A stretch of 64,000 nucleotides of DNA, from positions 4,634 through 68,633 of the forward strand of contig JBDRON010000102.1 in NCBI GenBank assembly GCA_043810025.1, read 5' to 3'. Below the pieces are notes generated by a model. It had not been told where the DNA came from and searched no databases. It worked only from the letters and a program-made list of their open reading frames with translations. Position numbers and translations under genes: made by a program. The DNA comes from Elusimicrobiota bacterium. Its GTDB lineage: Bacteria; Elusimicrobiota; JBDRON01. This document shows positions 1 to 64,000 of the stretch, piece after piece; positions within the stretch are counted from its first letter, which is position 1; every line of letters starts with the position of its first letter.

Positions 1-873
1 TTTCCCGGACAAGGGAGTCAATCGGTAGGGATGGAAAAAGAGTTGCTGGCTGTTTATCCCCAAGCCGAAGAAATTTTTCAGCAAGCCAACGAGATTTTAG
101 GATACAACCTGAAAGAAATTATCGCTCAGGGGCCGGAAGAAAAATTGCGCCAAACTATAATTACTCAGCCGGCGGTGTTTACTACCTCGGTCGGGTATTG
201 GCGATATCTTCAACAAAGAGGAATAACGTCGGGCATCGTGGCCGGACATAGTTTGGGTGAGTATAGCGCGCTGGTTGCCGCCGGTGTGGTGGAATTTTCC
301 GACGGGCTGAAAGTAGTCCAAAAAAGAGCCGGGATTTTAGAAGAAGCCGCCCGCCGGAACCCCGGCGGGATGGCCGCGATCGTCGGTTTGGATAAAGAAA
401 AAGTTGTTGAACTTTGTCAACAGGTGGAGAGTTCCGGGTTTGTCCAGCCGGTAAATTTTAATTGTCCCGGTCAAATCGTGGTGGCGGGGGTAAATCAGGC
501 GTTGGACAACTTAACGGTCCAGGCTGAGGCCGCCGGCGCTTTAAAAGTAATCAGACTGAATGTTTCCGGGCCGTTTCATTCCGCTCTTTTAAAAGAGGCA
601 GCCGAAGAGATGCGTAAAGAATTAGCGGGTTTTGTTTTTAAAACTCCCTCCCGGCCTTTGGTCGGCAACTACGATGCTAAAATCAGTCTTTCCGCAGAGA
701 AAATAAAAGAGAATTTAGTTTTCCAGATTTATCACCCGGTACTCTGGGAAGATTCGATTAAAGCAATCCTTGAATGGGGCGCCGAAGAGTTTATCGAAGT
801 TGGACCGGGGCAGGCGCTTTCCGGTCTGCTGCGCCGGATCGACAAAAAAGCAAAAGTAGTAAAATTCAAATGA
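1..873 (+). CDS. fabD: Malonyl-CoA:ACP transacylase (5' partial; starts before the window)
   Basis: Frame is open from base 1 and reads FPGQGSQSVGM; GHSLGEY nucleophile motif; VSGPFHS; EVGPG. Confidence 0.96.
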   Translation, partial: FPGQGSQSVGMEKELLAVYPQAEEIFQQANEILGYNLKEIIAQGPEEKLRQTIITQPAVFTTSVGYWRYLQQRGITSGIVAGHSLGEYSALVAAGVVEFSDGLKVVQKRAGILEEAARRNPGGMAAIVGLDKEKVVELCQQVESSGFVQPVNFNCPGQIVVAGVNQALDNLTVQAEAAGALKVIRLNVSGPFHSALLKEAAEEMRKELAGFVFKTPSRPLVGNYDAKISLSAEKIKENLVFQIYHPVLWEDSIKAILEWGAEEFIEVGPGQALSGLLRRIDKKAKVVKFK

Positions 874-883
874 AAGAACACAG

Positions 884-980
884 GTCATGAGTAAAGGGTC
901 GTGGGCTATGAGTTGTGGGTCGTGAGTTTAAAAGAATCGAGTCTTTTAAGCTCAAGACTCATGACTCATACCCCATGACT
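884..980. repeat. Inverted heptamer arrays (CATGAGT-like) around a 22-bp dyad core
   Basis: Core ttaaaagaatcgagtcttttaa at 928-949, with tcatgag/tcgtgag units to the left and ctcaaga/ctcatga units to the right. Confidence 0.8.
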
Positions 981-1004
981 TATTTTTGGAATAAGGAGGC
1001 CTCT

Positions 1005-2075
1005 ATGTTTTGTCCAAGCTGCGAGAATTTAATGCCGGATGAAGACAAGTATTGCGGCCGCTGCGGGATGTTCCTTAACGAAAAAAGTAAACTATTGGCG
1101 CGTCTGAGCCTGGATTTTGCCTGGATCTGCCGCCGGGGCAGTGGAGGGTTTGTTTGCGGGTTTGTCGGCTGGATCATTGTTTTTATCATCAGCAGGATGG
1201 TCAAACAGGATATCGGGGATGCGCTGACCAATGTTTTTTGCGGGATGATTTCCGGGGTGTTTTTAGGGACGACCGGCGGGATTATCGAGGAATCGGCCTA
1301 CAAAGCGTTTGTCGGCGGAATACTCGGATGTGTTGGCGGCGCGCTGGGCGGGCTGTTGGCTATTTCCGTTGCCCATCTTTTACAAGGTAACGAAAAGCTG
1401 GTTTCCTTGTCGATTTTATCGACCTGGGCGATCGGCGGAGCGTTTATCGGCGCGGCTAGCGGGATGATCGAAAGAAGCCGAAAAAAAATCCTCGCCGGCG
1501 TGGTTTGCGGGCTGCTGGGCGGGGCGATCGGCGGTTTTCTGGGCTCGACCTTTTATGGGTCGATCCATCTGGAATATCAGCCGCAAAGCTGGCTTGCTCT
1601 TCGAGCGATTGAAGGTTTGTCCGGAGGTTTAGTCGGGGCGGCGCTTTGGTTTTCGATCGGGTTGGTGGAAAAGCTCTATATTTTCCGCCGGCTTATGCCG
1701 GCGAAGATTGAGGAGAAGGTCTGTGAATTTTGCGGAAAACAAAATCCGTTGAAATCCTGGTACTGCGCCGGCTGCGGCCATGTATTACAGATGGCCGCGC
1801 CGGTCCAAAAGATGGCGATAACCCCGCTTCGGGGCATCGAAAGGATCATCAACTCGCTAAAATTCATGTCTTGGCTGTTTGGGGTTACTGGCGTTATTGT
1901 CACCCCGATCGTATTTTTCACCTTTCTGATGCAGGACGCGATTCTGGCCGTAACCAGCGTTGTTTTCTTTATTCTTTTCAGTTATCTGATGGTCGTCTTT
2001 TTCCGCTCCCTTGCCGATATTTTTTCCTGGATCGTAAAAACATCATCGTTCCCGAAACCGGGGGAAAAAGCCTGA
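1005..2075 (+). CDS. Double zinc-ribbon, glycine-zipper multi-pass membrane protein
   Basis: SD aaggagg before ATG 1005; CPSC-x10-CGRC at the N-terminus; CEFC-x10-CAGC late in the protein; many GxxxG hydrophobic helices. Confidence 0.75.
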   Translation: MFCPSCENLMPDEDKYCGRCGMFLNEKSKLLARLSLDFAWICRRGSGGFVCGFVGWIIVFIISRMVKQDIGDALTNVFCGMISGVFLGTTGGIIEESAYKAFVGGILGCVGGALGGLLAISVAHLLQGNEKLVSLSILSTWAIGGAFIGAASGMIERSRKKILAGVVCGLLGGAIGGFLGSTFYGSIHLEYQPQSWLALRAIEGLSGGLVGAALWFSIGLVEKLYIFRRLMPAKIEEKVCEFCGKQNPLKSWYCAGCGHVLQMAAPVQKMAITPLRGIERIINSLKFMSWLFGVTGVIVTPIVFFTFLMQDAILAVTSVVFFILFSYLMVVFFRSLADIFSWIVKTSSFPKPGEKA

Positions 2076-2291
2076 AAACTTGCTATCCCGATTGCGCCAA
2101 AAAATTTATAGGCGAAATTCAGTCTGCCAACTTCAGTAGTTGTCAATAGTTAAAAATATATTATGAAAAGTAAATTTCAACTTTTTGTTTTAAATAAGCT
2201 CTTTGATAATTATGATCAAATACCTCCACACAAAAAACAACTTGATTTTTTTTCATTTATCTGTTATACCAATGAGGGGAGGTGAGCTGAG

Positions 2292-4604
2292 ATGAATAAA
2301 TTTGCCAAAGAAAGGGGTGGAAGTTTAATCGAAGTTATTGTTGCTTCAGCTGTTTTAATTATCATCGTGGTCGGCACATTTGCTTCCTTTACGGCAATCA
2401 CCAATTATTCCCGACAAGCCAAGTTTACCCAATCCTTAACCGCCATCGCCAAGGAGGAGTTGAACCGGGTAAGGGCGGTTTCTAAAGTAAAACCTTTACC
2501 GGAAACCCTGCCCTACTACACTGAAACTAGTACCTACACTAATAAAAATTACTATAATTTACAGACACTGCCCCAAGCCGGTGAACAACTGGTTACTTAC
2601 GACAACATCTACAGCCAGAAGGATAATAACGCCGATGCTAAATTCCCGGTCTATCGGAGAATAACTTTTGCGACGGTTAATGCTGGCAGTGATAAAGAAT
2701 ATAAAAGAGTAACGGTGAGTTTGCGGGATAGTTTTCAGCCGCCCCGTTTCTCTACGACCACCTTCACCACCAATATTTCCAAACCGGTAGTCTATGATAC
2801 CCGGACAACAGTTGACCGCGGTTATCTAGCCGGGAAGGTGATCGACAGAGATACCAATGCTCCCGTTGACGGAGCGACGGTGAAAATAACTAGAGTTGGC
2901 TATCCCGATACGACAATTTCCAGCAACGGCGCCATAGGTTATTCCATAGAACTCCCGGTTGGCAATTATACAGTCAAAGCGGACAAACCCCTTGTCAACG
3001 GTTATTGGTCAGTGACGGTTACGCCGGTAACCGTAAGCGGCGGTTATACCACTACTACGCAAAATTTTTCTCTCCAACCTTTTTATTACGGAATCATCAA
3101 AGTAACTATTCGGCATGCGGATACCAGCGCGCCGCTTGGCGGGATCCTCGTCTGGCTGCAGCTAATTTCTGCTGGTTCGTATACCTCCAGGAATACCGAT
3201 GCTAATGGAGAGGTTGTTTTTACTTCGGTTCTAATCAATCAAAGAGAAGTGACCTCTTGGATTGCTAAATATCGAATTCAAGCTCAATCCAATAGTCTTT
3301 ATTGGGCTTCCCTTGCCCCTTCCGTTGATGTGGAGAAGGATGTGACCAATTCCTACACCTTGACAATGATTCCCAAAAGGTTTGCCAATCTGAATTTTAC
3401 GGTGCAAAGAAAGGATGAGAGCGCCTTCAAAATTTCCGGCAGCAGGGTTGACTTGCAGGGAGATAATATTGTGGGTTCATCCCCTAAATATACCGATGTC
3501 GATGGAAGGGCCTCCTATCAACTAACGGTCAATCAAACTGCTACCCAGTGGAAAAACGGTAAATATCTGGTCTCCCGGGATGGCTACCAGGCGTTAAGCT
3601 GGGTGAACATTAATCCCGACATTGACGACAACTCTACCCGAGAGATCACCGTAGAATTGGAATTAAGTACCTTGCTGGCCTCAATAGACCCGCCATGGGC
3701 GAATATAACGAGCGGAGCTCAGCAATTATTTACCGGTTACGTTTCTTATAATGGGATCGATAAAACGGCAGCCTGCACAAAAAGCTGGGAGTTAACACCG
3801 GGAACGACTATCGGTTATCTGAACTCTGGCGGTCTGACCGCCGGAAATTATAACGCAGTCACTTATATGTCCACATCTGACGGCTTTACCCGGCTTACTT
3901 TTCGTGCCAGCATCACCATTGGAGGTATTCTTTTTACAGCCCAAAAAAGCATCAACATTTTTGTCGCGCCTACCGAGGGCCCATCAATTTTCAATTTAAT
4001 TCTTACCCCAACCGCGAAGATTGTTCCTTTTAGCTCTTCGTATGGTTTTGTCGCTACCGCTTACTTTAACAATAATCCAGTCAGTGTTGCCAAAAACTGG
4101 AGAATTGTTAGTCCCGGGATCGGAAGTTTTGATACTTTTAAAAGCGCGTTGTATGCGAAAACTACTTCCGGGGTTAATGATTCGGTAATATTTTGGGGTG
4201 ACATGGTCGGATCTACGCAGATGGAGGTCACCACAACTTATTTAGGGACATATACGGATACCGAGTTAGCGGACATTACCGTGGAGCCGTTGAATTTTCT
4301 GGCCGCCATCAATCCGGGATCGGTCACTATCCCGCCGGGGGGAACACAGACTTTTACCGCCACGGCTAGCTACGGAGCTAATGTGAGCGCTTCAACTATC
4401 TTTGAATGGTGGGTAGGCAACGGCAGTTTTGGTACTCTTTCGACAACTTCCGGACCAACAGTTACCTTTACCGCGAACAGTAGCGTGGGCGAAGAATATC
4501 TCAACTTGAGGGCTACCTATACCCCAACGGATGGTACCCCCACAAAAATCCTCACCCCATCGATAACCATCAATATTCAACCGGGAGGCGGTTTTGTCCA
4601 GTAA
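2292..4604 (+). CDS. Large PilV-like type IV minor pilin with carboxypeptidase-regulatory-like and Ig-like domains
   Basis: KERG|GSLIEVIVASAVLIII prepilin motif (E+5); LAGKVIDRDTNAPVDGATV and Thr/Ser-rich beta-sandwich repeats. Confidence 0.75.
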   Translation: MNKFAKERGGSLIEVIVASAVLIIIVVGTFASFTAITNYSRQAKFTQSLTAIAKEELNRVRAVSKVKPLPETLPYYTETSTYTNKNYYNLQTLPQAGEQLVTYDNIYSQKDNNADAKFPVYRRITFATVNAGSDKEYKRVTVSLRDSFQPPRFSTTTFTTNISKPVVYDTRTTVDRGYLAGKVIDRDTNAPVDGATVKITRVGYPDTTISSNGAIGYSIELPVGNYTVKADKPLVNGYWSVTVTPVTVSGGYTTTTQNFSLQPFYYGIIKVTIRHADTSAPLGGILVWLQLISAGSYTSRNTDANGEVVFTSVLINQREVTSWIAKYRIQAQSNSLYWASLAPSVDVEKDVTNSYTLTMIPKRFANLNFTVQRKDESAFKISGSRVDLQGDNIVGSSPKYTDVDGRASYQLTVNQTATQWKNGKYLVSRDGYQALSWVNINPDIDDNSTREITVELELSTLLASIDPPWANITSGAQQLFTGYVSYNGIDKTAACTKSWELTPGTTIGYLNSGGLTAGNYNAVTYMSTSDGFTRLTFRASITIGGILFTAQKSINIFVAPTEGPSIFNLILTPTAKIVPFSSSYGFVATAYFNNNPVSVAKNWRIVSPGIGSFDTFKSALYAKTTSGVNDSVIFWGDMVGSTQMEVTTTYLGTYTDTELADITVEPLNFLAAINPGSVTIPPGGTQTFTATASYGANVSASTIFEWWVGNGSFGTLSTTSGPTVTFTANSSVGEEYLNLRATYTPTDGTPTKILTPSITINIQPGGGFVQ

Positions 4605-5220
4605 GGGATTCACGCTCGTTGAAGTGCTAATTAGCGCCGCGATTGGCGCATTTCTGATTTTAGTTGTCGTCCATTTTTTCTTTGTCTTCAACAAGGGCCG
4701 GATGTCCAGTGAAGCCTATCGGCTTTGCAGCCAGGAAGCCGATTTGGTCATGCAGACAATGACTAATGAACTGGAAAAGGCCGGGTCGAATTTAACCGGA
4801 ACCAGTTTGTTTACTACTGTCCCTGCGGTTTCTGTAATTGCTCAACCAGCGGCGCTGAATAATAATTGGCTGGTTTTTTTTTCTCAGGATGTTGATACCA
4901 ATACTGTGGTTTCAGTCCTTGATTACTGGGTTAAATATTACACGGAGAATTACCGGATTGTGCGGGAAGTGCGGCGGGGAGGAACGAATATCTGGTCAAT
5001 GCTTTCCCCCTTAAGTCCGCCGATAAAAACATATTTAACCTCCCCGATGGTCCGGGTTGAAGCCTTAACTTTTAAAATTTATGATTCTAACGATATCGCT
5101 ACTGTGGATAATACTTCGGCCAGTCAAATTGAGATTACCCTGACCTTGCGTAATCTGGACAGATTTTTTATTGGCAAGCGGCGGGTGTTATTGAAAGCAG
5201 TTTTATTCGGCGGAGGGTAA
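4594..5220 (+). CDS. PilW-like type IV minor pilin
   Basis: SKG|FTLVEVLISAAIG class III signal; TTG start overlapping the upstream gene. Confidence 0.8.
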   Translation: MSSKGFTLVEVLISAAIGAFLILVVVHFFFVFNKGRMSSEAYRLCSQEADLVMQTMTNELEKAGSNLTGTSLFTTVPAVSVIAQPAALNNNWLVFFSQDVDTNTVVSVLDYWVKYYTENYRIVREVRRGGTNIWSMLSPLSPPIKTYLTSPMVRVEALTFKIYDSNDIATVDNTSASQIEITLTLRNLDRFFIGKRRVLLKAVLFGGG

Positions 5221-5224
5221 TAAA

Positions 5225-6925
5225 ATGAGGAGAAAAATGAATGGGAAAAAAAATCAGCTTCCGGGCCAAAACGGGATGGCGATTACCTCAATTTTGTTTA
5301 TCCTGGTCATCTTACTGCCGATATTGGTAATTTTTATTGATATAGTAAAAACCCAGGTTTTTAGTAACCAGAAGATGCAAAAAATCAGCAAGGCCGAGTA
5401 CAACGCGGAAGCCGGGGTCAATGAAGCTTTGTCCAATTTGAAATGGCGGATAAAACAACTGGAGACCCGGGTGTCTGACGGTGTTCTCTTAATTGATGGA
5501 ACAACCGATTATATCAGTCCCGATCAGCTTAGTGAATATATTGATCAGGATTGCCCGGCAAAATTCTTTACCGATTACCTGAACAATTTTTCCGGAGAGC
5601 CGGATTTTACTGTTTCCTCTCCTTCTGCTCCATACGCTTCATATATGCTGAGTAATAATACCAACCTCAATGATAACTGGACTACCGAGATTCGCTTAAA
5701 CAAAACTACGGAAGACGGCGGCTGCCGCTGGGTAAGCGGTTTTGGCAATAACGATGCCTGGCTGGTATTTAAATATGAAATAATCACCCGGGGGAAATCT
5801 TTAGCCGGAGGAAATGAACAAGACCGGCTTTCCAGCAGCAAAACTGTTCGAGTTACGGGTAAAAGACTGATCAAAATACACCTCAAACGCACTTTATCCA
5901 AATATCAATATTTTACTAGTTCCGGCAGCTACAACGGCAGTCCGGTCTGGCTCTATGCCGCCCTAGCTACCCCGCCAAGGTTTAATGGCCCCGTCTATAC
6001 CAATGATTATCTTTATGTGAAAGGAAACCCCGGATTTAGCGACAAAGTATCTTCAGCGAAGAATATCTACTATTACAATAATCCCCCAAGCAGTCCTTCC
6101 GCAACCACCCGCGCGGCCATTAGTCCGGGGGTATACTATGATAACCCCTCTTTTACCGGTTCTGCGCCGGCCTTTACGGCTAATGCGCCGGTGGAGAGCC
6201 TGCCGAGCACTCTGGATAAAACTCAACAAATCCTTATCGCTACAGGCGGGCAAACCGCTTACTCTGCTTGGGACAACGGCGTTTACCAAAGCACCACCAC
6301 CCCGGCGGTTTATATCAAAGGGAATGCCGATGTAACGATCCAGCCGATTACTATCCTGAACCCTGGCGATGGGGTGCGGTATATTTTTTCTCCCGGCGCC
6401 GGCGAAACATTTCCTGCCCAAACAGTGGATATTTCTGTAGACGATAATCAGCAATTTTTGGTTTATGTGGACGGCCAAATTTCCGCCATTTCCGGTATAC
6501 TGCAAGAAAATGCACAAGTGACCATCGCCGCGGAAAACAGTATAATTTTTGCCGGCAATCTGGAATACGCGGGTGAATTGGCCTCGACGGTTTTGGGGTT
6601 AATCTCCTGGACCGGCGATGTTTTGGTCAGCAAAGATTATAGCGGAGACATCACAGTCTACGCTTCGATTATGGCGCCCCAGGGTGGTGTGGGAGTAGAA
6701 GATTTGGCCGGCGCTACTTCTTATAAAGGAAATTTTAGCATTAATGGAGGAATGATTGTCGATCATCCGCTGCCGACCTTGACCTCTACCTACTACGGCT
6801 ACAGTTTTAGCAGTATTTACGATACGGCTTTACAAAATCAAAAAGCTCCACCCTATTTTCCTGGTAATGGGAAATATGAGCTAAAGGATGACACAGAACT
6901 GGTTAAAGATGCCTATAGTTTCTAA
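5225..6925 (+). CDS. PilX-like minor pilin with large C-terminal (DUF4900-like) domain
   Basis: QNG|MAITSILFILVIL lacking E5, KAEYNAEAGVNEA PilX helix, FNGPVYTN and VLGLISWTGDV segments. Confidence 0.7.
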   Translation: MRRKMNGKKNQLPGQNGMAITSILFILVILLPILVIFIDIVKTQVFSNQKMQKISKAEYNAEAGVNEALSNLKWRIKQLETRVSDGVLLIDGTTDYISPDQLSEYIDQDCPAKFFTDYLNNFSGEPDFTVSSPSAPYASYMLSNNTNLNDNWTTEIRLNKTTEDGGCRWVSGFGNNDAWLVFKYEIITRGKSLAGGNEQDRLSSSKTVRVTGKRLIKIHLKRTLSKYQYFTSSGSYNGSPVWLYAALATPPRFNGPVYTNDYLYVKGNPGFSDKVSSAKNIYYYNNPPSSPSATTRAAISPGVYYDNPSFTGSAPAFTANAPVESLPSTLDKTQQILIATGGQTAYSAWDNGVYQSTTTPAVYIKGNADVTIQPITILNPGDGVRYIFSPGAGETFPAQTVDISVDDNQQFLVYVDGQISAISGILQENAQVTIAAENSIIFAGNLEYAGELASTVLGLISWTGDVLVSKDYSGDITVYASIMAPQGGVGVEDLAGATSYKGNFSINGGMIVDHPLPTLTSTYYGYSFSSIYDTALQNQKAPPYFPGNGKYELKDDTELVKDAYSF

Positions 6926-6989
6926 CCTCCCAGCAATCTGAACAAACATTGAATTTCCCATGCTTTTAATTATGCGCATGTGCTTTTTC

Positions 6990-7040
6990 TCCCTCTTAAT
7001 CCCCCCTTTTTAAAGGGGGAACAAGCACAAAACAAACAAA
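6990..7040 (-). repeat. Half copy of family-A palindromic repeat
   Basis: Reverse complement reads ttgtttgttttgtgcttgttccccctttaaaaaggggggattaagaggg, matching 49931-49975. Confidence 0.75.
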
Positions 7041-7070
7041 GAAAAATTTAAACTACAGGTGAAATGCAAA

Positions 7071-7116
7071 GTCAATGTATTATTTAATTGACAATTCATT
7101 TGACATGTGATACACT
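7071..7116 (+). promoter_or_regulatory. Sigma70 promoter of the TA operon with an overlapping inverted repeat
   Basis: TTGACA 7088-7093, 17 nt spacer, TGa-TACACT 7111-7116; GTCAAT...ATTGAC dyad at 7071-7092. Confidence 0.65.
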
Positions 7117-7135
7117 TATGTCGGAGGTGATTATT

Positions 7136-7417
7136 ATGCTGACACTTAAAGAAAATACCACATTGATCGGTGTTTCAGAGTTTCGCGCAAAAATAGAAAG
7201 TATTTTGGAAAAGATGCAAACAACCCGTGTGGTCATCGAAAAACGGCACAAACCGGTAGCGGTGCTGATCTCCAGCAGCGAGTATCAGAAATTTGAAGAA
7301 CTTTTGGATATGGCTGAAAATATCGTCTTGGGTTATCTGGCCAAGGAACGATTTAACAGGAGTAATGAAAAAGATTATATCAGTATAGAAACTGTTTTAA
7401 AGAAAATAGGTTCTTAA
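7136..7417 (+). CDS. Phd/YefM-family antitoxin
   Basis: IGVSEFRAK...VVIEKRHKPVAVLIS motif; SD ggagg; adjacent to a toxin. Confidence 0.85.
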   Translation: MLTLKENTTLIGVSEFRAKIESILEKMQTTRVVIEKRHKPVAVLISSSEYQKFEELLDMAENIVLGYLAKERFNRSNEKDYISIETVLKKIGS

Positions 7418-7419
7418 TA

Positions 7420-7713
7420 ATGTGGCCGATAAAAATACATAGATTGGTATTGGAAGAGGATTTTAAAAAAATTGATAAGCACAACCAAAATATTATTTTA
7501 AAAACAATTTATAAAAAGCTCAGTATTAATCCGGAAGGTTATGGAGAAGGTTTAAGCTACGATTTTAAAGGTTATTGGAAGCTGAAAATATCTAATTATC
7601 GAGTAATCTACCGGATTGAAAAGGAAAAAATATTGGTTTTAGTGCTAAAAATCGGTTTGCGAAGGGATAAAGAGGTCTATAAGGAAATGTTGTCACGTTT
7701 AAACAAGCAATAA
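7420..7713 (+). CDS. RelE/ParE-family toxin
   Basis: YWKLKISNYRVIYRI...VLVLKIGLRRDKEVY motif, 97 aa. Confidence 0.85.
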   Translation: MWPIKIHRLVLEEDFKKIDKHNQNIILKTIYKKLSINPEGYGEGLSYDFKGYWKLKISNYRVIYRIEKEKILVLVLKIGLRRDKEVYKEMLSRLNKQ

Positions 7714-7882
7714 TTCAGTAATATCGGGGAAAAATCACTTTTTATCACCCTATTTCTTCTTTTCTCCTCACTCAATCCTTCAAAAAAATCTGAAAAAAAA
7801 ATGTCTTTTTTGATTTGACTTTTATAGATTTTTTTGCTAAGTTCTATCGGATGATACCGAAGAGACTACAGAGGAGCGATTA

Positions 7883-9181
7883 ATGATTACGCGGTATAGT
7901 TTGCCGGAGATGAGCGAAATTTGGAGCGATGAAAACAGGTTCCGGAAAATGTTGTTAATCGAAATTTTGGCTTGCGAAGCGATGTCCAAGATGGGACTAG
8001 TTCCCCAGAAGGATTTGGCTAAAATAAAATCTTCGGCCTGCGTCAATGTAGAAAGAATTGCTGAAATTGAAAAAACCGTTAAACACGATGTGATCGCTTT
8101 TCTGACTCAGGTGGGGGAAACGGTGGGAGAATCAGCCCGCTATCTGCATCTGGGGATGACTTCATCCGATGTGCTGGATACGGCGCTGTCCGTCCAAATG
8201 GTGGAAGCCGCTGCTATCCTGCTCGCCGATTTAAAAGCGATCAGCGAAACATTAAAAAAGCAGGCGCAAAAATACAAAGATACTTTAATGATTGGCCGCA
8301 CGCATGGCGTGCATGCCGAACCGATTACTTTCGGGTTCAAACTGGCCGGCTGGTACGCGGAAGCCGGACGATGTATCGAGCGGATTTCCAGAGCAAAAGA
8401 AATTATTGCGGTGGGAAAAATTTCCGGGGCGGTGGGGACTTACGCCCATCTTGACCCGGAGGTGGAAAAATATGTTTGCCGGAAACTGGGGCTTAAACCG
8501 GCGCTGCATTCCACCCAGATTATCCAGCGCGATCATCATGCCGATTATTTAGCCCAGCTGGCTTTAGTGGCGGCATCGATGGAAAAAATCGCCTTGGAAA
8601 TCCGTCATCTGCAGCGGACTGAGGTGCTGGAGTTGGAGGAGCCTTTTACTGCCGGACAAAAAGGTTCCAGCGCGATGCCGCATAAAAGAAATCCAATTTT
8701 AAGTGAAAATATTTGTGGGTTGGCCCGCCTGATCCGGAGCAATGCTTTGGCCGGGTTGGAAAATGTCGCCCTCTGGCATGAGCGGGATATCTCTCATTCT
8801 TCGGTGGAGCGGGTGATTCTGCCCGATTCGACGATCGTTTTAGATTTTATGATCCAGCGGTTGAACTATGTTTTAGCCAATTTCCAGGTCTATCCTCAGC
8901 GAATGGCCGAAAACTTACGGCCCAGCGAGCAGGTGATTGCTTCCCAGAGAATCCTTTTGGAGCTGGTCAAAAAAGGATTGAGCCGGGAAGAGGCTTATGA
9001 GCTGGTCCAGAGCAAGGCGATCAAAGCCTGGACCGGGAAGAATAAGAATATTTTTCAAAAACTTATCCTGGCAGACAAAAAGATTACCCGCTATCTCAGC
9101 CCAAAAGAAATTAACCGCTGTTTTGACATCCGCTATTTTGTCCGGCAGGTTTCGGCGATTTTTAAACGGTTGGGACTCTAA
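7883..9181 (+). CDS. purB: Adenylosuccinate lyase
   Basis: GRTHGVHAEP; GSSAMPHKRNP signature. Confidence 0.97.
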   Translation: MITRYSLPEMSEIWSDENRFRKMLLIEILACEAMSKMGLVPQKDLAKIKSSACVNVERIAEIEKTVKHDVIAFLTQVGETVGESARYLHLGMTSSDVLDTALSVQMVEAAAILLADLKAISETLKKQAQKYKDTLMIGRTHGVHAEPITFGFKLAGWYAEAGRCIERISRAKEIIAVGKISGAVGTYAHLDPEVEKYVCRKLGLKPALHSTQIIQRDHHADYLAQLALVAASMEKIALEIRHLQRTEVLELEEPFTAGQKGSSAMPHKRNPILSENICGLARLIRSNALAGLENVALWHERDISHSSVERVILPDSTIVLDFMIQRLNYVLANFQVYPQRMAENLRPSEQVIASQRILLELVKKGLSREEAYELVQSKAIKAWTGKNKNIFQKLILADKKITRYLSPKEINRCFDIRYFVRQVSAIFKRLGL

Positions 9182-9182
9182 G

Positions 9183-10540
<1,358 letters not shown>

Positions 10541-10575
10541 AAGATGAAGTCTGAATAATTCTTAAATGATTTCAA

Positions 10576-10635
10576 TGTAGGGCAAGCCTTTAGGCTTGCG
10601 TCTTTAAAATCGCAGGGCTAAAGCCCTGCCCTACA
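10576..10635. repeat. GTAG-type REP doublet (60 bp)
   Basis: tgtagggcaagcctttaggcttgc...gcagggctaaagccctgccctaca; near-identical copy at 25280-25339. Confidence 0.85.
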
Positions 10636-10670
10636 AAAATTATAATAAGTTAACGCAGTGTGCCTAAACC

Positions 10671-11801
10671 ATGAAAGCATTACTAGCTTTAGAAGACGGG
10701 AAAATTTTTGAGGGCCAATCTTTTGCCGCGGAGGGGGAGGTGGCCGGTGAAGTGGTTTTCAATACCAGTATGACCGGGTATCAGGAGATCCTTACCGATC
10801 CTTCCTATCAGGGACAGATCGTGACGATGACCTATCCGCACATCGGTAACTATGGTATTACCCGGGAGGACGATGAATCGCGTCAGCCCTTTGCCAAAGC
10901 CTTAATTGTCCGGGAAGCCAGCCGGATTTATTCTAATTGGCGGGCGGAAAAAAGTTTGCGGGATTTTCTGCTCGAGTATGGTTTAATTGGGATAGAAAAT
11001 CTGGATACCCGGGCGTTAACCAAACATATTCGCAGTTTTGGGGCGATGCGGGGAGTAATCTCCACAGTTGATCTTAATCCTAAAAGTTTAATTAATAAAG
11101 CTAAAAAATCGCCTGGTCTGGTTGGCTGCGATTTGGCCAAAGAAGTGACCTGCGATAAAAGTTATCTACTGACACCGCCGGATTCGGCGGCAGAGGAAAA
11201 AAGCTTGGTTGTGGCGATGGATTTTGGGATAAAAAAAAATATTGTAAATTCTTTGCTTAAACAGGGCTGCAAAGTGATCGTTGTGCCGGCCTCAACCTCG
11301 GTCGAAGAAATTTTGTCCTTACATCCGCAAGGGATTTTGTTGTCCAACGGTCCGGGTGACCCGTCGGCAGTAGGTTATGCGATTGAGACCATTCGTCGTT
11401 TAATTGCCGGGTTAAAAACAGGGGCAATAAAATTGCCTATTTTTGGAATTTGTCTGGGACACCAATTGCTGGCTTTAGCTTCCGGCGCTAAAACTTATAA
11501 ATTGAAATTCGGCCATCGGGGCGCTAATCATCCGGTAAAAAATTTGTTTACCGGCCGGGTAGAAATAACTGCTCAAAACCATGGTTTTTGTCTGGATGAG
11601 AAGACTTTAAACACTGAAGAAATAGAAGTAACCCATCGAAATTTAAACGATCAAACTAACGAAGGTTTTCGTTACAAGGAACTGCCCATTTTCTCCGTTC
11701 AATATCATCCGGAGGCTTCACCAGGACCGCACGATTCGGAATATTTATTCGCCCAATTTATCGAAGAAATGCGAAAGACCGGAGTAAGAGATAAGGTTTA
11801 A
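10671..11801 (+). CDS. carA: Carbamoyl-phosphate synthase small subunit
   Basis: GEVVFNTSMTGYQE, SNGPGDP, GICLGHQ, QYHPE. Confidence 0.97.
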   Translation: MKALLALEDGKIFEGQSFAAEGEVAGEVVFNTSMTGYQEILTDPSYQGQIVTMTYPHIGNYGITREDDESRQPFAKALIVREASRIYSNWRAEKSLRDFLLEYGLIGIENLDTRALTKHIRSFGAMRGVISTVDLNPKSLINKAKKSPGLVGCDLAKEVTCDKSYLLTPPDSAAEEKSLVVAMDFGIKKNIVNSLLKQGCKVIVVPASTSVEEILSLHPQGILLSNGPGDPSAVGYAIETIRRLIAGLKTGAIKLPIFGICLGHQLLALASGAKTYKLKFGHRGANHPVKNLFTGRVEITAQNHGFCLDEKTLNTEEIEVTHRNLNDQTNEGFRYKELPIFSVQYHPEASPGPHDSEYLFAQFIEEMRKTGVRDKV

Positions 11802-11807
11802 GATGAA

Positions 11808-11900
11808 GTGTTCCCCCTTTAAAAAGGGGGATTAAGGGGGATTTTGAAAATTATAAATATTGTCTAAATCTTCCCTACCCCTCTTTATAAAAGAGGGAAA
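11808..11900. repeat. Family-A palindromic doublet (REPIN-like)
   Basis: ttccccctttaaaaagggggattaaggggg...cttccctacccctctttataaaagagggaa. Confidence 0.85.
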
Positions 11901-11941
11901 AAGTGCGTCAAAAAATGTTAACGCTCAGAGGAGGAAAGAAA

Positions 11942-12685
11942 ATGAAACTGCAAGACAAAGTAGTTATTGTTACCGGTGGAGCGCAGGGAATCGGCAAAGC
12001 GATTTCATTAGCTTTAGCCGGCGAAGGAGCAAAAATTTGTTTTGTTGATGTTCAGGAAGAAAGTGTGCGCCTGACCAGTGAAGAGGTGGCGAGGGATAAA
12101 AAAGTTGAGACGATGGCGCTGAAAGCAGATGTGAGTAAATTTGCCGAAACTGAGGAGATGGCAAAAAAAGTTCTTGACAAATTTGGTCGGATTGATATAT
12201 TAATTAACAACGCGGGGATTACCCGGGACAACCTTTTGATGCGGATGAGCGATGAAGAATGGGATCTGGTGCTGTCCATTAATTTGAAAGGCGTGTTTAA
12301 TTGCAGTAAAGCCGTTGTGCGGCCGATGTTTAAACAGCATTCCGGGAAAATTGTGAACATCGCTTCAGTAGTTGGACAGATGGGTAACGCCGGCCAGGCA
12401 AATTATGCGGCTTCTAAAGGCGGGGTGATTGCCCTGACTAAAACCTGCGCCCGGGAGTTTGCCTCGCGGAATCTGCAGGTAAATGCGATTGCCCCCGGTT
12501 TTATCCGAACCAAGATGACTGAGAGCTTATCCCAGGAAGTAAAGGATACTTTGGCTAAGCAGATCCCTCTGGGCCGGTTGGGGGAGCCGGAGGATGTCGC
12601 TAAGGCGGCGCTGTTTTTGTCTTCTGCCGATGCCGATTATATTACCGGACAAGTGATCGCTGTAAACGGCGGGATGTATATGTGA
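11942..12685 (+). CDS. fabG: 3-oxoacyl-ACP reductase
   Basis: TGGAQGIG, NNAG, YAASK, NAIAPGFI; SD gaggagg supports ATG 11942. Confidence 0.95.
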   Translation: MKLQDKVVIVTGGAQGIGKAISLALAGEGAKICFVDVQEESVRLTSEEVARDKKVETMALKADVSKFAETEEMAKKVLDKFGRIDILINNAGITRDNLLMRMSDEEWDLVLSINLKGVFNCSKAVVRPMFKQHSGKIVNIASVVGQMGNAGQANYAASKGGVIALTKTCAREFASRNLQVNAIAPGFIRTKMTESLSQEVKDTLAKQIPLGRLGEPEDVAKAALFLSSADADYITGQVIAVNGGMYM

Positions 12686-12852
12686 TTGCGGAATGCGGAT
12701 TGAGGAATTAAAAAAAAGGAAGTTTTGGTTATAAGTGTTGTTGGTAGTTTGCTGCTAAGGCAGCGCATTTTAGTTAAATTTCGGAATGTCGGCAAGGATT
12801 GTGGGGTAAAAAGTTTTTTCATTTCGCAATCCGAAATCTGCAATCCGCAATA
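12684..12852. repeat. Inverted heptamer arrays (TTGCGGA / ATCCGCA)
   Basis: gattgcggaatgcggattgagg ... ttcgcaatccgaaatctgcaatccgcaat. Confidence 0.75.
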
Positions 12853-12869
12853 TTTTAGGGGAGGGTAAA

Positions 12870-13115
12870 ATGAGCAAGGATTTGGAAACTAGAGTGAAGG
12901 AAATTATTGTTGAGCAGTTAGGAGTTGATCCAAGCGAAGTAACCCCGCAAGCCTCTTTTGTTAACGATTTGGGCGCAGATTCGTTAGATACGGTGGAGTT
13001 GGTCATGGCGCTCGAAGAAGAATTTGATGTGGAAATACCTGACGAAGATGCGGAAAAAATTCAGAATGTAGGTCAGGCGATAGAATACGTTAAAGCCCAT
13101 AATTCACAACAGTAA
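12870..13115 (+). CDS. acpP: Acyl carrier protein
   Basis: [14 protein letters not shown] phosphopantetheine motif. Confidence 0.97.
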
Positions 13116-13239
13116 TGAAGGCGTTTTTAATTCGTCCTATCTCATACTAGTAAAAAAATCTAATTAGAAAGATTAGAAAGGGATTTTATTATCCTCCCGG
13201 TTATTTTGTGCAGGGGGAGAGATCGTAAAAATATTAACA

Positions 13240-14487
13240 ATGAAAGATACTCCGATAGTGATTACCGGTATGGGGGTTGTTACCCCCATTGGTATAGGTA
13301 AAGAAGCATTTTGGGAAGGTTTAATCGCCGGCAAGTCCGGCGCCGGGCCGGTTAGTTTTTTCGATGTTAGCGCTTATTCCTGTAAGATTGATGCTGAGGT
13401 TAAAGGTTTCAATCCAGAGCTTTATATTGAAGATCGCAAGAGAATCAGGCGGATGGATCGGTTTACCCAGTTTGCTTACGCGGCTTCTAAATTGGCGATC
13501 GATGATTCCGGTCTGGAGTTGGATAAAGAAGACCGTGACCGTATTGGGGTGATAGTCGGTTCGGGTATTGGCGGTCTATCGGTAATCGAAAAGGAACACT
13601 CGATACTCCTCAGTAAAGGAGTGAGAAGGGTAAGTCCGTTTCTGATCCCGATGCTGATTCTTGATATTGCCGCTGGTGAAATTGCCATCGGGTTTGGCTT
13701 ACGAGGCCCTAATTATGCGATTTGTTCCGCTTGCGCTTCCAGCGCCAACGCGATCGGCGATGCTTTGCGTTTGTTAAGATACGGCGACGCCGATCTGATT
13801 GTTTGCGGAGGCACGGAGGCGGCGATTACTCCTTTAGGGTTTGGCGGGTTTTGCTCAATTCGGGCTTTAACGACAGCCTATAACGATCAACCGGAAAAAT
13901 CCAGCCGGCCGTTCGACGCTCATCGGGACGGTTTTTTAATGGGTGAGGGCGCCGGAATGGTTGTTTTAGAAACATTAGAACATGCCCGGAGCCGCGGGGC
14001 GAGAATCCATGCGGAGTTGGCCGGCTACGGGGCCACCGGTGATGCGTATCATATTACCGCTCCTGATCCTGCCGCGCACTCCTCAGCCCGGGGTATGCAG
14101 CTGGCTTTAGCTGATGGGAACATCGCTATTGAGGAAGTAGATTACATTAATGCTCACGGCACTTCCACCCAGCTTAACGATAAAACCGAAACTTATGCCA
14201 TCAAAAAAGTGTTTGGCGAGCTGGCCTACAAGATTCCTATTTCTTCCACTAAGTCCATGACCGGCCATCTCTTAGGCGCGGCCGGGGCGGTAGAGCTGGT
14301 AGCGTCAGTGCTTTGTATGCAGAAAGGGATTATTCATCCGACAATTAATTATGATTTCCCTGATCCGGATTGTGATTTGGATTATGTTCCCAACAAACCG
14401 CGGAATAAGGAAATAAGAATAGCTCTTTCTAATTCTTTAGGGTTTGGCGGCCACAACGCCAGCCTGGTCGTACGGAAGATTGAGTAA
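13240..14487 (+). CDS. fabF: 3-oxoacyl-ACP synthase II
   Basis: SACASS catalytic Cys, NAHGTST, SNSLGFGGHN. Confidence 0.96.
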   Translation: MKDTPIVITGMGVVTPIGIGKEAFWEGLIAGKSGAGPVSFFDVSAYSCKIDAEVKGFNPELYIEDRKRIRRMDRFTQFAYAASKLAIDDSGLELDKEDRDRIGVIVGSGIGGLSVIEKEHSILLSKGVRRVSPFLIPMLILDIAAGEIAIGFGLRGPNYAICSACASSANAIGDALRLLRYGDADLIVCGGTEAAITPLGFGGFCSIRALTTAYNDQPEKSSRPFDAHRDGFLMGEGAGMVVLETLEHARSRGARIHAELAGYGATGDAYHITAPDPAAHSSARGMQLALADGNIAIEEVDYINAHGTSTQLNDKTETYAIKKVFGELAYKIPISSTKSMTGHLLGAAGAVELVASVLCMQKGIIHPTINYDFPDPDCDLDYVPNKPRNKEIRIALSNSLGFGGHNASLVVRKIE

Positions 14488-14495
14488 AAAGATAT

Positions 14496-15197
14496 ATGTC
14501 AACCGTTAATTTAAAAAATCTGGAAAAAATAATTAAGTTTTCTTTTAAAAATCAGCGGTTGTTTAGAGAAGCGTTAACGCATAAATCCTACGCCATAGAA
14601 GCAAATAAGAAAAAATTTAATGAGCGTTTGGAATTTTTGGGAGACAGCGTCCTTTCTCTGAGTGTCAGCAGCTATCTTTTTAAAAAACATCCCAAGATAG
14701 ATGAAGGTGAGTTATCCCGCCTGCGCTCGGCGATAGTATCCGGAGAAAGTCTGACGGTATGGGCCAGAGACATTAAGCTGGGGGATTATTTGTTTCTCAG
14801 CCGGGGTGAAGATGTGACTGGCGGCCGAAGCCGCGGATCGACCTTAGCCGACGCTTTAGAGGCGCTAATCGGGGCCATTTATTTGGATTCCGGCTATGCG
14901 GCGGCGGAAAAATTTGTCTTGAACCGGCTAAAAAGAAGGAAGTTTTTACGGCTGGACTATAAATCGCAATTACAAGAAATAATCCAAAAGAAATACAAGA
15001 TTCCTCCGAGATATTCTCTGGTCAATGAGACTGGTCCCGACCATAATAAGACTTTTCAAATTGAGGTTTGGGTCGGGGAAAAATCATTTGGCTGCGGAGC
15101 AGGCAAAACAAAGAAACAAGCTGAACAACTGGCCGCCGGGGCCGCGCTGGAAAAACTCAAAACAACTTTGGAAAAAGATCTAGAAAAGCAGATTTAA
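14496..15197 (+). CDS. rnc: Ribonuclease III
   Basis: NERLEFLGDS signature; C-terminal dsRBD. Confidence 0.96.
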   Translation: MSTVNLKNLEKIIKFSFKNQRLFREALTHKSYAIEANKKKFNERLEFLGDSVLSLSVSSYLFKKHPKIDEGELSRLRSAIVSGESLTVWARDIKLGDYLFLSRGEDVTGGRSRGSTLADALEALIGAIYLDSGYAAAEKFVLNRLKRRKFLRLDYKSQLQEIIQKKYKIPPRYSLVNETGPDHNKTFQIEVWVGEKSFGCGAGKTKKQAEQLAAGAALEKLKTTLEKDLEKQI

Positions 15198-15235
15198 AGT
15201 TTTAGGAAAGTTGAATGGAAGATTGGAAGTTTTTT

Positions 15236-15328
15236 GAAGTTTTCCCCCTTTGATAAAGGGGGATTAAGGGGGTTAGGTTCTGACTTTCAAAACTCCCCTA
15301 ACCCCTCTTTATCAAAGAGGGGAATAAA
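15236..15328. repeat. Family-A palindromic doublet
   Basis: ttccccctttgataaagggggattaaggggg...ctcccctaacccctctttatcaaagaggggaa. Confidence 0.85.
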
Positions 15329-15345
15329 TTCGGGAGGGAAGAAAA

Positions 15346-16503
15346 ATGAATTATTTTTTTACTGAAGAGCAGAAAATGATTATTGACTTGGCTCGCAAGA
15401 TAGCTCAGGAGAAAATGAAGCCGATGCGCGAACATTACGATGCAGCGGAAGAGTTTCCCTGGGCGATTGTCAAAGAATTGGCTAAGGCTGATTTGTGTGG
15501 TGTTTATATTCCCCAGGAGTACGGTGGTTTTGGCGGCGGGGTGTTTTCCTTGGTCTTGGTTGTCGAGGAACTCTGCAAGGTGGATGGCGGTACGGCTTTA
15601 GCGATTGCGGCTACGGCTTTAGGCACGATCCCGATCCTCCTTTTTGGCAGCGAGGAGCAGAAGAAAAAATATCTCCCAGCGATCGCCAAGGGAGAAAAAT
15701 TGGCCGCCTTTGGTCTGACCGAACCGCAGGCCGGTTCGGATGCCGGAGCGACACAGACAACAGCCCGGCGCGATGGCGATGATTATATATTGAATGGAAC
15801 AAAATGTTTTATCACTAACGCCGGTGAAGCTGAAGTTTATACGGTGATTGCCATGACCAATAAAAGCAAAGGTTCACGGGGCGCTTCGGCTTTTATTGTC
15901 GAGAAAGGCACGCCGGGATTTACTTTTGGCAAAAAAGAAAAAAAGATGGGAATCCGCGCCTCGGCTACCGGGGAGTTAATCTTTCAGGATTGCCGCCTGC
16001 CGGCAAAAAACATGATCGGCAAGGAAGGTCACGGTTTTATCGTGGCGATGAAAACTTTGGACGCTTCGCGTCCAGGGGTAGCCGCCCAGGCGTTAGGTAT
16101 CGCCGCCGGCGCTTTGGAAGAATCCGTGCAGTATTCCCGTCAGAGATTACAGTTTGGCAAACCAATAAATTCTTTACAGGCCATCCAGCATATGCTGGCG
16201 GACATGGCCACTCAGGTAGAAGCGGCCCGGGCGCTGGTCTATGCGACAGCCCGAACCATTGACGCCAACCCCGGTGATCGAATCACCATGTATTCAGCGA
16301 TGTCCAAACTTTTTGCTTCCGATGTGGCGATGAAAGTCACCACTGATGCCGTGCAGATTTTTGGCGGCTATGGTTATATGCGGGAGTATCCGGTAGAAAA
16401 AATGATGCGCGATGCCAAGATTACCCAGATTTACGAGGGAACAAATCAAATCCAAAGAAACGAAATTGCCTTAGGCCTGCTTAAGGAAGCCGTAAAAGGA
16501 TAA
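15346..16503 (+). CDS. Acyl-CoA dehydrogenase (Bcd/CarC-like)
   Basis: FGLTEPQAGSDA, NGTKCFITN, QIFGGYGY, IYEGTNQIQ. Confidence 0.93.
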   Translation: MNYFFTEEQKMIIDLARKIAQEKMKPMREHYDAAEEFPWAIVKELAKADLCGVYIPQEYGGFGGGVFSLVLVVEELCKVDGGTALAIAATALGTIPILLFGSEEQKKKYLPAIAKGEKLAAFGLTEPQAGSDAGATQTTARRDGDDYILNGTKCFITNAGEAEVYTVIAMTNKSKGSRGASAFIVEKGTPGFTFGKKEKKMGIRASATGELIFQDCRLPAKNMIGKEGHGFIVAMKTLDASRPGVAAQALGIAAGALEESVQYSRQRLQFGKPINSLQAIQHMLADMATQVEAARALVYATARTIDANPGDRITMYSAMSKLFASDVAMKVTTDAVQIFGGYGYMREYPVEKMMRDAKITQIYEGTNQIQRNEIALGLLKEAVKG

Positions 16504-16508
16504 ACAAA

Positions 16509-17294
16509 ATGAATTTTATTGTTTGCATCAAACAGGTTCCGGCCACTACCGATGTCAAGATTGATTCACAAACCAACACCTTGAAACGAGAAGGTGTCGA
16601 AGCGATCGTCAATCCTTTTGATAATTATGCGATTGAAGAGTCCCTGATGCTGAAGGAACGGATTGGCGGCAAGGTTACCGTTCTGACGATGGGTCCGCCT
16701 CAGGCGGAGAAAGCTTTACGCGAGGCGATCTCGATGGGTGTTGACGAAGGGGTTTTGTTGAGTGACCGGGCTTTTGCCGGCGCCGACACCTTGGCTACCT
16801 CCTACACTTTATCGCAGGCGATAAAAAAAGTTGGCCGGTTTGATCTAATCCTTTGCGGCAAACAGGCTATTGACGGTGATACCGCCCAGGTCGGTCCGGG
16901 TATTGCCGAAAAATTAGGCATACCGCATATCGCTTATGTCCGAAAAATCGAGGAAATAAAACCCGGTTACATTCGGGTGGAACGGATGATGGAGGATGGG
17001 TTCGATATTTTGGAATCAACCCTGCCGGCTTTGATCACCGTGGTTAAAGAAATCAACATCCCCCGGATGCCTTCCTTAAGAGGGATGATGGCCTCCAAAC
17101 GGGCGACGATCCCGGTTTGGAATGCCCAAGCCATAGAGGCTGATCCGAACAAAATCGGCTTAACCGGATCTCCGACTTGGGTCTACAAGGTTTTCTCCCC
17201 GCCTCCGCGTGGCGGCGGCGAAGTGATCACCGGCGATCCAGCCGAACAAGCCCGGAAACTGGTAGCCAAATTAAGAGAAATGAAAGTAATCTAA
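16509..17294 (+). CDS. etfB: Electron transfer flavoprotein beta subunit
   Basis: CIKQVP, NPFD, GKQAIDGDTAQVG. Confidence 0.95.
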   Translation: MNFIVCIKQVPATTDVKIDSQTNTLKREGVEAIVNPFDNYAIEESLMLKERIGGKVTVLTMGPPQAEKALREAISMGVDEGVLLSDRAFAGADTLATSYTLSQAIKKVGRFDLILCGKQAIDGDTAQVGPGIAEKLGIPHIAYVRKIEEIKPGYIRVERMMEDGFDILESTLPALITVVKEINIPRMPSLRGMMASKRATIPVWNAQAIEADPNKIGLTGSPTWVYKVFSPPPRGGGEVITGDPAEQARKLVAKLREMKVI

Positions 17295-17295
17295 G

Positions 17296-17323
17296 GTAGA
17301 GACGCAAAATTTTGCGTCTCTAC
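17296..17323. repeat. 28-bp perfect GTAG palindrome
   Basis: gtagagacgcaaaattttgcgtctctac; identical copy at 50814-50841. Confidence 0.9.
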
Positions 17324-17362
17324 AAACACTGGGTATAAAATCAGGAAAGGAGTTGAATTATC

Positions 17363-18589
17363 GTGTCTTCGATAAAAGTTTTAGCGGAAAAATGTACCGG
17401 TTGTACTTTGTGCGTAAAAAAATGTCCATTTGGGGCGATCACGATGGTCGAGCGTCCAGACCATCCCAAAAAACAAAAATTAGCGGTGATTGATTTAGAT
17501 AAATGCACTTTTTGCGGAGCCTGCGTGGAGGCTTGCAAATTTGCGGCGATCATCATGAATAAAGATGCGGATGTCAAAGCTGATCTCTCTGCCTATAAAG
17601 GGGTGTGGGTTTACGCCGAACAGCATCGGGGAGAAATTGCCCCGGTAGTTTATGAACTGCTGGGTGAAGGCCGAAAATTGGCTGAGCAATTACAAGTACG
17701 ATTAAGCGCGGTGCTCTTGGGCGCAAAAATAGAAGTGAAAGCCCATGATTTAGTTCTCCATGGAGCGGATAAAGTCTATCTTTACGATGATCCGTTGCTT
17801 GCCGATTTTCAGGACGAACCTTATGCCCAGGTTTTGGCCGATTTAATCAAAGAAGAAAAACCGGAGATAGTTTTAATGGGCGCAACTAATATCGGGCGTT
17901 CCTTTGCCAGCCGGGTAGCGGCGAAAATCGAAACCGGTTTAACCGCCGATTGCACCGGTTTAGCCATCGACCTGAAAGAACGGAATTTAATGCAGACCCG
18001 GCCGGCCTTTGGCGGCAATATTATGGCCACTATTCTTACCCCGAATCGCCGGCCGCAGATGGCGACGGTGCGTCACAAGGTGATGAAGAAGGCGGAAATT
18101 GATTCCAACCACAAAGGGGAGATCATTAAAAAGACTGTTCAGACCCAAAATTTGGTTACCCATACCAAGTTTTTAAAGTCGGTTCAGGAGGAAACTTCTA
18201 CGGTCAATTTGTCGGAGGCCGATATTATCTGTTCCGGCGGCCGGGGTTTATGCAAACCGGAAGGGTTTAAATTGATTGAAGAGCTGGCCAAAACAATCGG
18301 CGGCGCCGTCGGTTCAAGCCGGGCCGCCGTTGATGCCGGCTGGATCCCTTATTCCCATCAGGTCGGCCAAACCGGCCGGACAGTCGGCCCAAAAATATAT
18401 TTTGCCTGCGGTATTTCCGGGGCGATCCAGCATCTGGTCGGAATGAATTCTTCCGACATCATCGTCGCCATCAACAAAGACCCCGAAGCCCCGATGATGA
18501 AAGTCGCCAACTTTGCCCTCACCGGCGACCTCTACGAAATCATCCCCGAAATCATCAAAGAAGTAAAACGCGTCCGCGGCGAAGCGTAG
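17363..18589 (+). CDS. etfA: ETF alpha subunit with N-terminal 2[4Fe-4S] ferredoxin domain
   Basis: [12 protein letters not shown] and [11 protein letters not shown]; [14 protein letters not shown]. Confidence 0.95.
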
Positions 18590-18614
18590 AAAGTAGAGGA
18601 AATTGAAAGTTGTT

Positions 18615-18703
18615 GAAGTTTTCCCCCTTTGATAAAGGGGGATTAAGGGGGTTAGGTTCTGTCTTTTAAACTCCCCTAGCCCCTCTTTATCAAAGAGGGG
18701 AAT
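18615..18703. repeat. Family-A palindromic doublet
   Basis: Near-identical to 15236-15328 and 44121-44208. Confidence 0.85.
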
Positions 18704-18812
18704 TATAAAAGCCCGCACCGAAGGTGCGCTAAGTATTCCTCCAATTTGCAAAAACTAACCTATTTCCTCATAGCTAAAAAGACAAAATGGATATTGTCTG
18801 CTGACATTAAAT

Positions 18813-18841
18813 TTGACATTTATCAAAAAATATCGTGTAAT
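18813..18841 (+). promoter_or_regulatory. Sigma70-like promoter
   Basis: TTGACA 18813-18818, 17 nt spacer, TGTAAT 18836-18841. Confidence 0.55.
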
Positions 18842-18859
18842 ATATGGCAATATATAATT

Positions 18860-18887
18860 GTAGGGGCAATTCATGAATTGCCCTTAC
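18860..18887. repeat. 28-bp GTAG palindrome
   Basis: gtaggggcaattcatgaattgcccttac. Confidence 0.85.
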
Positions 18888-18944
18888 ATGTGATTTAAAA
18901 TTTATAATTTCAAATTTCTTATTTCAGAAGGGGGTGGGACGAAG

Positions 18945-19889
18945 ATGCTCAAAGTAGAAAATCTTTCGAGAAATTTTGGGCAGGTGAAGGCGCTGGATAA
19001 TGTTTCCTTTGAAGTGAATAGGGGGGAAATTTTGGGTCTGCTTGGCCCTAACGGCGCCGGAAAGACGACGATGATGCGGATTATCACTTGTTTCCTGCCG
19101 GCCGGTGCGGGAACAGTCAAGGTTGATGGCTTGGATGTTTTCGAGGATTCCATGAAAGTCCGGGAAAAAATCGGTTATTTGCCGGAAAATCTTCCCATTT
19201 ACAACGACTTGTCGGTCCAGAGTTATTTAAATTATGTCGCCGAAATCCGCGGGATCGAAAAATCCCGTCGTCCGCAGGCGGTAGAGAAAGCGATGGAGAT
19301 GGTCAATGTTGCCGATAAAAGAAATCGGCTAATCGGTCATCTGTCCCGCGGCTACAAACAACGGGTGGGGTTGGCTCAGGCGATCATTCATAATCCGCCT
19401 TTGTTAATTCTTGACGAGCCGACGATCGGTTTGGACCCGAAGCAGATTATTGAAATCCGCCGGCTAATCAAAAGTTTAAAAGGCGAACATACGATTATCC
19501 TCAGTTCCCACATTCTGCCTGAGGTCAGTATGACTTGCGATCGGGTGGTGATTATCGATGAAGGCAAAATTGTGGCGATTGATACCCAGGAAGAGCTGAC
19601 TCATCAGGTAAAAGGGGCGGAAAAAATTTTCGTTAATTTAAAAACCAACGGTGATCCTTCCGTAGAGGAAAAAGTTGCCGCTTTGTCCGGGGTAGAGAAG
19701 GTGGAGGGCGAATATAAAGAAAGTTTTTGTTCGCTCACCATCGGCTGTCAAGCTCATCAGGAGATTCGGGAAGCTTTGTTCAGGATGGCGGTAACCAATA
19801 ACTGGGTGATTTATGAACTGCGGCCGATTCGGGTCAGTCTGGAAGAAATCTTCTTGCGGTTAACTACCGAAGAACAGGGGGTAAATTAA
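18945..19889 (+). CDS. ABC transporter ATP-binding protein (GldA-like)
   Basis: GPNGAGKT, LSRGYKQR, LILDEPT, SSH. Confidence 0.93.
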   Translation: MLKVENLSRNFGQVKALDNVSFEVNRGEILGLLGPNGAGKTTMMRIITCFLPAGAGTVKVDGLDVFEDSMKVREKIGYLPENLPIYNDLSVQSYLNYVAEIRGIEKSRRPQAVEKAMEMVNVADKRNRLIGHLSRGYKQRVGLAQAIIHNPPLLILDEPTIGLDPKQIIEIRRLIKSLKGEHTIILSSHILPEVSMTCDRVVIIDEGKIVAIDTQEELTHQVKGAEKIFVNLKTNGDPSVEEKVAALSGVEKVEGEYKESFCSLTIGCQAHQEIREALFRMAVTNNWVIYELRPIRVSLEEIFLRLTTEEQGVN

Positions 19890-19890
19890 A

Positions 19891-20601
19891 ATGGATAAAA
19901 TTTGGGCGATCGCCAAAAAAGAGTTCTACTCGTATTTTGTTTCACCGATTGCTTATATCGTTCTGGCGATGTTTCTGGTGATATCCGGATATTTTTTCTG
20001 GATTATTCTGGTTTATACCCAGCAGGCGGATTTGCGCGGTTTGCTGGCCAATATGGCGGTAATCCTGGTTTTTGTCAGTCCGATGATTACCATGCGCTTG
20101 ATTGCCGAAGAAAAAAAATCGGGAACAATCGAATTTTTGTTTACTTCCCCGATTCGGACCATCGATATCGTGTTGGGAAAATATTTGGCTTGTCTGGGGC
20201 TGTTTTTTGTCTTAGTGTTAATTACCGGCGCCTATCCGATAATGTTAGGGATCTTTGGTAATCCCGACTGGGGTCCGATTATTACGGCTTATTTAGGTTT
20301 TATTTTTCTGGGGATGACTTTTTTAGCGGTCGGTTTGTTTGGCTCCAGTTTAACCGAAAACCAAATCGTCGCCACCGTGATCAGTTTTACGATTTTATTG
20401 TTACTCTGGATAATTTCATGGGTTGGCGACATCGGCAGCGGCAGTAAGCTGGCCGAGTTTTTGAGCAATATTTCGGTTTTTGGCCATTTTGAAGATTTTG
20501 CCAAAGGGGTAATCAGCACTACCCATATTTATTTTTATCTGGCCGCAACTTTCTTCTTCCTGTTTTTAACCACGCAGGTTTTAGAGAAAAGACGCTGGTG
20601 A
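19891..20601 (+). CDS. ABC-2 permease (GldF-like)
   Basis: TMRLIAEEKKSGTIEFLFTSP, VLGKY; 6 TM segments. Confidence 0.88.
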   Translation: MDKIWAIAKKEFYSYFVSPIAYIVLAMFLVISGYFFWIILVYTQQADLRGLLANMAVILVFVSPMITMRLIAEEKKSGTIEFLFTSPIRTIDIVLGKYLACLGLFFVLVLITGAYPIMLGIFGNPDWGPIITAYLGFIFLGMTFLAVGLFGSSLTENQIVATVISFTILLLLWIISWVGDIGSGSKLAEFLSNISVFGHFEDFAKGVISTTHIYFYLAATFFFLFLTTQVLEKRRW

Positions 20602-20612
20602 ATATCTCGATG

Positions 20613-20716
20613 TTCCCTCTCCCCTTGTGGGAGAGGGCAGGGTGAGGGGTTGATAAGCAAAGGAATTGAATCTTTAACACCCTCACCTTAATCCTCTCCC
20701 CTCAAGGGAGAGGAAA
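20613..20716. repeat. Family-B palindromic doublet
   Basis: ttccctctccccttgtgggagagggcagggtgagggg...ccctcaccttaatcctctcccctcaagggagagg. Confidence 0.85.
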
Positions 20717-20749
20717 TGGCGTAGCATTACTCATTTAAGTAAGGAGGGG

Positions 20750-22375
20750 TTGAAGATGGAGAAGAAAAAAGAGTATCAGAGCTGGCTGGGGATGGCTGGG
20801 CTGGTTCTATTCGGGATATTTCTGGTCAGCTTGCTTTTTGTGGAGAAGATGGGTTTGTTTTGGGGTGGTATCGGCCTGTTGGGGGGAATACTGCTGGTTG
20901 TTTATCTGATTTTGCATAGCCAGGATCTGAAAAATATTCTTCAGGGGCGGGCGATTTTGTTGGGGACCAACGCTGTGGTCTTGAGCTTGGCGGTGCTGGG
21001 GGTATTAATTTTTTTAGGGGTAATCCTCACCCGCCATCCCTGGAGTTATGATACGACGAAGGTAAAGTTTTATACTCTATCCGAGCAGACTAAACAAACC
21101 TTAAAAAAATTGCCGGAGAAAGTTAAGTTTACCACTTTTTTTAAAAAAGGTTTAATCCAGGAAATGCAGGTCAAAGATTTGCTGAAAGAATATAAAAAAA
21201 TCGCTCCGGAGAAAGTGGAGCTGGAGTTTGTTGATCCTGACCAGAATATTAGTTTAGCTAAACGCTATAATATTAACGCCTATAACACCACTGTTCTGGA
21301 ATGCGGAGCTAACCGCAAGGATATAACGGAACGAGAGGTTTTTGTTTATTCCGCGCAAGGATATAACTATGGGCAGCAGCCGAAGACGGAATTTAACGGT
21401 GAACAGGCTTTTACCAGCGCCCTTCAGAATGTGATCGGTCAGGAGAAAAAAACAATTTGTTTTATGGAAGGGCACGGTGAACGCAGTATCGCTTCCGCCA
21501 ACACCGAACGCGAAGGGATTAGTCAATTAAAGGTTCAACTGGAGAAAGAAAACTATACGGTTAAAAGTTTTAATGTCTTAATTGAAGGCGAGATCCCGGC
21601 GGATTGCAGTGTTTTAGCGGTGGCCGGCCCCAAAGGGGCGCTGGGAGAAAAAGAAGTTCAACTGATTGATCAATATTTAAACAACAGCGGTAGGGCGATA
21701 TTTCTTTTGGAGCCGTTGGCTGATTCCGGGCTGAGTAAGGCGGCTGGAGATTGGGGAATTAAAATTGATGATGATTTTGTTCTTGATCCGGCCAGTTGTT
21801 ATTTTTTTGACGCGGCTTCACCGATCCCGGCTTATGTTGATCACGAAATTACCTCTCTGCTGCGCAAAGAGGGCGCGGCGGCGGTATTTTCTTCAGCGAG
21901 AAGCGTTAGAGAAGGGGAAAAGAAAAAAGAAGGAGCGGTTGTCCGGACAATTTTGGAAACCAGCCGGCAAGGCTGGGGGGAAACAAATTTGACGACGAAA
22001 GAGTCTAAATACGATTCGGCCTCCGATATCGCCGGCCCGCTGTCGCTGGCGGTTGCCGCGCAGTGGGAGATCCCCCGTAGCACGACCACACCGGAGATGC
22101 CGAAAGAAGCCCGCTTGGTAATTTTTGGCGATTCCGATTTTGTTTCCAATAAAATGATTTCAATTCGAGGCAACATTGATCTTTTCCTGAATTCAGTAAA
22201 ATGGTTGATCGGCCAAAAAGAAGGAATTACCATCCGGCCGAAATCGCCGGATATTCGCACCGTCTATCTTTCTAAACTGCAGGCCAAAGTAGTATTTTAT
22301 GTCTCGATCTTCCTGATTCCTCTGGGAATATTACTGGTCGGCGGAATTGTTTTCTGGCGCCGAAGATCGCTGTAA
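20750..22375 (+). CDS. GldG-family ABC auxiliary/periplasmic component
   Basis: YDTTKVKFYTLSEQT, EFVDPD, GHGE, RLVIFGDSDF, NIDLFLNSVKWL, C-terminal TM plus WRRR. Confidence 0.88.
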   Translation: MKMEKKKEYQSWLGMAGLVLFGIFLVSLLFVEKMGLFWGGIGLLGGILLVVYLILHSQDLKNILQGRAILLGTNAVVLSLAVLGVLIFLGVILTRHPWSYDTTKVKFYTLSEQTKQTLKKLPEKVKFTTFFKKGLIQEMQVKDLLKEYKKIAPEKVELEFVDPDQNISLAKRYNINAYNTTVLECGANRKDITEREVFVYSAQGYNYGQQPKTEFNGEQAFTSALQNVIGQEKKTICFMEGHGERSIASANTEREGISQLKVQLEKENYTVKSFNVLIEGEIPADCSVLAVAGPKGALGEKEVQLIDQYLNNSGRAIFLLEPLADSGLSKAAGDWGIKIDDDFVLDPASCYFFDAASPIPAYVDHEITSLLRKEGAAAVFSSARSVREGEKKKEGAVVRTILETSRQGWGETNLTTKESKYDSASDIAGPLSLAVAAQWEIPRSTTTPEMPKEARLVIFGDSDFVSNKMISIRGNIDLFLNSVKWLIGQKEGITIRPKSPDIRTVYLSKLQAKVVFYVSIFLIPLGILLVGGIVFWRRRSL

Positions 22376-22460
22376 AAAAAATAGACAAAAACAATCTTAT
22401 CACCGAATGCTTTTATCGGGTATATAGTTTTCAGGAAATTTGTTTATTAGGAGGAGATTG

Positions 22461-22880
22461 ATGATGAATTATTTTCAGATATTTTTTGGCGGTTTTATCG
22501 CTTCTTTGGCGTGGTTCTTAGCAGGCAGCGCTTTGTATCTGAATCCGTTGGTGGCAAGAATATACAAAAACGCTGAAAACTCGCCAGGATTAAAAAGATG
22601 GTCAAATATTCCCAAATATATTGCTCTTCAGTATGTTGGGATAGCAGTTCAATGTTTGTTATGGGCTTTTGTTTTTGCTTTGGTAAAACCTGCTCTTCCT
22701 GAAAAACTCATGATTAGAGGCCTTCTTTTTGGACTTATTCTTCTTCTCCTGAAAATTGTCCCCAGATTTATTGACATGTGGATTCAATCAACGTATCCGA
22801 ACAAATTACTTTTTGTAGAATTCGTTAATGGAACAATCGGCAGTTTTATAATCGGCGTGGCACTCGCCTATACCATTTAG
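22461..22880 (+). CDS. Small 4-TM membrane protein (DUF1761-like)
   Basis: SD aggagg; four hydrophobic segments; family call tentative. Confidence 0.6.
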   Translation: MMNYFQIFFGGFIASLAWFLAGSALYLNPLVARIYKNAENSPGLKRWSNIPKYIALQYVGIAVQCLLWAFVFALVKPALPEKLMIRGLLFGLILLLLKIVPRFIDMWIQSTYPNKLLFVEFVNGTIGSFIIGVALAYTI

Positions 22881-22901
22881 TATTCGGTCTAAAAAAATTA
22901 C

Positions 22902-23498
22902 TCAGCGTATATTCGCTCCGGCTTTTTTCATTTCTTCTATTGCGGCTTCGCTGTCGCCGGATTGGATATTTACGCCGCGGCAGGCTTCTTTGATTACTGT
23001 GGTCTTAAACCCCAGACGCAGCGCATCGAGGACAGTAAACTTCACGCAATAATCGGTAGCCAAACCAGCTATATAAACATCAGTCACTCCCTGGTTTTTT
23101 AGATAGTCGCCAAGTCCGGTGGCGTTTTTGCGGCCGTTGTCAAAAAAGCCGCTGTAACTGTCCACAGTTTTATCCATACCTTTGCGAAAAACTTTTATCC
23201 CCTTCATCTCCAGAGTGGAGACAAACTCTGCTCCCCGGGTATTCTCTACACAGTGCTCCGGCCAAAGAATCTGCGATAAACCGTTTAAATCAATAACTTC
23301 GCCGATTTTTTTTCCGGGATGGTTGCCGGCAAAACTGCCGTGATTTTGCGGATGCCAATCTTGTGTGGCTGCCACGAGGTCAAATTTTTTCTGTAATTGG
23401 TTGATTACCGGCACAACCTTATCCCCCTCCGGCGCCGCTAAAGCCCCTCCCGGACAAAAATCGTTTTGCACATCAATGATGATCAAAACTTTTTCCAT
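22902..23498 (-). CDS. pncA: Nicotinamidase/pyrazinamidase
   Basis: IIDVQNDFCPGGAL, DWHP, WPEHCV, GLATDYCV; SD gggagg supports start 23498. Confidence 0.95.
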   Translation of the reverse strand: MEKVLIIIDVQNDFCPGGALAAPEGDKVVPVINQLQKKFDLVAATQDWHPQNHGSFAGNHPGKKIGEVIDLNGLSQILWPEHCVENTRGAEFVSTLEMKGIKVFRKGMDKTVDSYSGFFDNGRKNATGLGDYLKNQGVTDVYIAGLATDYCVKFTVLDALRLGFKTTVIKEACRGVNIQSGDSEAAIEEMKKAGANIR

Positions 23499-23569
23499 TG
23501 CTCGCCTCCCTTCTTTTTCCGGTAATGTCAAAAATCTTTTCCCTCTCCCCTCGCGCCTTTTCCATTCAG

Positions 23570-25042
23570 TCAAACCGTAACATCCCGTGTTTTGAGAATG
23601 AGATCTGTTTTCAAGGCGTATAAAGATTTTTCCAGACCGACCGGATATTGATGCGGATTAATAAACCGTTTAATTCCGCTATGAAATTGGGCAAGGTTTT
23701 TTTGGGCGTTAACTTTGATCTCCTCTATGCCGGGTTGTGGATACAGCCGCCGGCCTTCTCTAAATATCGGCACGAGCAAATCTGTTCCCGGCGTATCAGC
23801 CGGTATCCGTTTCTGACGGGTCGGATCAAGAGGATCAATGATCAGGCAGCCCGCTTTTAAATCGGTCTCTTTATGGTAAATAACATCGGCAACCGCCTCA
23901 CCCTGACGAACATACCGGCGCACCTGCTGAATACCCGGATTGGAAATTTTTACCGCTTGCTCGGAAAGTTTTACCTTGTATTTCCATTCACCGGGCGACT
24001 GACGCACCGCCGAAAGTTTGTATACCCCGCCTAACGCCGGCTGATTGTAGGCGGTGATCAGTTTTGTGCCGACACCCCAAACATCGATTTTTGCGCCCTG
24101 ATCTTTGAGGCTGGCGATAATATTTTCATCGAGATCGTTGCTGGCCACAATCTTCGCCTGGGAAAATCCTTCCTTATCCAGCAGTTTGCGGGCTTCACTG
24201 CTTAAATACGCCAGGTCGCCGGAATCAAGCCGGATACCACCCAGCTCATAACCTTTTTGCCGCAAGCGATTACCGATCTCTATCGCCCGACGCACCCCCT
24301 CCAAAGTATCGTAGGTATCCACTAAAAACACACAATTATTGGGTATAGCTTTGGCGTATTCCTCAAAAGCTTCGAGTTCATTATCGAAACTCATCACCCA
24401 GCTATGGGCGTGTGTCCCTTTAACGGGAATGCCGAAAACTTTTCCGGCCAAAACATTGGATGTCGCGCTGCAACCGCCGATATAAGCCGCTCGCGAGGCG
24501 GCCAGTGAACCGTCTATACCCTGGGCCCGCCGCAAACCGAACTCCAACACCGGCTCGCCGCCGGCGGCAAGACAGATCCGGCTGGCTTTAGTAGCGATGA
24601 GTGTTTGAAAATTGATTATATTCAAAAGAGCTGTTTCCAGAATTTGGCATTGAATAATCGGTCCCTGCACGCGGACTAAAGGTTCGTGCGGAAAAACAAT
24701 CGTTCCCTCGGGAACAGCGTCAATATTGCCGGCAAACTGAAGATTGGCCAAATAATCCAAAAATTCCTGATTAAAGATCGCTTTATCATCGTTACCTTTG
24801 ATTGTCTGCAGATAATTGATATCGCTTTTATCCAAATGAAAATTGTTTAAATAATCGATTACATACTCCAAACCGCAAGCAATCGTAAATCCGCTATTAA
24901 AAGGGTTTTTGCGGAAAAACAAATGGAAAACCGCTTCTTTTTGACTAACCCCGGATTTCCAATAAGCATAAGCCATGGTCAATTCATAAAAATCGGTCAA
25001 CAAAGCCAATGATTGATTATAAGGAAGAACACTGTATCCCAT
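23570..25042 (-). CDS. pncB: Nicotinate phosphoribosyltransferase
   Basis: LLTDFYELTM, EFGLRRAQG, GTHAHSW, LVDTYD, GIRLDSGD; SD ggaggtg supports start 25042. Confidence 0.95.
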   Translation of the reverse strand: MGYSVLPYNQSLALLTDFYELTMAYAYWKSGVSQKEAVFHLFFRKNPFNSGFTIACGLEYVIDYLNNFHLDKSDINYLQTIKGNDDKAIFNQEFLDYLANLQFAGNIDAVPEGTIVFPHEPLVRVQGPIIQCQILETALLNIINFQTLIATKASRICLAAGGEPVLEFGLRRAQGIDGSLAASRAAYIGGCSATSNVLAGKVFGIPVKGTHAHSWVMSFDNELEAFEEYAKAIPNNCVFLVDTYDTLEGVRRAIEIGNRLRQKGYELGGIRLDSGDLAYLSSEARKLLDKEGFSQAKIVASNDLDENIIASLKDQGAKIDVWGVGTKLITAYNQPALGGVYKLSAVRQSPGEWKYKVKLSEQAVKISNPGIQQVRRYVRQGEAVADVIYHKETDLKAGCLIIDPLDPTRQKRIPADTPGTDLLVPIFREGRRLYPQPGIEEIKVNAQKNLAQFHSGIKRFINPHQYPVGLEKSLYALKTDLILKTRDVTV

Positions 25043-25118
25043 CCACACCTCCGTCTCGATTACTAAAATTAAACCGTCAGCCAAAATATGACTGCCGGAA
25101 ACGTTAGCCTTTATGTGG

Positions 25119-25211
25119 AATATAAACTAATAAGAAAAAGATGTCAAGTTTTTTTCACCATGCCGGAAAGTCAAATTATATTTGACATTAACTTAATGAC
25201 CATGATAAAAT
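25119..25211. promoter_or_regulatory. Divergent sigma70 promoters with a 7-3-7 dyad
   Basis: Minus strand TTGACA (25142-47), 17 nt, TATATT (25119-24); plus strand TTGACA 25182-87, TGaTAAAAT to 25211; GTCAAAT-tat-ATTTGAC at 25170-86. Confidence 0.6.
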
Positions 25212-25218
25212 CAAGTTA

Positions 25219-25242
25219 AGACCGCCAAAAAGCCGGCGGTCT
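25219..25242. other. GC-rich hairpin in the leader of the ABC-2 permease
   Basis: AGACCGCC-aaaaagcc-GGCGGTCT. Confidence 0.45.
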
Positions 25243-25279
25243 GACTTTACCTTAAATAATAAGTATTTATTGTTGATTT

Positions 25280-25397
25280 TGTAGGGCAAGCCTTTAGGCT
25301 TGCGTCTTTAAAACCGCAGGGCTAAAGCCCTGCCCTACATCATCGTAGTTGCCCCATTTATGGGGCGCCTTAAAGCGCCGATAAATCGACAAACTAC
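25280..25397. repeat. Two tandem GTAG REP doublets
   Basis: 25280-25339 copy of the 10576 element, then gtagttgccccatttatggggcg...ataaatcgacaaactac. Confidence 0.8.
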
Positions 25398-25453
25398 AAA
25401 ATCAAAGGCAAATTAGCTTGCCGTGACAAACATTGAAATTTCTTTGACCGCCC

Positions 25454-26554
25454 ATGAGAAGAGTCTTCCAGTTGTTTAAAAAAGAATTTTTGCAGTTGAA
25501 AAGAGACAAACGCTCTTTGGCTTTTTTTATGCTGATGCCGGCGGTTTGGCTGGTGGTTTTTGGCTACGCCCTGACTTCCGATATCAAACATATCCCCACC
25601 GCGGTTTTTGATGAAGACGGTCATTTTTTAAGCCGCGAACTGGTGGCCGTTTTTCAGAATTCAGAATATTTCGATATTCAGTATCAGGTAACCTCAGAAG
25701 AAAAAATCAGCTATCTGCTGGATAAAGGCCAGGTTAAAGTCGGGTTAATTATCCCCGGTAATTTTTCCCGGAATTGTTTAGCCTTAAAAGGCGCGCAGGT
25801 GCAAATTTTAATTGATGGTTCGGATCCCAACACGGCCGGCTCGGCGCTCAATGTGGGCAACGCCTGCGTGAAATTTCTTGCCGAACAGATTTCCGGACAG
25901 ATCAAGATCCAGCCGATCGAAGTCCAGCCGCGGATCTGGTATAACCCGGAGCTGCGCAGCGCCAATTTTATGATTCCTGGTTTGATCGGTTTGATTTTGC
26001 AGATGTTAATTCCGATCATGACCGGGGTGGGGATAGTTAAAGAAAGGGAGCGGGGAACCATTGAGCAGTTGATCACCACCCCGATCAAAGCCTGGGAGTT
26101 GATTTTGGGTAAACTCCTGCCCTACATGACCATCGCGATCGTCGTGGTCGCGGTGGTGACGCTGGTGGGCGTAGAAGTTTTTATGGTCCCAATTAAAGGG
26201 AACATTTTTTTCTTCGCTTTAGTTGTTTGTCTATTTCTTCTGCTTTGTTTAAGTCTGGGTCTGTTTTTTTCCACGATCGCCCAGAATCAACTGCAAGCCT
26301 TCCAGATGGTCGTGTTGACCGGTGTTCCCTCCATTCTTCTATCCGGACTACTCTTTCCCCGGGAAGCGATGCCCAAAATCATCTATTATCTCGGCTATCT
26401 GTTGCCGCTGACTTATTTTATCAATTTGGTCCGCGGCATATTTTTGAAAGGACTCGGTCTGTTTTACCTCTGGGATTCCCTGCTGGTTCTCTTGATCTTC
26501 GAAATAATCCTAATGACCCTAAGCATAAAAAAATTTAAAAAGAAACTCGGCTAA
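25454..26554 (+). CDS. ABC-2 type permease (YbhR/YbhS-like)
   Basis: KKEFLQLKRD, IDGSDPN, RIWYNP, KERERGTIEQLITTP; no adjacent ATPase. Confidence 0.88.
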   Translation: MRRVFQLFKKEFLQLKRDKRSLAFFMLMPAVWLVVFGYALTSDIKHIPTAVFDEDGHFLSRELVAVFQNSEYFDIQYQVTSEEKISYLLDKGQVKVGLIIPGNFSRNCLALKGAQVQILIDGSDPNTAGSALNVGNACVKFLAEQISGQIKIQPIEVQPRIWYNPELRSANFMIPGLIGLILQMLIPIMTGVGIVKERERGTIEQLITTPIKAWELILGKLLPYMTIAIVVVAVVTLVGVEVFMVPIKGNIFFFALVVCLFLLLCLSLGLFFSTIAQNQLQAFQMVVLTGVPSILLSGLLFPREAMPKIIYYLGYLLPLTYFINLVRGIFLKGLGLFYLWDSLLVLLIFEIILMTLSIKKFKKKLG

Positions 26555-26607
26555 AACGAAACTGGGGTCAGGTCTTGCAATGCAACATTTCTCCTTAACT
26601 ACTTTGC

Positions 26608-26667
26608 AATTTTGTTCCAATTATTATTTTATTTGCTATAATGTGGGATATTTGCTATAATGCGGGA
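26608..26667 (+). repeat. Left 41-bp direct repeat plus 19-bp tandem duplication containing an extended -10 (TGCTATAAT)
   Basis: aattttgttccaattattattttatttgctataatgtggga (26608-26648) identical to 33135-33175. Confidence 0.9.
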
Positions 26668-26699
26668 GATGAAAAAAAAATTCTGCGAGGAGGGGTAAG

Positions 26700-27485
26700 A
26701 TGTTTAATACCAGACTGTTTGTTGTCGTAATTTTGGCCTTCTTTATTTTTGGAGGTTGTGGGAAGAAAACAGAGAAGTTGGAAATTAGAAATCACTATAG
26801 TCAGGGCAGGATTGATAATCTTTCTGCTCAGGAATTAGAGTTGGAGAAAACCATCAGGGAAGCCTCCAAACTTCCTGCGGCGATAGAATATGCCAAAGGG
26901 ATGTTCGAGGCTGCTTATCTTATTGCTGAAGAACATAGAGATCTTGGCTTTACTGTATATTTTAAAGATCAGGAATTGATCGTTGAACGAGGTCTTAAGA
27001 CATCGCTGGAACCAACTTTAGTTGTACCTCTGTCTGACCAGGGAATTTTTAATGCAAAATTATTTTTTGATGACGGGATGATTAATGAACAAGAAGAGTT
27101 CCTGATTGTTAATGCCACTTTTAAACCTGCCTGGGAAGCCTCGTATCGAATAACGGAGATGCAAAATTACGGGATCAGAAAATTAATGAAATTAGATGGG
27201 CTGATGCATGTGGTTTTATTGAATGAGAAAAATTATGAATTTAAGGGTAAAGTAGTGAAGAATGAATTATCCGTATTAAGGCTCAGTAATCAATGGCTTG
27301 TTTTTAATGGTTTGGAGGGGATAGCCGATGTGAGAATGGAGATAACGCCTAAACATTCGATCGCCATGTATAAATTGATCATGAATGATCTTAAAAAGTC
27401 CCAATCTTTAGCAGAAAAAATGAAGATACTGAAAAAATTTCAGGAAATTAGAAACAGATGCCTGGTAAAAAAATCTCTAATATAA
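26700..27485 (+). CDS. Hypothetical lipoprotein
   Basis: Hydrophobic signal plus IFGG|C lipobox; SD gaggagg. Confidence 0.7.
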   Translation: MFNTRLFVVVILAFFIFGGCGKKTEKLEIRNHYSQGRIDNLSAQELELEKTIREASKLPAAIEYAKGMFEAAYLIAEEHRDLGFTVYFKDQELIVERGLKTSLEPTLVVPLSDQGIFNAKLFFDDGMINEQEEFLIVNATFKPAWEASYRITEMQNYGIRKLMKLDGLMHVVLLNEKNYEFKGKVVKNELSVLRLSNQWLVFNGLEGIADVRMEITPKHSIAMYKLIMNDLKKSQSLAEKMKILKKFQEIRNRCLVKKSLI

Positions 27486-27489
27486 ATCA

Positions 27490-28344
27490 ATGTTTATCCT
27501 TCAGATGGTTGATTCTTTACGTTTAGGGAAAATATTTTCCATCCTACTCGGAATAATCACCATCTCCTTGTATTCTTACGGATCTGTCCATAGCCTGACT
27601 GTCGAATCGATATTGCTAAATTTGATCATCAGTTTAGCGTCTTTATTTTTTCTTCTTTCCGCGGGTTATTTGATGAACGATTACTGCGATATCCAATATG
27701 ACTTAATTAATAAACCGGAGAAAGTTTATCTTACACGATTCGTCTCCCGGAAGTTGGCGCGCTATATTTCCGGAATATTTTTTGTTGTTGGCCTATTAAT
27801 CGCGGCAGCGGTGAACAGATATTTTTTTATCTGGTATATTTTCGACACATTGGGATTAATTTTTTATAATTTGCAGGGGAAAAAGTTCTATTACTTGAAA
27901 AGCGTGCTTGTTTCTTTATTAGTTGTGTCCATTTATCCGCTTTCCCTGGCTTTAACTTCTAATGGTTTTGATTCACCGCGCCGGGACTCGCTATTGATTT
28001 TCCCGTTCTGGCTTTTTCTGACGATTTTTGCTTTTGAATTAATGCAGGATATCAAAGATTTTGCCGGCGATCAGATGTATCAGGCAAAGACTTTACCGGT
28101 GAAGATAGGGATTTTTAAAACCAGAAACTTAGCCACAATCTCAGCTTTGGCGGCAATTCCGGTGGCTTTTCTTCCCTACTATTTTGGACAATGCGGCGGG
28201 ATCTATTTGTGGGGATATTTATTGGTCACGCCCATTTTAATTGGGACAATGTTTCTGAATAATAAAATATTTTCCTGCGGGTTATTTTTTAGCATTTTAG
28301 GCATCACGGTGGCTTCCTTATTTGATATAATGGTGATTAAATAA
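27490..28344 (+). CDS. UbiA-superfamily prenyltransferase, DGGGP-synthase-like
   Basis: MNDYCDIQYDLINKPEK and ELMQDIKDFAGD...KTLPVKIG Asp-rich motifs; about 8 TM. Confidence 0.85.
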   Translation: MFILQMVDSLRLGKIFSILLGIITISLYSYGSVHSLTVESILLNLIISLASLFFLLSAGYLMNDYCDIQYDLINKPEKVYLTRFVSRKLARYISGIFFVVGLLIAAAVNRYFFIWYIFDTLGLIFYNLQGKKFYYLKSVLVSLLVVSIYPLSLALTSNGFDSPRRDSLLIFPFWLFLTIFAFELMQDIKDFAGDQMYQAKTLPVKIGIFKTRNLATISALAAIPVAFLPYYFGQCGGIYLWGYLLVTPILIGTMFLNNKIFSCGLFFSILGITVASLFDIMVIK

Positions 28345-28346
28345 TT

Positions 28347-29558
28347 ATGAAACAGATTGCCGGATTTAATAAATATCTTTACCTGTGCAAAGCCTTCTTC
28401 AACTGGAAAATTAGGGAACTACCTTGGGAATTCATTCTCTTTATGATTAAGCAGATGCGCCATGAAAAAATTACTCTCGATGATAAAAGAATATTTATTA
28501 ACACTACTTATACCCCATTTCCTTCACCAGCCTTTGATACAGCGATTAAAACATTTGTCAGTTTATCGAAGGGTAAAGCGATTCCTTTTTCCGTTTTTAT
28601 CTCGCTTACTAACCGTTGCCCGCTGGATTGCTGGCATTGCAGTAAGGTCAGCGGAGAATCCCACGAGATCAGTTTCGAAACTCTATCCGGGTTAATCAAA
28701 CAATTGCAGCTGCTGGGTGTTTGCTGTATTGGTTTTACCGGTGGCGAGCCGGCCTTACGCGCTGATTTGGAAAAATTAATTGCCGAAGTTGATAACCGTT
28801 CCTACACACTTTTGTTCACTTCCGGTTATTTGATTAATCAAGAACGGGCCAGGGAATTGAAAAAATCGGGACTAACCGCCATCGTCGTTAGTCTGGATTC
28901 TCATCTTCCTGAAGAGCATAATCGCCTGAGAAAATCCGAGAAAGCTTTTGCTGATGCTGTGGCGGCAATAACCGGTTCTTTAACGGCCGGCATTTATACG
29001 GCAACATCCCTGGTAATTTCCCGGGAAATGCTTTATTCTGATAAAATAGATGATTATATCCGCTTTGTCTCCCAACTGGGAGTGCAGGAAATAAGAATCC
29101 TCGACCCCAAACCTTGTGGTAAATTAATGAATACTACAGGAGAAATGTTCGATGAAAATGATGCCGCTAAACTCCGGGAAGTTCAGCATCAGGTGAATCA
29201 GAACAATAAATTGGCCAAAATTATGGCGCTAAGCCAAATTAATTCTCTGGGGAACTACGGCTGCAATGCCGGACGAACCCATCTCTATATTAATGCTCAC
29301 GGCGAGGTCTGTCCTTGCGATTTTGTGCCGCTTTCCTTCGGCAACATTTTAACAGAAGATTTCCAGACAATTTATCTGAGGATGAATCAGTTTTTCCCCC
29401 GGCCGGCGTATGGTTGTATCATTTCTAAAATTCATCAACAAATTAATCAGTCGGCAAAAGGGCAATTACCGATCAAGGATTTGCCGACCATTGAAAATTT
29501 GTTAGGCCAGGTTGGACCAAGACCAGTACCAAAATTATTCGAGAAATTAGGAGGATAA
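28347..29558 (+). CDS. Radical SAM enzyme with SPASM/twitch domain
   Basis: CPLDCWHC, TGGEP, GCNAGRTHLYINAHGEVCPC. Confidence 0.9.
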   Translation: MKQIAGFNKYLYLCKAFFNWKIRELPWEFILFMIKQMRHEKITLDDKRIFINTTYTPFPSPAFDTAIKTFVSLSKGKAIPFSVFISLTNRCPLDCWHCSKVSGESHEISFETLSGLIKQLQLLGVCCIGFTGGEPALRADLEKLIAEVDNRSYTLLFTSGYLINQERARELKKSGLTAIVVSLDSHLPEEHNRLRKSEKAFADAVAAITGSLTAGIYTATSLVISREMLYSDKIDDYIRFVSQLGVQEIRILDPKPCGKLMNTTGEMFDENDAAKLREVQHQVNQNNKLAKIMALSQINSLGNYGCNAGRTHLYINAHGEVCPCDFVPLSFGNILTEDFQTIYLRMNQFFPRPAYGCIISKIHQQINQSAKGQLPIKDLPTIENLLGQVGPRPVPKLFEKLGG

Positions 29559-29559
29559 A

Positions 29560-30007
29560 ATAAGTAAAGTAAGCAGCAGGCCGATTACTTGGATTATTGC
29601 CGTTATTTCTGCAGTAGTTGGCGGTTTTATGGGAGGGTTGCTTGGCAGTATAGGCGGGGGGCATGATCCAATGGCAATGGTTCTACGTATTTCTGGTCTG
29701 ATCAGTGGTTTTGCGGTCGGTTATTATTATGTGCATTTTACTCTAAAGGATAAGACTAAAATAATTCGTAATGGTACTATTTATGGAGGTATCGCTGGTT
29801 TAGCTTTCTGGCATATCGGTTTGGATTCCGGTAATAGTAATTTCAATAGTAAGGATGTTTTTCGATAAAGATCGAACAATTGAAATTGGAACACTTGTTA
29901 GTGTCACATCTGGGGCAATCATAGGAGCATTATTCGGAGTTGTCATCGGACTTGTTTTAGGATTGGTATTATCTCTCTTTCTTGCCTTTGAGGAAAATGG
30001 TGACTGA
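29560..30007 (+). pseudogene. Frameshifted glycine-zipper membrane protein (about 148 aa if repaired)
   Basis: AGGAGG followed by ATA at 29560; open frame to TTT 29805-07; +1 frame continues SGISVWIPV...GALFGVVIGLVLGLVLSLF to TGA 30007. Confidence 0.6.
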
Positions 30008-31082
30008 AGTTTTTTTTAAAAATACCTCTAGCCTCTGTCCGATTTGCCGGGAAGAAATTAAGGCTCAGCTTTTTCAAAAAGAAGGCGGAATCATGATCGC
30101 TAAAGAGTGTCGTTTACATGGGCAATTTAGCGCTCTGGTTGATCCCGATGCTGATTTGTATCGGCAAGCAATATCTCACCGGCAAAAAAGAGGAGAAATT
30201 CCCTTTGCGACGGTTATTCCCGTTACCCAAAGATGCAATTTAAAGTGCCGCTGGTGTTATTTACCGGAAAGAGGAAGTGAACCGGAGATAGCGGCGATTA
30301 AGAAAATAATTGAACGGTGTCAGTCCAAATTTATCGTTTTTTCCGGTGGAGAACCAACCTTAAGCACAGATTTGTTTGAATTAATTCGTTATCTAAAAGC
30401 AAAATATTCGGCGAAGTCGGCGGTCCTGCTGACCAACGGCCTTAAACTTGCCGATGCGGACTATTGCCGCGAACTGAAAAAAGCCGGCTTGGACTATCTT
30501 GTTTTTTCCTTTAATGGTTTTCGCCCGCAGACTCATCAATATTTTAATCATCAGGATTTGCTGCCCTTAAAATTAAAAGCTTTAGAAAACATTAAAAGAT
30601 TGAAAATCTGGACAATACTGTCCATGACTTTAGCCAAAAATGTTAACGAAGATGAGTTGTCAACGGTGTATCAATTTAGTTTAAATAATTTGGATTTTGT
30701 CCGGCAAATCAGACTGCGCAATGTTTCCGAAATTGGCATTTATCAGAAAGGAAAGCTTCTTTATCTTTCCGATTTGATTAAAATAGTTTCTCAGGCCAGC
30801 GGGATTTCCCTTGCAGAGATGTCGAAGAATAATGCTAATTTTAATCGCTTCAACAAAACCGCTAACTATTTTGTGCTGAATATAAAAATGCCATATAGCA
30901 AACAAAACACGTCAGTTGTTGAGAAAGTAAATTTTCGCCTGGAGATTTTTTTCTGGCCGACGCTCTTAAATATCGATTTGCGCCAATGCCGCCTTTTTAA
31001 TATTGATCATTTAACCAATACTGGAGAAATTTTGCCTTTCTGGGAAGCCCTTTATCAAAATGAAAAAAAGTTTGTGGGTTAA
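29997..31082 (+). CDS. Radical SAM protein with a Tes/MJ0619-like N-terminal metal-site domain
   Basis: TSSLCPIC...IAKECRLHG; CNLKCRWC; SGGEPT; LLTNG; C-terminal GEILPFW. Confidence 0.8.
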   Translation: MVTEVFFKNTSSLCPICREEIKAQLFQKEGGIMIAKECRLHGQFSALVDPDADLYRQAISHRQKRGEIPFATVIPVTQRCNLKCRWCYLPERGSEPEIAAIKKIIERCQSKFIVFSGGEPTLSTDLFELIRYLKAKYSAKSAVLLTNGLKLADADYCRELKKAGLDYLVFSFNGFRPQTHQYFNHQDLLPLKLKALENIKRLKIWTILSMTLAKNVNEDELSTVYQFSLNNLDFVRQIRLRNVSEIGIYQKGKLLYLSDLIKIVSQASGISLAEMSKNNANFNRFNKTANYFVLNIKMPYSKQNTSVVEKVNFRLEIFFWPTLLNIDLRQCRLFNIDHLTNTGEILPFWEALYQNEKKFVG

Positions 31083-31929
31083 AATTATCCGTCCTTTTAT
31101 TTCCCTTTTGGCCGGCTTACTTAAATCCCCGGTAAATATTTATCAAATGGATTTTGACCGGTGCGCGGAAACTTATGATTCAGCGGCTACCAGGAATCTG
31201 CTGGGAGGAATTACCGCTGAATTAATCAAAAAATTAGATTTAAAATCCGGCTGGCGTTGTCTGGAATTGGGTTGTGGCAGCGGAGAAGCGACAAAAATAA
31301 TTGACCGGTTGATTCAACCTAACGGTTCCCTGAAGGCCTGTGACATCTCGGAAAAAATGATTAATGCCGCCAAAGCAAAATTTGCCGCAGATAATTCAGT
31401 AACTGAATTTGTTCAGCAAGATATGGTGAACTTTTTGCAGGAATGCCCGGCTAATTATTTTGATCTTGCCGCTGGTTTCTGGTCGATTGATTACAGCGAT
31501 CCTAAAAGAATACTATCCGAGATTAAGCGTGTGCTGGTAAAAAATGGAATGACGGCGATGCTGGTCAATACTCAACAGTCTTTGCTGGAATTGCAGGAAA
31601 TTGTTGTTCCGCTATTGCTCAAGCACCCTTTTGCCTTAAAGTGTTTACCCGGAATAAATTTCCCCAGAAGCGCTAAATTCTTTAAAAAACTTACGGAAGA
31701 AGCCGGACTTGTTTTGGAGAGCATGGAGAATAAAAAATGCCAATATTGTTTTCAGTCCGCTGAGGCCGTAATGGTTTGGATGAAAGAAGGCGGTCCTTGC
31801 GCCGGTTTTCGCGGGGCCTTAAAAGAAAAATATCGGGAACATATCTTTGAGCATATTCGGGAAAGAATAGAGCGTAAAGGTAACCTTACTGTTACTTTTG
31901 ATTATTTAGTTTACATCGGTAAAAAATGA
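31060..31929 (+). CDS. Class I SAM-dependent methyltransferase
   Basis: CLELGCGSG motif I; ACDISEKM; FDLA. Confidence 0.88.
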   Translation: MKKSLWVKIIRPFISLLAGLLKSPVNIYQMDFDRCAETYDSAATRNLLGGITAELIKKLDLKSGWRCLELGCGSGEATKIIDRLIQPNGSLKACDISEKMINAAKAKFAADNSVTEFVQQDMVNFLQECPANYFDLAAGFWSIDYSDPKRILSEIKRVLVKNGMTAMLVNTQQSLLELQEIVVPLLLKHPFALKCLPGINFPRSAKFFKKLTEEAGLVLESMENKKCQYCFQSAEAVMVWMKEGGPCAGFRGALKEKYREHIFEHIRERIERKGNLTVTFDYLVYIGKK

Positions 31930-33065
31930 TTAATCAGCCAAAAACATTTAGGGGCCGCTTAAATCGTTGGAAAACAAAAGCGTTAATTACCGCTCAGGAT
32001 TTTCTCTTGCCGACATTGGGGGAGGCAAAACCCGGCTCATTTTGGCAATCGTTGATCAGAAATTTTTCTCAAAAATTTATCGGCGGCTACCCTTATGTAA
32101 TTAAGCTTGATCTGACCAATCGGTGTAATCTGAAATGCAAAATGTGTTATGCCGCCAACGACGGAACTGCATTGTCTTTTGAGAAAATAATTGAAATTTT
32201 AAGCCAGTTCCACAATGTCCCAATCCGGCTGGATTTGTTAGGCGGCGAACCGTTAATGCGCGATGATCTTGTCGAGGTTGTTAAATTTGCCAAAGCAAAA
32301 ATTAGGGTTAAGCAGATTGTCCTTTTTACCAATGCCACTCTGATGACGGAGAAACTGGCCAATAATTTGTTTTTGGCCGGTGTGGACAAAGCCTTGGTGA
32401 CTTTTATTTCCTTCGATGCTCAAAAACACGACGCTTTTACCGATGTCCCGGCTTCCTGGGGTCAAGCGATAGAAGGGATTAATCATCTTGCTAAAGCCGG
32501 CATCAAAACGCATACCTTTACGGCGCTGCACCGGGAAAATATCGGCGATTTTGAGCAAATAAATAAGTTTGTTCAAAATAAACTCAAACTTCATCCGCTT
32601 TTTTATCAATATGTGCCGCAGAGAAAAAATGATCCACTTTCACCGGATCCAAACGATTGGCAGAAAATAAAAAACCAAATTTTGTCGGCCAATGCCGAAC
32701 ATTTCCGTTACATCAAAAGAGTTCTTACTTTTTACGGAAGGATCTGTTTGGGGGGACATTACTCATTTTCGATTAAGACGAACGGCGGTGTCACTCCCTG
32801 TCCGTTTATTCGCGATCCGGAAATCGGTAATGTCTTTAAAGAGAATTTTTGGGACATTTTTGCTCAAAGATTCGCCAAGGAAAAATTTAGGAAATTTATG
32901 AGTTTACCTGAAGAATGCCGTAAATGTTCAATTAAAAATTTTTGCGGCGGCGGTTGCCGAGCGGGAAATAATTTGACTGATGCCGGTTATTCAAGATATG
33001 ACGATAGCTGTCCCGGACCATCTTCAGAGCCGGTTTCAATAAATACTTTACCGACCTTTTTTTAG
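31926..33065 (+). CDS. Radical SAM/SPASM protein
   Basis: CNLKCKMC, GGEPL, CLGG...VTPCPF, ECRKCSIKNFCGGGCRA...C. Confidence 0.9.
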   Translation: MINQPKTFRGRLNRWKTKALITAQDFLLPTLGEAKPGSFWQSLIRNFSQKFIGGYPYVIKLDLTNRCNLKCKMCYAANDGTALSFEKIIEILSQFHNVPIRLDLLGGEPLMRDDLVEVVKFAKAKIRVKQIVLFTNATLMTEKLANNLFLAGVDKALVTFISFDAQKHDAFTDVPASWGQAIEGINHLAKAGIKTHTFTALHRENIGDFEQINKFVQNKLKLHPLFYQYVPQRKNDPLSPDPNDWQKIKNQILSANAEHFRYIKRVLTFYGRICLGGHYSFSIKTNGGVTPCPFIRDPEIGNVFKENFWDIFAQRFAKEKFRKFMSLPEECRKCSIKNFCGGGCRAGNNLTDAGYSRYDDSCPGPSSEPVSINTLPTFF

Positions 33066-33134
33066 AACATTTTTGCCTTTTTGGTGTTAAGTGGTCAAAT
33101 TTACTGCTTTCATCGGGTTAGACAACAGATTAGT

Positions 33135-33175
33135 AATTTTGTTCCAATTATTATTTTATTTGCTATAATGTGGGA
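33135..33175 (+). repeat. Right 41-bp direct repeat / promoter of the DUF2062 gene
   Basis: Identical to 26608-26648; includes TGCTATAAT, followed by gATG. Confidence 0.9.
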
Positions 33176-33176
33176 G

Positions 33177-33596
33177 ATGAAAGGATTTTTCTACGGGAAG
33201 CTTGTTGAGCCGATAAAAATAGCTTATCAAAAGCTCTTGCGCCTAAACAATACGCCGCAGGAAATTGCTTTCGGGTTTGCGGTGGGGGCGTTTATCGGTG
33301 TTTTCCCGACTTTCGGGTTAGGCGGTTTGTTGATTATTGGGTTGTGTTATTTGTTCCGCCTAAATTATGTCGGGGCGGCGGCTGGGGCGGTGATTATCAT
33401 GAATCCGCTATCTTCTCCTTTGTTCTGGGCGATTAGCGCCTGGGTTGGGGGGCTGATTTTTTCCCGGGATGCGGGGATAATTATTGCTTCCTTAAAGAAC
33501 AAAACTTTGTTTAAGCATCTGGACGATCTGGCCGTTGTTTATCTGACCGGCAATCTGATTATCTCCCCCTTATCGCTGTTATTTCCTATTATCTAG
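33177..33596 (+). CDS. DUF2062-family membrane protein (C-terminus probably continues to 33652 in the -1 frame)
   Basis: TPQEIAFGFAVGAFIGVFPTFG...NPLSSP; -1 frame reads LIAVISYYLVKKIIKSRRR. Confidence 0.8.
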   Translation: MKGFFYGKLVEPIKIAYQKLLRLNNTPQEIAFGFAVGAFIGVFPTFGLGGLLIIGLCYLFRLNYVGAAAGAVIIMNPLSSPLFWAISAWVGGLIFSRDAGIIIASLKNKTLFKHLDDLAVVYLTGNLIISPLSLLFPII

Positions 33597-33644
33597 TAAA
33601 AAAAATAATCAAGAGCAGGAGAAGGATAGGAGAAAAACAAATAA

Positions 33645-35534
33645 ATGTTTAAGATAGATATTTATGAAGTGAAAAAAAATTTTCTCAAAATTGCCATTGT
33701 TTATTTGATTTTGGGGCTGGGAGCGATAATTCATGCTCAAACCCTAAATCAAGCGATGGAAGAAACGGCTAATTTTAATTACAAAAAAGCCCTGCTGATT
33801 TTGGGGCAGTTACCCGGCAAGCCGCTTGTTCAAGAACAGCTGGCCTGGGCCAACTTGCGGGCCGGCCAATATAAAAGGGCGATAAAAATATTTTCCACTC
33901 TTGACCAAAATGATTACCAGACTTTATTTGGTTTAGGTCTGGGATATTTTCTGAATCAGCAGTACGATCAGTCGTTGCTCTGGTTTCAGCAATGCCTGAA
34001 GATAAATAAAAATTGCGCGGCTGCCGAATATTTTTGCGGGGAAATAAAAAACATTAAAGGGTTAAGCCGAGAGGCCGTTAAGCACTATCGCCATACTTTA
34101 AAGTTGGATTATAACTTTTCGGAAGCGATATTAAAACTGGCCCAAACTTACGAAAACTTAAAAGAATACGATAATTCATTTCGGGAGTGGGCCAGGATCG
34201 CCGGAATTGATCCGCAATTTAAAGGGGCGGAGCAAAGAAAGCAAACCTTGCTGGCTTTGATTAGCAAAAAACCGGAAGATATTTTGTCTTCGAAAAAGAT
34301 TATTCAGGGAACAGTTGTCCCTGCGGCGGCTAACGCTAAGAATATCCCGTTGTTAAGAATCGGGATAGCCCAGGGGATAGATGAGATAAAACTATGGTCA
34401 GCGGACGGTTTATTGGTTAGCGACAACGAAAAAACATTTTTACAGACCGGAGCCGGTGAAACTTTCATACTTAACACATCTTCAGAAATTTTTAAAAATA
34501 AAAAGCAGATTATTGTTCATACAAAAGCCGGCAACTCCGGGATAGTGGTTAAGGATGTAAAATTTGCCCCGGGGTTTGCCTGGGCCGGTATCGCCGACCG
34601 GGAGTATCGCGGACATATTGAGGTAAACTTTGGCCCCGGGGCCTACCTGCTGGTCAATATCGTCAATATCGAAGAATATATTTATTCAGTTTTGCCGTCG
34701 GAGATGATTTCCAGCTGGCCAAGAGAAGCCTTGAAAGCGCAGGCGGTTATTGCCCGGGGAGAGGCGATGTACAAAAAAGATTTTTCTAAACCGCATAAAA
34801 AGGATAATTTTGATCTCTGCGATGACCAGCATTGTCAGGTTTACAAAGGTATAAAAGTGGAAAGTTCGCTGGTCCGGGAAGTCGTTGATTCCACCCGCGG
34901 CGAAGTGCTGGTTTATCAGGATAAGATTATTCATAGTTTGTATTCTTCGAATTGTTCCGGTCATACCCAGTCATCAAAAGAGTTAAAGGGTTGGGGCATT
35001 GTTCCTTATTTGTTTGGAGTGATAGACGGGGAATTGAATTTTCCAAAGGATTTGACGGGGTTGGAGCACTGGATTAAGTATCCGCCGGATATTTTTTGCG
35101 CGCCTTCCCCGTATACCTATTATGCGGAGAGCCGTTGGATCAGGGTAATTTCTCAGGACGAGCTCGAAACTTTTCTGAACAGAAATTATCTGCTGGGTGG
35201 GATAAAAAAAATAGTTCCGCTAAAACGCTCGGAATCCGGACACATTAAACTGTTGGAGCTTACCGGGACAAAAGGTATCGTGGAGATAGAAAAAGAAAAT
35301 TTGATTCGGGACATTGCTTTTGGCAAACTTCGTTCAACTAATTTTACAGTGGAAGGTTATGGGATGACGGAGACAGAGCTTCCCAGGTATTTTATTTTCT
35401 GGGGGGCCGGCTGGGGCCATGCGGTGGGACTATGCCAGTCTGGTGCGGCAGGGATGGCCGCCAAAGGATTTAAATATGACCAGATATTAAAAAAATATTA
35501 TCAGAATACCAACCTGAAAAAAATGGGGTATTAA
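33645..35534 (+). CDS. TPR plus SpoIID/LytB-domain protein
   Basis: TPR helices; EEYIYSVLPSEM...EALKAQAVIAR; CQVYKG; GWGHAVGLCQSGA. Confidence 0.9.
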   Translation: MFKIDIYEVKKNFLKIAIVYLILGLGAIIHAQTLNQAMEETANFNYKKALLILGQLPGKPLVQEQLAWANLRAGQYKRAIKIFSTLDQNDYQTLFGLGLGYFLNQQYDQSLLWFQQCLKINKNCAAAEYFCGEIKNIKGLSREAVKHYRHTLKLDYNFSEAILKLAQTYENLKEYDNSFREWARIAGIDPQFKGAEQRKQTLLALISKKPEDILSSKKIIQGTVVPAAANAKNIPLLRIGIAQGIDEIKLWSADGLLVSDNEKTFLQTGAGETFILNTSSEIFKNKKQIIVHTKAGNSGIVVKDVKFAPGFAWAGIADREYRGHIEVNFGPGAYLLVNIVNIEEYIYSVLPSEMISSWPREALKAQAVIARGEAMYKKDFSKPHKKDNFDLCDDQHCQVYKGIKVESSLVREVVDSTRGEVLVYQDKIIHSLYSSNCSGHTQSSKELKGWGIVPYLFGVIDGELNFPKDLTGLEHWIKYPPDIFCAPSPYTYYAESRWIRVISQDELETFLNRNYLLGGIKKIVPLKRSESGHIKLLELTGTKGIVEIEKENLIRDIAFGKLRSTNFTVEGYGMTETELPRYFIFWGAGWGHAVGLCQSGAAGMAAKGFKYDQILKKYYQNTNLKKMGY

Positions 35535-35548
35535 AGGAGGAAAAAAAG

Positions 35549-36382
35549 ATGAAAAAATTTTTTCTGTTAGTTGTAGTTCTGTGCGGTTTGGGGTGGCAGT
35601 TTGGGTTTGCCGAGGGGGAGAGAAATATTGTTAAATTGGGGAAAGATGTTTTGATTGAAGAAAATATGGTTGTAGACAATGCGGTGGTTGTGGGGGGTAA
35701 TTTGACGGTTAACGGAAAAGTCAATAATGATGCGGTGTCGGTGGGCGGAATGGTGTTTCTTGGTCCGAATGCTTTGGTTGGAAAGAATGTCGTTTCGGTG
35801 GGTGGAGAAATTCAAAAAGACGAGACTGCGGAAATCGTCGGTAATTTGGTGGAAGTCAATATTCCCGGACTGGCCAGGTTTAGACCATCGACAGGGAACT
35901 GTATCTGGAAAAAATTGTTCTGGGGGTTTAGAGTCTTAACCTTTATTGGTCTTTTGGCGATGGCGTTGCTGCTTGTGGCCATTCTACCCAAGCAGATTGG
36001 CTTAATTTCCACGCTGATCGAGTCCAGTTTGGGGAAGTCTATTTTCTGGGGGGGGGTTGGGGCAATCTCCATCATCCCTGTGGCGGTTTTACTGACGGCC
36101 TCGATAGTCGGGATATTATTTCTCCCCATTGAACTTGTTCTGGTAATGCTGGCTTTTTTGGTTGGGTATATCGCTGTTGCCCAACTGATCGGCAAAAAAA
36201 TATTTGCGGCTTTAAAGAAAGACGGGCAGCCGATGGTTTGGGAAGCTTTTCTTGGACTGGTCATCTTGTTTATGATTGGCTTTATTCCGATCTTGGGCTG
36301 GTTTGTTAAATTGGTCGTTGGCTTGAGCGGTTTCGGCGGAATTATTTTAACCATTTTTAAAGCTAAACAGCAGAGGAATTAG
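35549..36382 (+). CDS. Membrane protein with an N-terminal polymer-forming/beta-helix-like repeat
   Basis: Signal peptide; repeats AVVVGGNL/AVSVGGMV/VVSVGGEI; 5 C-terminal TM. Confidence 0.7.
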   Translation: MKKFFLLVVVLCGLGWQFGFAEGERNIVKLGKDVLIEENMVVDNAVVVGGNLTVNGKVNNDAVSVGGMVFLGPNALVGKNVVSVGGEIQKDETAEIVGNLVEVNIPGLARFRPSTGNCIWKKLFWGFRVLTFIGLLAMALLLVAILPKQIGLISTLIESSLGKSIFWGGVGAISIIPVAVLLTASIVGILFLPIELVLVMLAFLVGYIAVAQLIGKKIFAALKKDGQPMVWEAFLGLVILFMIGFIPILGWFVKLVVGLSGFGGIILTIFKAKQQRN

Positions 36383-36384
36383 TC

Positions 36385-36424
36385 TTAGAAATTAGAAATT
36401 TTAAATTATGAATTCTGAATTATT
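36385..36424. repeat. Degenerate heptamer tandem (TTAGAAA)
   Basis: ttagaaa ttagaaa ttttaaa ttatgaa ttctgaa. Confidence 0.55.
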
Positions 36425-36438
36425 ATTTTCCAACATAT

Positions 36439-36644
36439 TGTCACAGTTGTCCGCTAAAAAAGTCAATGTCGTCGATATACTTGCAAAATAAAGGTCTATG
36501 TCTAGCTAGCTATTAATGCACCCCTCACCCTCCCCTCTCCCACAAGGGGAGAGGACAAATCTATTCGTAATTTCCTCTCCCTTGAGGGGAGAGGATTAAG
36601 GTGAGGGTGAACATCTTCTGAATTTTTACCGGACAGCTGTGACA
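36439..36644. mobile_element. Putative MITE (206 bp) carrying family-B repeats
   Basis: 22-bp TIRs tgtcacagttgtccgctaaaaa / tttttaccggacagctgtgaca (20/22), flanking TAT direct repeat; family-B doublet at 36519-36610. Confidence 0.7.
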
Positions 36645-36747
36645 TATTGTATAATTTACTTATGGTGGAAAAAAGTCAGAAAAAAGGGCGATTGGTCAAT
36701 TTACAAGTAAGTAAAAATGAAGTATCATATAGTTTAGTTCTTTGCAT

Positions 36748-36781
36748 TTCCCCTTTGATAAAAGGGGGGTCAAGAGGGGTT
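36748..36781. repeat. Half family-A repeat
   Basis: ttcccctttgataaaaggggggtcaagaggggt. Confidence 0.7.
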
Positions 36782-36787
36782 GAAAAA

Positions 36788-37168
36788 GTGGCGAAGAAAA
36801 AAGTAATGATTATTGATGATAATGAAGAATTTTTGGTAGAACTGAAAGAAGTTCTAATGTTGAATAATTTAGAGGTGGTGGCGATTAATGATGTGGCTTC
36901 TGTTATTGAGAGGGCTGAACAAACTAAACCGGATCTAATCCTGGTTGACCTGAAAATGCCCAAGAAAAGCGGTTTTCACATCGCTGAGGAATTAAATAAA
37001 ATTCCTCATCTGGCTGATATCCCGGTAATTGTGATGAGCGGTTTTTTCACCGAGATTGAGAAGGCGAATTTGATCAATGTTTATGGCGTGCAAAAATGTA
37101 TTAAAAAAACCTTTGATCCGGCTGATTTAGTCGTCAAAATCGAAGAGGTGTTGGCGGGCGTAATTTAA
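36788..37168 (+). CDS. Stand-alone response regulator receiver protein
   Basis: VMIIDD, PDLILVDLKMP, K of KTF; the upstream ORF extension is repeat-derived. Confidence 0.85.
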   Translation: MAKKKVMIIDDNEEFLVELKEVLMLNNLEVVAINDVASVIERAEQTKPDLILVDLKMPKKSGFHIAEELNKIPHLADIPVIVMSGFFTEIEKANLINVYGVQKCIKKTFDPADLVVKIEEVLAGVI

Positions 37169-37183
37169 AAAGGGGAGGCAGAA

Positions 37184-37780
37184 ATGGAGAAAAAAGTTGT
37201 TTTTTATTCAGTGAATGACTATGCGGGTTTGTTGGGGATAGCCGGGTTTAGCGAGACACTTTTAGTTAATCATTTCAAACTTTATCAGGGATATGTAAAA
37301 AATATAAATTTAGTTCTGGAAAAACTTAACGCGTTAACTTCGGAAGGAAAAGACCGCGGTCCGGAATACGGCGAACTTAAACGGAGATTTGGCTGGGAGT
37401 TTAACGGAATGCGGTTACACGAATATTATTTTGAAAATTTGGGCGGCCAGGAACCGATAAATCAGGGAAGCTCTCTTTACAAAAAGATTGCTGAAAGTTT
37501 TGGTTCTTTTGACGTTTGGAAACAGGATTTTGTTTCCACCGGTTCGATGCGGGGTATCGGTTGGGCGATACTTTGTCAGGATTTGCCGGGCGGTCAGTTG
37601 TTCAATGTCTGGGTTAACGAACATGCTTCGGGCCACTTGGCTGGGGCAAAACCGATTCTGGCGCTGGATGCATTTGAGCACTCCTATTTTACCGATTATC
37701 AGTTGGAACGGGGAAAATATATCGAGGCCTTCTTCAATAATATTAACTGGGAGAAAGCTGCGAGCCGGTTAGTCGCATAA
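37184..37780 (+). CDS. Fe/Mn superoxide dismutase family protein (divergent, ChrC-like)
   Basis: HFKLYQGY, NGMRLHEYYF, GIGW, DAFEHSY. Confidence 0.85.
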   Translation: MEKKVVFYSVNDYAGLLGIAGFSETLLVNHFKLYQGYVKNINLVLEKLNALTSEGKDRGPEYGELKRRFGWEFNGMRLHEYYFENLGGQEPINQGSSLYKKIAESFGSFDVWKQDFVSTGSMRGIGWAILCQDLPGGQLFNVWVNEHASGHLAGAKPILALDAFEHSYFTDYQLERGKYIEAFFNNINWEKAASRLVA

Positions 37781-37868
37781 GTGTAAGAGCCTATTTTTTA
37801 GCATTCAAAAGAGCATGGGTCATGGACTGTTTCTTGTCGCGCTGTTCTAGGGTTAAGCAGGTGAAAAA

Positions 37869-38690
37869 ATGCCGAATAAAATTTTGCTTGTTGACGACGA
37901 TCCGGAGTTCCGTGAGGAGTTTAAGGCTTGTTTTGAAGAATACCCAATAATCGATGTTGCTAACGGCGAATCGGCATTAAAGATATTGGAACAACCCAAC
38001 GACATCGACCTGGTGATGCTTGATGTGAAAATGCCGGGGATCAGCGGGATCGAGGTGCTGAAAAAATTAAAAGCAATTTCTCCGGATCTGGGGATAATTA
38101 TTCTAACCGGCAGCGCTTCCCGGGAAGTAATAATTGAGGCTTTAAAAGGGCATGCCGACGATTATCTGGAGAAACCTCTGAATGTTGAAGTGGTCAAAGA
38201 GATTATTGAAAAAGTTTTAGAGAATAAGCGCGGATTAAACGATATCAATAGCAGTGATACAAAGGGTAAAATAGAAAAAGTAAAGGATTTTATAGAGAGA
38301 AACTGTTTTAAAAAAACCATGTTGACGGATGCGGCTGGAATAATTTATCTCAGTCCGAAATATCTGAGCAGGATTTTCAAACAAAATACCGGCGAGAGTT
38401 TTAGCCGGTACCGGTTAAAAATAAAAATTGAAAAAGCGAAAGAATTTTTGCTTAAAACCGGATATAATGTGAATCAGATAGCCGAAAAATTAGCCTACGA
38501 AAATACCGAATCTTTAATCAGAGAGTTTAAAAAAATAACCGGTTTTACCCCAACCAAATACCGGAAAAAAAAGATTTCAACCTCATCCCGTTTATCTGGC
38601 CCAAAACTATACTTTAGCGATACAACAAATAAACATACCGCAGGTGCAAAATCAACTCGAAGAACAGCTAATAATAAAATATTGGTTTAA
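37869..38690 (+). CDS. Response regulator with AraC-type HTH
   Basis: LLVDDD, MLDVKMP, YLEKP; YLSRIFKQ...YENTESLIREFKKITGFTPTKYR. Confidence 0.9.
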   Translation: MPNKILLVDDDPEFREEFKACFEEYPIIDVANGESALKILEQPNDIDLVMLDVKMPGISGIEVLKKLKAISPDLGIIILTGSASREVIIEALKGHADDYLEKPLNVEVVKEIIEKVLENKRGLNDINSSDTKGKIEKVKDFIERNCFKKTMLTDAAGIIYLSPKYLSRIFKQNTGESFSRYRLKIKIEKAKEFLLKTGYNVNQIAEKLAYENTESLIREFKKITGFTPTKYRKKKISTSSRLSGPKLYFSDTTNKHTAGAKSTRRTANNKILV

Positions 38691-38730
38691 GGAAATTATA
38701 TCCACGGAAATAAACAACTTTGATACTTGC

Positions 38731-38815
38731 GTGTTCCCCCTTTAAAAAGGGGGATAAGGGGGATTTAGAAAATAATTGTTAAATCTCCCCTACCCCTCTT
38801 TATAAAAGAGGGAAA
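38731..38815. repeat. Family-A palindromic doublet
   Basis: gtgttccccctttaaaaagggggataaggggg...ctcccctacccctctttataaaagagggaa. Confidence 0.85.
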
Positions 38816-38838
38816 AAAATACTCATAAATATCGGAGG

Positions 38839-40527
38839 ATGCCAGGTTTGAAGATTGATGAGAAAAGTAAAAATTGGGCTGAGGAAGTATTGGAATTTAC
38901 CGGGAAGTCCGAGATGTTCGGGTTGCTGGATATCCTGCCTTTTTATGTGATTTTAATCGATGCCAATCATCATATTTTGTTTGCTAACCAAAAAGTAAAA
39001 GAGAAACTGGGGTTTAATCAGGAAGAGCTTATTGGCCAATATTGCCCAAAGGTTGTCCATGGGGCGGAAGGACATTATCCCGGCTGTCCGTTGGAGGAAG
39101 CGATCAGGACGGGCCGCGCTCAGGAACGAGAGATTTATGATGAAAAATTGGATAGTTGGCTGAATTCGGCAATTTACCCCACTACCTATCGGACGCGGGA
39201 GGGAGTGGGCGTATATCTCCATTTTGTTCAGGAAATTACTGAACGGAAAAAAAGCGAAAAGGAGCGAGAGCAGTTTTTAGCCAAGGGTCAGGATTTATCA
39301 ACTGAGGCCAAGCGGCGGGCCGATGAATTGGATGCAATTTTTATTTCGTTAGTGGAACCGGTTATTACCTTTGATGCTCGGAGAGTGATCACAAATATTA
39401 ATGCGGCGGCGAAACAATTGTTGGGGTTTAATCCACTCTGGTTTAGACAAGACAACAGCATTGAAGATGTAGTCTCACTGTTTGAGAAAGACAAAAAAAC
39501 GCGGATAGACGGGACGATAGCTCAGCGCGCTTTGCGCGGCCAGAAAATTATTGATGAACAATTTATCTTTAAAAATCGGCAAGGAGAGGAAATAGTTGTG
39601 CTGGTTTCGGCCTCGCCGATTCGCAGTCAAAATAAAATACTGGGCGGGGTAGTAGTTTTACACGAGATCACCGAGATAGTAAAGATGGAAAATGCCTTAA
39701 AAAAAGCCCATGACGAACTGGAGCTGGAGGTAGCGGAACGCACCGCCCAGTTGGTGGAGGCAAATGAAAAATTAAAGACAGAAATAGCGGAGCACAAACA
39801 GGCGGAAGAAGGATTAATTAAAACTCAAAAGGAATTGAATGATGCCAAACGGCTTTCCGATATCGGGACTTTGGCGGCGATGGTGGCCCATGAATTGCGC
39901 AATCCTTTAACGGTGATTAAGTTGGCTATTTATAGTATCAAGAAAAAAAATTCTAATCAGGCGATTGAATCCCATCTGGCCAATATCGAAACTAAAATTT
40001 CAGATTCTGAGCAAATCATCAATAATTTGTTATTCTATTCTAAAATTCAAAAACCCCGGCGGGAAGATGTTTTGATTTATGATCTTCTGGAAGAATGCGT
40101 GAAGAATGTTAGAAATAAGTTTAGTGATCTAAAAGTTAAGATTCGAGAAAATTATAAAAAGATAAAAAAAATTACCATTAATTTTGACCCCTTGCAAATG
40201 AAAGAAGTTTTTAATAATATTTTAAACAACGCTTTCGAGTCTTTATCTAATGGAAGAGGGGAAGTCGAGGTTGCGGCGGACTACGATGAGAGCAGAGAGG
40301 AAATAAATATTATTTTTAAGGATAATGGCAGCGGGATTGATCCGGATGATTTAAAAAAAGTAGGCGAACCGTTTTTTTCCCGGAAATCCCGCGGCACCGG
40401 TTTAGGGCTGACAGTTTGTTTTCGGATTATCGGTCTGCACGGGGGAAAAATAGATGTAAAAAGCGATAAAGGAAAGGGAACCACCTTTAAGATCACCTTG
40501 CCGGTCAATAGTAAGGAGGAGGGATAA
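38839..40527 (+). CDS. PAS-domain sensor histidine kinase
   Basis: Two PAS-like regions; AHELRNPL; NILNNA; DNGSG; GTGLGL. Confidence 0.92.
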   Translation: MPGLKIDEKSKNWAEEVLEFTGKSEMFGLLDILPFYVILIDANHHILFANQKVKEKLGFNQEELIGQYCPKVVHGAEGHYPGCPLEEAIRTGRAQEREIYDEKLDSWLNSAIYPTTYRTREGVGVYLHFVQEITERKKSEKEREQFLAKGQDLSTEAKRRADELDAIFISLVEPVITFDARRVITNINAAAKQLLGFNPLWFRQDNSIEDVVSLFEKDKKTRIDGTIAQRALRGQKIIDEQFIFKNRQGEEIVVLVSASPIRSQNKILGGVVVLHEITEIVKMENALKKAHDELELEVAERTAQLVEANEKLKTEIAEHKQAEEGLIKTQKELNDAKRLSDIGTLAAMVAHELRNPLTVIKLAIYSIKKKNSNQAIESHLANIETKISDSEQIINNLLFYSKIQKPRREDVLIYDLLEECVKNVRNKFSDLKVKIRENYKKIKKITINFDPLQMKEVFNNILNNAFESLSNGRGEVEVAADYDESREEINIIFKDNGSGIDPDDLKKVGEPFFSRKSRGTGLGLTVCFRIIGLHGGKIDVKSDKGKGTTFKITLPVNSKEEG

Positions 40528-40549
40528 AAAAAAGTAACAAAAAATAATA

Positions 40550-40578
40550 TTGACCGGAGCGGGAAATTGTTCTATAAT
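40550..40578 (+). promoter_or_regulatory. Sigma70 promoter
   Basis: TTGACC 40550-55, 17 nt spacer, TATAAT 40573-78. Confidence 0.65.
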
Positions 40579-40616
40579 GTGCACTCATAGTCGCAATTGG
40601 AAAGTTGTCACCTCAT

Positions 40617-40672
40617 ATTCCCTCTCCCCTTGTGGGAGAGGGTAGGGTGAGGGGTATAAGGGAGAGGAAATG
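40617..40672. repeat. Family-B repeat, internally collapsed
   Basis: Left unit joined directly to aagggagaggaaatggc, the right end of the 20613 copy. Confidence 0.8.
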
Positions 40673-40716
40673 GCTGTCAAAAGTTCCTAAGATTGGTAAA
40701 TTTATTAAGGGGGTAG

Positions 40717-41268
40717 ATGAAGATGAAAAAATGTTGGCTATTGATTGGGGCGCTGTGTATTGGTGCGGGGTATGTTTGGGCTGAGGATGCAGGCAAACCT
40801 GTGGAACCGGCTTTGACCGGAACGGCACTAGAATCCGGTGTTGCGCCGGCTGATTTGAAGGTAACTTTAAAAATTGGAACAGGGATTGCCACTAAAGAAA
40901 TTGATGGGGAAAATACCGCATTCCCGGTTTCGGTGGGCAAGGTTTACTGTTGGTCCTTGATCGAAGGAGCGCAGGAACCGATAGAAATTAAACATCAATG
41001 GCTGCGGGAAGGTCAGTTGGTTAGTGAGGTTCCTTTAAATGTTAAGTATCCCCGCTTTAGAACTTGGAGTTATAAAACTTTAGCGCCGGAATTAGCGGGA
41101 AATTGGGAAGTGAAGATTGTTGATAGTCAGGAAAATGTTCTCGGGTCGTTGAGTTTTAAAGTTTTGCCGGAGACAGAAACTGCCCCGGAAGTTAAAATGG
41201 AAACCGGGCCGAAAACTGAATCGGGGAATCCCGCAGTAGAACCTGCGACAGAACCGAAAGCCGAATAA
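40717..41268 (+). CDS. Secreted DUF2914-family protein
   Basis: Signal peptide; VYCWS...IKHQW...FRTWSYK...GNWEVKIVD. Confidence 0.8.
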   Translation: MKMKKCWLLIGALCIGAGYVWAEDAGKPVEPALTGTALESGVAPADLKVTLKIGTGIATKEIDGENTAFPVSVGKVYCWSLIEGAQEPIEIKHQWLREGQLVSEVPLNVKYPRFRTWSYKTLAPELAGNWEVKIVDSQENVLGSLSFKVLPETETAPEVKMETGPKTESGNPAVEPATEPKAE

Positions 41269-41283
41269 TCTTTTGCCTCGATA

Positions 41284-41374
41284 TTCCCTCTCCCCTTGTG
41301 GGAGAGGGTAGGGTGAGGGGTGTTTTTTAAAAGGATACACCCTCACCTTAATCCTTTCCCAGCAAGGGAGAGGA
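41284..41374. repeat. Family-B palindromic doublet
   Basis: ttccctctccccttgtgggagagggtagggtgagggg...ccctcaccttaatcctttcccagcaagggagagg. Confidence 0.85.
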
Positions 41375-41431
41375 GCGCATTTAAGGTAGTTTCTCCCCCT
41401 TGATTGGGGGAGATTTCTTTTTGGAGGGATA

Positions 41432-41989
41432 ATGAAGATTTTAAGGGCTCCGGTACCCTATTTGTTTCCGGTGCCGGTGGTGTTGGTGAGCTGTCGAACC
41501 AAAGACGGGTTAGATAATATTATAACGATTGCTTGGGCTGGAAATATATGTTCCGAACCGCCGATGATCAGTATTTCTATTCGTCCCTCAAGATTTTCTT
41601 ATCGGATAATTAAAGCCAGCGGTGAATTTGCGGTCAATATTCCCAGTCGGGAAATGCTGGAGAAAGTAGATTGGTGCGGGACGCATTCGGGCAGAGATTT
41701 TGATAAATTTAAAGAAACAGGCTGGAAAAAATTAACGGCGCAAAAAATAGCTGTTTCTTTAATCGAGGAATGTCCCGTAAATTTGGAATGCCGGGTAAAA
41801 TCAAGTTATCTATTGGGTACGCATGAAATTTTTCTGGCGGAGATCTTGAATATTCAAATTGAAGAAAGTTGTCTGGATGAAGAAAATAGAATAATTGTGA
41901 AAAAAATAGAACCGATCAGTTATATCGGTCATCAATATTTTAGTATTCAGGATAAACTTGGTGATTATGGTTTCGTGTTAAAAAAATAA
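41432..41989 (+). CDS. Flavin reductase-like protein
   Basis: PVPVVLVSC, NIITIAW, ECPVNLEC, GTHEIFLAEI. Confidence 0.88.
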   Translation: MKILRAPVPYLFPVPVVLVSCRTKDGLDNIITIAWAGNICSEPPMISISIRPSRFSYRIIKASGEFAVNIPSREMLEKVDWCGTHSGRDFDKFKETGWKKLTAQKIAVSLIEECPVNLECRVKSSYLLGTHEIFLAEILNIQIEESCLDEENRIIVKKIEPISYIGHQYFSIQDKLGDYGFVLKK

Positions 41990-42015
41990 TTTATTTTTAG
42001 GAGGCGAAAAGAAAA

Positions 42016-42276
42016 ATGGCCGTAAAAATACGATTAAAGAGAGTAGGATCGCCGCATCAGGCTCATTACCGGGTCGTGGCGATTGAGTCACAGCGGGCGC
42101 GAGACGGAAAAGAGGTGGAGTTGTTAGGGCATTATCATCCCCGTGTTAATCCGCCAGAGGTTGATTTAAACATGGAAAGGGTCAAATATTGGCTTTCTTG
42201 CGGAGCGCAGCCTTCACCGACAGTTGCCAGGTTGATCCGAAAGATAGAAAAAACCGTTAATTCGGCAAAAGTTTAA
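42016..42276 (+). CDS. rpsP: 30S ribosomal protein S16
   Basis: MAVKIRLKRVG...YWLSCGAQPS. Confidence 0.97.
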   Translation: MAVKIRLKRVGSPHQAHYRVVAIESQRARDGKEVELLGHYHPRVNPPEVDLNMERVKYWLSCGAQPSPTVARLIRKIEKTVNSAKV

Positions 42277-42283
42277 TCACTGC

Positions 42284-42354
42284 TTGTTTTGTGTGTGTTC
42301 CCCCTTGAAAAAAATGTTGCAGACATGTAAAATTCCGAGCGTAGTTCGGACTAA
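42284..42354. repeat. Collapsed family-A element (flanks only)
   Basis: 23 bp identical to 49931-49953, fused to a 48-bp segment 39/48 identical to 50031-50078. Confidence 0.75.
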
Positions 42355-42367
42355 CTAGCGAAGTAAG

Positions 42368-42904
42368 ATGAAAAATTTGGTTTTAGCGGGTAGGATTCTT
42401 CGTCCGCATGGACTCCGGGGGGAGTTGGTGGTTCAGCCTCTCTTGTTCGGTTCTTTGGATTTTAATAATGTAGGGGCATTTCATGAATTGCCCGTACCTG
42501 TTTATTTGTTGGATAAACCGCACAGTGATTCAACGAAGTTGGCAGAGATTATTGGGTTTCGCCTTCATCAGAACAATTATTTGATAAAATTGGCCGGTTT
42601 TGACTCTTTAGAAAAAGTTGAAAGTTTGCGAAACTGGTATCTGGGAGTGGAGGCGGTAGACCTGCCAGCGGACAAGTTTTATGTGCAGGATCTGCTGGGA
42701 ATAAAGGTTTATGGCGAGGATAAGAGATATTTAGGTGAAGTAGTTGAAGTTTTCGCTACCGGGGCCAACGACATTTGGGTAATTCGGGATGGGAAAAAGG
42801 AATTGCTTTTTCCAGCTTTGAAAAAGCTAGTCAAGAAAATAGATTTGGAAGGTAAAACGTTGGAAATAAAATTAGCGCCCGGACTTGAAGAAATAAATGA
42901 ATAA
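42368..42904 (+). CDS. rimM: 16S rRNA processing protein RimM (with in-frame REP insertion)
   Basis: GRILRPHGLRGEL, FYVQDLLG, TGANDIWV, LLFPAL; position in the rpsP-trmD cluster. Confidence 0.92.
   Translation: MKNLVLAGRILRPHGLRGELVVQPLLFGSLDFNNVGAFHELPVPVYLLDKPHSDSTKLAEIIGFRLHQNNYLIKLAGFDSLEKVESLRNWYLGVEAVDLPADKFYVQDLLGIKVYGEDKRYLGEVVEVFATGANDIWVIRDGKKELLFPALKKLVKKIDLEGKTLEIKLAPGLEEINE
42470..42497. repeat. 28-bp GTAG palindrome inside the rimM CDS
   Basis: gtaggggcatttcatgaattgcccgtac, 26/28 identical to the intergenic copy at 18860-18887. Confidence 0.85.
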
Positions 42905-42907
42905 ACA

Positions 42908-43687
42908 ATGAAGATAGATCTGGTTACGATTTTTCCGGAAATGTTTGGCGCGGCGCTGGAGGCCAGTCTCTTAGGCAAGGCCCAAAAGAACGGGATCGCG
43001 CAGATTTCTATCCATAATTTGCGAAAATGGACGAAAGACAAACATCGGATTGTTGATGATCGTCCTTATGGCGGCGGAGCGGGGATGTTGCTGAAGGCCG
43101 AACCGATCTGGTTGGCTTTAAAGGAGTTGAAAAAAAGGGCCGCTAAATCTAGCCGGGTAATTCTGTTGACTCCGCAAGGCAAGATATTCGATCAGAAAAA
43201 AGCTGCTGAGCTTAGCCGGAAGAAACATTTGATTTTTGTTTGCGGCCATTATGAAGGTTTTGACGAACGGATAACCAAGTTTGTTGATGAAGAAATAAGC
43301 ATCGGTGATTTTGTCCTCACTGGCGGGGAACTGGCAGCTTTAGTGGTTATTGAGGCGGTGGTAAGGCTTCTGCCGGGTGTTGTGGGTAATAAAAGCTCTT
43401 TAAAAGAAGATTCTTTCGCTAAAAAATTTTTGGATTGGCCCCATTATACACGGCCGGCGAATTTTAGAGGTAGAGAAGTCCCGGATATTTTGTTGTCCGG
43501 CGACCATCAAAAGATTAACCTTTGGAGAAAAAAAGAAGCTATCCGGGCGACGATAAAAAAAAGGCCGGAATTAATCGCGAAAATTAAATTGAGTCCGATA
43601 GAAAAAAAAATGCTTAAAGAAGTAATAAAAGAAGAAAATTTTGAAGAAAAGGAGCAAGATCATGGAAACAGCAAGTTCACTGGATAA
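42908..43687 (+). CDS. trmD: tRNA (guanine-N1)-methyltransferase
   Basis: [38 protein letters not shown]. Confidence 0.97.
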
Positions 43688-44099
43688 AACGATACTAACC
43701 AAAAAAAAAGAATACCCTCCCTTCCGGATCGGGGATTTGGTTCGGGTAAATGTCCGGATTGTTGAAGGCGACACCCATCGGATCCAGCCTTTTGAAGGTG
43801 TGGTAATCCGTCACCACAGGCAGGGGAAAACGGGAACTTTTACCGTTCGCCGGGTTTCTTTCGGTGTCGGAATTGAGAGAATATTCCCTTTACTTTCCCC
43901 GGTAATTGAAAAAATCGAAGTGGTTCGCTCCAGCCGGGTACGCCGTTCCAAACTTTACTATTTGCGCGCTCTTTCCGGTAAAGCGGCCAGACTGCAAGAA
44001 AACAAACCTTTGGAGAATATCGGCACAGTTGTCACGGCAACCGATAGCGTTGGCAGTAGAGTTACCGCAACAGGGAGCGATACTAGTAAGAAAAATTAG
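43662..44099 (+). CDS. rplS: 50S ribosomal protein L19
   Basis: FRIGDLVRV...[10 protein letters not shown]...GIERIFP...RRSKLYYLR; SD aaggag. Confidence 0.96.
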
Positions 44100-44120
44100 G
44101 TCCCATCTTTGACAAAAATT

Positions 44121-44208
44121 GAGTTTCCCCCTTTGATAAAGGGGGATTAAGGGGGTTAGGTTCTATCTTTAAAAACTCCCCTACCCCCTCTTTATTAAAG
44201 AGGGGAAT
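44121..44208. repeat. Family-A palindromic doublet
   Basis: Matches 15236-15328. Confidence 0.85.
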
Positions 44209-44216
44209 AAATAAGG

Positions 44217-44845
44217 ATGGCTATACGAAAAGATCCGCTTATTTTGCTTTCGATAATAATTATCGTAAGCAGGGATATAGTTTAATCGCTGGTGTCGACG
44301 AAGCCGGCCGGGGTTGTTGGGCCGGACCGGTAGTTGCGGCCGCTTTAATTTTTCCCGCCGATTTTTATATTGCCGATTTAAGAGATTCGAAGCTGCTTTC
44401 CCCGAAAAAAAGAGAAAAAATTTTCGATTTAATGCTCAAAACGCCGATATCTTGGGGTGTGGGTATAGTGGGAAGAGAAGAAATCGATCGAATCAACATT
44501 CATCAAGCTTCTCTCAAAGCGATGTTTGAAGCTCTTCAACAGTTGTCTTCCAGTCCTCAATTAGTCTTAGTTGACGGTTGTTTTCCCATTCCGAAAGTAT
44601 CTTTTCCTCAAGAGATCTTAATTAAAGGTGACCAACGCAGCGCGTCCATCGCTGGGGCCTCGGTTCTGGCCAAGGTGATCCGTGACCGTTTGATGAGAAA
44701 ACTAGATAAAGTTTATCCCGAATATAATTTCGCCATCCATAAAGGATACGGTACCAGACTCCATCAACAAGCGTTAGAAAAGCACGGTCCCTGTCCTCTG
44801 CACCGGCGGAGTTTTGCCCCGATAAAGGGCTTTTATGCAGCATGA
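44217..44845 (+). CDS. rnhB: Ribonuclease HII (start codon out of frame)
   Basis: IAGVDEAGRG, LRDSK, LVDG, KGD...SIAGASVLAKV.RD, HKGYGT..H; the only nearby ATG (44217) is in a different frame. Confidence 0.85.
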
Positions 44846-44935
44846 GTCATGTGCCATGAGTCATGAGTTGTGAGCTTAAAGGAATCGATTCTTTTAAACT
44901 CAAGACTCAAGACCCAAGACCCATGACCCACAAGA
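44843..44935. repeat. Inverted heptamer arrays around a 22-bp dyad core
   Basis: (catgagt)n ttaaaggaatcgattcttttaa (actcaag/acccaag)n. Confidence 0.82.
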
Positions 44936-44957
44936 CAGTGTAATAAAGGATTGAATA

Positions 44958-45320
44958 GTGGACAGGAAACAGCTGGGTAATTACGGCGAAGATTTAGCCG
45001 CCGCGCATTTAAAGAGATTAGGCTACCGGATCCTGGAACAGAATTGGCGTTGCCGGTTAGGGGAACTCGATATCGTTGCCGAGGAAAACAAAACGATTGT
45101 TTTTGTCGAGGTTAAAATGAGGACCAGCCTGGAATTTGGGCGGCCGGAATCGGCTGTATCCAATTTTAAGCAAAAACGGCTTGTTAAAATCGCGGTTAGC
45201 TATATTCAGCAGAAAAAACTTTTTAACCGGGATCTCCGGTTCGATGTTTTAGCCATCGGTCCCGACTCTTGGCAGATCATCAAAAATGCCTTCAGCGCGG
45301 AGAGATGGTTTATGCTGTAA
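44958..45320 (+). CDS. yraN: YraN/UPF0102 family protein
   Basis: GNYGEDLAA, GELDIVA, VFVEVK, RFDV; adjacent to rnhB. Confidence 0.9.
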   Translation: MDRKQLGNYGEDLAAAHLKRLGYRILEQNWRCRLGELDIVAEENKTIVFVEVKMRTSLEFGRPESAVSNFKQKRLVKIAVSYIQQKKLFNRDLRFDVLAIGPDSWQIIKNAFSAERWFML

Positions 45321-45333
45321 GGAGGAGTAAAAA

Positions 45334-46725
45334 GTGGTCTTTTTTAAAAAAAATGAATTGGAAATAGGGATGCAGTTTTTGGAGGAAGGAAATTTTTCTT
45401 CGGCTATCGATTGTTTTAAGAAATTTTTAGAAGAACATTCTAAACATCCCCAGGCTCAATGCTGTTTGGCGGAGGCTTATTTTCAAAATGCCCAAATTGA
45501 TTTAGCTAAACAGGTTTTAATCGACCTGATTAAACTAAGCCCGTCAGCGGAAATAATTTCAAAAATTTTGGAGATTACCAACTGGAAAAAACTGGTTAGC
45601 GACAATTTTTTTAATTCTTATTTTGCTTTTAGCCCCGATGGCCGCAAACTAGTGTTTGTTTCGGTCCGGCGGGACAGTAACGGTGACGGGAAATTGAATA
45701 TTTTCGACCGTGGTGGTATCTATTTATTGGATTTAGCAACTGGTGAGGAAAAGCTGCTGGTAACTGATGACTACTATAACACTTTTCCCAGATTTTCTCC
45801 GGATAATAAGAAAATTGTTTTTGTCAGCGCCCGGCGGGACAGTAACGGTGACAATATTATCGATTTCCAGGATAACGGGAGTATTTATTTGCTGGATTTA
45901 GAGACCGGCCGGGAAACCATGGTCTTAGGCGACGAGTATCGTCCAAAGTTTCCGAGTATTTTTCCCGACAACAAAAATCTGGTTTGCTGCGGCTGGGATA
46001 AAAGCCGGCAGAAGAGCGGTATTTTTATGGTCGGCATTGATGATGGCAAAATAAAAAAAATCACCCCAGACCAATTTGAAAGCAGTTTTCCGGTTATTTC
46101 ACCTGATGGCAAAAAAATTACCTATACTTCCTGGAGAGAAGACACCAATGAGGACGGCATAATTAATATCCGGGATAACTCCGGCATTTATCTGTTTGAT
46201 TTAACCACAGGGAGAGAAAGGGAAATAGTTGATTGTCAATACGACAACAGCTACCCGCAATGGTTACCGAGCGGGGAAGGGTTCGTTTACCTTTCACGCC
46301 GACGGGATACAAATAACGATGAGGAGATAAACTCCCTGGATAATAGCGGGATATATTTATTTGATTTAAAAAGGAAAAAAGAACGGATGTTAATCAATGA
46401 TGATTATTACAATAAGTTCCCCTCTTTTGTCGGTAACGGCCGGTTACTGCTTTATATTGGCAGTTGTCGTCAGGCCAAAAGAACGACTGAAAGGGATTAT
46501 TTTGAGAATAAGGGACTTTATTGTTTTGATTTGAACAACAAAGAAGAAAAGCAGTTGGTCAGCAGCAAATATTATGGCTGCCGGTTTCCGGTTGGCTCAC
46601 CTGTCGAGAATAAAGCCGCTTATCTGAGTTGGCGTAAGGGTTCGAACCGGGGGATTTATTTAGCCAACCTCGATCGGCTCCCGACCAAAGAAGAGTTAAT
46701 GGCCATCGTTGCAGAAAATCTTTGA
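45334..46725 (+). CDS. TPR plus TolB-like (PD40) beta-propeller with DxNxDG Ca-loop repeats
   Basis: FSPDGRKLVFVS repeats; four RxD(S/T)NxDxxIxxxD loops. Confidence 0.75.
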   Translation: MVFFKKNELEIGMQFLEEGNFSSAIDCFKKFLEEHSKHPQAQCCLAEAYFQNAQIDLAKQVLIDLIKLSPSAEIISKILEITNWKKLVSDNFFNSYFAFSPDGRKLVFVSVRRDSNGDGKLNIFDRGGIYLLDLATGEEKLLVTDDYYNTFPRFSPDNKKIVFVSARRDSNGDNIIDFQDNGSIYLLDLETGRETMVLGDEYRPKFPSIFPDNKNLVCCGWDKSRQKSGIFMVGIDDGKIKKITPDQFESSFPVISPDGKKITYTSWREDTNEDGIINIRDNSGIYLFDLTTGREREIVDCQYDNSYPQWLPSGEGFVYLSRRRDTNNDEEINSLDNSGIYLFDLKRKKERMLINDDYYNKFPSFVGNGRLLLYIGSCRQAKRTTERDYFENKGLYCFDLNNKEEKQLVSSKYYGCRFPVGSPVENKAAYLSWRKGSNRGIYLANLDRLPTKEELMAIVAENL

Positions 46726-47199
46726 GATTTTGTTCCCGCGCCACTGCTTGAGTATTTGACGGTAGGAAATAATCAGCGCAAGTATCGTCAACCCCAACGG
46801 GAATAAAAAATTATTGTAGATCCCGCCCAGGTTTAGCCAGCCGGCGCGTAATTCGGTAGATCCGTAATAAGCAGCCAAGCCGAACCAAAAAAAATGGGCG
46901 ATCTGGTCCAACAGCATTACGGCATCGCTATCTTTTCCCTCGGTCAGCCAACTGTGTTTAAAATGGTCAAAGGGGAAATGAATGGCCGAGAGAAAAATTA
47001 TATACCACCACATTAATCCTTGATTCAGAAAAGGAAAGAAAAAAATAATTCCCAGAACTCCAAAAATAAAACAATGAGCAATAATCCCCCAACTGGATCG
47101 TTTTTCCCAATTCCAAAGGGCGGGCGGCTGGAAAACGAATTCGGCTAGAAGATGAATAAAGCTCAAACCAAAAAACAAAAATAGGCCAAAGGGGTTCAT
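46696..47199 (-). CDS. DUF3307-family membrane protein
   Basis: HLLAEFVFQ...K...HC...HFPFDHFK...DQIAH. Confidence 0.8.
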   Translation of the reverse strand: MNPFGLFLFFGLSFIHLLAEFVFQPPALWNWEKRSSWGIIAHCFIFGVLGIIFFFPFLNQGLMWWYIIFLSAIHFPFDHFKHSWLTEGKDSDAVMLLDQIAHFFWFGLAAYYGSTELRAGWLNLGGIYNNFLFPLGLTILALIISYRQILKQWRGNKISKIFCNDGH

Positions 47200-47261
47200 T
47201 ATTTCTCCTAATGGCAATATAGCAAAATTAAGTTTATTAATCAAGGGTATTTGTTTTGCAA

Positions 47262-47290
47262 TTGCATTTAGCGGGAATATTTGATAAAAT
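47262..47290 (+). promoter_or_regulatory. Probable his operon promoter
   Basis: TTGCAT 47262-67, 17 nt spacer, TGa-TAAAAT 47285-90. Confidence 0.55.
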
Positions 47291-47309
47291 TTGACTCATT
47301 CTCGTAGTT

Positions 47310-47337
47310 GTAGGGAACGCATATATGCGTTCCCTAC
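47310..47337. repeat. 28-bp perfect GTAG palindrome
   Basis: gtagggaacgcatatatgcgttccctac. Confidence 0.88.
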
Positions 47338-47343
47338 TAAGAT

Positions 47344-48540
47344 ATGGAAATTAGTTTTATGGAAAAAATCGAACGAAAAGTAAAAAAAATTATCCAGGAT
47401 ATCCGGCGGAATGGAGATCGAGCTCTTTGCCAATACACCCGCCAATATGATCAGGTTTCCCTTTCGGTAAAAGAACTGAAGGTTTCGGTCCGGGAGATAG
47501 ACCATTCGGAAAAAAGTGTCAGTGGAGATATTAAGAAGGCCCTTCGGTTTGCCGCTATAAATATCGAAAAATATTACCGCCAACAGTTGAAAACGAATAA
47601 TCTTTTCTCGGGGCTAAAACAACTGATTGTCCGCCCGGGGATGATGATCGAAGACCTAGTCCAGCCGATCGAAAAGATTGGAATTTATGTTCCTGGAGGC
47701 CGGTTTAGTTATCCTTCGACCGTTTTAATGATTGGGATACCGGCAAAAGTATCCGGGGTAGGCCGGGTGCTGATGGTTACAGCGCCTGGCGGTCTGACGG
47801 CGGAGGTTTTGTTTGCGGCCAAAATTTCCGGGATAAAAGAAATCTATCGAATTGGCGGCGCCCAGGCGATCGCGGCGTTGGCTTATGGAACGGAAACCGT
47901 GCCGAAAGTAGATAAAATTTTTGGTCCGGGAAATATTTATGTTACGATGGCCAAAAAGATTGTTTTTGGCGATGTCGGAATTGACATGCTGGCTGGTCCC
48001 AGTGAAGTGATGATTGTGGCTGATCGGAGCTGTCCGGCGAACTTTATTGTTCAGGACTTGTTGGCTCAGCTGGAACACGATCCCCGGACACGGGCCTTGT
48101 TGGTCAGCTGGGATAGCGGGCTTTTGGCGGAAGTGGAAAAGAGTTTTTCTGTTCCCTTTAAACCTTCGCTAAAATTTGTCCGGGTTAAGAGCCCGGCCCA
48201 GGTTGGCCGCCTTGTCAATGATTATGCCCCGGAACATCTGCAAATAATGTGCAAAAACCCCCGATCTTTATTGCCCAAGATTAAGAATGCCGGAGCAATT
48301 TTCCTCGGCCGGTATACGCCGGCAGCTTTAGGCGATTATTTGGCCGGCCCGTCGCATGTGTTGCCAACCGGAGGAACCGCCCGGTTTTCATCCGGACTGC
48401 GGATCGAAGATTTTGTCAAGAAAACCAACGTCATTAGTTATAATGAAAATTCTTTGCGCAGGGTTGCGCCTTATGTAATCAGCTTGGCCGAGAAAGAGGG
48501 TTTAGTTAATCATAGCCGGTCAGTTAAAGCGCGGTTTTAA
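47344..48540 (+). CDS. hisD: Histidinol dehydrogenase
   Basis: GIYVPGG, GGAQAIAAL, GPGNIYV, DMLAGPSE, QLEH, APEHL, GPSHVLPT. Confidence 0.95.
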   Translation: MEISFMEKIERKVKKIIQDIRRNGDRALCQYTRQYDQVSLSVKELKVSVREIDHSEKSVSGDIKKALRFAAINIEKYYRQQLKTNNLFSGLKQLIVRPGMMIEDLVQPIEKIGIYVPGGRFSYPSTVLMIGIPAKVSGVGRVLMVTAPGGLTAEVLFAAKISGIKEIYRIGGAQAIAALAYGTETVPKVDKIFGPGNIYVTMAKKIVFGDVGIDMLAGPSEVMIVADRSCPANFIVQDLLAQLEHDPRTRALLVSWDSGLLAEVEKSFSVPFKPSLKFVRVKSPAQVGRLVNDYAPEHLQIMCKNPRSLLPKIKNAGAIFLGRYTPAALGDYLAGPSHVLPTGGTARFSSGLRIEDFVKKTNVISYNENSLRRVAPYVISLAEKEGLVNHSRSVKARF

Positions 48541-48595
48541 AGAACCGGGTCTGGGGTCTCGGTTCTTGCGAACACCAAGGAGAAACGAGGAAAAA

Positions 48596-49192
48596 ATGAA
48601 AAAAAGACAAGCTAAAGTTACGCGGAATACTAAGGAAACGAAGATCAACATCGAGCTTTCTTTGGATGGCCAGGGAGATTATCGGATTAAAACCGGTATT
48701 CCTTTTTTGGATCATATGTTTTCTCTGTTTGCCAAACATAGTCTTTTTGATCTGAAAATTATTGCCGAAGGTGATCAAGAGGTGGATGACCATCATTTAG
48801 TGGAAGATATTGGGATTACTTTGGGAGAAGCTTTAAAACAAGCTCTAGGAAACAAACTGGGGATCAATCGGTATGGATTTGCTCTTGTTCCGATGGATGA
48901 GGTTCTGAGTGAGGTGGTTGTCGATTTGTCCGGCCGCGCTTATTTTCATTATGGCTTGCAGGTTACTCTTCTCGGTCACGATAAAGAGTTTGATTATACT
49001 CTTTTAGAACATTTTTTCCGATCTTTCGCCGCTTCCGGTGAATTAAATTTACAGATTAATTTGCGCAGCGGGAGCAAGGATAATCATCACATTTTCGAGT
49101 CGGTGTTTAAAGGGTTAGCCAAAGCCTTAACGATGGCGGTGTCCATAAATCATCGGGTAAAAAGCATCCCTTCAACGAAGGGAAAACTATGA
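48596..49192 (+). CDS. hisB: Imidazoleglycerol-phosphate dehydratase
   Basis: RNTKETKI, DHM, DDHHLVED, PMDE, NHHIFES. Confidence 0.95.
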   Translation: MKKRQAKVTRNTKETKINIELSLDGQGDYRIKTGIPFLDHMFSLFAKHSLFDLKIIAEGDQEVDDHHLVEDIGITLGEALKQALGNKLGINRYGFALVPMDEVLSEVVVDLSGRAYFHYGLQVTLLGHDKEFDYTLLEHFFRSFAASGELNLQINLRSGSKDNHHIFESVFKGLAKALTMAVSINHRVKSIPSTKGKL

Positions 49193-49193
49193 C

Positions 49194-49263
49194 GAATGCG
49201 GATTGCGGAATGCGGAATGAAAAATTAAAAGACTCGAATCCTTTCAATTCCGCAATCCGCAAT
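49194..49263. repeat. Inverted GAATGCG heptamer arrays around the same dyad core
   Basis: gaatgcggattgcggaatgcgg...ttaaaagactcgaatcctttcaa ttccgcaatccgcaat. Confidence 0.8.
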
Positions 49264-49279
49264 GGAGCGAAGCGACCAA

Positions 49280-49900
49280 ATGATTGCTATAGTTGATTAT
49301 GGGATGGGTAATTTACGCAGTGTGCAGAAGGCTTTGGAAAAAGTCGGGAGTAAAGCGGTAATTACCTCTTCTTCCCGGAAGATTCTTCAAGCCGATGGCG
49401 TGGTATTGCCTGGTGTTGGCGCTTTTGATTCGGCGATGCAAGTTCTAAGGCGCGCCAAACTGGTCGATCCGCTAATCCGGGTGATTAAAGAAAACCGTCC
49501 TTTCCTGGGGATATGTTTAGGTTTACAGTTGCTTTTTTCTTCCAGCGAAGAAGGTGGAAAGTGTAAAGGATTGGCAGTTATTGAGGGGAAAGTCAAAAAG
49601 TTTAAGAAAAAAGGATTGAAGATCCCTCATTTGGGCTGGAACACAATAAAGATAAAAAAGGCCGAGCCATTATTGGCTGAGATTGAGGAAAACAGTTATT
49701 TCTATTTTGTGCATTCGTATTGTGTATGTCCTGAGGATAAAAGCTGGATCGCCGCCACTACTGATTACGTTGGAGAATTTTGTTCGGCGGTCAGCCGCGG
49801 CAATCTGTTTGCTTGTCAATTCCATCCGGAAAAAAGCAGTGAAGCCGGTCTGCGCCTGTTAGGAAATTTTGTCCGGCTGGTAGAAGAAAAATCAGCTTAA
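49280..49900 (+). CDS. hisH: IGP synthase glutaminase subunit
   Basis: DYGMGNL, PGVG, GICLGLQ, YFVHSY, QFHPEKS. Confidence 0.95.
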   Translation: MIAIVDYGMGNLRSVQKALEKVGSKAVITSSSRKILQADGVVLPGVGAFDSAMQVLRRAKLVDPLIRVIKENRPFLGICLGLQLLFSSSEEGGKCKGLAVIEGKVKKFKKKGLKIPHLGWNTIKIKKAEPLLAEIEENSYFYFVHSYCVCPEDKSWIAATTDYVGEFCSAVSRGNLFACQFHPEKSSEAGLRLLGNFVRLVEEKSA

Positions 49901-49930
49901 GAGTTGTTAGAAGTATAGAAAATTCGATGT

Positions 49931-50078
49931 TTGTTTTGTGTGTGTTCCCCCTTTAAAAAGGGGGATTAAGGGGGATTTTGAAAATTAAAAATATTGTCTA
50001 AATCTTCCCTACCCCTCTTTTTAAAAGAGGGAAAAAAACGTCACAGATATATAAAGTTCCGAGCGCAGTTTGGAGTAA
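49931..50078. repeat. Full-length family-A element with conserved flanks
   Basis: Interior near-identical to 11808-11900; flanks match 42284-42354. Confidence 0.85.
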
Positions 50079-50082
50079 ATTT

Positions 50083-50817
50083 ATGTTAATCATTCCGGCG
50101 ATTGATTTAAAGAGTAGACAATGCGTGCGTCTGAGGCAAGGGCGGGCGGAAGAAGAAACTGTTTTTTCCTCCGATCCGTTGGCTGTGGCCAGGAGATGGA
50201 AAAAAGAAGGGGCAAAACGGTTACACATCATTGATCTGGATGCCGCTTTAGATGGTGTATTAAAAAATTTTGATTTGGTTTTAAGAATTAAAGAAGCGGC
50301 CGGTTTGCCTATTCAGCTGGGAGGAGGAATCAGGAGCAAGGAGATTATCAACAATGTTTTTTCTCACGGAATAGACAAAGTAATTATTACTACCCTGGCC
50401 GTTAAACAGCCGGAGTTGCTGAAAGAATTGGTTGGCATTTATGGAGATAAAATTGTGGTCAGTGTCGATGTTTTTGGCGACAAGGTCGCCGTACACGGCT
50501 GGCAAGAAAAAACGGTGTTAAGCAGCGCGGAATTTGGCCGGAATTTGAAAAGTTGGGGAGTAAAAGAAATAATTTATACCGATATTCAGAAAGACGGCAC
50601 GTTGAGCGGAATAAACGCGGAAAGCATTAAGAAGTTTCTTGAGGAAGTAAAACTTTCCTTGATTGTCGCCGGCGGAGTTTCCAGTTTAGAGGATATAAAA
50701 AAATTACTGCCTTTGCAAAAGCTGGGTGTAACCGGCGCAATTTTGGGCCGGGCGATTTATACAGGAAACATCGATTTTTCCCATGCCGTTAAGCTGGCGG
50801 AAGGATATAAACAGTAG
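50083..50817 (+). CDS. hisA: ProFAR isomerase
   Basis: IIPAIDL, LHIIDLD, QLGGGIRS, YTDIQKDG, AGGVSS, GRAIY. Confidence 0.95.
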   Translation: MLIIPAIDLKSRQCVRLRQGRAEEETVFSSDPLAVARRWKKEGAKRLHIIDLDAALDGVLKNFDLVLRIKEAAGLPIQLGGGIRSKEIINNVFSHGIDKVIITTLAVKQPELLKELVGIYGDKIVVSVDVFGDKVAVHGWQEKTVLSSAEFGRNLKSWGVKEIIYTDIQKDGTLSGINAESIKKFLEEVKLSLIVAGGVSSLEDIKKLLPLQKLGVTGAILGRAIYTGNIDFSHAVKLAEGYKQ

Positions 50818-50841
50818 AGACGCAAAATTTTGCGTCTCTAC
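50814..50841. repeat. 28-bp GTAG palindrome overlapping the hisA stop
   Basis: Identical to 17296-17323; its TAG is the hisA stop codon. Confidence 0.88.
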
Positions 50842-50862
50842 ATTGAGCGAGAGGAAAATAAT

Positions 50863-51612
50863 TTGTTAGCCAAGCGGATTATCCCTTGTTTAGACGTAAA
50901 CGCCGGGCGGGTGGTGAAAGGGACAAAATTTTTAAATTTGCGCGATGCCGGCGACCCGGTAGAAGTAGCCTGTCGTTACGATCGGGAAGGCGCGGATGAG
51001 CTGGTTTTTCTGGATATCACCGCTTCCCATCAGAAACGAAAAATTATTTTGGCTGTGGTAAAAAAAACCGCTGAGCAGGTATTTATTCCCTTTACTGTCG
51101 GTGGCGGGATTAACAGCCTGGCGGACATCCGCCGGCTATTAAACGCCGGCGCGGATAAAGTGTCGTTGAATACCTCGGCGGTGGAAAAACCCCGGTTTAT
51201 TAAAGAAGCGGCCGAAAAGTTTGGCCGGCAGTGTATTGTTGTGGCGATTGATGTCAAGCGGGAAGGATCGGGGTATCGGGTTTACACCCATGGCGGACGC
51301 CGGCCGACAAAATTAGAGGCTTTATCCTGGTCAAAGAAAGTAGAAAAACTGGGAGCCGGGGAAATATTATTAACCAGCATGGATTGCGACGGAACCAAAG
51401 CCGGCTACGATTTAAAGGTGTTAAAAATGATTTGTTCCGCAGTGAATATACCGGTGATTGCTTCCGGAGGAGCCGGCAGAGAAGAACATTTTTATCAGGC
51501 TTTTAAGGCCGGAGCCAGCGCCGCGCTGGCCGCCTCGCTTTTCCATTACCAGGAATTAAGTATTAATAAACTGAAAGAATATTTAAGAAGCCGGAAAGTA
51601 CCAGTGAGATAG
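50863..51612 (+). CDS. hisF: IGP synthase cyclase subunit
   Basis: [37 protein letters not shown]; TTG start after gagagg. Confidence 0.95.
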
Positions 51613-51622
51613 TAGTAAAAAT

Positions 51623-51662
51623 TTTCCCTCTCCCCTTGTGGGAGAGGGCAGGGTGAGGGGTT
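51623..51662. repeat. Family-B single unit
   Basis: ttccctctccccttgtgggagagggcagggtgagggg. Confidence 0.85.
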
Positions 51663-51669
51663 AAGCATC

Positions 51670-52068
51670 ATGGTATTGATGAAAACCGATATTTTTTCCC
51701 AGGTAAAGTTTGATTCTAATGGGTTGGTCCCGGCAATAATTCAGGAAGCGAAAACCGGCGAAATTTTAATGGTTGCTTATATGAACAAAGATTCGCTGGA
51801 GAAAACGATCGAGGACGGTAGAACCTGTTTTTGGAGCCGGTCGCGAAAAAAATTTTGGATTAAAGGGGAAAGTTCGGGAAATATCCAGAAAGTGAAAAAA
51901 ATATCGATTGATTGCGATGGCGACGCTTTGCTGATTCAAGTCGAACAAAAAGGCGGAGCGGCCTGTCATACCGGCTATAAATCCTGCTTCTATCGCCGGC
52001 TCAATAAAAACAAGGAATGGCAGGTTCAAGGAAAAAAAGTTTTCGACCCAAAGAAGGTTTATAAGTAA
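51670..52068 (+). CDS. hisI: Phosphoribosyl-AMP cyclohydrolase
   Basis: [32 protein letters not shown]. Confidence 0.95.
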
Positions 52069-52084
52069 GGTTTAAGATTGCCCA

Positions 52085-52120
52085 CCCTCTCCCCTTGCGG
52101 GAGAGGGAAGGGTGAGGGGT
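52085..52120. repeat. Family-B single unit
   Basis: ccctctccccttgcgggagagggaagggtgagggg. Confidence 0.85.
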
Positions 52121-52129
52121 ATTTATAAA

Positions 52130-52630
52130 ATGAAACGGATATTGTTTTTATTAATGTTAGGGGCGATTGGCGCTTTTTTGGTCCGGCAGTTTTGTATCGA
52201 AGCGATTAGTGTGGCCAGCGCTTCGATGGAGCCAACCTTGCCTAGCGGAATGACTTATTTTGTGAATAAGATGGTTTATTTTTTTCGCGCCCCTCAACGC
52301 GGAGAAATTGTCGTTTTACCTTCACCGGTGAATACCAAGAAAGATTTAATTAAACGGGTGATTGCGATCGGTGGCGACATCCTGGAGATTAACGATAAAA
52401 TTGTCTCGCTTAACGGTAGGGAGCTGGCCGAAGGTTATGTTCGGCATACCCGTAAAGACGAAATTCTTTACGACGATAATTTAGGACCGCTGGTTGTTCC
52501 TGAGGGGTTTGTGTTCTTAATGGGCGATAACCGGGACGAAAGCGGGGATAGCCGCGACTGGAAAGATATAGACGGAAAATATATCTATTTTATCCCAATA
52601 AAAAAAATAAAAGGAAAAGTGATGAATTAG
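52130..52630 (+). CDS. lepB: Signal peptidase I
   Basis: SASMEPTL, LIKRVI, MGDNRDESGDSR. Confidence 0.92.
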   Translation: MKRILFLLMLGAIGAFLVRQFCIEAISVASASMEPTLPSGMTYFVNKMVYFFRAPQRGEIVVLPSPVNTKKDLIKRVIAIGGDILEINDKIVSLNGRELAEGYVRHTRKDEILYDDNLGPLVVPEGFVFLMGDNRDESGDSRDWKDIDGKYIYFIPIKKIKGKVMN

Positions 52631-52786
52631 GGATCAAGGGGTCTGGGGTTCGAGGGCTCAAGGGTTTGAGGAATCGAACGACAGCAAATATCTTTGTTAT
52701 AGCGACAGAGATGGGCGAGATGTCTGGCGGGTAGTGGAGGAAGTAAAGTAAAAAATGGGTGTTTAGTTGGAGGGGGAGAAAAGGCT

Positions 52787-53176
52787 ATGACAATAAAAGA
52801 CCATCTCGATTATTGGTTAAACAGCGCTGAATATGATTTTAATACCGCCCTGACTTTGTTTAAGAATAAACAATATGCTTGGTGTTTATTTATTGGACAT
52901 TTGGTTTTAGAAAAAACATTAAAAGCAATTTGGGTAAGAGATAATAACAATAAAGTTCCTCCAAAAACGCATAATCTTGTGGTCATTGCTGAAGGGACAA
53001 AATTAAAGATAAGTGATGAAATAAAGTTAGAGTTTTTAGACATAAATGATTTCAATATAGAAACTAGATATCCCGATTATCGATTGGAATTTTATAAAAG
53101 ATGTGACAAGAAATTTACGGAAATAAAATTTAAAATTATTAAGGAGATGTTTAAATGGCTAAAAGAACAAATTTAG
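52787..53176 (+). CDS. HEPN-domain protein
   Basis: AEYDFNTA, HLVLEKTLKA, PPKTHNL, ETRYP. Confidence 0.88.
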   Translation: MTIKDHLDYWLNSAEYDFNTALTLFKNKQYAWCLFIGHLVLEKTLKAIWVRDNNNKVPPKTHNLVVIAEGTKLKISDEIKLEFLDINDFNIETRYPDYRLEFYKRCDKKFTEIKFKIIKEMFKWLKEQI

Positions 53177-53466
53177 GAAAGGATATTTTTGATTTTATTA
53201 GCGAGATTAAAAAAAATATTAAGGTTAAAAGTATATATTTCTTTGGCTCCTATGTAAAAGGTAAAAGTCATAGATACAGCGATATCGATTTGGCGATTGT
53301 TTCCGATGATTTCACCGGGTTTAAATTTGAGGACAGAAAGAAAATCAATCCGTTAATTTTAAAAACAAATATAAATATTGAAGTCCATCCGTTTACTGCC
53401 AAGGAATTCAAAGAAAAAAATCCCTTTGTAAAAGAGATTATAGAAACCGGGAAAAGACTTTTTTAG
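53155..53466 (+). CDS. Minimal nucleotidyltransferase (MNT)
   Basis: YFFGSYVKG...SDIDLAIV (GS-x10-DxD). Confidence 0.88.
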   Translation: MAKRTNLGKDIFDFISEIKKNIKVKSIYFFGSYVKGKSHRYSDIDLAIVSDDFTGFKFEDRKKINPLILKTNINIEVHPFTAKEFKEKNPFVKEIIETGKRLF

Positions 53467-53475
53467 AGATGAACT

Positions 53476-54981
53476 ATGACCAAACCTTCATTTGCGGAAT
53501 TTAAAAAATTAGCCAAAAAAGGGAATTTGATCCCGGTTTATAAGGAAGTTTTAGCCGATCAAGTAACGCCGGTTTTTGCGTTCCGGCAGTTGGCGGCCAG
53601 CGGCAAGGATTATGCCTTCTTGCTGGAAAGTGTGGAGGGCGGCGAAAAAATCGGCCGGTATTCTTTTGTTTCTGCCGGGCCGAAAATAGTTTTTGAAGGC
53701 CAAGGGAATAAAATAAAAATTACTGAGAATGGGAAAAGGGAAGAGAAAACAGTTGAATCGCCTTTACCGGAGTTAAAAAAAATCTTGAATCGGTACAAAA
53801 TAGCCGGCCACGAAGATTTGCCGCGTTTTTGGGGCGGGGCGGTCGGGTATATCGGTTACGATGCCGTCAGATTTTTTGAAAAATTACCCGATACTTTGCC
53901 GGATACTTTAAAAATTCCGGACAGTATTTTTTTAGTGAATAAGGTGATCCTTATTTTTGACCATCTGCGGCAGTCCTTGCTGGTGGTGAGTAACGCCTTC
54001 CTTGACGAAAAAAATAATCCGGAGGAAATTTATCAAAACTGCGGTCAGGAGATTGAGCAAATTCTTAATCTTTTAACCAGAGCTTCGACGAAATCCTTCG
54101 ATTTCCTGCCGGAAAAAAATTCCCTTGTTCGATTGCCGTCAGTTGCGCCGAAAGAATCTTGTTCTCAGCAGGAGTTTGTCCAAGCGGTAGAAAAAGCCAA
54201 AAAATATATTCATCAGGGCGATGTAATTCAGGTGGTTATATCCCAGCGCTGGTATAGAGAGGTGCATGCCCCGCCTTTTCTAATTTATCGGGCGCTGCGC
54301 AATGTTAATCCGTCGCCTTATATGTTCCATTTACGGTTAAACGGTTTTGACTTGATCGGTTCCTCTCCGGAACTTCTGGCGGCTAAGGAAGGCGATCGGG
54401 CTTTATTGCGGCCGATTGCCGGCACCCGGCCCCGGGGCAAAACCGAAGAGCAGGATTTACAACTAGAGAAAGAGTTGTTGGCCGATCCGAAAGAAAAAGC
54501 TGAACACATCATGCTGGTGGATTTAGCCCGCAACGACTTAGGGAGGGTTTGTCAGTTTGGTTCGGTAAAGGTCACTGATTTAATGCGGATTGAACGGTAT
54601 TCCCATGTGATGCATATTGTTTCCGATGTCGAGGGAAAACTGTCGCCGGAATACGATGCCTTCGATTTGTTTGCAGCCAGTTTCCCGGCGGGCACCGTCA
54701 GCGGGGCGCCAAAAATCCGGGCGATGGAAATAATTGAGGAGCTGGAAAGCAGCCGGCGCGGCCCTTATGCCGGAGCGGTAGGATTTTTTGGCTTTGAAGG
54801 AAACATGGAAATGGCCATCACTATTCGTACGATTCTTCTGAAAGACAAAGTTGCTTATGTCCAGGCCGGGGCCGGGATAGTCAGCGATTCCCAGCCATTG
54901 AAAGAATATCAGGAATCCAAAAACAAAGCCGCCGCCCTCTGGAAAGCGATTGATTTTGCCGAGAGTATGAAACTAAAATGA
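53476..54981 (+). CDS. trpE: Anthranilate synthase component I
   Basis: LLESVEGGEKIGRYS, QVVISQR, SPYM, RPIAGT, EHIMLVDL, GTVSGAPK. Confidence 0.95.
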   Translation: MTKPSFAEFKKLAKKGNLIPVYKEVLADQVTPVFAFRQLAASGKDYAFLLESVEGGEKIGRYSFVSAGPKIVFEGQGNKIKITENGKREEKTVESPLPELKKILNRYKIAGHEDLPRFWGGAVGYIGYDAVRFFEKLPDTLPDTLKIPDSIFLVNKVILIFDHLRQSLLVVSNAFLDEKNNPEEIYQNCGQEIEQILNLLTRASTKSFDFLPEKNSLVRLPSVAPKESCSQQEFVQAVEKAKKYIHQGDVIQVVISQRWYREVHAPPFLIYRALRNVNPSPYMFHLRLNGFDLIGSSPELLAAKEGDRALLRPIAGTRPRGKTEEQDLQLEKELLADPKEKAEHIMLVDLARNDLGRVCQFGSVKVTDLMRIERYSHVMHIVSDVEGKLSPEYDAFDLFAASFPAGTVSGAPKIRAMEIIEELESSRRGPYAGAVGFFGFEGNMEMAITIRTILLKDKVAYVQAGAGIVSDSQPLKEYQESKNKAAALWKAIDFAESMKLK

Positions 54982-55592
54982 ATAGAATAAAATTGAACAA
55001 TAAAAAAACTATTCGTCCAATTGTCGTCATCGACAACTTCGATTCTTTTGTCTACAATTTGGTCCAGTATATCGGAGAGATGATGCCTCAACTGAAAGTC
55101 TTCCGCAACAATGCGATCACTGTGGAACAAATTGTCTCTCTTAACCCGCAGGCGATAATCATTTCTCCCGGTCCCTGCGGCCCGCCCAAAGCCGGTATTT
55201 CTGTCGAGGTAATCAAATTTTTTGCCGGCCGGATACCAATATTAGGGGTTTGCCTGGGACATCAGTCTATCGGTTATGCTTTCGGCGGTAAAATAGTTGT
55301 GGCCAAAAAGATCATGCACGGAAAAACTTCCCTGGTCCATCACGACGGGAAAACAATTTTTCAAGGTGTCGCCAACCCTCTGGAAGCGATTCGTTATCAT
55401 TCCCTGCTGGTAGAAAGAAAAAGTTTCCCCAAAGATTTAGTCGTCACCGCCTGGACCAAGGACGGTGAAATTATGGGGTTACGTCACAAAAAACATTTCA
55501 TTGAAGGTGTCCAATTCCACCCGGAATCAATTTTAACCAAAGAAGGCAAAAAGATCGTGATAAATTTTCTGAAGCTAGCCGGATGTATTTAA
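54978..55592 (+). CDS. trpG: Anthranilate synthase component II
   Basis: IDNFDSF, SPGP, GVCLGHQ, RYHSL, QFHPES. Confidence 0.93.
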   Translation: MNRIKLNNKKTIRPIVVIDNFDSFVYNLVQYIGEMMPQLKVFRNNAITVEQIVSLNPQAIIISPGPCGPPKAGISVEVIKFFAGRIPILGVCLGHQSIGYAFGGKIVVAKKIMHGKTSLVHHDGKTIFQGVANPLEAIRYHSLLVERKSFPKDLVVTAWTKDGEIMGLRHKKHFIEGVQFHPESILTKEGKKIVINFLKLAGCI

Positions 55593-55600
55593 GGACAGCG

Positions 55601-55632
55601 TATTCCCCCTCTCTCCCAAGGGGAGAGGAGGA
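55601..55632. repeat. Degenerate family-B remnant
   Basis: ttccccctctctcccaaggggagagg. Confidence 0.6.
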
Positions 55633-55676
55633 ATGGGTGTTTGTAATTGGTGGTTGAGGCATGTTGCCTGTGATAG

Positions 55677-55716
55677 TTGACAAAGCAGCGAATTTTTGTA
55701 TAATATAGTATATACA
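55677..55716 (+). promoter_or_regulatory. Consensus promoter with an overlapping dyad, upstream of brnT
   Basis: TTGACA 55677-82, 16 nt spacer, TATAAT 55699-704; TGTATA...TATACA at 55697-55716. Confidence 0.7.
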
Positions 55717-55777
55717 ATTAAATGTCATTTCGTGAAGAAATCATCGCTGCGCAAGTGAGAGTAAAGGGGATTTTCGG

Positions 55778-56086
55778 TTGAAAATAGATTTATTTTCTGT
55801 TGAAGAATTTGATTGGGATCAGTTTAACATAGAAAAAAACCGCAAAAAACATGAAGTAGAGCCTTATGAATGCGAAGAAGTATTTTTTAACGAACCATAT
55901 GTTGCCGCAGATGAAAAACATTCTTGTAATGAAGAAAGATATTATTCGCTGGGAAAAACCTATTCGGAGAGATTGTTGTTTGTCGTTTTTACTGTTCGAG
56001 ACAATAAAATAAGAGTGATAAGCGCCAGGGATATGACTAACAAAGAAAGGAGATTCTATCATGAAGCAATTAAAAGAAATACCTAG
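55778..56086 (+). CDS. BrnT-family toxin
   Basis: FDWDQFNIEKNRKKHEV, EERYYSLG, IRVISARDMTNKERRFY. Confidence 0.9.
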   Translation: MKIDLFSVEEFDWDQFNIEKNRKKHEVEPYECEEVFFNEPYVAADEKHSCNEERYYSLGKTYSERLLFVVFTVRDNKIRVISARDMTNKERRFYHEAIKRNT

Positions 56087-56348
56087 ATTTAAGACTGAAG
56101 AGGCCGAAGCGGAGTTTTGGGCAAAACACGATTCTACTGAGTATGTAGATTTTTCTAAAGGGAAAAAAGTAATTTTTCCTGGTTTAAAACCCAGTTCCAG
56201 ATCAATTCCAATTAGATTCCCGATGTCTTTATTGGAACGGCTTAAATATTTGGCCAACAAAAGGCATATCCCTTATCAATCTTTACTAAAGATATTTTTA
56301 TCGGAAAGAATAGATAAAGAATTGCATCACACCAGACGAACAAGGTGA
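56061..56348 (+). CDS. BrnA/CopG-like antitoxin
   Basis: IPRFKTEEAEAEFW, IPIRFP...LKYLANKRHIPYQSLLKIFL. Confidence 0.87.
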   Translation: MKQLKEIPRFKTEEAEAEFWAKHDSTEYVDFSKGKKVIFPGLKPSSRSIPIRFPMSLLERLKYLANKRHIPYQSLLKIFLSERIDKELHHTRRTR

Positions 56349-56396
56349 GAAATACAAATCCATACTTGTTGGCGCAGGAATTTTACCTTTTCGATT

Positions 56397-56424
56397 GCAG
56401 GGAACGGTTGCGACCGCTCCCTGC
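56397..56424. repeat. 28-bp degenerate GTAG-type palindrome (GCAG)
   Basis: gcagggaacggttgcgaccgctccctgc. Confidence 0.7.
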
Positions 56425-56466
56425 AGTAAAAAGCGAAGTTGATTTTGCAGGAACCGACGAATAAAT

Positions 56467-56667
56467 ATGAATAAAAAATATATTCGAATAGCTAAGTCGC
56501 ACAAAGATGCTCACGAATTTTATGAAGAGATGGATTTAAAGAAGAGTCCCGGTGAACGGATGGCCGATTTAACTTTTCTTCGCAGGCAATACTTTAAGCT
56601 GAAAGGTTACACCCCTGAGCAGCTGCTGTTCAAAAAAGTCGTGACAATTATTCATCGGCATTTATAG
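56467..56667 (+). CDS. Small hypothetical protein, putative partner of the downstream nucleotidyltransferase
   Basis: 66 aa; SPGERMADL motif; tightly linked. Confidence 0.65.
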   Translation: MNKKYIRIAKSHKDAHEFYEEMDLKKSPGERMADLTFLRRQYFKLKGYTPEQLLFKKVVTIIHRHL

Positions 56668-56675
56668 GGGATACG

Positions 56676-57152
56676 ATGCGATTAGAAAAAGATTATAAAG
56701 ATTTTTTTGAGGTTCTCAACAAGAACGAGGTTAAATATTGTATCGTAGGCGCTGTAGCGGTAACATTGCATGGGTATCCAAGATATACAAAAGATGTGGA
56801 TATACTGATCGAACCAAAAAGAGAAAATGCTCAAAAACTGCTTAAGGCGATAAAAGATTTTGGGTTTGAATCCCTGGATATTAATGAAAATGATATCTTG
56901 AAAAAAGATAATATCATTCAACTTGGCTATGAACCTATCCGCATTGATCTGATCATGGCGATACCCGGATTTGAATTTGAACAAATTTGGGAACATAAAA
57001 AAGTAACTAAAGTGGATAATGTGGAAATAAATTATATCGGATTGGATGAACTAATCAAAACAAAATCCATCTCCGCTCTTGAACCGGAACGAAAAAAAGA
57101 TTTAATTGATGTAGAAGCTCTAAAAAAAATAAAATCTAAAGAAACTGATTAG
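56676..57152 (+). CDS. Pol-beta-superfamily nucleotidyltransferase
   Basis: IVGAVAV..HGYPRYTKDVDIL, RIDL, K..D. Confidence 0.85.
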   Translation: MRLEKDYKDFFEVLNKNEVKYCIVGAVAVTLHGYPRYTKDVDILIEPKRENAQKLLKAIKDFGFESLDINENDILKKDNIIQLGYEPIRIDLIMAIPGFEFEQIWEHKKVTKVDNVEINYIGLDELIKTKSISALEPERKKDLIDVEALKKIKSKETD

Positions 57153-57155
57153 ATA

Positions 57156-57184
57156 ATAGGGGACAACTACGCAATGTCCCCTAT
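57156..57184. repeat. Degenerate GTAG-type palindrome
   Basis: ataggggaca-actacgcaa-tgtcccctat. Confidence 0.65.
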
Positions 57185-57202
57185 TTTATGTGAGGTGTCA
57201 AA

Positions 57203-58228
57203 ATGATGATTAAAGAAGCGATTAGCAAATTGATTGTTCGGCAGAATTTGACGGAAGCGGAAGCGTTGGGTTGCATGCGGGAAATCATGAATGGCGAAGC
57301 CACGTCGGCGCAGATTGCCGCTTTTCTGGTGGCTTTGCGAATGAAAGGCGAGACTGCCGAGGAAATTACCGGTTGTGCGCGGGTAATGCGGCAGATGGCT
57401 ACTCAGATAAAAATATTGAATAAAGAAGCGGTGGTGATTGACACCTGCGGGACGGGTGGTGACTGTAAAGGCACGTTTAATATTTCCACGACGACGGCTT
57501 TTGTTGCGGCTGGGGCGGGACTGATTGTGGCCAAACACGGCAACCGGTCGGTTTCCAGTTGTTCGGGCAGCGCTGATCTTTTGGAAGCCTTGGGGGTAAA
57601 TATTAATCTTACCCCGGAACAGGTGGAGAACTGTATCAACGAAATCGGCATCGGCTTTCTTTTTGCTCCCTTACTGCATAAAGCGATGAAACACGCGATT
57701 GGACCAAGAAAAGAAATTGCTACACGGACAATTTTTAATATTCTGGGTCCGCTAACCAATCCAGCGCAGGCCGATGTTCAATTGCTCGGTGTTTACGATC
57801 TGTCGTTAGTGGAATTGTTAGCCAATGTTTTAAAAAATTTGGGGACCAGACATGCTTTTGTGGTTCATGGTGAAGACGGGTTGGATGAGATTACCACTAC
57901 CGGCCAAACGACAATGGCTGAAGTATTCGATGGGAAACTAAAACTTTATCAGATTAATCCGAAAGATTTTGGGATTCCCTTGGCTCAATTGTCGGACCTG
58001 AAGGGCGGGGAGGCTAAAGAGAACGCGGAAATTACTCTTCGTCTTCTTAAAGGGGAAAAAGGTCCCAAACGCGATATTGTTGTTCTCAACGCCGCGGCCG
58101 CTTTAATCGCGGCCGGCAAAGCCAAAGATTTTCCTGAAGGCTTGGTTTTGGCCGGAAAGTCGATCGACTCCGGAGCCGCCTTAAAAAAACTGGAGTTGTT
58201 AGAGGAATTGACGAACAAGCATGAATAA
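57203..58228 (+). CDS. trpD: Anthranilate phosphoribosyltransferase
   Basis: [28 protein letters not shown]. Confidence 0.96.
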
Positions 58229-59009
58229 TAATTTTTTAGCCGATATTGTCCAAACAAAAAAAGAGCGGGTCGAGGCCAAGAAGAAACAATTGCCTTTGGA
58301 AAAGATCTTGGAATATTTGCCGCTTCTGGAGCCGCCGCGCAATTTTAAAGAAGCAATCAGAAAAAAAGAAAAAATTAATTTAATCGCGGAAATCAAAAAG
58401 GCTTCGCCTTCGCAAGGGTCAATCGTCGAGCATTTTTCCGTCGAAGAAATTGCCCGTGAATATACCCGCAGCGGGGCAAAAGCGCTTTCGGTGCTGACGG
58501 AAGAAAAATATTTTCAGGGTGATTTATTCCATCTGCTGGAAGCCCATCGTATTTCCCCCTTGCCGCTCTTGCGCAAGGATTTTATCGTTGATGAATACCA
58601 GCTATACGAGGCGCGTTATTTTATCAGTGATGCGGTCTTGCTGATCGCCGAGGTAGTACCCCTTGAACAGTTGCCGCGCTTTTTAGAGATAGTAAAGGAA
58701 TTGAAAATGTCTGCCCTGGTTGAGGCGCATACGGAAGAAAATTTAGAAAAAGTATTAACGATTCCCGGCGTGGAAATAATCGGGGTCAATAATCGTGATT
58801 TGCAGACCTTCAAAGTTGATTTTCAGACCTCTTTGCGGCTGAAGAAAAAAATACCTCTAAATAAAATCACCGTGGCGGAAAGCGGGGTGAGCAGCCGGAA
58901 AAATATTGCTCAGTTGGAAGCGGCTGGTTTCGACGCCGTTCTCATCGGCCAGAGCCTCTTGGAAAGCCGAAACATTTCGGAAAAGGTAAAAGAGTTGTTT
59001 GGAAAATAA
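58221..59009 (+). CDS. trpC: Indole-3-glycerol phosphate synthase
   Basis: [31 protein letters not shown]. Confidence 0.96.
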
Positions 59010-59017
59010 GGTTTTTT

Positions 59018-59026
59018 TGATATAAT
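59018..59026 (+). promoter_or_regulatory. Extended -10 element upstream of trpF
   Basis: TGaTATAAT. Confidence 0.45.
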
Positions 59027-59080
59027 TAAACAGTTAAATGTTTCAATCTAGTCACTGGATCTGAAATCCTTTTATATTAG

Positions 59081-59719
59081 ATGACAAAAATAAAAATTTG
59101 CGGGATTACTAATGAGCAGGATGCGGTATGGGCGGCGAATCTGGGTGTGGATTATATCGGTTTAAATTTTTTTGAAAACAGTCCACGGAAGACTTCCGAG
59201 CCGATGGTCAAAAAAATTATTGCCGGCCTGCCGCCTTATGTTTTGCCGGTGGGAATTTTTGTCAATGAAGAGCTGAAAAAAGTTATACGGACAGCAACAA
59301 AGTGTAATTTTTCCTTGGTTCAACTGCATGGAACGGAAGATAAGGAATATTGCCGGCAATTACAAGAAGCCGGTTTGAAGGTTATCAAAGTTTTTCGGAT
59401 TGCTGATGATCCGAATCTCGTTTTGCCGTTGGAAGAGTATCAGGAAGTGGCCGATTATTTCCTTTTCGATACCTTTGTGCCGGAGGAAGCCGGCGGAACC
59501 GGTAAAAGTTTTAATTGGGATATTTTAACCCCGCAGAAATTGGCGGTTAAACTCACCTTTATTTCCGGTGGATTGAACCCGGACAATGTGGGAGAACTAT
59601 TGGAAAAAGTTCAACCTTACGCCGTAGATGTCTGCAGCGGAATTGAGCGGCTGCCGCGGCGCAAAGACTACGAAAAAATGCACCAGTTCGTGCTGAAAGT
59701 TAGAGGGAGCGCTAAATAA
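59081..59719 (+). CDS. trpF: Phosphoribosylanthranilate isomerase
   Basis: KICGIT, VQLHG, GGTG, SGGL, VDVCSG. Confidence 0.95.
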   Translation: MTKIKICGITNEQDAVWAANLGVDYIGLNFFENSPRKTSEPMVKKIIAGLPPYVLPVGIFVNEELKKVIRTATKCNFSLVQLHGTEDKEYCRQLQEAGLKVIKVFRIADDPNLVLPLEEYQEVADYFLFDTFVPEEAGGTGKSFNWDILTPQKLAVKLTFISGGLNPDNVGELLEKVQPYAVDVCSGIERLPRRKDYEKMHQFVLKVRGSAK

Positions 59720-59742
59720 GTTAAAAAGGAGGATATGAATTT

Positions 59743-59891
59743 ATGGAGGCAAGAAAATTTATCAGTAAGGTTTTGCCTGACGGCCATCTTTCTTTGTTGA
59801 CGGAAGAAGATATTGAAAGGATTATTCATGAATCACGGGGAGTAGCGTGAAAAAGATAGTTCTTGATACAAATTATTGCAAGTCATATTGA
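59743..59891 (+). pseudogene. Decayed antitoxin plus PIN (VapC) toxin remnant
   Basis: 35-aa ORF MEARKFISKVLPDGHLSL/LTEEDIERIIHESRGVA overlapping (GTGA) with MKKIVLDTN, which stops after 14 codons. Confidence 0.6.
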
Positions 59892-59935
59892 TGGGCGCGC
59901 CTCTAAAAATTTTAGATTGAACCTCGGAGGTAAAT

Positions 59936-60124
59936 ATGTATACAGCAAAACAGGAAGTAAGTAAACTTATTTCGCTTTTACCGGACAATAGTTCTTTGGA
60001 AGACATTCAGTATCATCTTTATGTACTGCAAAAAATTGAAAAAGGTTTAAAAGATGCCAAACATGGACGGGTTTGTACTCAAAAAGAAGTTGAAAAACGG
60101 TTGGAAAAATGGCTAAAAAAATAA
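59936..60124 (+). CDS. Small antitoxin-like protein
   Basis: LPDNSSLEDIQYHLYVLQKIEKGL; overlaps the toxin gene. Confidence 0.8.
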   Translation: MYTAKQEVSKLISLLPDNSSLEDIQYHLYVLQKIEKGLKDAKHGRVCTQKEVEKRLEKWLKK

Positions 60125-60414
60125 TTTGGTCTTCCGAAGCTGTTGCCGACCTGGAATCTCTTGCTGAGTATATTGGGAGAGATTCTCTATATTATGCGTC
60201 ATCGTTTGTTCAAGAAATTATTGAATTAAGCAAAGGATTAAATGAATTTCATAAAAGGGGGCGAGTTGTGCCCGAGCTTGGTGATGTTAATGTTCGCGAA
60301 CTTTTCATTAAAGAATATCGACTAATGTATAGTGTTCAAAAATCACAGATAGTTATAGTAGGTATTATTCATGGTAAAAGAGATCTTAACAAATTATGGA
60401 AAAAAGGGAAATAG
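60109..60414 (+). CDS. RelE/ParE-family toxin
   Basis: [28 protein letters not shown]. Confidence 0.88.
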
Positions 60415-60425
60415 AGCTATCTAAT

Positions 60426-61604
60426 ATGAATTTACCCGATAGTAAAGGTTATTTTGGCGAGTTTGGGGGGCGGTTTGCCCCGGAGACTTTAATTCCGGCT
60501 TTGGAGGAATTGGAGAAAGCTTATTTTGCTTCTTTGAAAGATAAAAAATTTCACCAGGAGCTGAATTATTACCTGGCTAATTTTGTCGGCCGTCCCACCC
60601 CGCTTTATTTTGCCCAGCGGTTGACGGAATATCTGGGCGGGCCGCGGATTTATCTGAAACGGGAAGATCTCTGTCATACCGGCGCCCATAAAATAAATAA
60701 TACGATGGGTCAGGTGATCCTGGCCAAAAAATTAGGCAAGAAAAGAATTATTGCCGAGACCGGCGCCGGCCAACACGGGGTAGCGACGGCGACGGCTTGC
60801 GCCCTTTTTGGTTTGGAATGCGATGTCTATATGGGCTCGGAAGATGTGGAACGGCAGGCCTTGAATGTTTTCCGCATGGAATTGCTGGGAACCAGGGTAA
60901 TCAAGGTGGATTCGGGCAGTAAAACCCTGAAAGATGCGATCAACGAAGCGATGCGGGATTGGGTAACCAATGTTTTGAACACTCATTATATTATCGGTTC
61001 GACAGTTGGTCCGCACCCCTTTCCTCTAATTGTGCGGAATTATCAATCGGTCATTGGGGCGGAAGTTAAAAAACAAATTTTAAAGCATGAGCAAAGACTC
61101 CCCGATTATTTAATTGCTTGTGTCGGCGGGGGATCAAATTCTTTAGGTTTGTTTGCCCCCTTCTATGCCGATAAGCAAGTTAAGTTTATTGGTGTCGAGG
61201 CTGCGGGCAAAGGAATTTCTACCGGTATGCACGCGGCGACGCTTTCCCAAGGGAAAGTGGGAATATTGCATGGCTCCAAGTCTTATCTACTGCAAGATAA
61301 AAATGGGCAAGTGCAAATCACCCATTCCGTTTCTGCCGGATTGGACTATCCCGGTGTCGGGCCGGAACATTCTTTTTATAAGGCCAGCGGGCGCGCCGAA
61401 TATGCGGCGATAACTGATGATGAGGCTTTGGAAGCCTTTAAGATTTTGTCCCACAAAGAGGGGATCATCCCGGCTTTAGAGCCGGCCCATGCTATCGCTT
61501 ATTTAATTAAAATAGCAAAAAAAATTCCCAAAAATAAGATTATAGTCATTGGCCTTTCCGGCCGTGGCGATAAAGATGTCGATCAGGTGAGGAGTCTCGT
61601 CTAA
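60426..61604 (+). CDS. trpB: Tryptophan synthase beta chain
   Basis: [45 protein letters not shown]. Confidence 0.97.
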
Positions 61605-61616
61605 GACAGGTTAATT

Positions 61617-62399
61617 ATGACAAGTATCTCTCAAAAATTTGCTCAATTGCGGGCAGAAAAGAAGAAAGCGCTGATTGCTTTCATTACCGCCGGTTATCCG
61701 GATTTGGAGGCGACCACCAGGTATTTGACGGTTTTGGAAAAAGCCGGTGTGGATATTGCGGAAATTGGCGTGCCCTTTTCCGATCCCAGCGCTGATGGTC
61801 CAACGATTCAATATTCTTCCCAGAAGGCGTTGGAGAAAGGGATTAGCTTGCCGGCGATCTTCGCCTGGATAAAGAAAATCCGTCCGCAATTTTCTTTGCC
61901 GCTGGTTTTAATGTCCTATTATAATCCCATTTACCAACTGGGGAAGAAGTTGATCCCGAATATTATTCAATCGGAAGTGCAGGGATTAATTATCCCCGAC
62001 TTGCCTCCCGATGAGGAAGAAAATTTTCAAAAAAAATTGGAAGAAAAGAATATTGATTTGATTTTTTTGCTGGCCCCCACCAGTAATCAGCAGAGAATCA
62101 AGTTGGCCGCTGAGAAAAGTAAGGGTTTTATTTATGTCGTCTCGCTGACCGGGGTAACCGGCGCTCGAAGCGCGCTCTCTCCTCAAGTGAAGTCTCTCCT
62201 TCAGAAAATTCGCCGTTATACCGATAAACCTTTAGCTTTAGGTTTTGGTATTTCCCGCCCGGAGCAAGTCCAGCCCCTGCGTAATTCCTGCGACGGAATC
62301 ATCATCGGCAGCGCCCTCATCGAAATCATCCGCCAGGGAGGCGATGTCGAGAAGAAATTAGCCGATTTCTTGAAGCCATTTGGAGAAATACTGGGATAA
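61617..62399 (+). CDS. trpA: Tryptophan synthase alpha chain
   Basis: EIGVPFSDPSADGPTIQ, MSYYN, GVTG, GFGIS. Confidence 0.96.
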   Translation: MTSISQKFAQLRAEKKKALIAFITAGYPDLEATTRYLTVLEKAGVDIAEIGVPFSDPSADGPTIQYSSQKALEKGISLPAIFAWIKKIRPQFSLPLVLMSYYNPIYQLGKKLIPNIIQSEVQGLIIPDLPPDEEENFQKKLEEKNIDLIFLLAPTSNQQRIKLAAEKSKGFIYVVSLTGVTGARSALSPQVKSLLQKIRRYTDKPLALGFGISRPEQVQPLRNSCDGIIIGSALIEIIRQGGDVEKKLADFLKPFGEILG

Positions 62400-62414
62400 A
62401 GGAAAATACAATGA

Positions 62415-62443
62415 TTGACATTATCCTCGCAGTATGTTATTAT
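62415..62443 (+). promoter_or_regulatory. Sigma70 promoter
   Basis: TTGACA 62415-20, 17 nt spacer, TGt-TATTAT 62438-43. Confidence 0.6.
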
Positions 62444-62456
62444 CAATAACAATAAT

Positions 62457-63845
62457 ATGGATAAAATAGGCAAATACCAATTGCAATCACATAATCCCTG
62501 GTGGCTAAGGCAAGAGCTGGTGCAGGAAGATAACAAGATTGTTGAATTTGAGCAGCAAAAATATAAATGGCATCATCCTTTTTATTACAACTTTCCCCTG
62601 CAAGAAGATGCCATATTAACCCTAAGAGGTCCGCGCCAGGTTGGTAAAACCACTTTTCTCAAACTGCTGATTCGTCATCTTCTTCTTGAAGTTAAGATTC
62701 CACGCCAAGCCGTATTTTTTTATCCCTGCGATCGTATCGCAGATTATAATGAACTATATGATTTATTAACCGAATATCTAAACTTTGTCCAGGCTCGAGA
62801 AAATTCCCGGCTATTTATTTTTCTGGATGAAATTTCTTTTGTTAAGGAATGGCAGCGGGCAATTAAATCATTGGCGGATAGCGGTAAATTAAAAAATGTG
62901 GTTTTACTTCTTACCGGTTCTAATGTTTTAGATATCCAATTTTCTTCGGAAAGACTTCCCGGACGAAGAGGTAAAATATTCAGGCCGGATATTGAAATCC
63001 AACCCTTGGATTTTTCTGACTTCTTGGGATTGGTGATGCCTGACCTCAGAGAGAAAAAAATTGGCGAAGTTTTCAGTTTGCATTTTGCTCAATTACAAAA
63101 ACTTTTTGAGGATTTTTTGCTTACCGGCGGGTTTTTGGTAAATATTAATAATTATTACAGTCAGGGTTTTATTCCAGCTTATATCTATGATCTGTATCGA
63201 AGCTGGATTGAGGGAGATCTGCATAAAACCGGCAAGTCCGATGAAGTAGCGCTAAGAATATTTGAAAGATTATTTATCCATTTGACTACACCAACCAGTT
63301 ACTATAAGTTAGCCAAAGAAAGCGGGGTGGTTTCTCATCTGACGGTTAGGGACTATTTAGATATTTTAGAAAAAATTTTTGTTCTTTTTAAGGTAGAATA
63401 CTTTTCTATAGAACAGAGGCGCATTGATGCTAAAAAGAACCGCAAGGTATATTTCGACGATCCTTTTATTTTGCAGGTTATAATCGCGAGTTTTGAGAAT
63501 TTTTTAGATGATGCCTTTAATTATTCTCAAAAAACATTTTTAAGAGAAAATCTACGGCCTAAAATTGCCGAGATGCTGGTCGGGTCGGTTTTGAAAAGAA
63601 AATATTCTCAAACTTATTACGGTAGCTGCGCTTTAGGGGAAGTCGATTTTGTGGTTAGAGAAAAAGAACAGTATTTATTCTTTGAGGTAAAATATCAGAG
63701 GAATTTAGGTCCGGAAGATTTTTATAAATACAAAAATCTTTTAAAGAAAATTACCGTAATCACAAAAAATAATTTGGCCGAAGAAAAAGAAATAAAATTA
63801 ATCCCTTTAGAAATTTTCCTGGGATTTAAAGAGGAATTTATCTGA
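62457..63845 (+). CDS. AAA+ ATPase with C-terminal DUF4143/PD-(D/E)xK-like domain
   Basis: GPRQVGKT, FLDEI, LTGS, KVYFDD, GEVDFVV...FEVK. Confidence 0.85.
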   Translation: MDKIGKYQLQSHNPWWLRQELVQEDNKIVEFEQQKYKWHHPFYYNFPLQEDAILTLRGPRQVGKTTFLKLLIRHLLLEVKIPRQAVFFYPCDRIADYNELYDLLTEYLNFVQARENSRLFIFLDEISFVKEWQRAIKSLADSGKLKNVVLLLTGSNVLDIQFSSERLPGRRGKIFRPDIEIQPLDFSDFLGLVMPDLREKKIGEVFSLHFAQLQKLFEDFLLTGGFLVNINNYYSQGFIPAYIYDLYRSWIEGDLHKTGKSDEVALRIFERLFIHLTTPTSYYKLAKESGVVSHLTVRDYLDILEKIFVLFKVEYFSIEQRRIDAKKNRKVYFDDPFILQVIIASFENFLDDAFNYSQKTFLRENLRPKIAEMLVGSVLKRKYSQTYYGSCALGEVDFVVREKEQYLFFEVKYQRNLGPEDFYKYKNLLKKITVITKNNLAEEKEIKLIPLEIFLGFKEEFI

Positions 63846-63892
63846 GGTTATTGTAAAGTGAAAAGAAAATTTTGGCTAGGGGTGTCCTAATT

Positions 63893-64000
63893 ATGATAAG
63901 AAAAATTATGGGTCTTTCCGTCGTGGTATTAATTTTCTCTCTAACTTTAGCCGGTACGGCGATATCGGAAGAATATGCTTTTTCCCAAAAATGGGGCGGG
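63893..64000 (+). CDS. Secreted protein, 3' partial (possibly NHL-repeat)
   Basis: Signal peptide MIRKIMGLSVVVLIFSLTLAG, then EYAFSQKWGG. Confidence 0.5.
   Translation, partial: MIRKIMGLSVVVLIFSLTLAGTAISEEYAFSQKWGG

Follow-up and report, generated by a model that had tools for sequence, protein, structure and literature searches.

A rare seven-gene operon in an Elusimicrobiota genome, encoding reduced relatives of archaeal lipid enzymes, as a candidate pathway for a tailored isoprenoid membrane lipid

INTRODUCTION

The tetraether synthase Tes (GDGT-MAS; M. jannaschii, 7TOL/7TOM) is about 490–530 aa long and joins a rubredoxin-like 3Cys+His domain (PF23545) and a radical SAM (rSAM) core to two auxiliary clusters, [4Fe-4S]N (3Cys+His ligands) and [4Fe-4S]C (3Cys+Met ligands). 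Its mechanism depends on the auxiliary clusters, the C-terminal one being the proposed radical-holding site (PMC13459092). rSAM enzymes of the SPASM type can also act on lipids, as the archaeal GMGT synthase Gms does on GDGTs (PMC13459092), which makes it a precedent for such chemistry on an isoprenoid lipid chain. Among UbiA-family prenyltransferases, DGGGP synthase (DGGGPS; 6M31) has GGGP synthase (GGGPS) as its partner, and UbiA enzymes tend to group by acceptor type, according to PMC9385802, citing Hemmi 2004. Lipid carriage is represented by SCP2 domains (UbiJ/UbiT, sterol carrier protein 2) and by the lipid-ferrying mycobacterial lipoproteins LprG and LppX.

Here we analyze a cassette that combines counterparts of these proteins within a 64,000-nt stretch (the window) of an Elusimicrobiota bacterium. 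A first-pass annotation had read it as a portable pathway that etherifies or prenylates, methylates and radically cross-links a lipid; no published description of it was found in the literature searched.

RESULTS

Layout and genomic context of the cassette

The features of the locus, all on the forward strand, are as follows.

26608–26698, +: upstream repeat copy, a duplicated DUF2062 5′ region
26700–27485, +: g1, lipoprotein, no Pfam match
27490–28344, +: g2, UbiA-family membrane prenyltransferase
28347–29558, +: g3, rSAM with a partial SPASM/twitch-type C-terminal domain
29560/29629–30007, +: g4, small Gly-rich membrane protein, split frames
29997–31082, +: g5, "mini-Tes", Zn_ribbon_HMPTM plus rSAM
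31060–31929, +: g6, class I SAM methyltransferase
31926–33065, +: g7, rSAM with a canonical 7-Cys SPASM domain
33135–33200, +: downstream repeat copy, native promoter-like region and first DUF2062 codons
33177–33596, +: DUF2062 membrane protein gene, 3′ of the cassette

The seven genes at 26700–33065 are co-oriented and, as first described, tightly coupled: gaps of 4, 2 and 1 nt come first, then three overlaps. They leave no space for a precursor-peptide gene, and neither a small conserved ORF nor an RRE/PqqD domain was found. The reported AT-richness is real, albeit modest: GC content is 39.8% versus 43.0% for the genome (the 10.8th percentile among equal-sized windows), and GC3 is 0.33–0.45 in the cassette genes and 0.57 in the two flanking genes.

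The bounding 41-bp repeats are indeed identical (26608–26648 and 33135–33175, 41/41, direct orientation), with weaker similarity running on for ∼85 nt and no further copy elsewhere in the 2.38-Mb genome. The downstream copy carries a promoter-like TGcTATAAT at 33162–33169, and the DUF2062 gene that follows likely starts at ATG 33177 or 33168 rather than TTG 33081. In the upstream copy a 19-bp tandem re-duplication creates TTGCTA-17-TATAAT with a TG extension (26633–26661), and the initial DUF2062 codons survive in decayed form as a mini-ORF (26660–26698) that stops 1 nt short of the g1 ATG, 3′ of the GAGGAGGGG Shine-Dalgarno sequence. The cassette is preceded by this duplicate of the DUF2062 promoter. 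The DUF2062 gene itself, present as originally noted, is a neighbor outside the cassette, because it is unlinked to the cassette in every other genome.

The gene set is conserved elsewhere

The cassette recurs, with its tight coupling, in about nine species-level genomes (4 Omnitrophota, 4 Elusimicrobiota, 1 unclassified) and in metagenome contigs, at 37–65% protein identity. The grouping is no chance one, the gene set being conserved in at least nine genomes besides that of the window. Its carriers are a few uncultivated groundwater bacteria, and it is very rare (4/401 and 1/401 genomes in the samples of the two phyla). A 5-gene core consists of the lipoprotein, the UbiA enzyme, an rSAM with a SPASM-type domain (g3), the Zn-ribbon rSAM and the methyltransferase; a 7-gene version adds the second rSAM/SPASM enzyme (g7, limited to this version) and the small membrane protein g4. 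The g1, g2 and g5 proteins each form a small, tight family. Although its host is an Elusimicrobiota bacterium, the window has the 7-gene version, whose other carriers are Omnitrophota; compared with the 5-gene Elusimicrobiota operon it has the same lipoprotein-UbiA-rSAM-rSAM-methyltransferase core in a circularly permuted order. Patchy distribution, deviant GC3, the flanking repeats and the closeness to the Omnitrophota type partly support the earlier description of the cassette as portable, whereas no mobility gene lies nearby and an empty site was not found; the window copy was probably acquired laterally.

g2 is nearest to DGGGP synthase

The resemblance of the UbiA protein to DGGGPS is borne out by its sole PDB sequence match, M. 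jannaschii DGGGPS (6M31, 5e-11), and by its top five NCBIfam matches, all DGGGPS-clade models (four equivalog families). DGGGPS models score best, at 98 bits, against 32 for UbiA_other, 30 for HPT and 36 for BchG/ChlG, and the 12 NCBIfam families listed at E ≤ 0.01 do not include CtaB/CyoE. The 98 bits are nevertheless far from the DGGGPS cut-off of about 296, and the nearest outside relatives, Bacteroidota DGGGPS-like proteins, are 32% identical or less. The catalytic motifs are conserved: g2 keeps NDxxDxxxD, YNxxxK and ExxxDxxxxxGD...TLP, and has in common with DGGGPS the NDxxDxxxD, INKP, Y-x4-K and DxxDxxxGD...LP motifs and a length of ∼280 aa. The RPLxSG segment after motif 1, found in DGGGPS (as RPLPSG) and most UbiA enzymes, is missing; g2 instead has its own invariant block, SIYPL...RRDSL. 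By sequence, g2 belongs to a distinct UbiA subfamily whose nearest neighbor is DGGGP synthase.

The archaeal-type etherification proposed at first is not supported: GGGPS/PcrB is absent from 9/9 cassette genomes, g2 has no GGGPS partner in its own genome, and the genome search returned no geranylgeranyl reductase (GGR) above cut-off. As for prenyl supply, a CrtE-like short-chain prenyl-diphosphate synthase whose −5 position relative to the first Asp-rich motif is non-aromatic lies directly upstream in three Omnitrophota loci (L004, L005 and L008, of which L004 appears identical in sequence to L008). The prenyl synthases of the window genome are limited to an IspA-type FPPS and a long-chain synthase, with no GGPPS; a MenA-like enzyme is also encoded.

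g5 is a reduced relative of Tes without auxiliary clusters

The first-noted kinship of g5 with Tes is clear. Tes is its best PDB sequence match (1e-35), and the predicted model (pLDDT 92.6) superposes on GDGT-MAS 7TOL with a TMq of 0.83 (E 1e-29), the next best being MoaA at 0.51. Both share the overall fold, the rSAM core (cluster cysteines C85, C89 and C92 in g5), a Tes-like C-terminal domain and the N-terminal Zn-ribbon/rubredoxin-like domain, whose 3Cys+His site (C19, C22, C43, H46; ORF numbering from 29982) is invariant. The start itself is ATG 29997, correcting the first reading. In contrast to Tes, the g5 family measures only about 360–410 aa, occurs in bacteria without GGGPS and GGR, and in the homologue alignment has none of the ligands of [4Fe-4S]N or [4Fe-4S]C; g5 reaches 147 bits against the 450-bit Tes cut-off (NCBIfam NF045702). 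Such enzymes would be missed by the published bacterial surveys of Tes, which required E < 1e-50 and restricted the published tree to sequences >400 aa (PMC8941075). Distant g5 relatives occur in rSAM clusters alongside PMT_2 enzymes, whose family annotation gives polyprenyl-phosphate-linked sugars as the donors.

On the strong form of the first reading, the cassette makes glycerol ether lipids, archaeal-type or hybrid, and then joins them tail-to-tail or cross-links them to give macrocyclic or membrane-spanning products; g5 would be the tetraether synthase, and g3 and g7 Gms-like cross-linkers. The affinity of g2 to DGGGPS, the Tes fold of g5 with its rubredoxin-like domain, the action of a SPASM rSAM on GDGTs by Gms (PMC13459092) and the adjoining GGPPS-like gene in Omnitrophota all speak for this. 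We nonetheless regard it as improbable, given the missing GGGPS and reductase, the missing auxiliary ligands on which Tes relies (PMC13459092), the low g5 score and the existence of a 5-gene version that does without g7. The Tes-like cross-linking put forward at the outset is similarly undercut, every cassette enzyme scoring 3–5 fold below its own family cut-off.

The remaining enzymes and their nearest matches

The rSAM motif of g3 (C91/C95/C98) is accompanied by six more conserved cysteines (127, 257, 306, 322, 324 and 357), sufficient for at least one auxiliary cluster, while the canonical 7-Cys SPASM domain of g7 (C274, C292, C331, C334, C340, C344, C362) implies two. Gms can be set beside them by description only; their best named matches are generic (GeoRSP, NirJ2, AhbD, PqqE, SkfB). 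With NirJ2, AhbD and AhbC among the best NCBIfam matches of g7 and g3 (1e-32 to 1e-19), a weak g2 match to BchG/ChlG and a g6 match to BchM (8e-6), the product might instead be a tetrapyrrole or other cofactor, for example a prenylated heme-like one made with NirJ/AhbD-like rSAMs, a UbiA resembling chlorophyll or heme O synthase, and g6 in the role of BchM. All of these scores are 4–6 fold under cut-off, however, and peptide maturases match equally well, as expected of generic SPASM similarity. Together with the absence of CtaB/CyoE from the 12 listed families, a g5 fold unrelated to tetrapyrroles and the lack of tetrapyrrole genes adjoining any locus, this leaves a cofactor product very unlikely.

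g6 matches the BioC/Tam type (carboxyl O-methyltransferases) over its full length and gives weak matches to UbiE/MenG models (1e-15 to 1e-9) and JHAMT. An oxygen-free prenylated redox lipid or quinone-like product, with the UbiA enzyme acting on an aromatic head group, a UbiE-like g6, the rSAMs building or modifying the ring and g1 as a UbiJ/UbiT-like chaperone, would draw on these UbiE/MenG matches and on UbiJ-SCP2 among the structural matches of g1. A remote g1 homologue also adjoins rSAM genes and a gene for Peptidase_U32, to which UbiU/UbiV belong, and quinone synthesis by the futalosine pathway already employs rSAM enzymes. Conversely, g2 scores far better on DGGGPS than on UbiA_other or HPT, the UbiE matches span only the SAM-binding half of g6, g1 is exported while UbiJ/UbiT are cytoplasmic, no ring-forming enzymes were recognized, and a MenA-like enzyme and a long-chain synthase are already in the genome. 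A quinone-like product is in our view decidedly improbable.

g1 is an exported lipoprotein with a weakly SCP2-like predicted fold

g1, the best-conserved cassette gene (52–65% identity), represents an orphan family with an invariant lipobox Cys20. Its predicted model (pLDDT 86.5) has an alpha/beta fold for which about 29/35 top Foldseek matches are SCP2 entries, including UbiJ-SCP2; the match is weak (best E 4e-3, TM 0.4–0.5 on target, about half of g1 covered). This likeness is at the level of the fold, a Pfam SCP2 signal being absent in 29/29 family members, and no sequence similarity is detectable between the halves of g1. The model thus weakly suggests an SCP2-like lipid carrier. Unlike UbiJ/UbiT, g1 would be anchored at the periplasmic face; its likeness to LprG/LppX is functional only.

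The C-terminal tail of g1, R-x-R-C-L-V-K with a near-invariant Cys254, resembles a CaaX box; g1 itself, or an unseen peptide, might be the substrate of the SPASM enzymes, the prenyltransferase and the methyltransferase. Peptides or proteins are common targets of SPASM enzymes, g1 is the best-conserved gene with a conserved Cys 4–9 residues from the C-terminus, and CaaX processing likewise pairs a prenylation with a carboxyl methylation. Yet the cassette has neither a precursor ORF nor an RRE domain, Cys254 is not strictly invariant among the 29 members, g5 has the fold of a lipid enzyme, and g1 is Sec-exported with a lipobox whereas the enzymes are cytoplasmic or membrane-bound. To our knowledge no UbiA-family enzyme prenylates a protein, and we rate a protein or peptide substrate as the least probable alternative of all.

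The window copy may be impaired

Homologues of g4 in other 7-gene cassettes are about 130–150 aa long. Here a frameshift somewhere from about 29810 to 29868, where a T5 run lies at 29857–29861, breaks the gene into two frames, which corrects the first reading. Its first part has no ATG/GTG/TTG start, ATA 29560 just 3′ of GGAGG being a plausible one, and its second part terminates at TGA 30005–30007, overlapping the g5 start. The window g5 in turn lacks ∼35 residues found in 27/27 aligned homologues. The frameshift and the internal deletion mean that the window copy may not be fully functional. Whatever intact cassettes do elsewhere, it could be a decaying, laterally acquired remnant without a product, as the lack of a GGPPS and its long branch in the cassette tree would also fit. 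Against this, the five remaining genes are undamaged and have all their catalytic motifs, the 5-gene version does without g4, model confidence holds up around the g5 deletion, an assembly error could explain the frameshift, which is close to a homopolymer, and a duplicated promoter stands upstream of the operon. We consider a productless remnant unlikely.

DISCUSSION

The operon is real, rare and uncharacterized, and is not a canonical archaeal ether/tetraether pathway. The reading we prefer, to which sequence comparison and predicted models lend about an even chance, is that it makes and exports a tailored isoprenoid (prenyl) membrane lipid by an undescribed pathway. Such a product fits the SCP2-like g1, the GGPPS-like synthase adjoining several Omnitrophota copies and the absence of a peptide gene.

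In this pathway g2, whose donor-binding Asp motifs are intact, would first move a C15–C20 prenyl group from FPP or GGPP onto a membrane-bound acceptor. Since no GGGP can be made in these genomes and UbiA enzymes tend to group by acceptor, the acceptor would most likely be a glycerol-phosphate lipid bearing a free hydroxyl, e.g. lyso-phosphatidic acid. No other step of the scheme is as weak. g5 would then hold the still-unsaturated prenyl chain in its Tes-like pocket. Because it has no auxiliary cluster, g5 should be incapable of the cluster-sulfur-assisted double C–H activation of true Tes, and would rely on the abstraction of one hydrogen, as when a radical adds to a double bond and the chain is cyclized or a C–C linkage formed. 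The cluster-rich SPASM-type g3, with g7 where present, may perform further radical tailoring or electron handling, after which g6 would methylate the product, probably at an O or carboxyl group. Finally, g1 at the periplasmic face could take the hydrophobic product into its SCP2-like cavity and hand it outward, an arrangement of periplasmic g1 and cytoplasmic enzymes for which the candidate pathway would need a flippase. The bacteria that carry the cassette would thus tailor a prenyl membrane lipid with reduced relatives of archaeal lipid enzymes.

Gene organization of the cassette

The cassette at 26700-33065 consists of seven co-oriented genes:

g1, 26700-27485, + strand: lipoprotein; no Pfam or NCBIfam match
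g2, 27490-28344, + strand: UbiA-family prenyltransferase
g3, 28347-29558, + strand: radical SAM (rSAM) enzyme with a SPASM-type domain
g4, ~29560-30007, + strand: small Gly-rich membrane protein
g5, 29997-31082, + strand: rSAM enzyme with a Zn_ribbon_HMPTM N-terminal domain
g6, 31060-31929, + strand: class I methyltransferase
g7, 31926-33065, + strand: second rSAM/SPASM enzyme

The first three junctions are gaps of 4, 2 and 1 nt and the last three are overlaps, so that a peptide gene would not fit between the genes, and none of nine cassette loci contains a conserved small ORF or has intergenic space. This agrees with the first-pass annotation, which described tightly coupled genes lacking a precursor peptide; its models of two genes are corrected here. 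The start of g5 is ATG 29997, and g4 is in fact split between two frames by a frameshift: its ~130-150-aa homologues align to one frame as far as ~29802-29850 and thereafter, up to TGA 30005-30007, to the next, with a T5 run at 29857-29861 as a candidate site. The first part of g4 has no ATG, GTG or TTG start, and ATA 29560 is preceded by GGAGG. Either genuine decay or an assembly error at the homopolymer may explain the frameshift. In addition, g5 of the window is missing ~35 residues relative to all 27 aligned homologues (window ~30885-30930, residues ~303-316), a segment that is helical or amphipathic in the homologues and stands before a conserved EIFxWP block; its model has a low-confidence loop at 303-316 instead. 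With g4 frameshifted and g5 shortened, the copy of the cassette in this genome may be decaying.

Distribution and origin of the cassette

A check for conserved co-occurrence was positive: the gene set recurs across Omnitrophota, Elusimicrobiota and one unclassified MAG, and the g5 family, present both on metagenome contigs and in species genomes, has the same neighbours on every contig examined. Two versions exist. The 5-gene version (lipoprotein, UbiA, rSAM/SPASM-1, Zn-ribbon rSAM, methyltransferase) is hosted by Elusimicrobiota, and g7 is found nowhere in any of the four genomes with this version. The 7-gene version (methyltransferase, rSAM/SPASM-2, lipoprotein, UbiA, rSAM/SPASM-1, small protein, Zn-ribbon rSAM) is found in Omnitrophota and the unclassified MAG. 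The window cassette has the same seven genes in circularly permuted order, and is thus of the 7-gene type, yet its host belongs to the Elusimicrobiota. Identities to the window proteins are 52-65% for g1, 42-52% for g2, 50-60% for g3, 43-52% for g5 and 37-44% for g6. In one Omnitrophota MAG (DeMMO3_15, locus L005, 2067-4073) the methyltransferase and second rSAM/SPASM genes are read as a single 668-aa ORF, the second half of which does not keep register with the orthologues, the result of either a fusion or a frameshift.

Very few genomes carry the cassette. A pattern-based scan built on a 17-sequence alignment found true g5 orthologues in ~9 of 185,579 species genomes, although divergent copies may escape it; g1 is present in 4 of 401 sampled Elusimicrobiota genomes and in 1 of 401 from the Omnitrophota sample, and its profile matched 78 clusters among 1.84 billion representatives. 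We found no description of the gene set by full-text literature searching or in papers on Tes (tetraether synthase, GDGT-MAS), Mss and Gms and in reviews. The E<1e-50 threshold of published bacterial Tes screens, and the restriction of their tree to sequences >400 aa (PMC8941075), would leave out the g5 family.

In a concatenated cassette tree the window cassette falls on the Omnitrophota/MF1 side, and a long branch (0.65) separates the Elusimicrobiota clade. The cassette is AT-richer than its surroundings, as first noticed, and the deviation is mild: the cassette has a GC content of 39.8% (10.8th percentile) where the genome as a whole has 43.0%, and GC3 of the cassette genes is 0.33-0.45 against 0.57 for both flanking genes. 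Taken together, the 7-gene type, the tree position, the patchy distribution and the GC3 deviation suggest that the window cassette was laterally acquired.

The identical 41-bp repeats reported to bound the cassette are indeed present at 26608-26648 and 33135-33175 (41 of 41 nt, within similarity spanning ~85 nt in all). The 2.38-Mb genome has no third copy, and the 8 kb to each side contain neither an integrase nor a transposase; a repeat family or mobile element was accordingly rejected as the source of the repeats. The native 5′ region of DUF2062, the membrane-protein gene following the cassette, makes up the downstream copy. The start of this gene is probably ATG 33168 or 33177 rather than an upstream TTG, and its first codons are overlapped by a TGcTATAAT element. 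The upstream copy carries the same element and a 19-bp tandem re-duplication of the TTGCTATAAT element (26633-26661), which places the TTGCTA of one copy 17 nt 5′ of the TATAAT of the other, with a TG extension; the full -35/-10 pair therefore occurs only upstream, and the single downstream copy is without it. A mini-ORF at 26660-26698, preceded by a GAGGAGGGG ribosome-binding site and ending 1 nt before the g1 ATG, is a decayed remnant of the initial DUF2062 codons. As both repeats are DUF2062 5′ regions, the cassette is enclosed by a duplicated DUF2062 promoter and 5′ end. Such a duplication would be the footprint expected of a recombination-mediated insertion that supplied the operon with a promoter. 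Sigma-70-like sites are not in excess in the region (21 versus 19.5 expected from shuffles), so that it is only the position of TGnTATAAT and the duplication on which the promoter reading rests. The nearest SpoIID orthologues (58-63% identity, from another family) show no synteny with the window and hence no empty site, the genomes compared including no same-family relative. The earlier idea of a portable cassette is thus favoured by the patchy distribution, the GC3 deviation and the repeats, whereas the lack of an integrase or transposase nearby speaks against it.

Directly 5′ of the cassette lies an ABC-2 permease gene (RbbA C-terminal-like, 25454-26554) with no adjoining ATPase gene; a separate GldA/F/G-like ABC set is found at 18945-22375.

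g5 has a Tes fold without the auxiliary clusters

The top PDB sequence match of g5 is GDGT-MAS/Tes (7TOL, 1e-35), and its AlphaFold model (pLDDT 92.6) matches 7TOL over the whole query (Foldseek TMq 0.83, E 1e-29), the next structural match being MoaA at 0.51. A rubredoxin-like 3Cys+His site (C19, C22, C43, H46; PF23545, 5e-13) and the rSAM CX3CX2C motif (C85, C89, C92) are invariant in 28 sequences, which hold no further conserved Cys. Tes has two additional [4Fe-4S] clusters, the C-terminal one of which is the proposed site of the first substrate radical (PMC13459092). g5 lacks the ligands of both: the N-terminal cluster of Tes is bound by 3 Cys + His in a CxxxCGxC region before the rSAM motif, whereas the ~38 residues between H46 and C85 of g5 contain no conserved Cys, and the C-terminal cluster is bound by 3 Cys + Met, whereas Cys residues after C92 are never conserved in the g5 family. 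The NF045702 score, at 146.6 bits, likewise stays under the 450-bit equivalog cut-off. Of the features of Tes, the fold, the N-terminal metal site and the rSAM cluster are therefore present in g5 and the two auxiliary clusters are not. The missing ligands rule out a true Tes and point to a Tes-fold enzyme, here called mini-Tes, that would be unable to use the proposed Tes mechanism. The top NCBIfam name for it, TrsS, stands for a selenoprotein family listed only as uncharacterised.

Tandem paralogue pairs of more distant g5 relatives (30-40% identity) are found at L102 6794-9209 and L103 5111-9194, and one relative is fused to a B12-binding rSAM (965 aa). The two paired loci are rSAM-rich clusters with a PMT_2 glycosyltransferase and ABC transporters, L103 also with Peptidase_U32, and belong to a wider uncharacterised set. 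PMT_2 enzymes are annotated as using polyprenyl-phosphate-linked sugar donors.

g2 is DGGGPS-like in hosts without the archaeal pathway

The sole PDB sequence match of g2 is the digeranylgeranylglyceryl phosphate synthase (DGGGPS) of M. jannaschii (6M31, 5e-11), and its five best NCBIfam models are of the DGGGPS clade, against 30-36 bits for chlorophyll synthase, EboC, UbiA and HPT models. Alignment to 6M31 and among orthologues shows that g2 keeps NDxxDxxxD, Y-x4-K and D...GD...TLP, corresponding to Asp-rich motifs 1 and 3 and motif 2 (PMC9385802), which it shares with DGGGPS but which are common to the whole UbiA superfamily. The top score of 97.7 bits falls far short of the equivalog cut-offs of 269-353 (NF009521 and related models), motif 1 is not followed by the RPLxSG segment, and a SIYPL...RRDSL block is invariant and specific to the subfamily. 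The nearest kin outside the cassette are Bacteroidota DGGGPS-like proteins at ≤32% identity. The description as a DGGGPS-like UbiA thus holds at the level of motifs and best matches, and not at that of an equivalog.

If g2 served the canonical archaeal pathway, in which DGGGPS prenylates the sn-2 hydroxyl of GGGP with GGPP, GGGPS/PcrB (PF01884) would be needed to make its substrate. The genome search called for by the first-pass annotation found GGGPS absent from 9 of 9 cassette genomes; the control search picks up GGGPS/PcrB in archaea and Bacillus, and of 14 named control genomes 5 gave matches over the cut-off and 2 others weaker ones. Nor did any geranylgeranyl reductase (GGR) score above its cut-off. 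The canonical archaeal pathway is therefore ruled out, and, the auxiliary clusters of g5 also being missing, an ether or cross-linked archaeal-like lipid seems improbable.

A CrtE-like short-chain prenyl-diphosphate synthase lies directly 5′ of the cassette at three Omnitrophota loci (L004, L005 and L008), two of which, L004 and L008, appear to be one sequence. The residue at -5 relative to its first Asp-rich motif is not aromatic, and under the usual rule for chain length this points to GGPP as its product. A GGPPS of this kind is absent from the window genome, which encodes instead:

genome contig C19, 26317-27285: MenA-like UbiA
genome contig C34, 16130-17122: long-chain prenyl-diphosphate synthase
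genome contig C62, 2154-3050: IspA-type FPPS

From these three genes the organism probably makes menaquinone. One rival reading would have the cassette itself make a quinone-like redox lipid; here the methyltransferase g6 matches UbiE in its SAM-binding half only and BioC over its full length, JHAMT being a weak match in the PDB search.

The lipoprotein and the rSAM/SPASM enzymes

g1 has a lipobox ([AGS]-G-C, C20 invariant in 29 of 29 members), and matches to LPAM_1 were also obtained. Among the top 35 Foldseek PDB matches of the g1 model (pLDDT 86.5), ~29 are SCP2 entries, UbiJ-SCP2 included, with probabilities up to 0.98, but these are weak (E at best 4e-3, target TM 0.35-0.49). By sequence, membership in SCP2 was rejected, since Pfam SCP2 families give no match to the 29 members even at E≤10. 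No internal duplication was detected (hhalign probability 0.5%). The C-terminus of g1 and its homologues (window 27459-27485) is a conserved, CaaX-box-like R-x-R-C-[LMI]-x-K tail, its Cys standing 4-9 residues before the end, for which we found no known function. A remote homologue (L105 5741-14795, E 1e-47 to the profile) is flanked by three rSAM genes (one B12-binding), a GH3 acyl-adenylate enzyme and Peptidase_U32 (UbiU/UbiV family).

Of the two proposed rSAM/SPASM enzymes, g7 has the rSAM motif and the canonical 7-Cys SPASM motif of two auxiliary clusters (C274, C292, C331, C334, C340, C344, C362; PF13186, 9e-9), and g3 only a partial SPASM/twitch motif (C306, C322, C324, C357; PF13186, 2e-7), these four being among six Cys conserved in addition to those of its rSAM motif. 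Their named matches (GeoRSP, NirJ2, AhbD, PqqE, SkfB) are generic and far under cut-offs. Two further, unlikely rivals to a lipid product are a tetrapyrrole cofactor as product and a protein as substrate. A RiPP maturase system is ruled out, as the peptide gene and an RRE are both absent, with no match to PqqD at the cassette.

A tailored isoprenoid lipid as the proposed product

A prenyltransferase, Tes-fold and cluster-rich rSAM enzymes, a methyltransferase and a lipid-carrier-like lipoprotein, in the absence of a peptide, point to a tailored isoprenoid lipid that would be passed to the periplasmic side; the GGPP synthase at some loci adds to this reading, and PMT_2 beside distant g5 relatives, as well as the rSAM, B12-rSAM, GH3 and Peptidase_U32 genes beside the remote g1 relative, are supporting hints. 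In such a pathway g2 would transfer a prenyl group to a membrane acceptor of the glycerol-phosphate type, though not GGGP, g5 would carry out single-abstraction radical chemistry on an unsaturated chain, g3 and g7 additional radical tailoring and g6 methylation, and g1 would carry the product outwards. The prenylated, radically tailored lipid pathway first proposed thus has, in this general form, an even chance of being right, though its archaeal-like version does not.

A more specific and distinctly unlikely proposal is a new class of isoprenoid glycerolipids made without GGGPS in a few uncultivated Omnitrophota/Elusimicrobiota diderms by a DGGGPS-derived g2, the mini-Tes and an SCP2-like lipoprotein. 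Here g2 would etherify a bacterial lyso-phospholipid with an unsaturated C15-C20 chain, and the mini-Tes, having no auxiliary cluster, would use radical addition at a double bond to couple or cyclise unsaturated chains, a simpler and possibly ancestral form of tetraether-synthase chemistry. The dedicated SCP2-like lipoprotein would then take the product to the outer membrane.

New in this analysis are the 7-gene type in an Elusimicrobiota host, the structural demonstration that g5 has the Tes fold but no auxiliary clusters, and the lack of GGGPS and GGR at the genome level; further additions are the figures on rarity, the junction formed by promoter duplication and the damage to g4 and g5, along with the model-based prediction of an SCP2-like lipoprotein. 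The discovery of bacterial enzymes for ether and membrane-spanning lipids is just beginning, and to our knowledge the producers of many such lipids in sediments and groundwater are not known. The cassette joins a DGGGPS-derived prenyltransferase to a naturally minimised tetraether-synthase fold in bacteria lacking the other archaeal pathway enzymes, and its 5-gene core is small and suited to heterologous expression. The mini-Tes is a natural test of what the Tes fold can do without auxiliary clusters, and the orphan lipoprotein may mark a new route for isoprenoid lipids across the periplasm. If true, the GGGPS-free glycerolipid pathway would be a candidate origin of orphan environmental lipids and a natural bridge over the bacterial/archaeal "lipid divide".

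What the first reader, a model, noticed from the sequence alone, without database searches (positions are those of the whole stretch)
29997..31082. Reduced tetraether-synthase-like radical SAM lacking auxiliary cluster ligands
Seen: TSSLCPIC...KECRLHG N-terminus and a C-terminal IDLRQC...GEILPFW segment echo Tes, whose C-terminus has D.r..C...G.iiPFC. The protein is only about 361 aa, has no CxxxCGxCxxH motif between the N-domain and the RS motif, and has W where the PFC cysteine would be. Established: archaeal GDGT-MAS uses extra Fe-S clusters for tail-to-tail coupling. Inference: a bacterial Tes paralog doing different chemistry, or relying on the two neighbouring SPASM proteins for auxiliary clusters (a split enzyme).
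Basis: partly seen in the sequence, partly recalled or inferred. Interest (0 to 1): 0.7.

Follow-up and report, generated by a model that had tools for sequence, protein, structure and literature searches.

The report
Tes-fold radical SAM without auxiliary clusters
This gene encodes a radical SAM enzyme with the fold of the archaeal tetraether lipid synthase but without either of that enzyme's two extra iron-sulfur clusters, and it sits in a rare, undescribed prenyltransferase gene cassette of Omnitrophota and Elusimicrobiota that probably makes a modified isoprenoid lipid.

Summary
ORF 29997-31082 (361 aa) has the rubredoxin-like CX2CX20CX2H ribbon and the CX3CX2C radical SAM motif.

**Fold.** Its best sequence and fold match by far is GDGT-MAS/MJ0619 (7TOL: E 1e-35; Foldseek E 4e-29, TM 0.83-0.86; next best is MoaA at 0.53).

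**What is missing.**
- The [4Fe-4S]N segment is absent.
- All four [4Fe-4S]C ligand positions are replaced: N290, F318, F334, W349.
- Tyr459 of GDGT-MAS is an invariant His in this clade.
- No cysteine lies between residues 158 and 330.

It is not a Tes or TrsS orthologue (147 and 148 bits against cut-offs of 450 and 490). In a tree it lies in a derived cluster-less clade of a large family of short bacterial homologues.

**Cassette.** In all 10 orthologue loci examined it sits with an orphan lipoprotein, a DGGGPS-like UbiA, a Twitch/SPASM radical SAM and a methyltransferase. The second SPASM gene and a small membrane protein are optional.

**Reading.** "Different chemistry" is supported. "Split enzyme" is not:
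- SPASM2 is missing from the Elusimicrobiota cassettes.
- SPASM1's recurrent partner elsewhere is the methyltransferase.
- Cluster-less relatives exist without any SPASM neighbour.

**Specific to this window.** There is a further 31-aa in-frame deletion, and the neighbouring small membrane gene is frameshifted. The substrate and the reaction are inferred, not shown.

The parts
29997..31082 (+). Tes-fold radical SAM gene ('TesL'), 361 aa, the subject of the finding
   Evidence: ORF. Pfam Zn_ribbon_HMPTM plus Radical_SAM. 7TOL is the best sequence and fold match. AF2 model pLDDT 95.3.
30015..30140 (+). Rubredoxin-like zinc/iron ribbon, residues 7-48; ligands C14, C17, C38, H41 (CX2CX20CX2H)
   Evidence: Pfam PF23545, 48.7 bits. 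Aligns with C9, C12, C33, H36 of MJ0619.
30216..30677 (+). Radical SAM core, residues 74-227; CX3CX2C at C80, C84, C87 (nt 30234-30257); GGEP motif
   Evidence: Pfam PF04055, 80.5 bits. Invariant C, GGE and TNG columns.
30843..31067 (+). C-terminal domain homologous to the [4Fe-4S]C domain of GDGT-MAS but without ligands: N290 (C338), F318 (M439), F334 (C455), H338 (Y459), W349 (C470)
   Evidence: Alignment with the 7TOL sequence. The signature is shared by 39 clade members.
30885..30926 (+). Site of a window-specific in-frame deletion of about 31 aa, in the helical hairpin between the two C-domain strands (low-pLDDT loop, residues 301-310)
   Evidence: Alignments. Spacer of 27 aa against a clade median of 58 and 97 in Tes. 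pLDDT 63 in that block.
26700..27485 (+). Cassette-specific orphan lipoprotein (lipobox GGC/AGC), 261 aa; weak SCP2-like fold signal
   Evidence: No Pfam or NCBIfam hit. Only 30 clusters among 5.8 billion proteins, all 53-65% identical. Invariant G19-C20. AF2 pLDDT 79; the top 25 Foldseek hits are all SCP2 domains, but at E 0.01-0.1.
27490..28344 (+). UbiA-family intramembrane prenyltransferase, DGGGP-synthase-like
   Evidence: Pfam UbiA, 93.5 bits. Best NCBIfam matches are GGGP geranylgeranyltransferases, below cut-off. The only PDB match is M. jannaschii DGGGPS 6M31, E 4.7e-11.
28347..29558 (+). Radical SAM with a partial SPASM (Twitch-like) domain, 'SPASM1'
   Evidence: Pfam Radical_SAM plus SPASM. 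Conserved Cys at 91, 95, 98 plus 127, 257, 306, 322, 324, 357. Directly upstream of TesL in all 10 orthologue loci.
29560..30007 (+). Small glycine-rich membrane protein gene, split over two frames (shift near 29800-29806), with no canonical start codon at the homologous position
   Evidence: It is intact (133-143 aa) in the Omnitrophota-type loci and absent from the Elusimicrobiota cassettes.
31060..31929 (+). Class I SAM methyltransferase (UbiE/BioC-like) with a C-terminal extension
   Evidence: Pfam and NCBIfam. Present in all 10 cassettes. Homologous MT paired with a SPASM1-like gene elsewhere.
31926..33065 (+). Radical SAM with a full 7-Cys SPASM domain ('SPASM2'); an accessory gene
   Evidence: Pfam. 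Conserved Cys at 274, 292, 331, 334, 340, 344, 362. Present only in the Omnitrophota-type cassettes.
26603..26651 (+). Left copy of a 49-nt direct repeat carrying an extended -10 promoter-like site, upstream of the cassette
33130..33178 (+). Right copy of the 49-nt direct repeat (94% identical), just before the DUF2062 gene

Best explanation
**What it is.** The gene encodes an intact, probably active radical SAM enzyme with the GDGT-MAS/Tes architecture: a rubredoxin-like ribbon, a radical SAM barrel and a C-terminal domain. It comes from a derived bacterial lineage that has lost both auxiliary [4Fe-4S] sites and most of the helical 'second lipid' pocket.

**Where it sits.** It is one of the two cassette-specific parts, together with an orphan lipoprotein, of a rare and patchily distributed operon. 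The operon also carries a DGGGP-synthase-like UbiA prenyltransferase, a Twitch/SPASM radical SAM and a class I methyltransferase.

**Most likely mechanism.**
1. UbiA attaches a C15-C20 prenyl chain to a membrane acceptor.
2. The Tes-like enzyme binds that isoprenoid tail in its hydrophobic tunnel. Using only its SAM cluster, it carries out one step initiated by the 5'-deoxyadenosyl radical. That step could be an H-abstraction followed by attack on a C=C (cyclisation or cross-link), a desaturation or rearrangement, or an addition to a double bond. The invariant His338 would serve as the acid/base.
3. This is not the two-SAM, cluster-stored coupling of two saturated methyl termini that Tes performs.
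4. The methyltransferase and SPASM1 act as separate enzymes in sequence.
5. The lipoprotein binds or moves the product outside the cytoplasm.

**Shown:** the fold, the motifs, the loss of ligands, the phylogenetic position and the cassette conservation.
**Inferred:** the isoprenoid substrate, the reaction type, and the roles of the partners.
For: **Fold and motifs.**

**Ligand loss.** It is shared by 39 clade members and maps onto one well-supported clade.

**Role of the lost cluster.** In Tes, [4Fe-4S]C holds the first substrate radical as a C-S adduct during sp3-sp3 coupling (PMC9433317).

**The gene is still under constraint.** 86 of 92 clade-conserved columns are kept and the changes are conservative. 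Similarly short spacers occur in other family members.

**Cassette.** Conserved in all 10 orthologue loci across two phyla, with 1-4 nt gaps or overlaps between genes.

**Pointers to an isoprenoid lipid.**
- The UbiA is nearest to archaeal DGGGPS.
- A short-chain FPP/GGPP synthase lies directly upstream of the cassette in two Omnitrophota loci.
- The lipoprotein is as rare as TesL (30 clusters) and has a weak SCP2-like fold signal.
- A 924-aa protein fuses a short Tes-like domain to a 'lipid biosynthesis' B12 radical SAM.
- The genome has a separate MenA, so the cassette UbiA is not the menaquinone enzyme.
Against: - No biochemical data exist for any member of the short family.
- The UbiA acceptor is unknown. 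GGGPS/PcrB is absent from all 9 cassette genomes, so the canonical archaeal diether route is not present.
- Other cluster-less relatives sit in quite different contexts: next to PqqD, next to a ferredoxin, or alone. The superfamily is therefore not lipid-only.
- The SCP2 signal is not statistically significant and has no sequence support.
- The FPP/GGPP synthase next to the cassette may simply be the housekeeping gene; it is the only one found in genome G004.
- sp3-sp3 coupling without an auxiliary cluster has been suggested for GrsA/B (PMC11186832). Loss of the clusters therefore does not strictly exclude coupling.
- This window's copy has an extra deletion and sits next to a frameshifted gene.
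Confidence: 0.5

Rival explanations
1. Split enzyme. The Tes-like protein forms a complex with the adjacent SPASM1 (and SPASM2 where present). Their auxiliary clusters replace the lost ones, so the complex still couples two lipid tails as Tes does.
For: SPASM1 is directly upstream of TesL in all 10 orthologue loci, often 1-4 nt away. SPASM1 and SPASM2 keep conserved auxiliary-cluster cysteines.
Against: - SPASM2 is absent from the Elusimicrobiota cassettes.
- SPASM1-like proteins are far more widespread (723 hits at E<=1e-30). They pair or fuse with the methyltransferase where no Tes-like gene is present.
- Cluster-less relatives occur without any SPASM neighbour.
- In Tes the C cluster lies inside the fold, 8 A from the substrate carbon. 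Here those positions carry conserved F, F and W.
- SPASM1 and SPASM2 have complete radical SAM motifs of their own.
Confidence: 0.1
2. Prenylated aromatic or quinone-like cofactor pathway. UbiA prenylates a ring, the UbiE-like methyltransferase and the radical SAMs modify the head group without O2, and the SCP2-like protein plays a UbiJ/UbiT-like carrier role. The Tes-like enzyme would then act on the head group rather than the tail.
For: UbiA plus a UbiE/BioC-like methyltransferase. UbiJ-SCP2 is among the fold hits of the lipoprotein. The host lineages are commonly described as anaerobes (general knowledge, not tested here).
Against: - The genome already has a MenA.
- The cassette UbiA is nearest to DGGGPS, not to UbiA/MenA.
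- The carrier candidate has a lipobox, so it is probably extracytoplasmic and away from the cytoplasmic enzymes.
- No ring-forming genes are present in the cassette.
Confidence: 0.15
3. Protein or peptide maturase. The three radical SAMs modify a ribosomal substrate, such as the conserved lipoprotein or the small membrane protein, as in RiPP or anSME-type systems.
For: SPASM enzymes are mostly peptide or protein maturases (general knowledge). A cluster-less relative (P0107) lies next to a PqqD gene and further radical SAMs. The lipoprotein is unusually conserved (71% mean column identity).
Against: No PqqD/RRE domain and no precursor-like short ORF in the cassette. The small membrane protein is absent from half of the cassettes and broken here. 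A UbiA prenyltransferase has no known role in peptide maturation (general knowledge).
Confidence: 0.1
4. In this genome the copy is a decaying relic. The extra 31-aa deletion and the frameshifted neighbour would mean the cassette is being lost.
For: The deletion is unique within the clade. The small membrane gene is frameshifted and lacks a canonical start. This copy has the lowest retention of clade-conserved columns (93.5%).
Against: - The other six genes are full length.
- The deletion is in frame and falls in a hairpin that is equally short in other family members.
- The model folds at pLDDT 95.
- 86 of 92 conserved columns are kept, with conservative changes.
- The broken gene is one that half of the cassettes lack anyway.
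Confidence: 0.1

Closest known systems
GDGT-MAS / tetraether synthase Tes (MJ0619; PDB 7TOL, 7TOM; NCBIfam NF045702)
   Same: Same overall fold (TMq 0.83-0.86). Same rubredoxin-like CX2CX20CX2H ribbon, the same radical SAM core and SAM-binding motifs, and a homologous C-terminal domain.
   Different: - No [4Fe-4S]N domain.
- All [4Fe-4S]C ligand positions replaced (N, F, F, W).
- Tyr459 replaced by His.
- Helical second-lipid region 27 aa against 97 aa.
- 147 bits against a cut-off of 450.
- Bacterial host lacking GGGPS.
Radical SAM (seleno)protein TrsS (NCBIfam NF045646) and the wider family of short (about 400 aa) bacterial MJ0619 homologues
   Same: No N-terminal auxiliary cluster domain in the short homologues. 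Same ribbon plus radical SAM core. TrsS is the best NCBIfam hit (148 bits).
   Different: Far below the TrsS cut-off of 490. Most short homologues (106 of the 231 sampled) keep the three C-cluster cysteines, which this clade lacks. The function of TrsS is itself unknown.
Archaeal DGGGP synthase (M. jannaschii, PDB 6M31), for the neighbouring UbiA
   Same: Nearest solved structure and nearest NCBIfam models; both Asp-rich motifs are present.
   Different: 98 bits against a cut-off of 296. The GGGP-forming enzyme (PcrB/GGGPS) is absent from all 9 cassette genomes.
HpnH and MqnE type single-cluster radical SAMs that add the 5'-deoxyadenosyl radical to a C=C of an isoprenoid or enol ether (recalled from memory, a lead only)
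   Same: Only the SAM cluster is needed; the substrate is an unsaturated hydrophobic molecule.
   Different: No detected sequence relationship beyond the radical SAM core. Not tested here.

Membership tests
Tes / GDGT-MAS (NF045702) | Score at or above the NCBIfam equivalog cut-off (450 bits) | tested here: not met
   146.7 bits. A true bacterial Tes (P0119) scores 685.
Tes / GDGT-MAS | Rubredoxin-like CX2CX20CX2H metal site | tested here: met
   C14, C17, C38, H41 align with C9, C12, C33, H36.
Tes / GDGT-MAS | N-terminal auxiliary [4Fe-4S] (C73, C77, C80 plus His) between the ribbon and the radical SAM motif | tested here: not met
   The segment is absent; the spacer is about 38 aa against 61 aa.
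Tes / GDGT-MAS | CX3CX2C radical SAM cluster and SAM-binding motifs | tested here: met
   C80, C84, C87; GGEP and TNG columns are invariant.
Tes / GDGT-MAS | C-terminal auxiliary [4Fe-4S] (three Cys plus labile Met439) | tested here: not met
   C338, M439, C455, C470 correspond to N290, F318, F334, W349. There is no Cys between residues 158 and 330. The identity of the three Cys ligands was inferred from conservation, not read from the structure.
Tes / GDGT-MAS | Strictly conserved Tyr459 next to the substrate carbon | tested here: not met
   His338, invariant in the clade.
Tes / GDGT-MAS | Overall three-dimensional fold | tested here: met
   Foldseek 7TOL/7TOM, E 4e-29, TMq 0.83-0.86; the next fold scores 0.53.
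Tes / GDGT-MAS | Tail-to-tail coupling of saturated isoprenoid chains | not testable with these tools
   Needs lipid analysis or an enzyme assay.
TrsS (NF045646) | Score at or above the cut-off (490 bits) | tested here: not met
   148.2 bits.
MJ0619-like superfamily (Pfam Zn_ribbon_HMPTM plus Radical_SAM) | Both Pfam domains above their gathering scores | tested here: met
   48.7 bits against 27, and 80.5 bits against 29.5.
SPASM/Twitch radical SAM | C-terminal Cys-rich SPASM or Twitch motif | tested here: not met
   No Pfam SPASM hit on this protein and no C-terminal Cys motif.
Archaeal-type diether lipid pathway (GGGPS plus DGGGPS) | GGGPS/PcrB present in the genome | tested here: not met
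   0 of 9 cassette genomes; the controls were positive.
Archaeal-type diether lipid pathway (GGGPS plus DGGGPS) | UbiA reaches a DGGGPS equivalog cut-off | tested here: not met
   Best score 97.7 bits against 296.

The most novel reading that the evidence does not exclude
The cassette makes a so far unknown class of bacterial isoprenoid membrane lipid in Omnitrophota and Elusimicrobiota. A DGGGPS-like prenyltransferase would work without GGGPS. The prenyl tail would then be cyclised or cross-linked by a Tes-fold radical SAM that forms a C-C bond with no auxiliary cluster, and an SCP2-like lipoprotein would handle export.
Probability: 0.2. Interest if true: 0.8.

Novelty: new variant of a known kind. 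Interest (0 to 1): 0.6.

Why it matters
Tes/GDGT-MAS is the only characterised member of its fold. Its mechanism rests on an auxiliary cluster that stores a substrate radical.

This result shows a whole bacterial clade that keeps the fold but has lost both auxiliary clusters. That clade includes a subclade locked into a conserved cassette with a DGGGPS-like prenyltransferase. It therefore gives a natural test of what the fold can do with the SAM cluster alone.

It also points to an undescribed isoprenoid lipid or cofactor in two poorly known, mostly uncultured phyla.

Finally, it is a caution for surveys that count 'bacterial Tes homologues' as markers of tetraether (brGDGT) producers. These short homologues lack the catalytic apparatus for that reaction.

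Tried and rejected
- **True Tes or TrsS orthologue:** rejected on score cut-offs and missing ligands.
- **Canonical archaeal diether pathway:** rejected, since no PcrB/GGGPS is found in 9 genomes and no geranylgeranyl reductase scores above the cut-off.
- **Cassette UbiA is MenA:** rejected, since a separate MenA exists on another contig.
- **Riboswitch or other regulatory RNA in the cassette:** none found. Promoter and terminator scans were no better than shuffled sequence.
- **Sequence-level support for an SCP2 fold in the lipoprotein:** none from Pfam or from a PDB profile search.
- **Homology between the small membrane protein and the one next to a distant SPASM1-like gene:** not significant.
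- **First locus search with a diverse alignment:** failed for lack of a conserved stretch and was repeated with close sequences.
- **Inspecting the former cluster site in three dimensions:** not possible, because model coordinates are not exposed.
- **Literature search:** found no description of this cassette or clade.
Full report
**1. The observation**

The + strand carries an ORF ending at 31082. It starts at ATG 29997 (361 aa) or TTG 29982. The ATG matches the N-termini of the orthologues.

- the ribbon SLCPIC...KECRLHG, which is C14, C17, C38, H41 (CX2CX20CX2H);
- the radical SAM motif CNLKCRWC (C80, C84, C87);
- the C-terminal IDLRQC...GEILPFW.

Pfam finds Zn_ribbon_HMPTM (48.7 bits, cut-off 27) and Radical_SAM (80.5 bits). 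'HMPTM' is the old name of MJ0619.

**2. Relation to Tes**

- By sequence, the only strong match among solved structures is GDGT-MAS/MJ0619 (7TOL, E 9.9e-36). The next matches are at E of about 1e-6.
- An AlphaFold2 model built on 84 homologues has pLDDT 95.3 and pTM 0.93.
- Foldseek against the PDB gives 7TOL and 7TOM at E 4e-29 with query-normalised TM 0.83-0.86. MoaA follows at 0.53.

The protein is nevertheless not an orthologue of any named family. It scores 146.7 bits against Tes (cut-off 450) and 148.2 against TrsS (cut-off 490). A real bacterial Tes (P0119) scores 685 bits.

**3. The metal sites**

The GDGT-MAS paper (PMC9433317) describes four metal sites:
- a rubredoxin-like site, C9, C12, C33, H36;
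- [4Fe-4S]N, bound by C73, C77, C80 and a His;
- the radical SAM cluster, bound by a CX3CX2C motif (C98, C102, C105 by my alignment);
- a C-terminal [4Fe-4S]C with a labile Met439, lying 8 A from the substrate carbon. This cluster traps the first substrate radical as a C-S adduct.
- In addition, Tyr459 lies 4.2 A from the substrate.

I recovered the 7TOL sequence from a printed alignment and aligned it with 231 homologues. The three Cys ligands of [4Fe-4S]C are not named in the paper's text. By conservation they are C338, C455 and C470, because C438 and C456 vary even within Tes. This assignment is an inference.

In the window protein:
- the ribbon and the radical SAM ligands are kept;
- the [4Fe-4S]N segment is missing altogether (spacer about 38 aa against 61);
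- the C-site positions read N290, F318 (Met439), F334 and W349;
- Tyr459 is His338.

The protein has nine cysteines: three in the ribbon, three in the radical SAM motif, and C108, C157 and C331. None lies between residues 158 and 330.

**4. Phylogenetic position**

Among the 231 sampled homologues:
- 3 have both auxiliary sites (MJ0619 itself and two Tes-type homologues);
- 106 lack the N site but keep all three C-site cysteines;
- 39 share the N/F/W signature of the window;
- most of the rest have other non-Cys combinations at these positions.

In a maximum-likelihood tree rooted on Tes:
- the short, N-less proteins form one clade (SH-aLRT 100);
- its basal branches keep the C-site cysteines;
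- a derived clade of 59 of the 106 rows (support 96) holds nearly all the cluster-less sequences;
- inside it the window's clade of 19 rows has support 100.

The loss of the C cluster is therefore old and shared. It is not a defect of this gene. Two caveats apply: the root is an assumption, and the sample is biased towards relatives of the query.

**5. What is special to this window**

Orthologues are 389-414 aa long. The distance between the C338 and M439 equivalents is 97 aa in Tes and 58 aa (median) in the clade, but 27 aa here. The next shortest in the clade is 52. This region is helical in the solved enzyme. It plausibly corresponds to the amphipathic helices that form the second lipid pocket of GDGT-MAS, which is an inference.

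The deletion is in frame and falls in a low-confidence loop of an otherwise confident model. Comparably short spacers (19-32 aa) exist in other family members. The window protein keeps 86 of 92 columns that are at least 95% conserved in the other clade members, and its changes are conservative. I therefore read it as functional, although it is the most reduced member seen.

The 424-nt 'gap' upstream (29560-30007) is really a small glycine-rich membrane protein gene. In this window it is split over two frames near 29800 and has ATA where orthologues have ATG.

**6. The cassette**

A scan of one genome per species found only eight species with an orthologue at 43-52% identity. Three are named Omnitrophota or Omnitrophica, four are Elusimicrobiota, and one is an unclassified 'bacterium'. 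None of 60 other genomes of the window's phylum has one.

All ten orthologue loci with enough flank carry the same neighbours, in three layouts:
- Omnitrophota type: MT, SPASM2, lipoprotein, UbiA, SPASM1, small membrane protein, TesL.
- Elusimicrobiota type: lipoprotein, UbiA, SPASM1, TesL, MT.
- The window: lipoprotein, UbiA, SPASM1, small membrane protein, TesL, MT, SPASM2.

One more divergent member of the clade (P0041, 41% identical) stands alone.

The partners are as follows.
- **Lipoprotein.** It has no family assignment, an invariant lipobox Cys, and only 30 clusters among 5.8 billion proteins. It is thus as rare as TesL itself. Its model (pLDDT 79) hits only SCP2 lipid-carrier domains, UbiJ among them, but at E 0.01-0.1 and with no sequence support. 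This is a hint, not a finding.
- **UbiA.** Its only match among solved structures is M. jannaschii DGGGP synthase (E 4.7e-11). Its best NCBIfam models are GGGP geranylgeranyltransferases, all far below cut-off.
- **SPASM1.** It keeps about five extra conserved cysteines beyond its radical SAM motif, which looks Twitch-like.
- **SPASM2.** It has the full seven-Cys SPASM motif.
- **Polyprenyl synthase.** A short-chain FPP/GGPP synthase lies directly upstream of the cassette in two Omnitrophota loci.
- **Rest of the genome.** None of the nine genomes has GGGPS/PcrB or a geranylgeranyl reductase above cut-off. The window's genome has a separate MenA.

**7. The split-enzyme idea**

SPASM2 cannot be a general partner, because half of the cassettes lack it. 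SPASM1 belongs to a family of hundreds of proteins of about 404 aa (723 at E<=1e-30). These include fusions to a methyltransferase (P0359). In a distant Omnitrophota locus, a SPASM1-like gene overlaps a homologue of the cassette's methyltransferase (30% identity, E 2e-34), with no UbiA and no Tes-like gene nearby. SPASM1's constant partner is therefore the methyltransferase.

Cluster-less relatives of TesL also occur with no SPASM neighbour at all. In addition, the former ligand positions carry conserved aromatic residues. I therefore rate the split enzyme as unlikely, but not excluded. A multimer prediction could not be run.

**8. Most likely mechanism**

The cassette-specific trio is the lipoprotein, UbiA and TesL. 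It has been added to a more widespread MT-SPASM1 pair.

I propose that UbiA makes a C15-C20 prenylated membrane compound. The Tes-like enzyme, using only its SAM cluster, then performs a single radical step on the isoprenoid tail, with His338 as acid/base. The Tes reaction needs two SAM molecules and the C cluster to hold the first radical, and that apparatus is gone here. The absence of a recognisable saturase also means that double bonds may remain available for radical addition.

These steps are inferred. The wider family sits in varied contexts, including next to PqqD. Coupling without an auxiliary cluster has been suggested for GrsA/B. I put the confidence at about 0.5.

**9. Novelty**

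The held literature does not describe this clade or this cassette. It is a new variant of a known kind: the MJ0619 fold without its auxiliary clusters, embedded in a new gene cassette.

Noticed in passing
window 29560-30007: The small glycine-rich membrane protein gene between SPASM1 and the Tes-like gene is split over two frames (junction near 29800-29806). It has ATA where orthologues have the ATG start. It also carries a 10-aa insertion relative to orthologues.
   Followed up: partly
window 26603-26651 and 33130-33178: Direct repeats of 49 nt, 94% identical, carrying a TGnTATAAT promoter-like box, bracket the whole cassette. The left copy has an extra 19-nt tandem duplication. This fits insertion of the cassette behind the promoter of the DUF2062 gene.
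   Followed up: partly
window 33081-33596: The DUF2062 ORF as listed (TTG 33081) runs through the right-hand repeat. An in-frame ATG at 33177 (MKGFFYGK...) directly after the promoter-like box is the more plausible start.
   Followed up: no
P0128 (924 aa) and P0228 (950 aa), metagenomic proteins: P0128 is a natural fusion of a B12-binding radical SAM ('lipid biosynthesis B12-binding/radical SAM', HpnJ-like) with a short Tes-like domain. P0228 carries its Tes-like match at residues 510-749, but its N-terminal half was not scanned.
   Followed up: no
L083 1-15083: A cluster-less short homologue (P0107) lies directly after a PqqD gene. It is followed by two more radical SAMs and a B12 radical SAM, with a reverse transcriptase plus bAvd pair (like a diversity-generating retroelement) 4 kb downstream.
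   Followed up: no
L084 5794-8209 and L090 6001-8527: Tandem pairs of Zn-ribbon short Tes-like genes sit among several B12-binding radical SAM genes.
   Followed up: no
L092 6126-8652; P0359: A methyltransferase homologous to the cassette's overlaps a SPASM1-like radical SAM in an Omnitrophota contig that has no UbiA or Tes-like gene. A 697-aa protein fuses the two domains. This recurrent two-gene module has no described function.
   Followed up: partly
L006 1154-2044 and L009 1750-2646: A short-chain (FPP/GGPP-type) polyprenyl diphosphate synthase lies about 25 nt upstream of the cassette's methyltransferase in two Omnitrophota genomes.
   Followed up: partly
L089 1629-4002: Another cluster-less short homologue (P0048) is preceded, 11 nt upstream, by a DUF362 plus 4Fe-4S ferredoxin-domain protein. 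This could be a dedicated electron donor.
   Followed up: no
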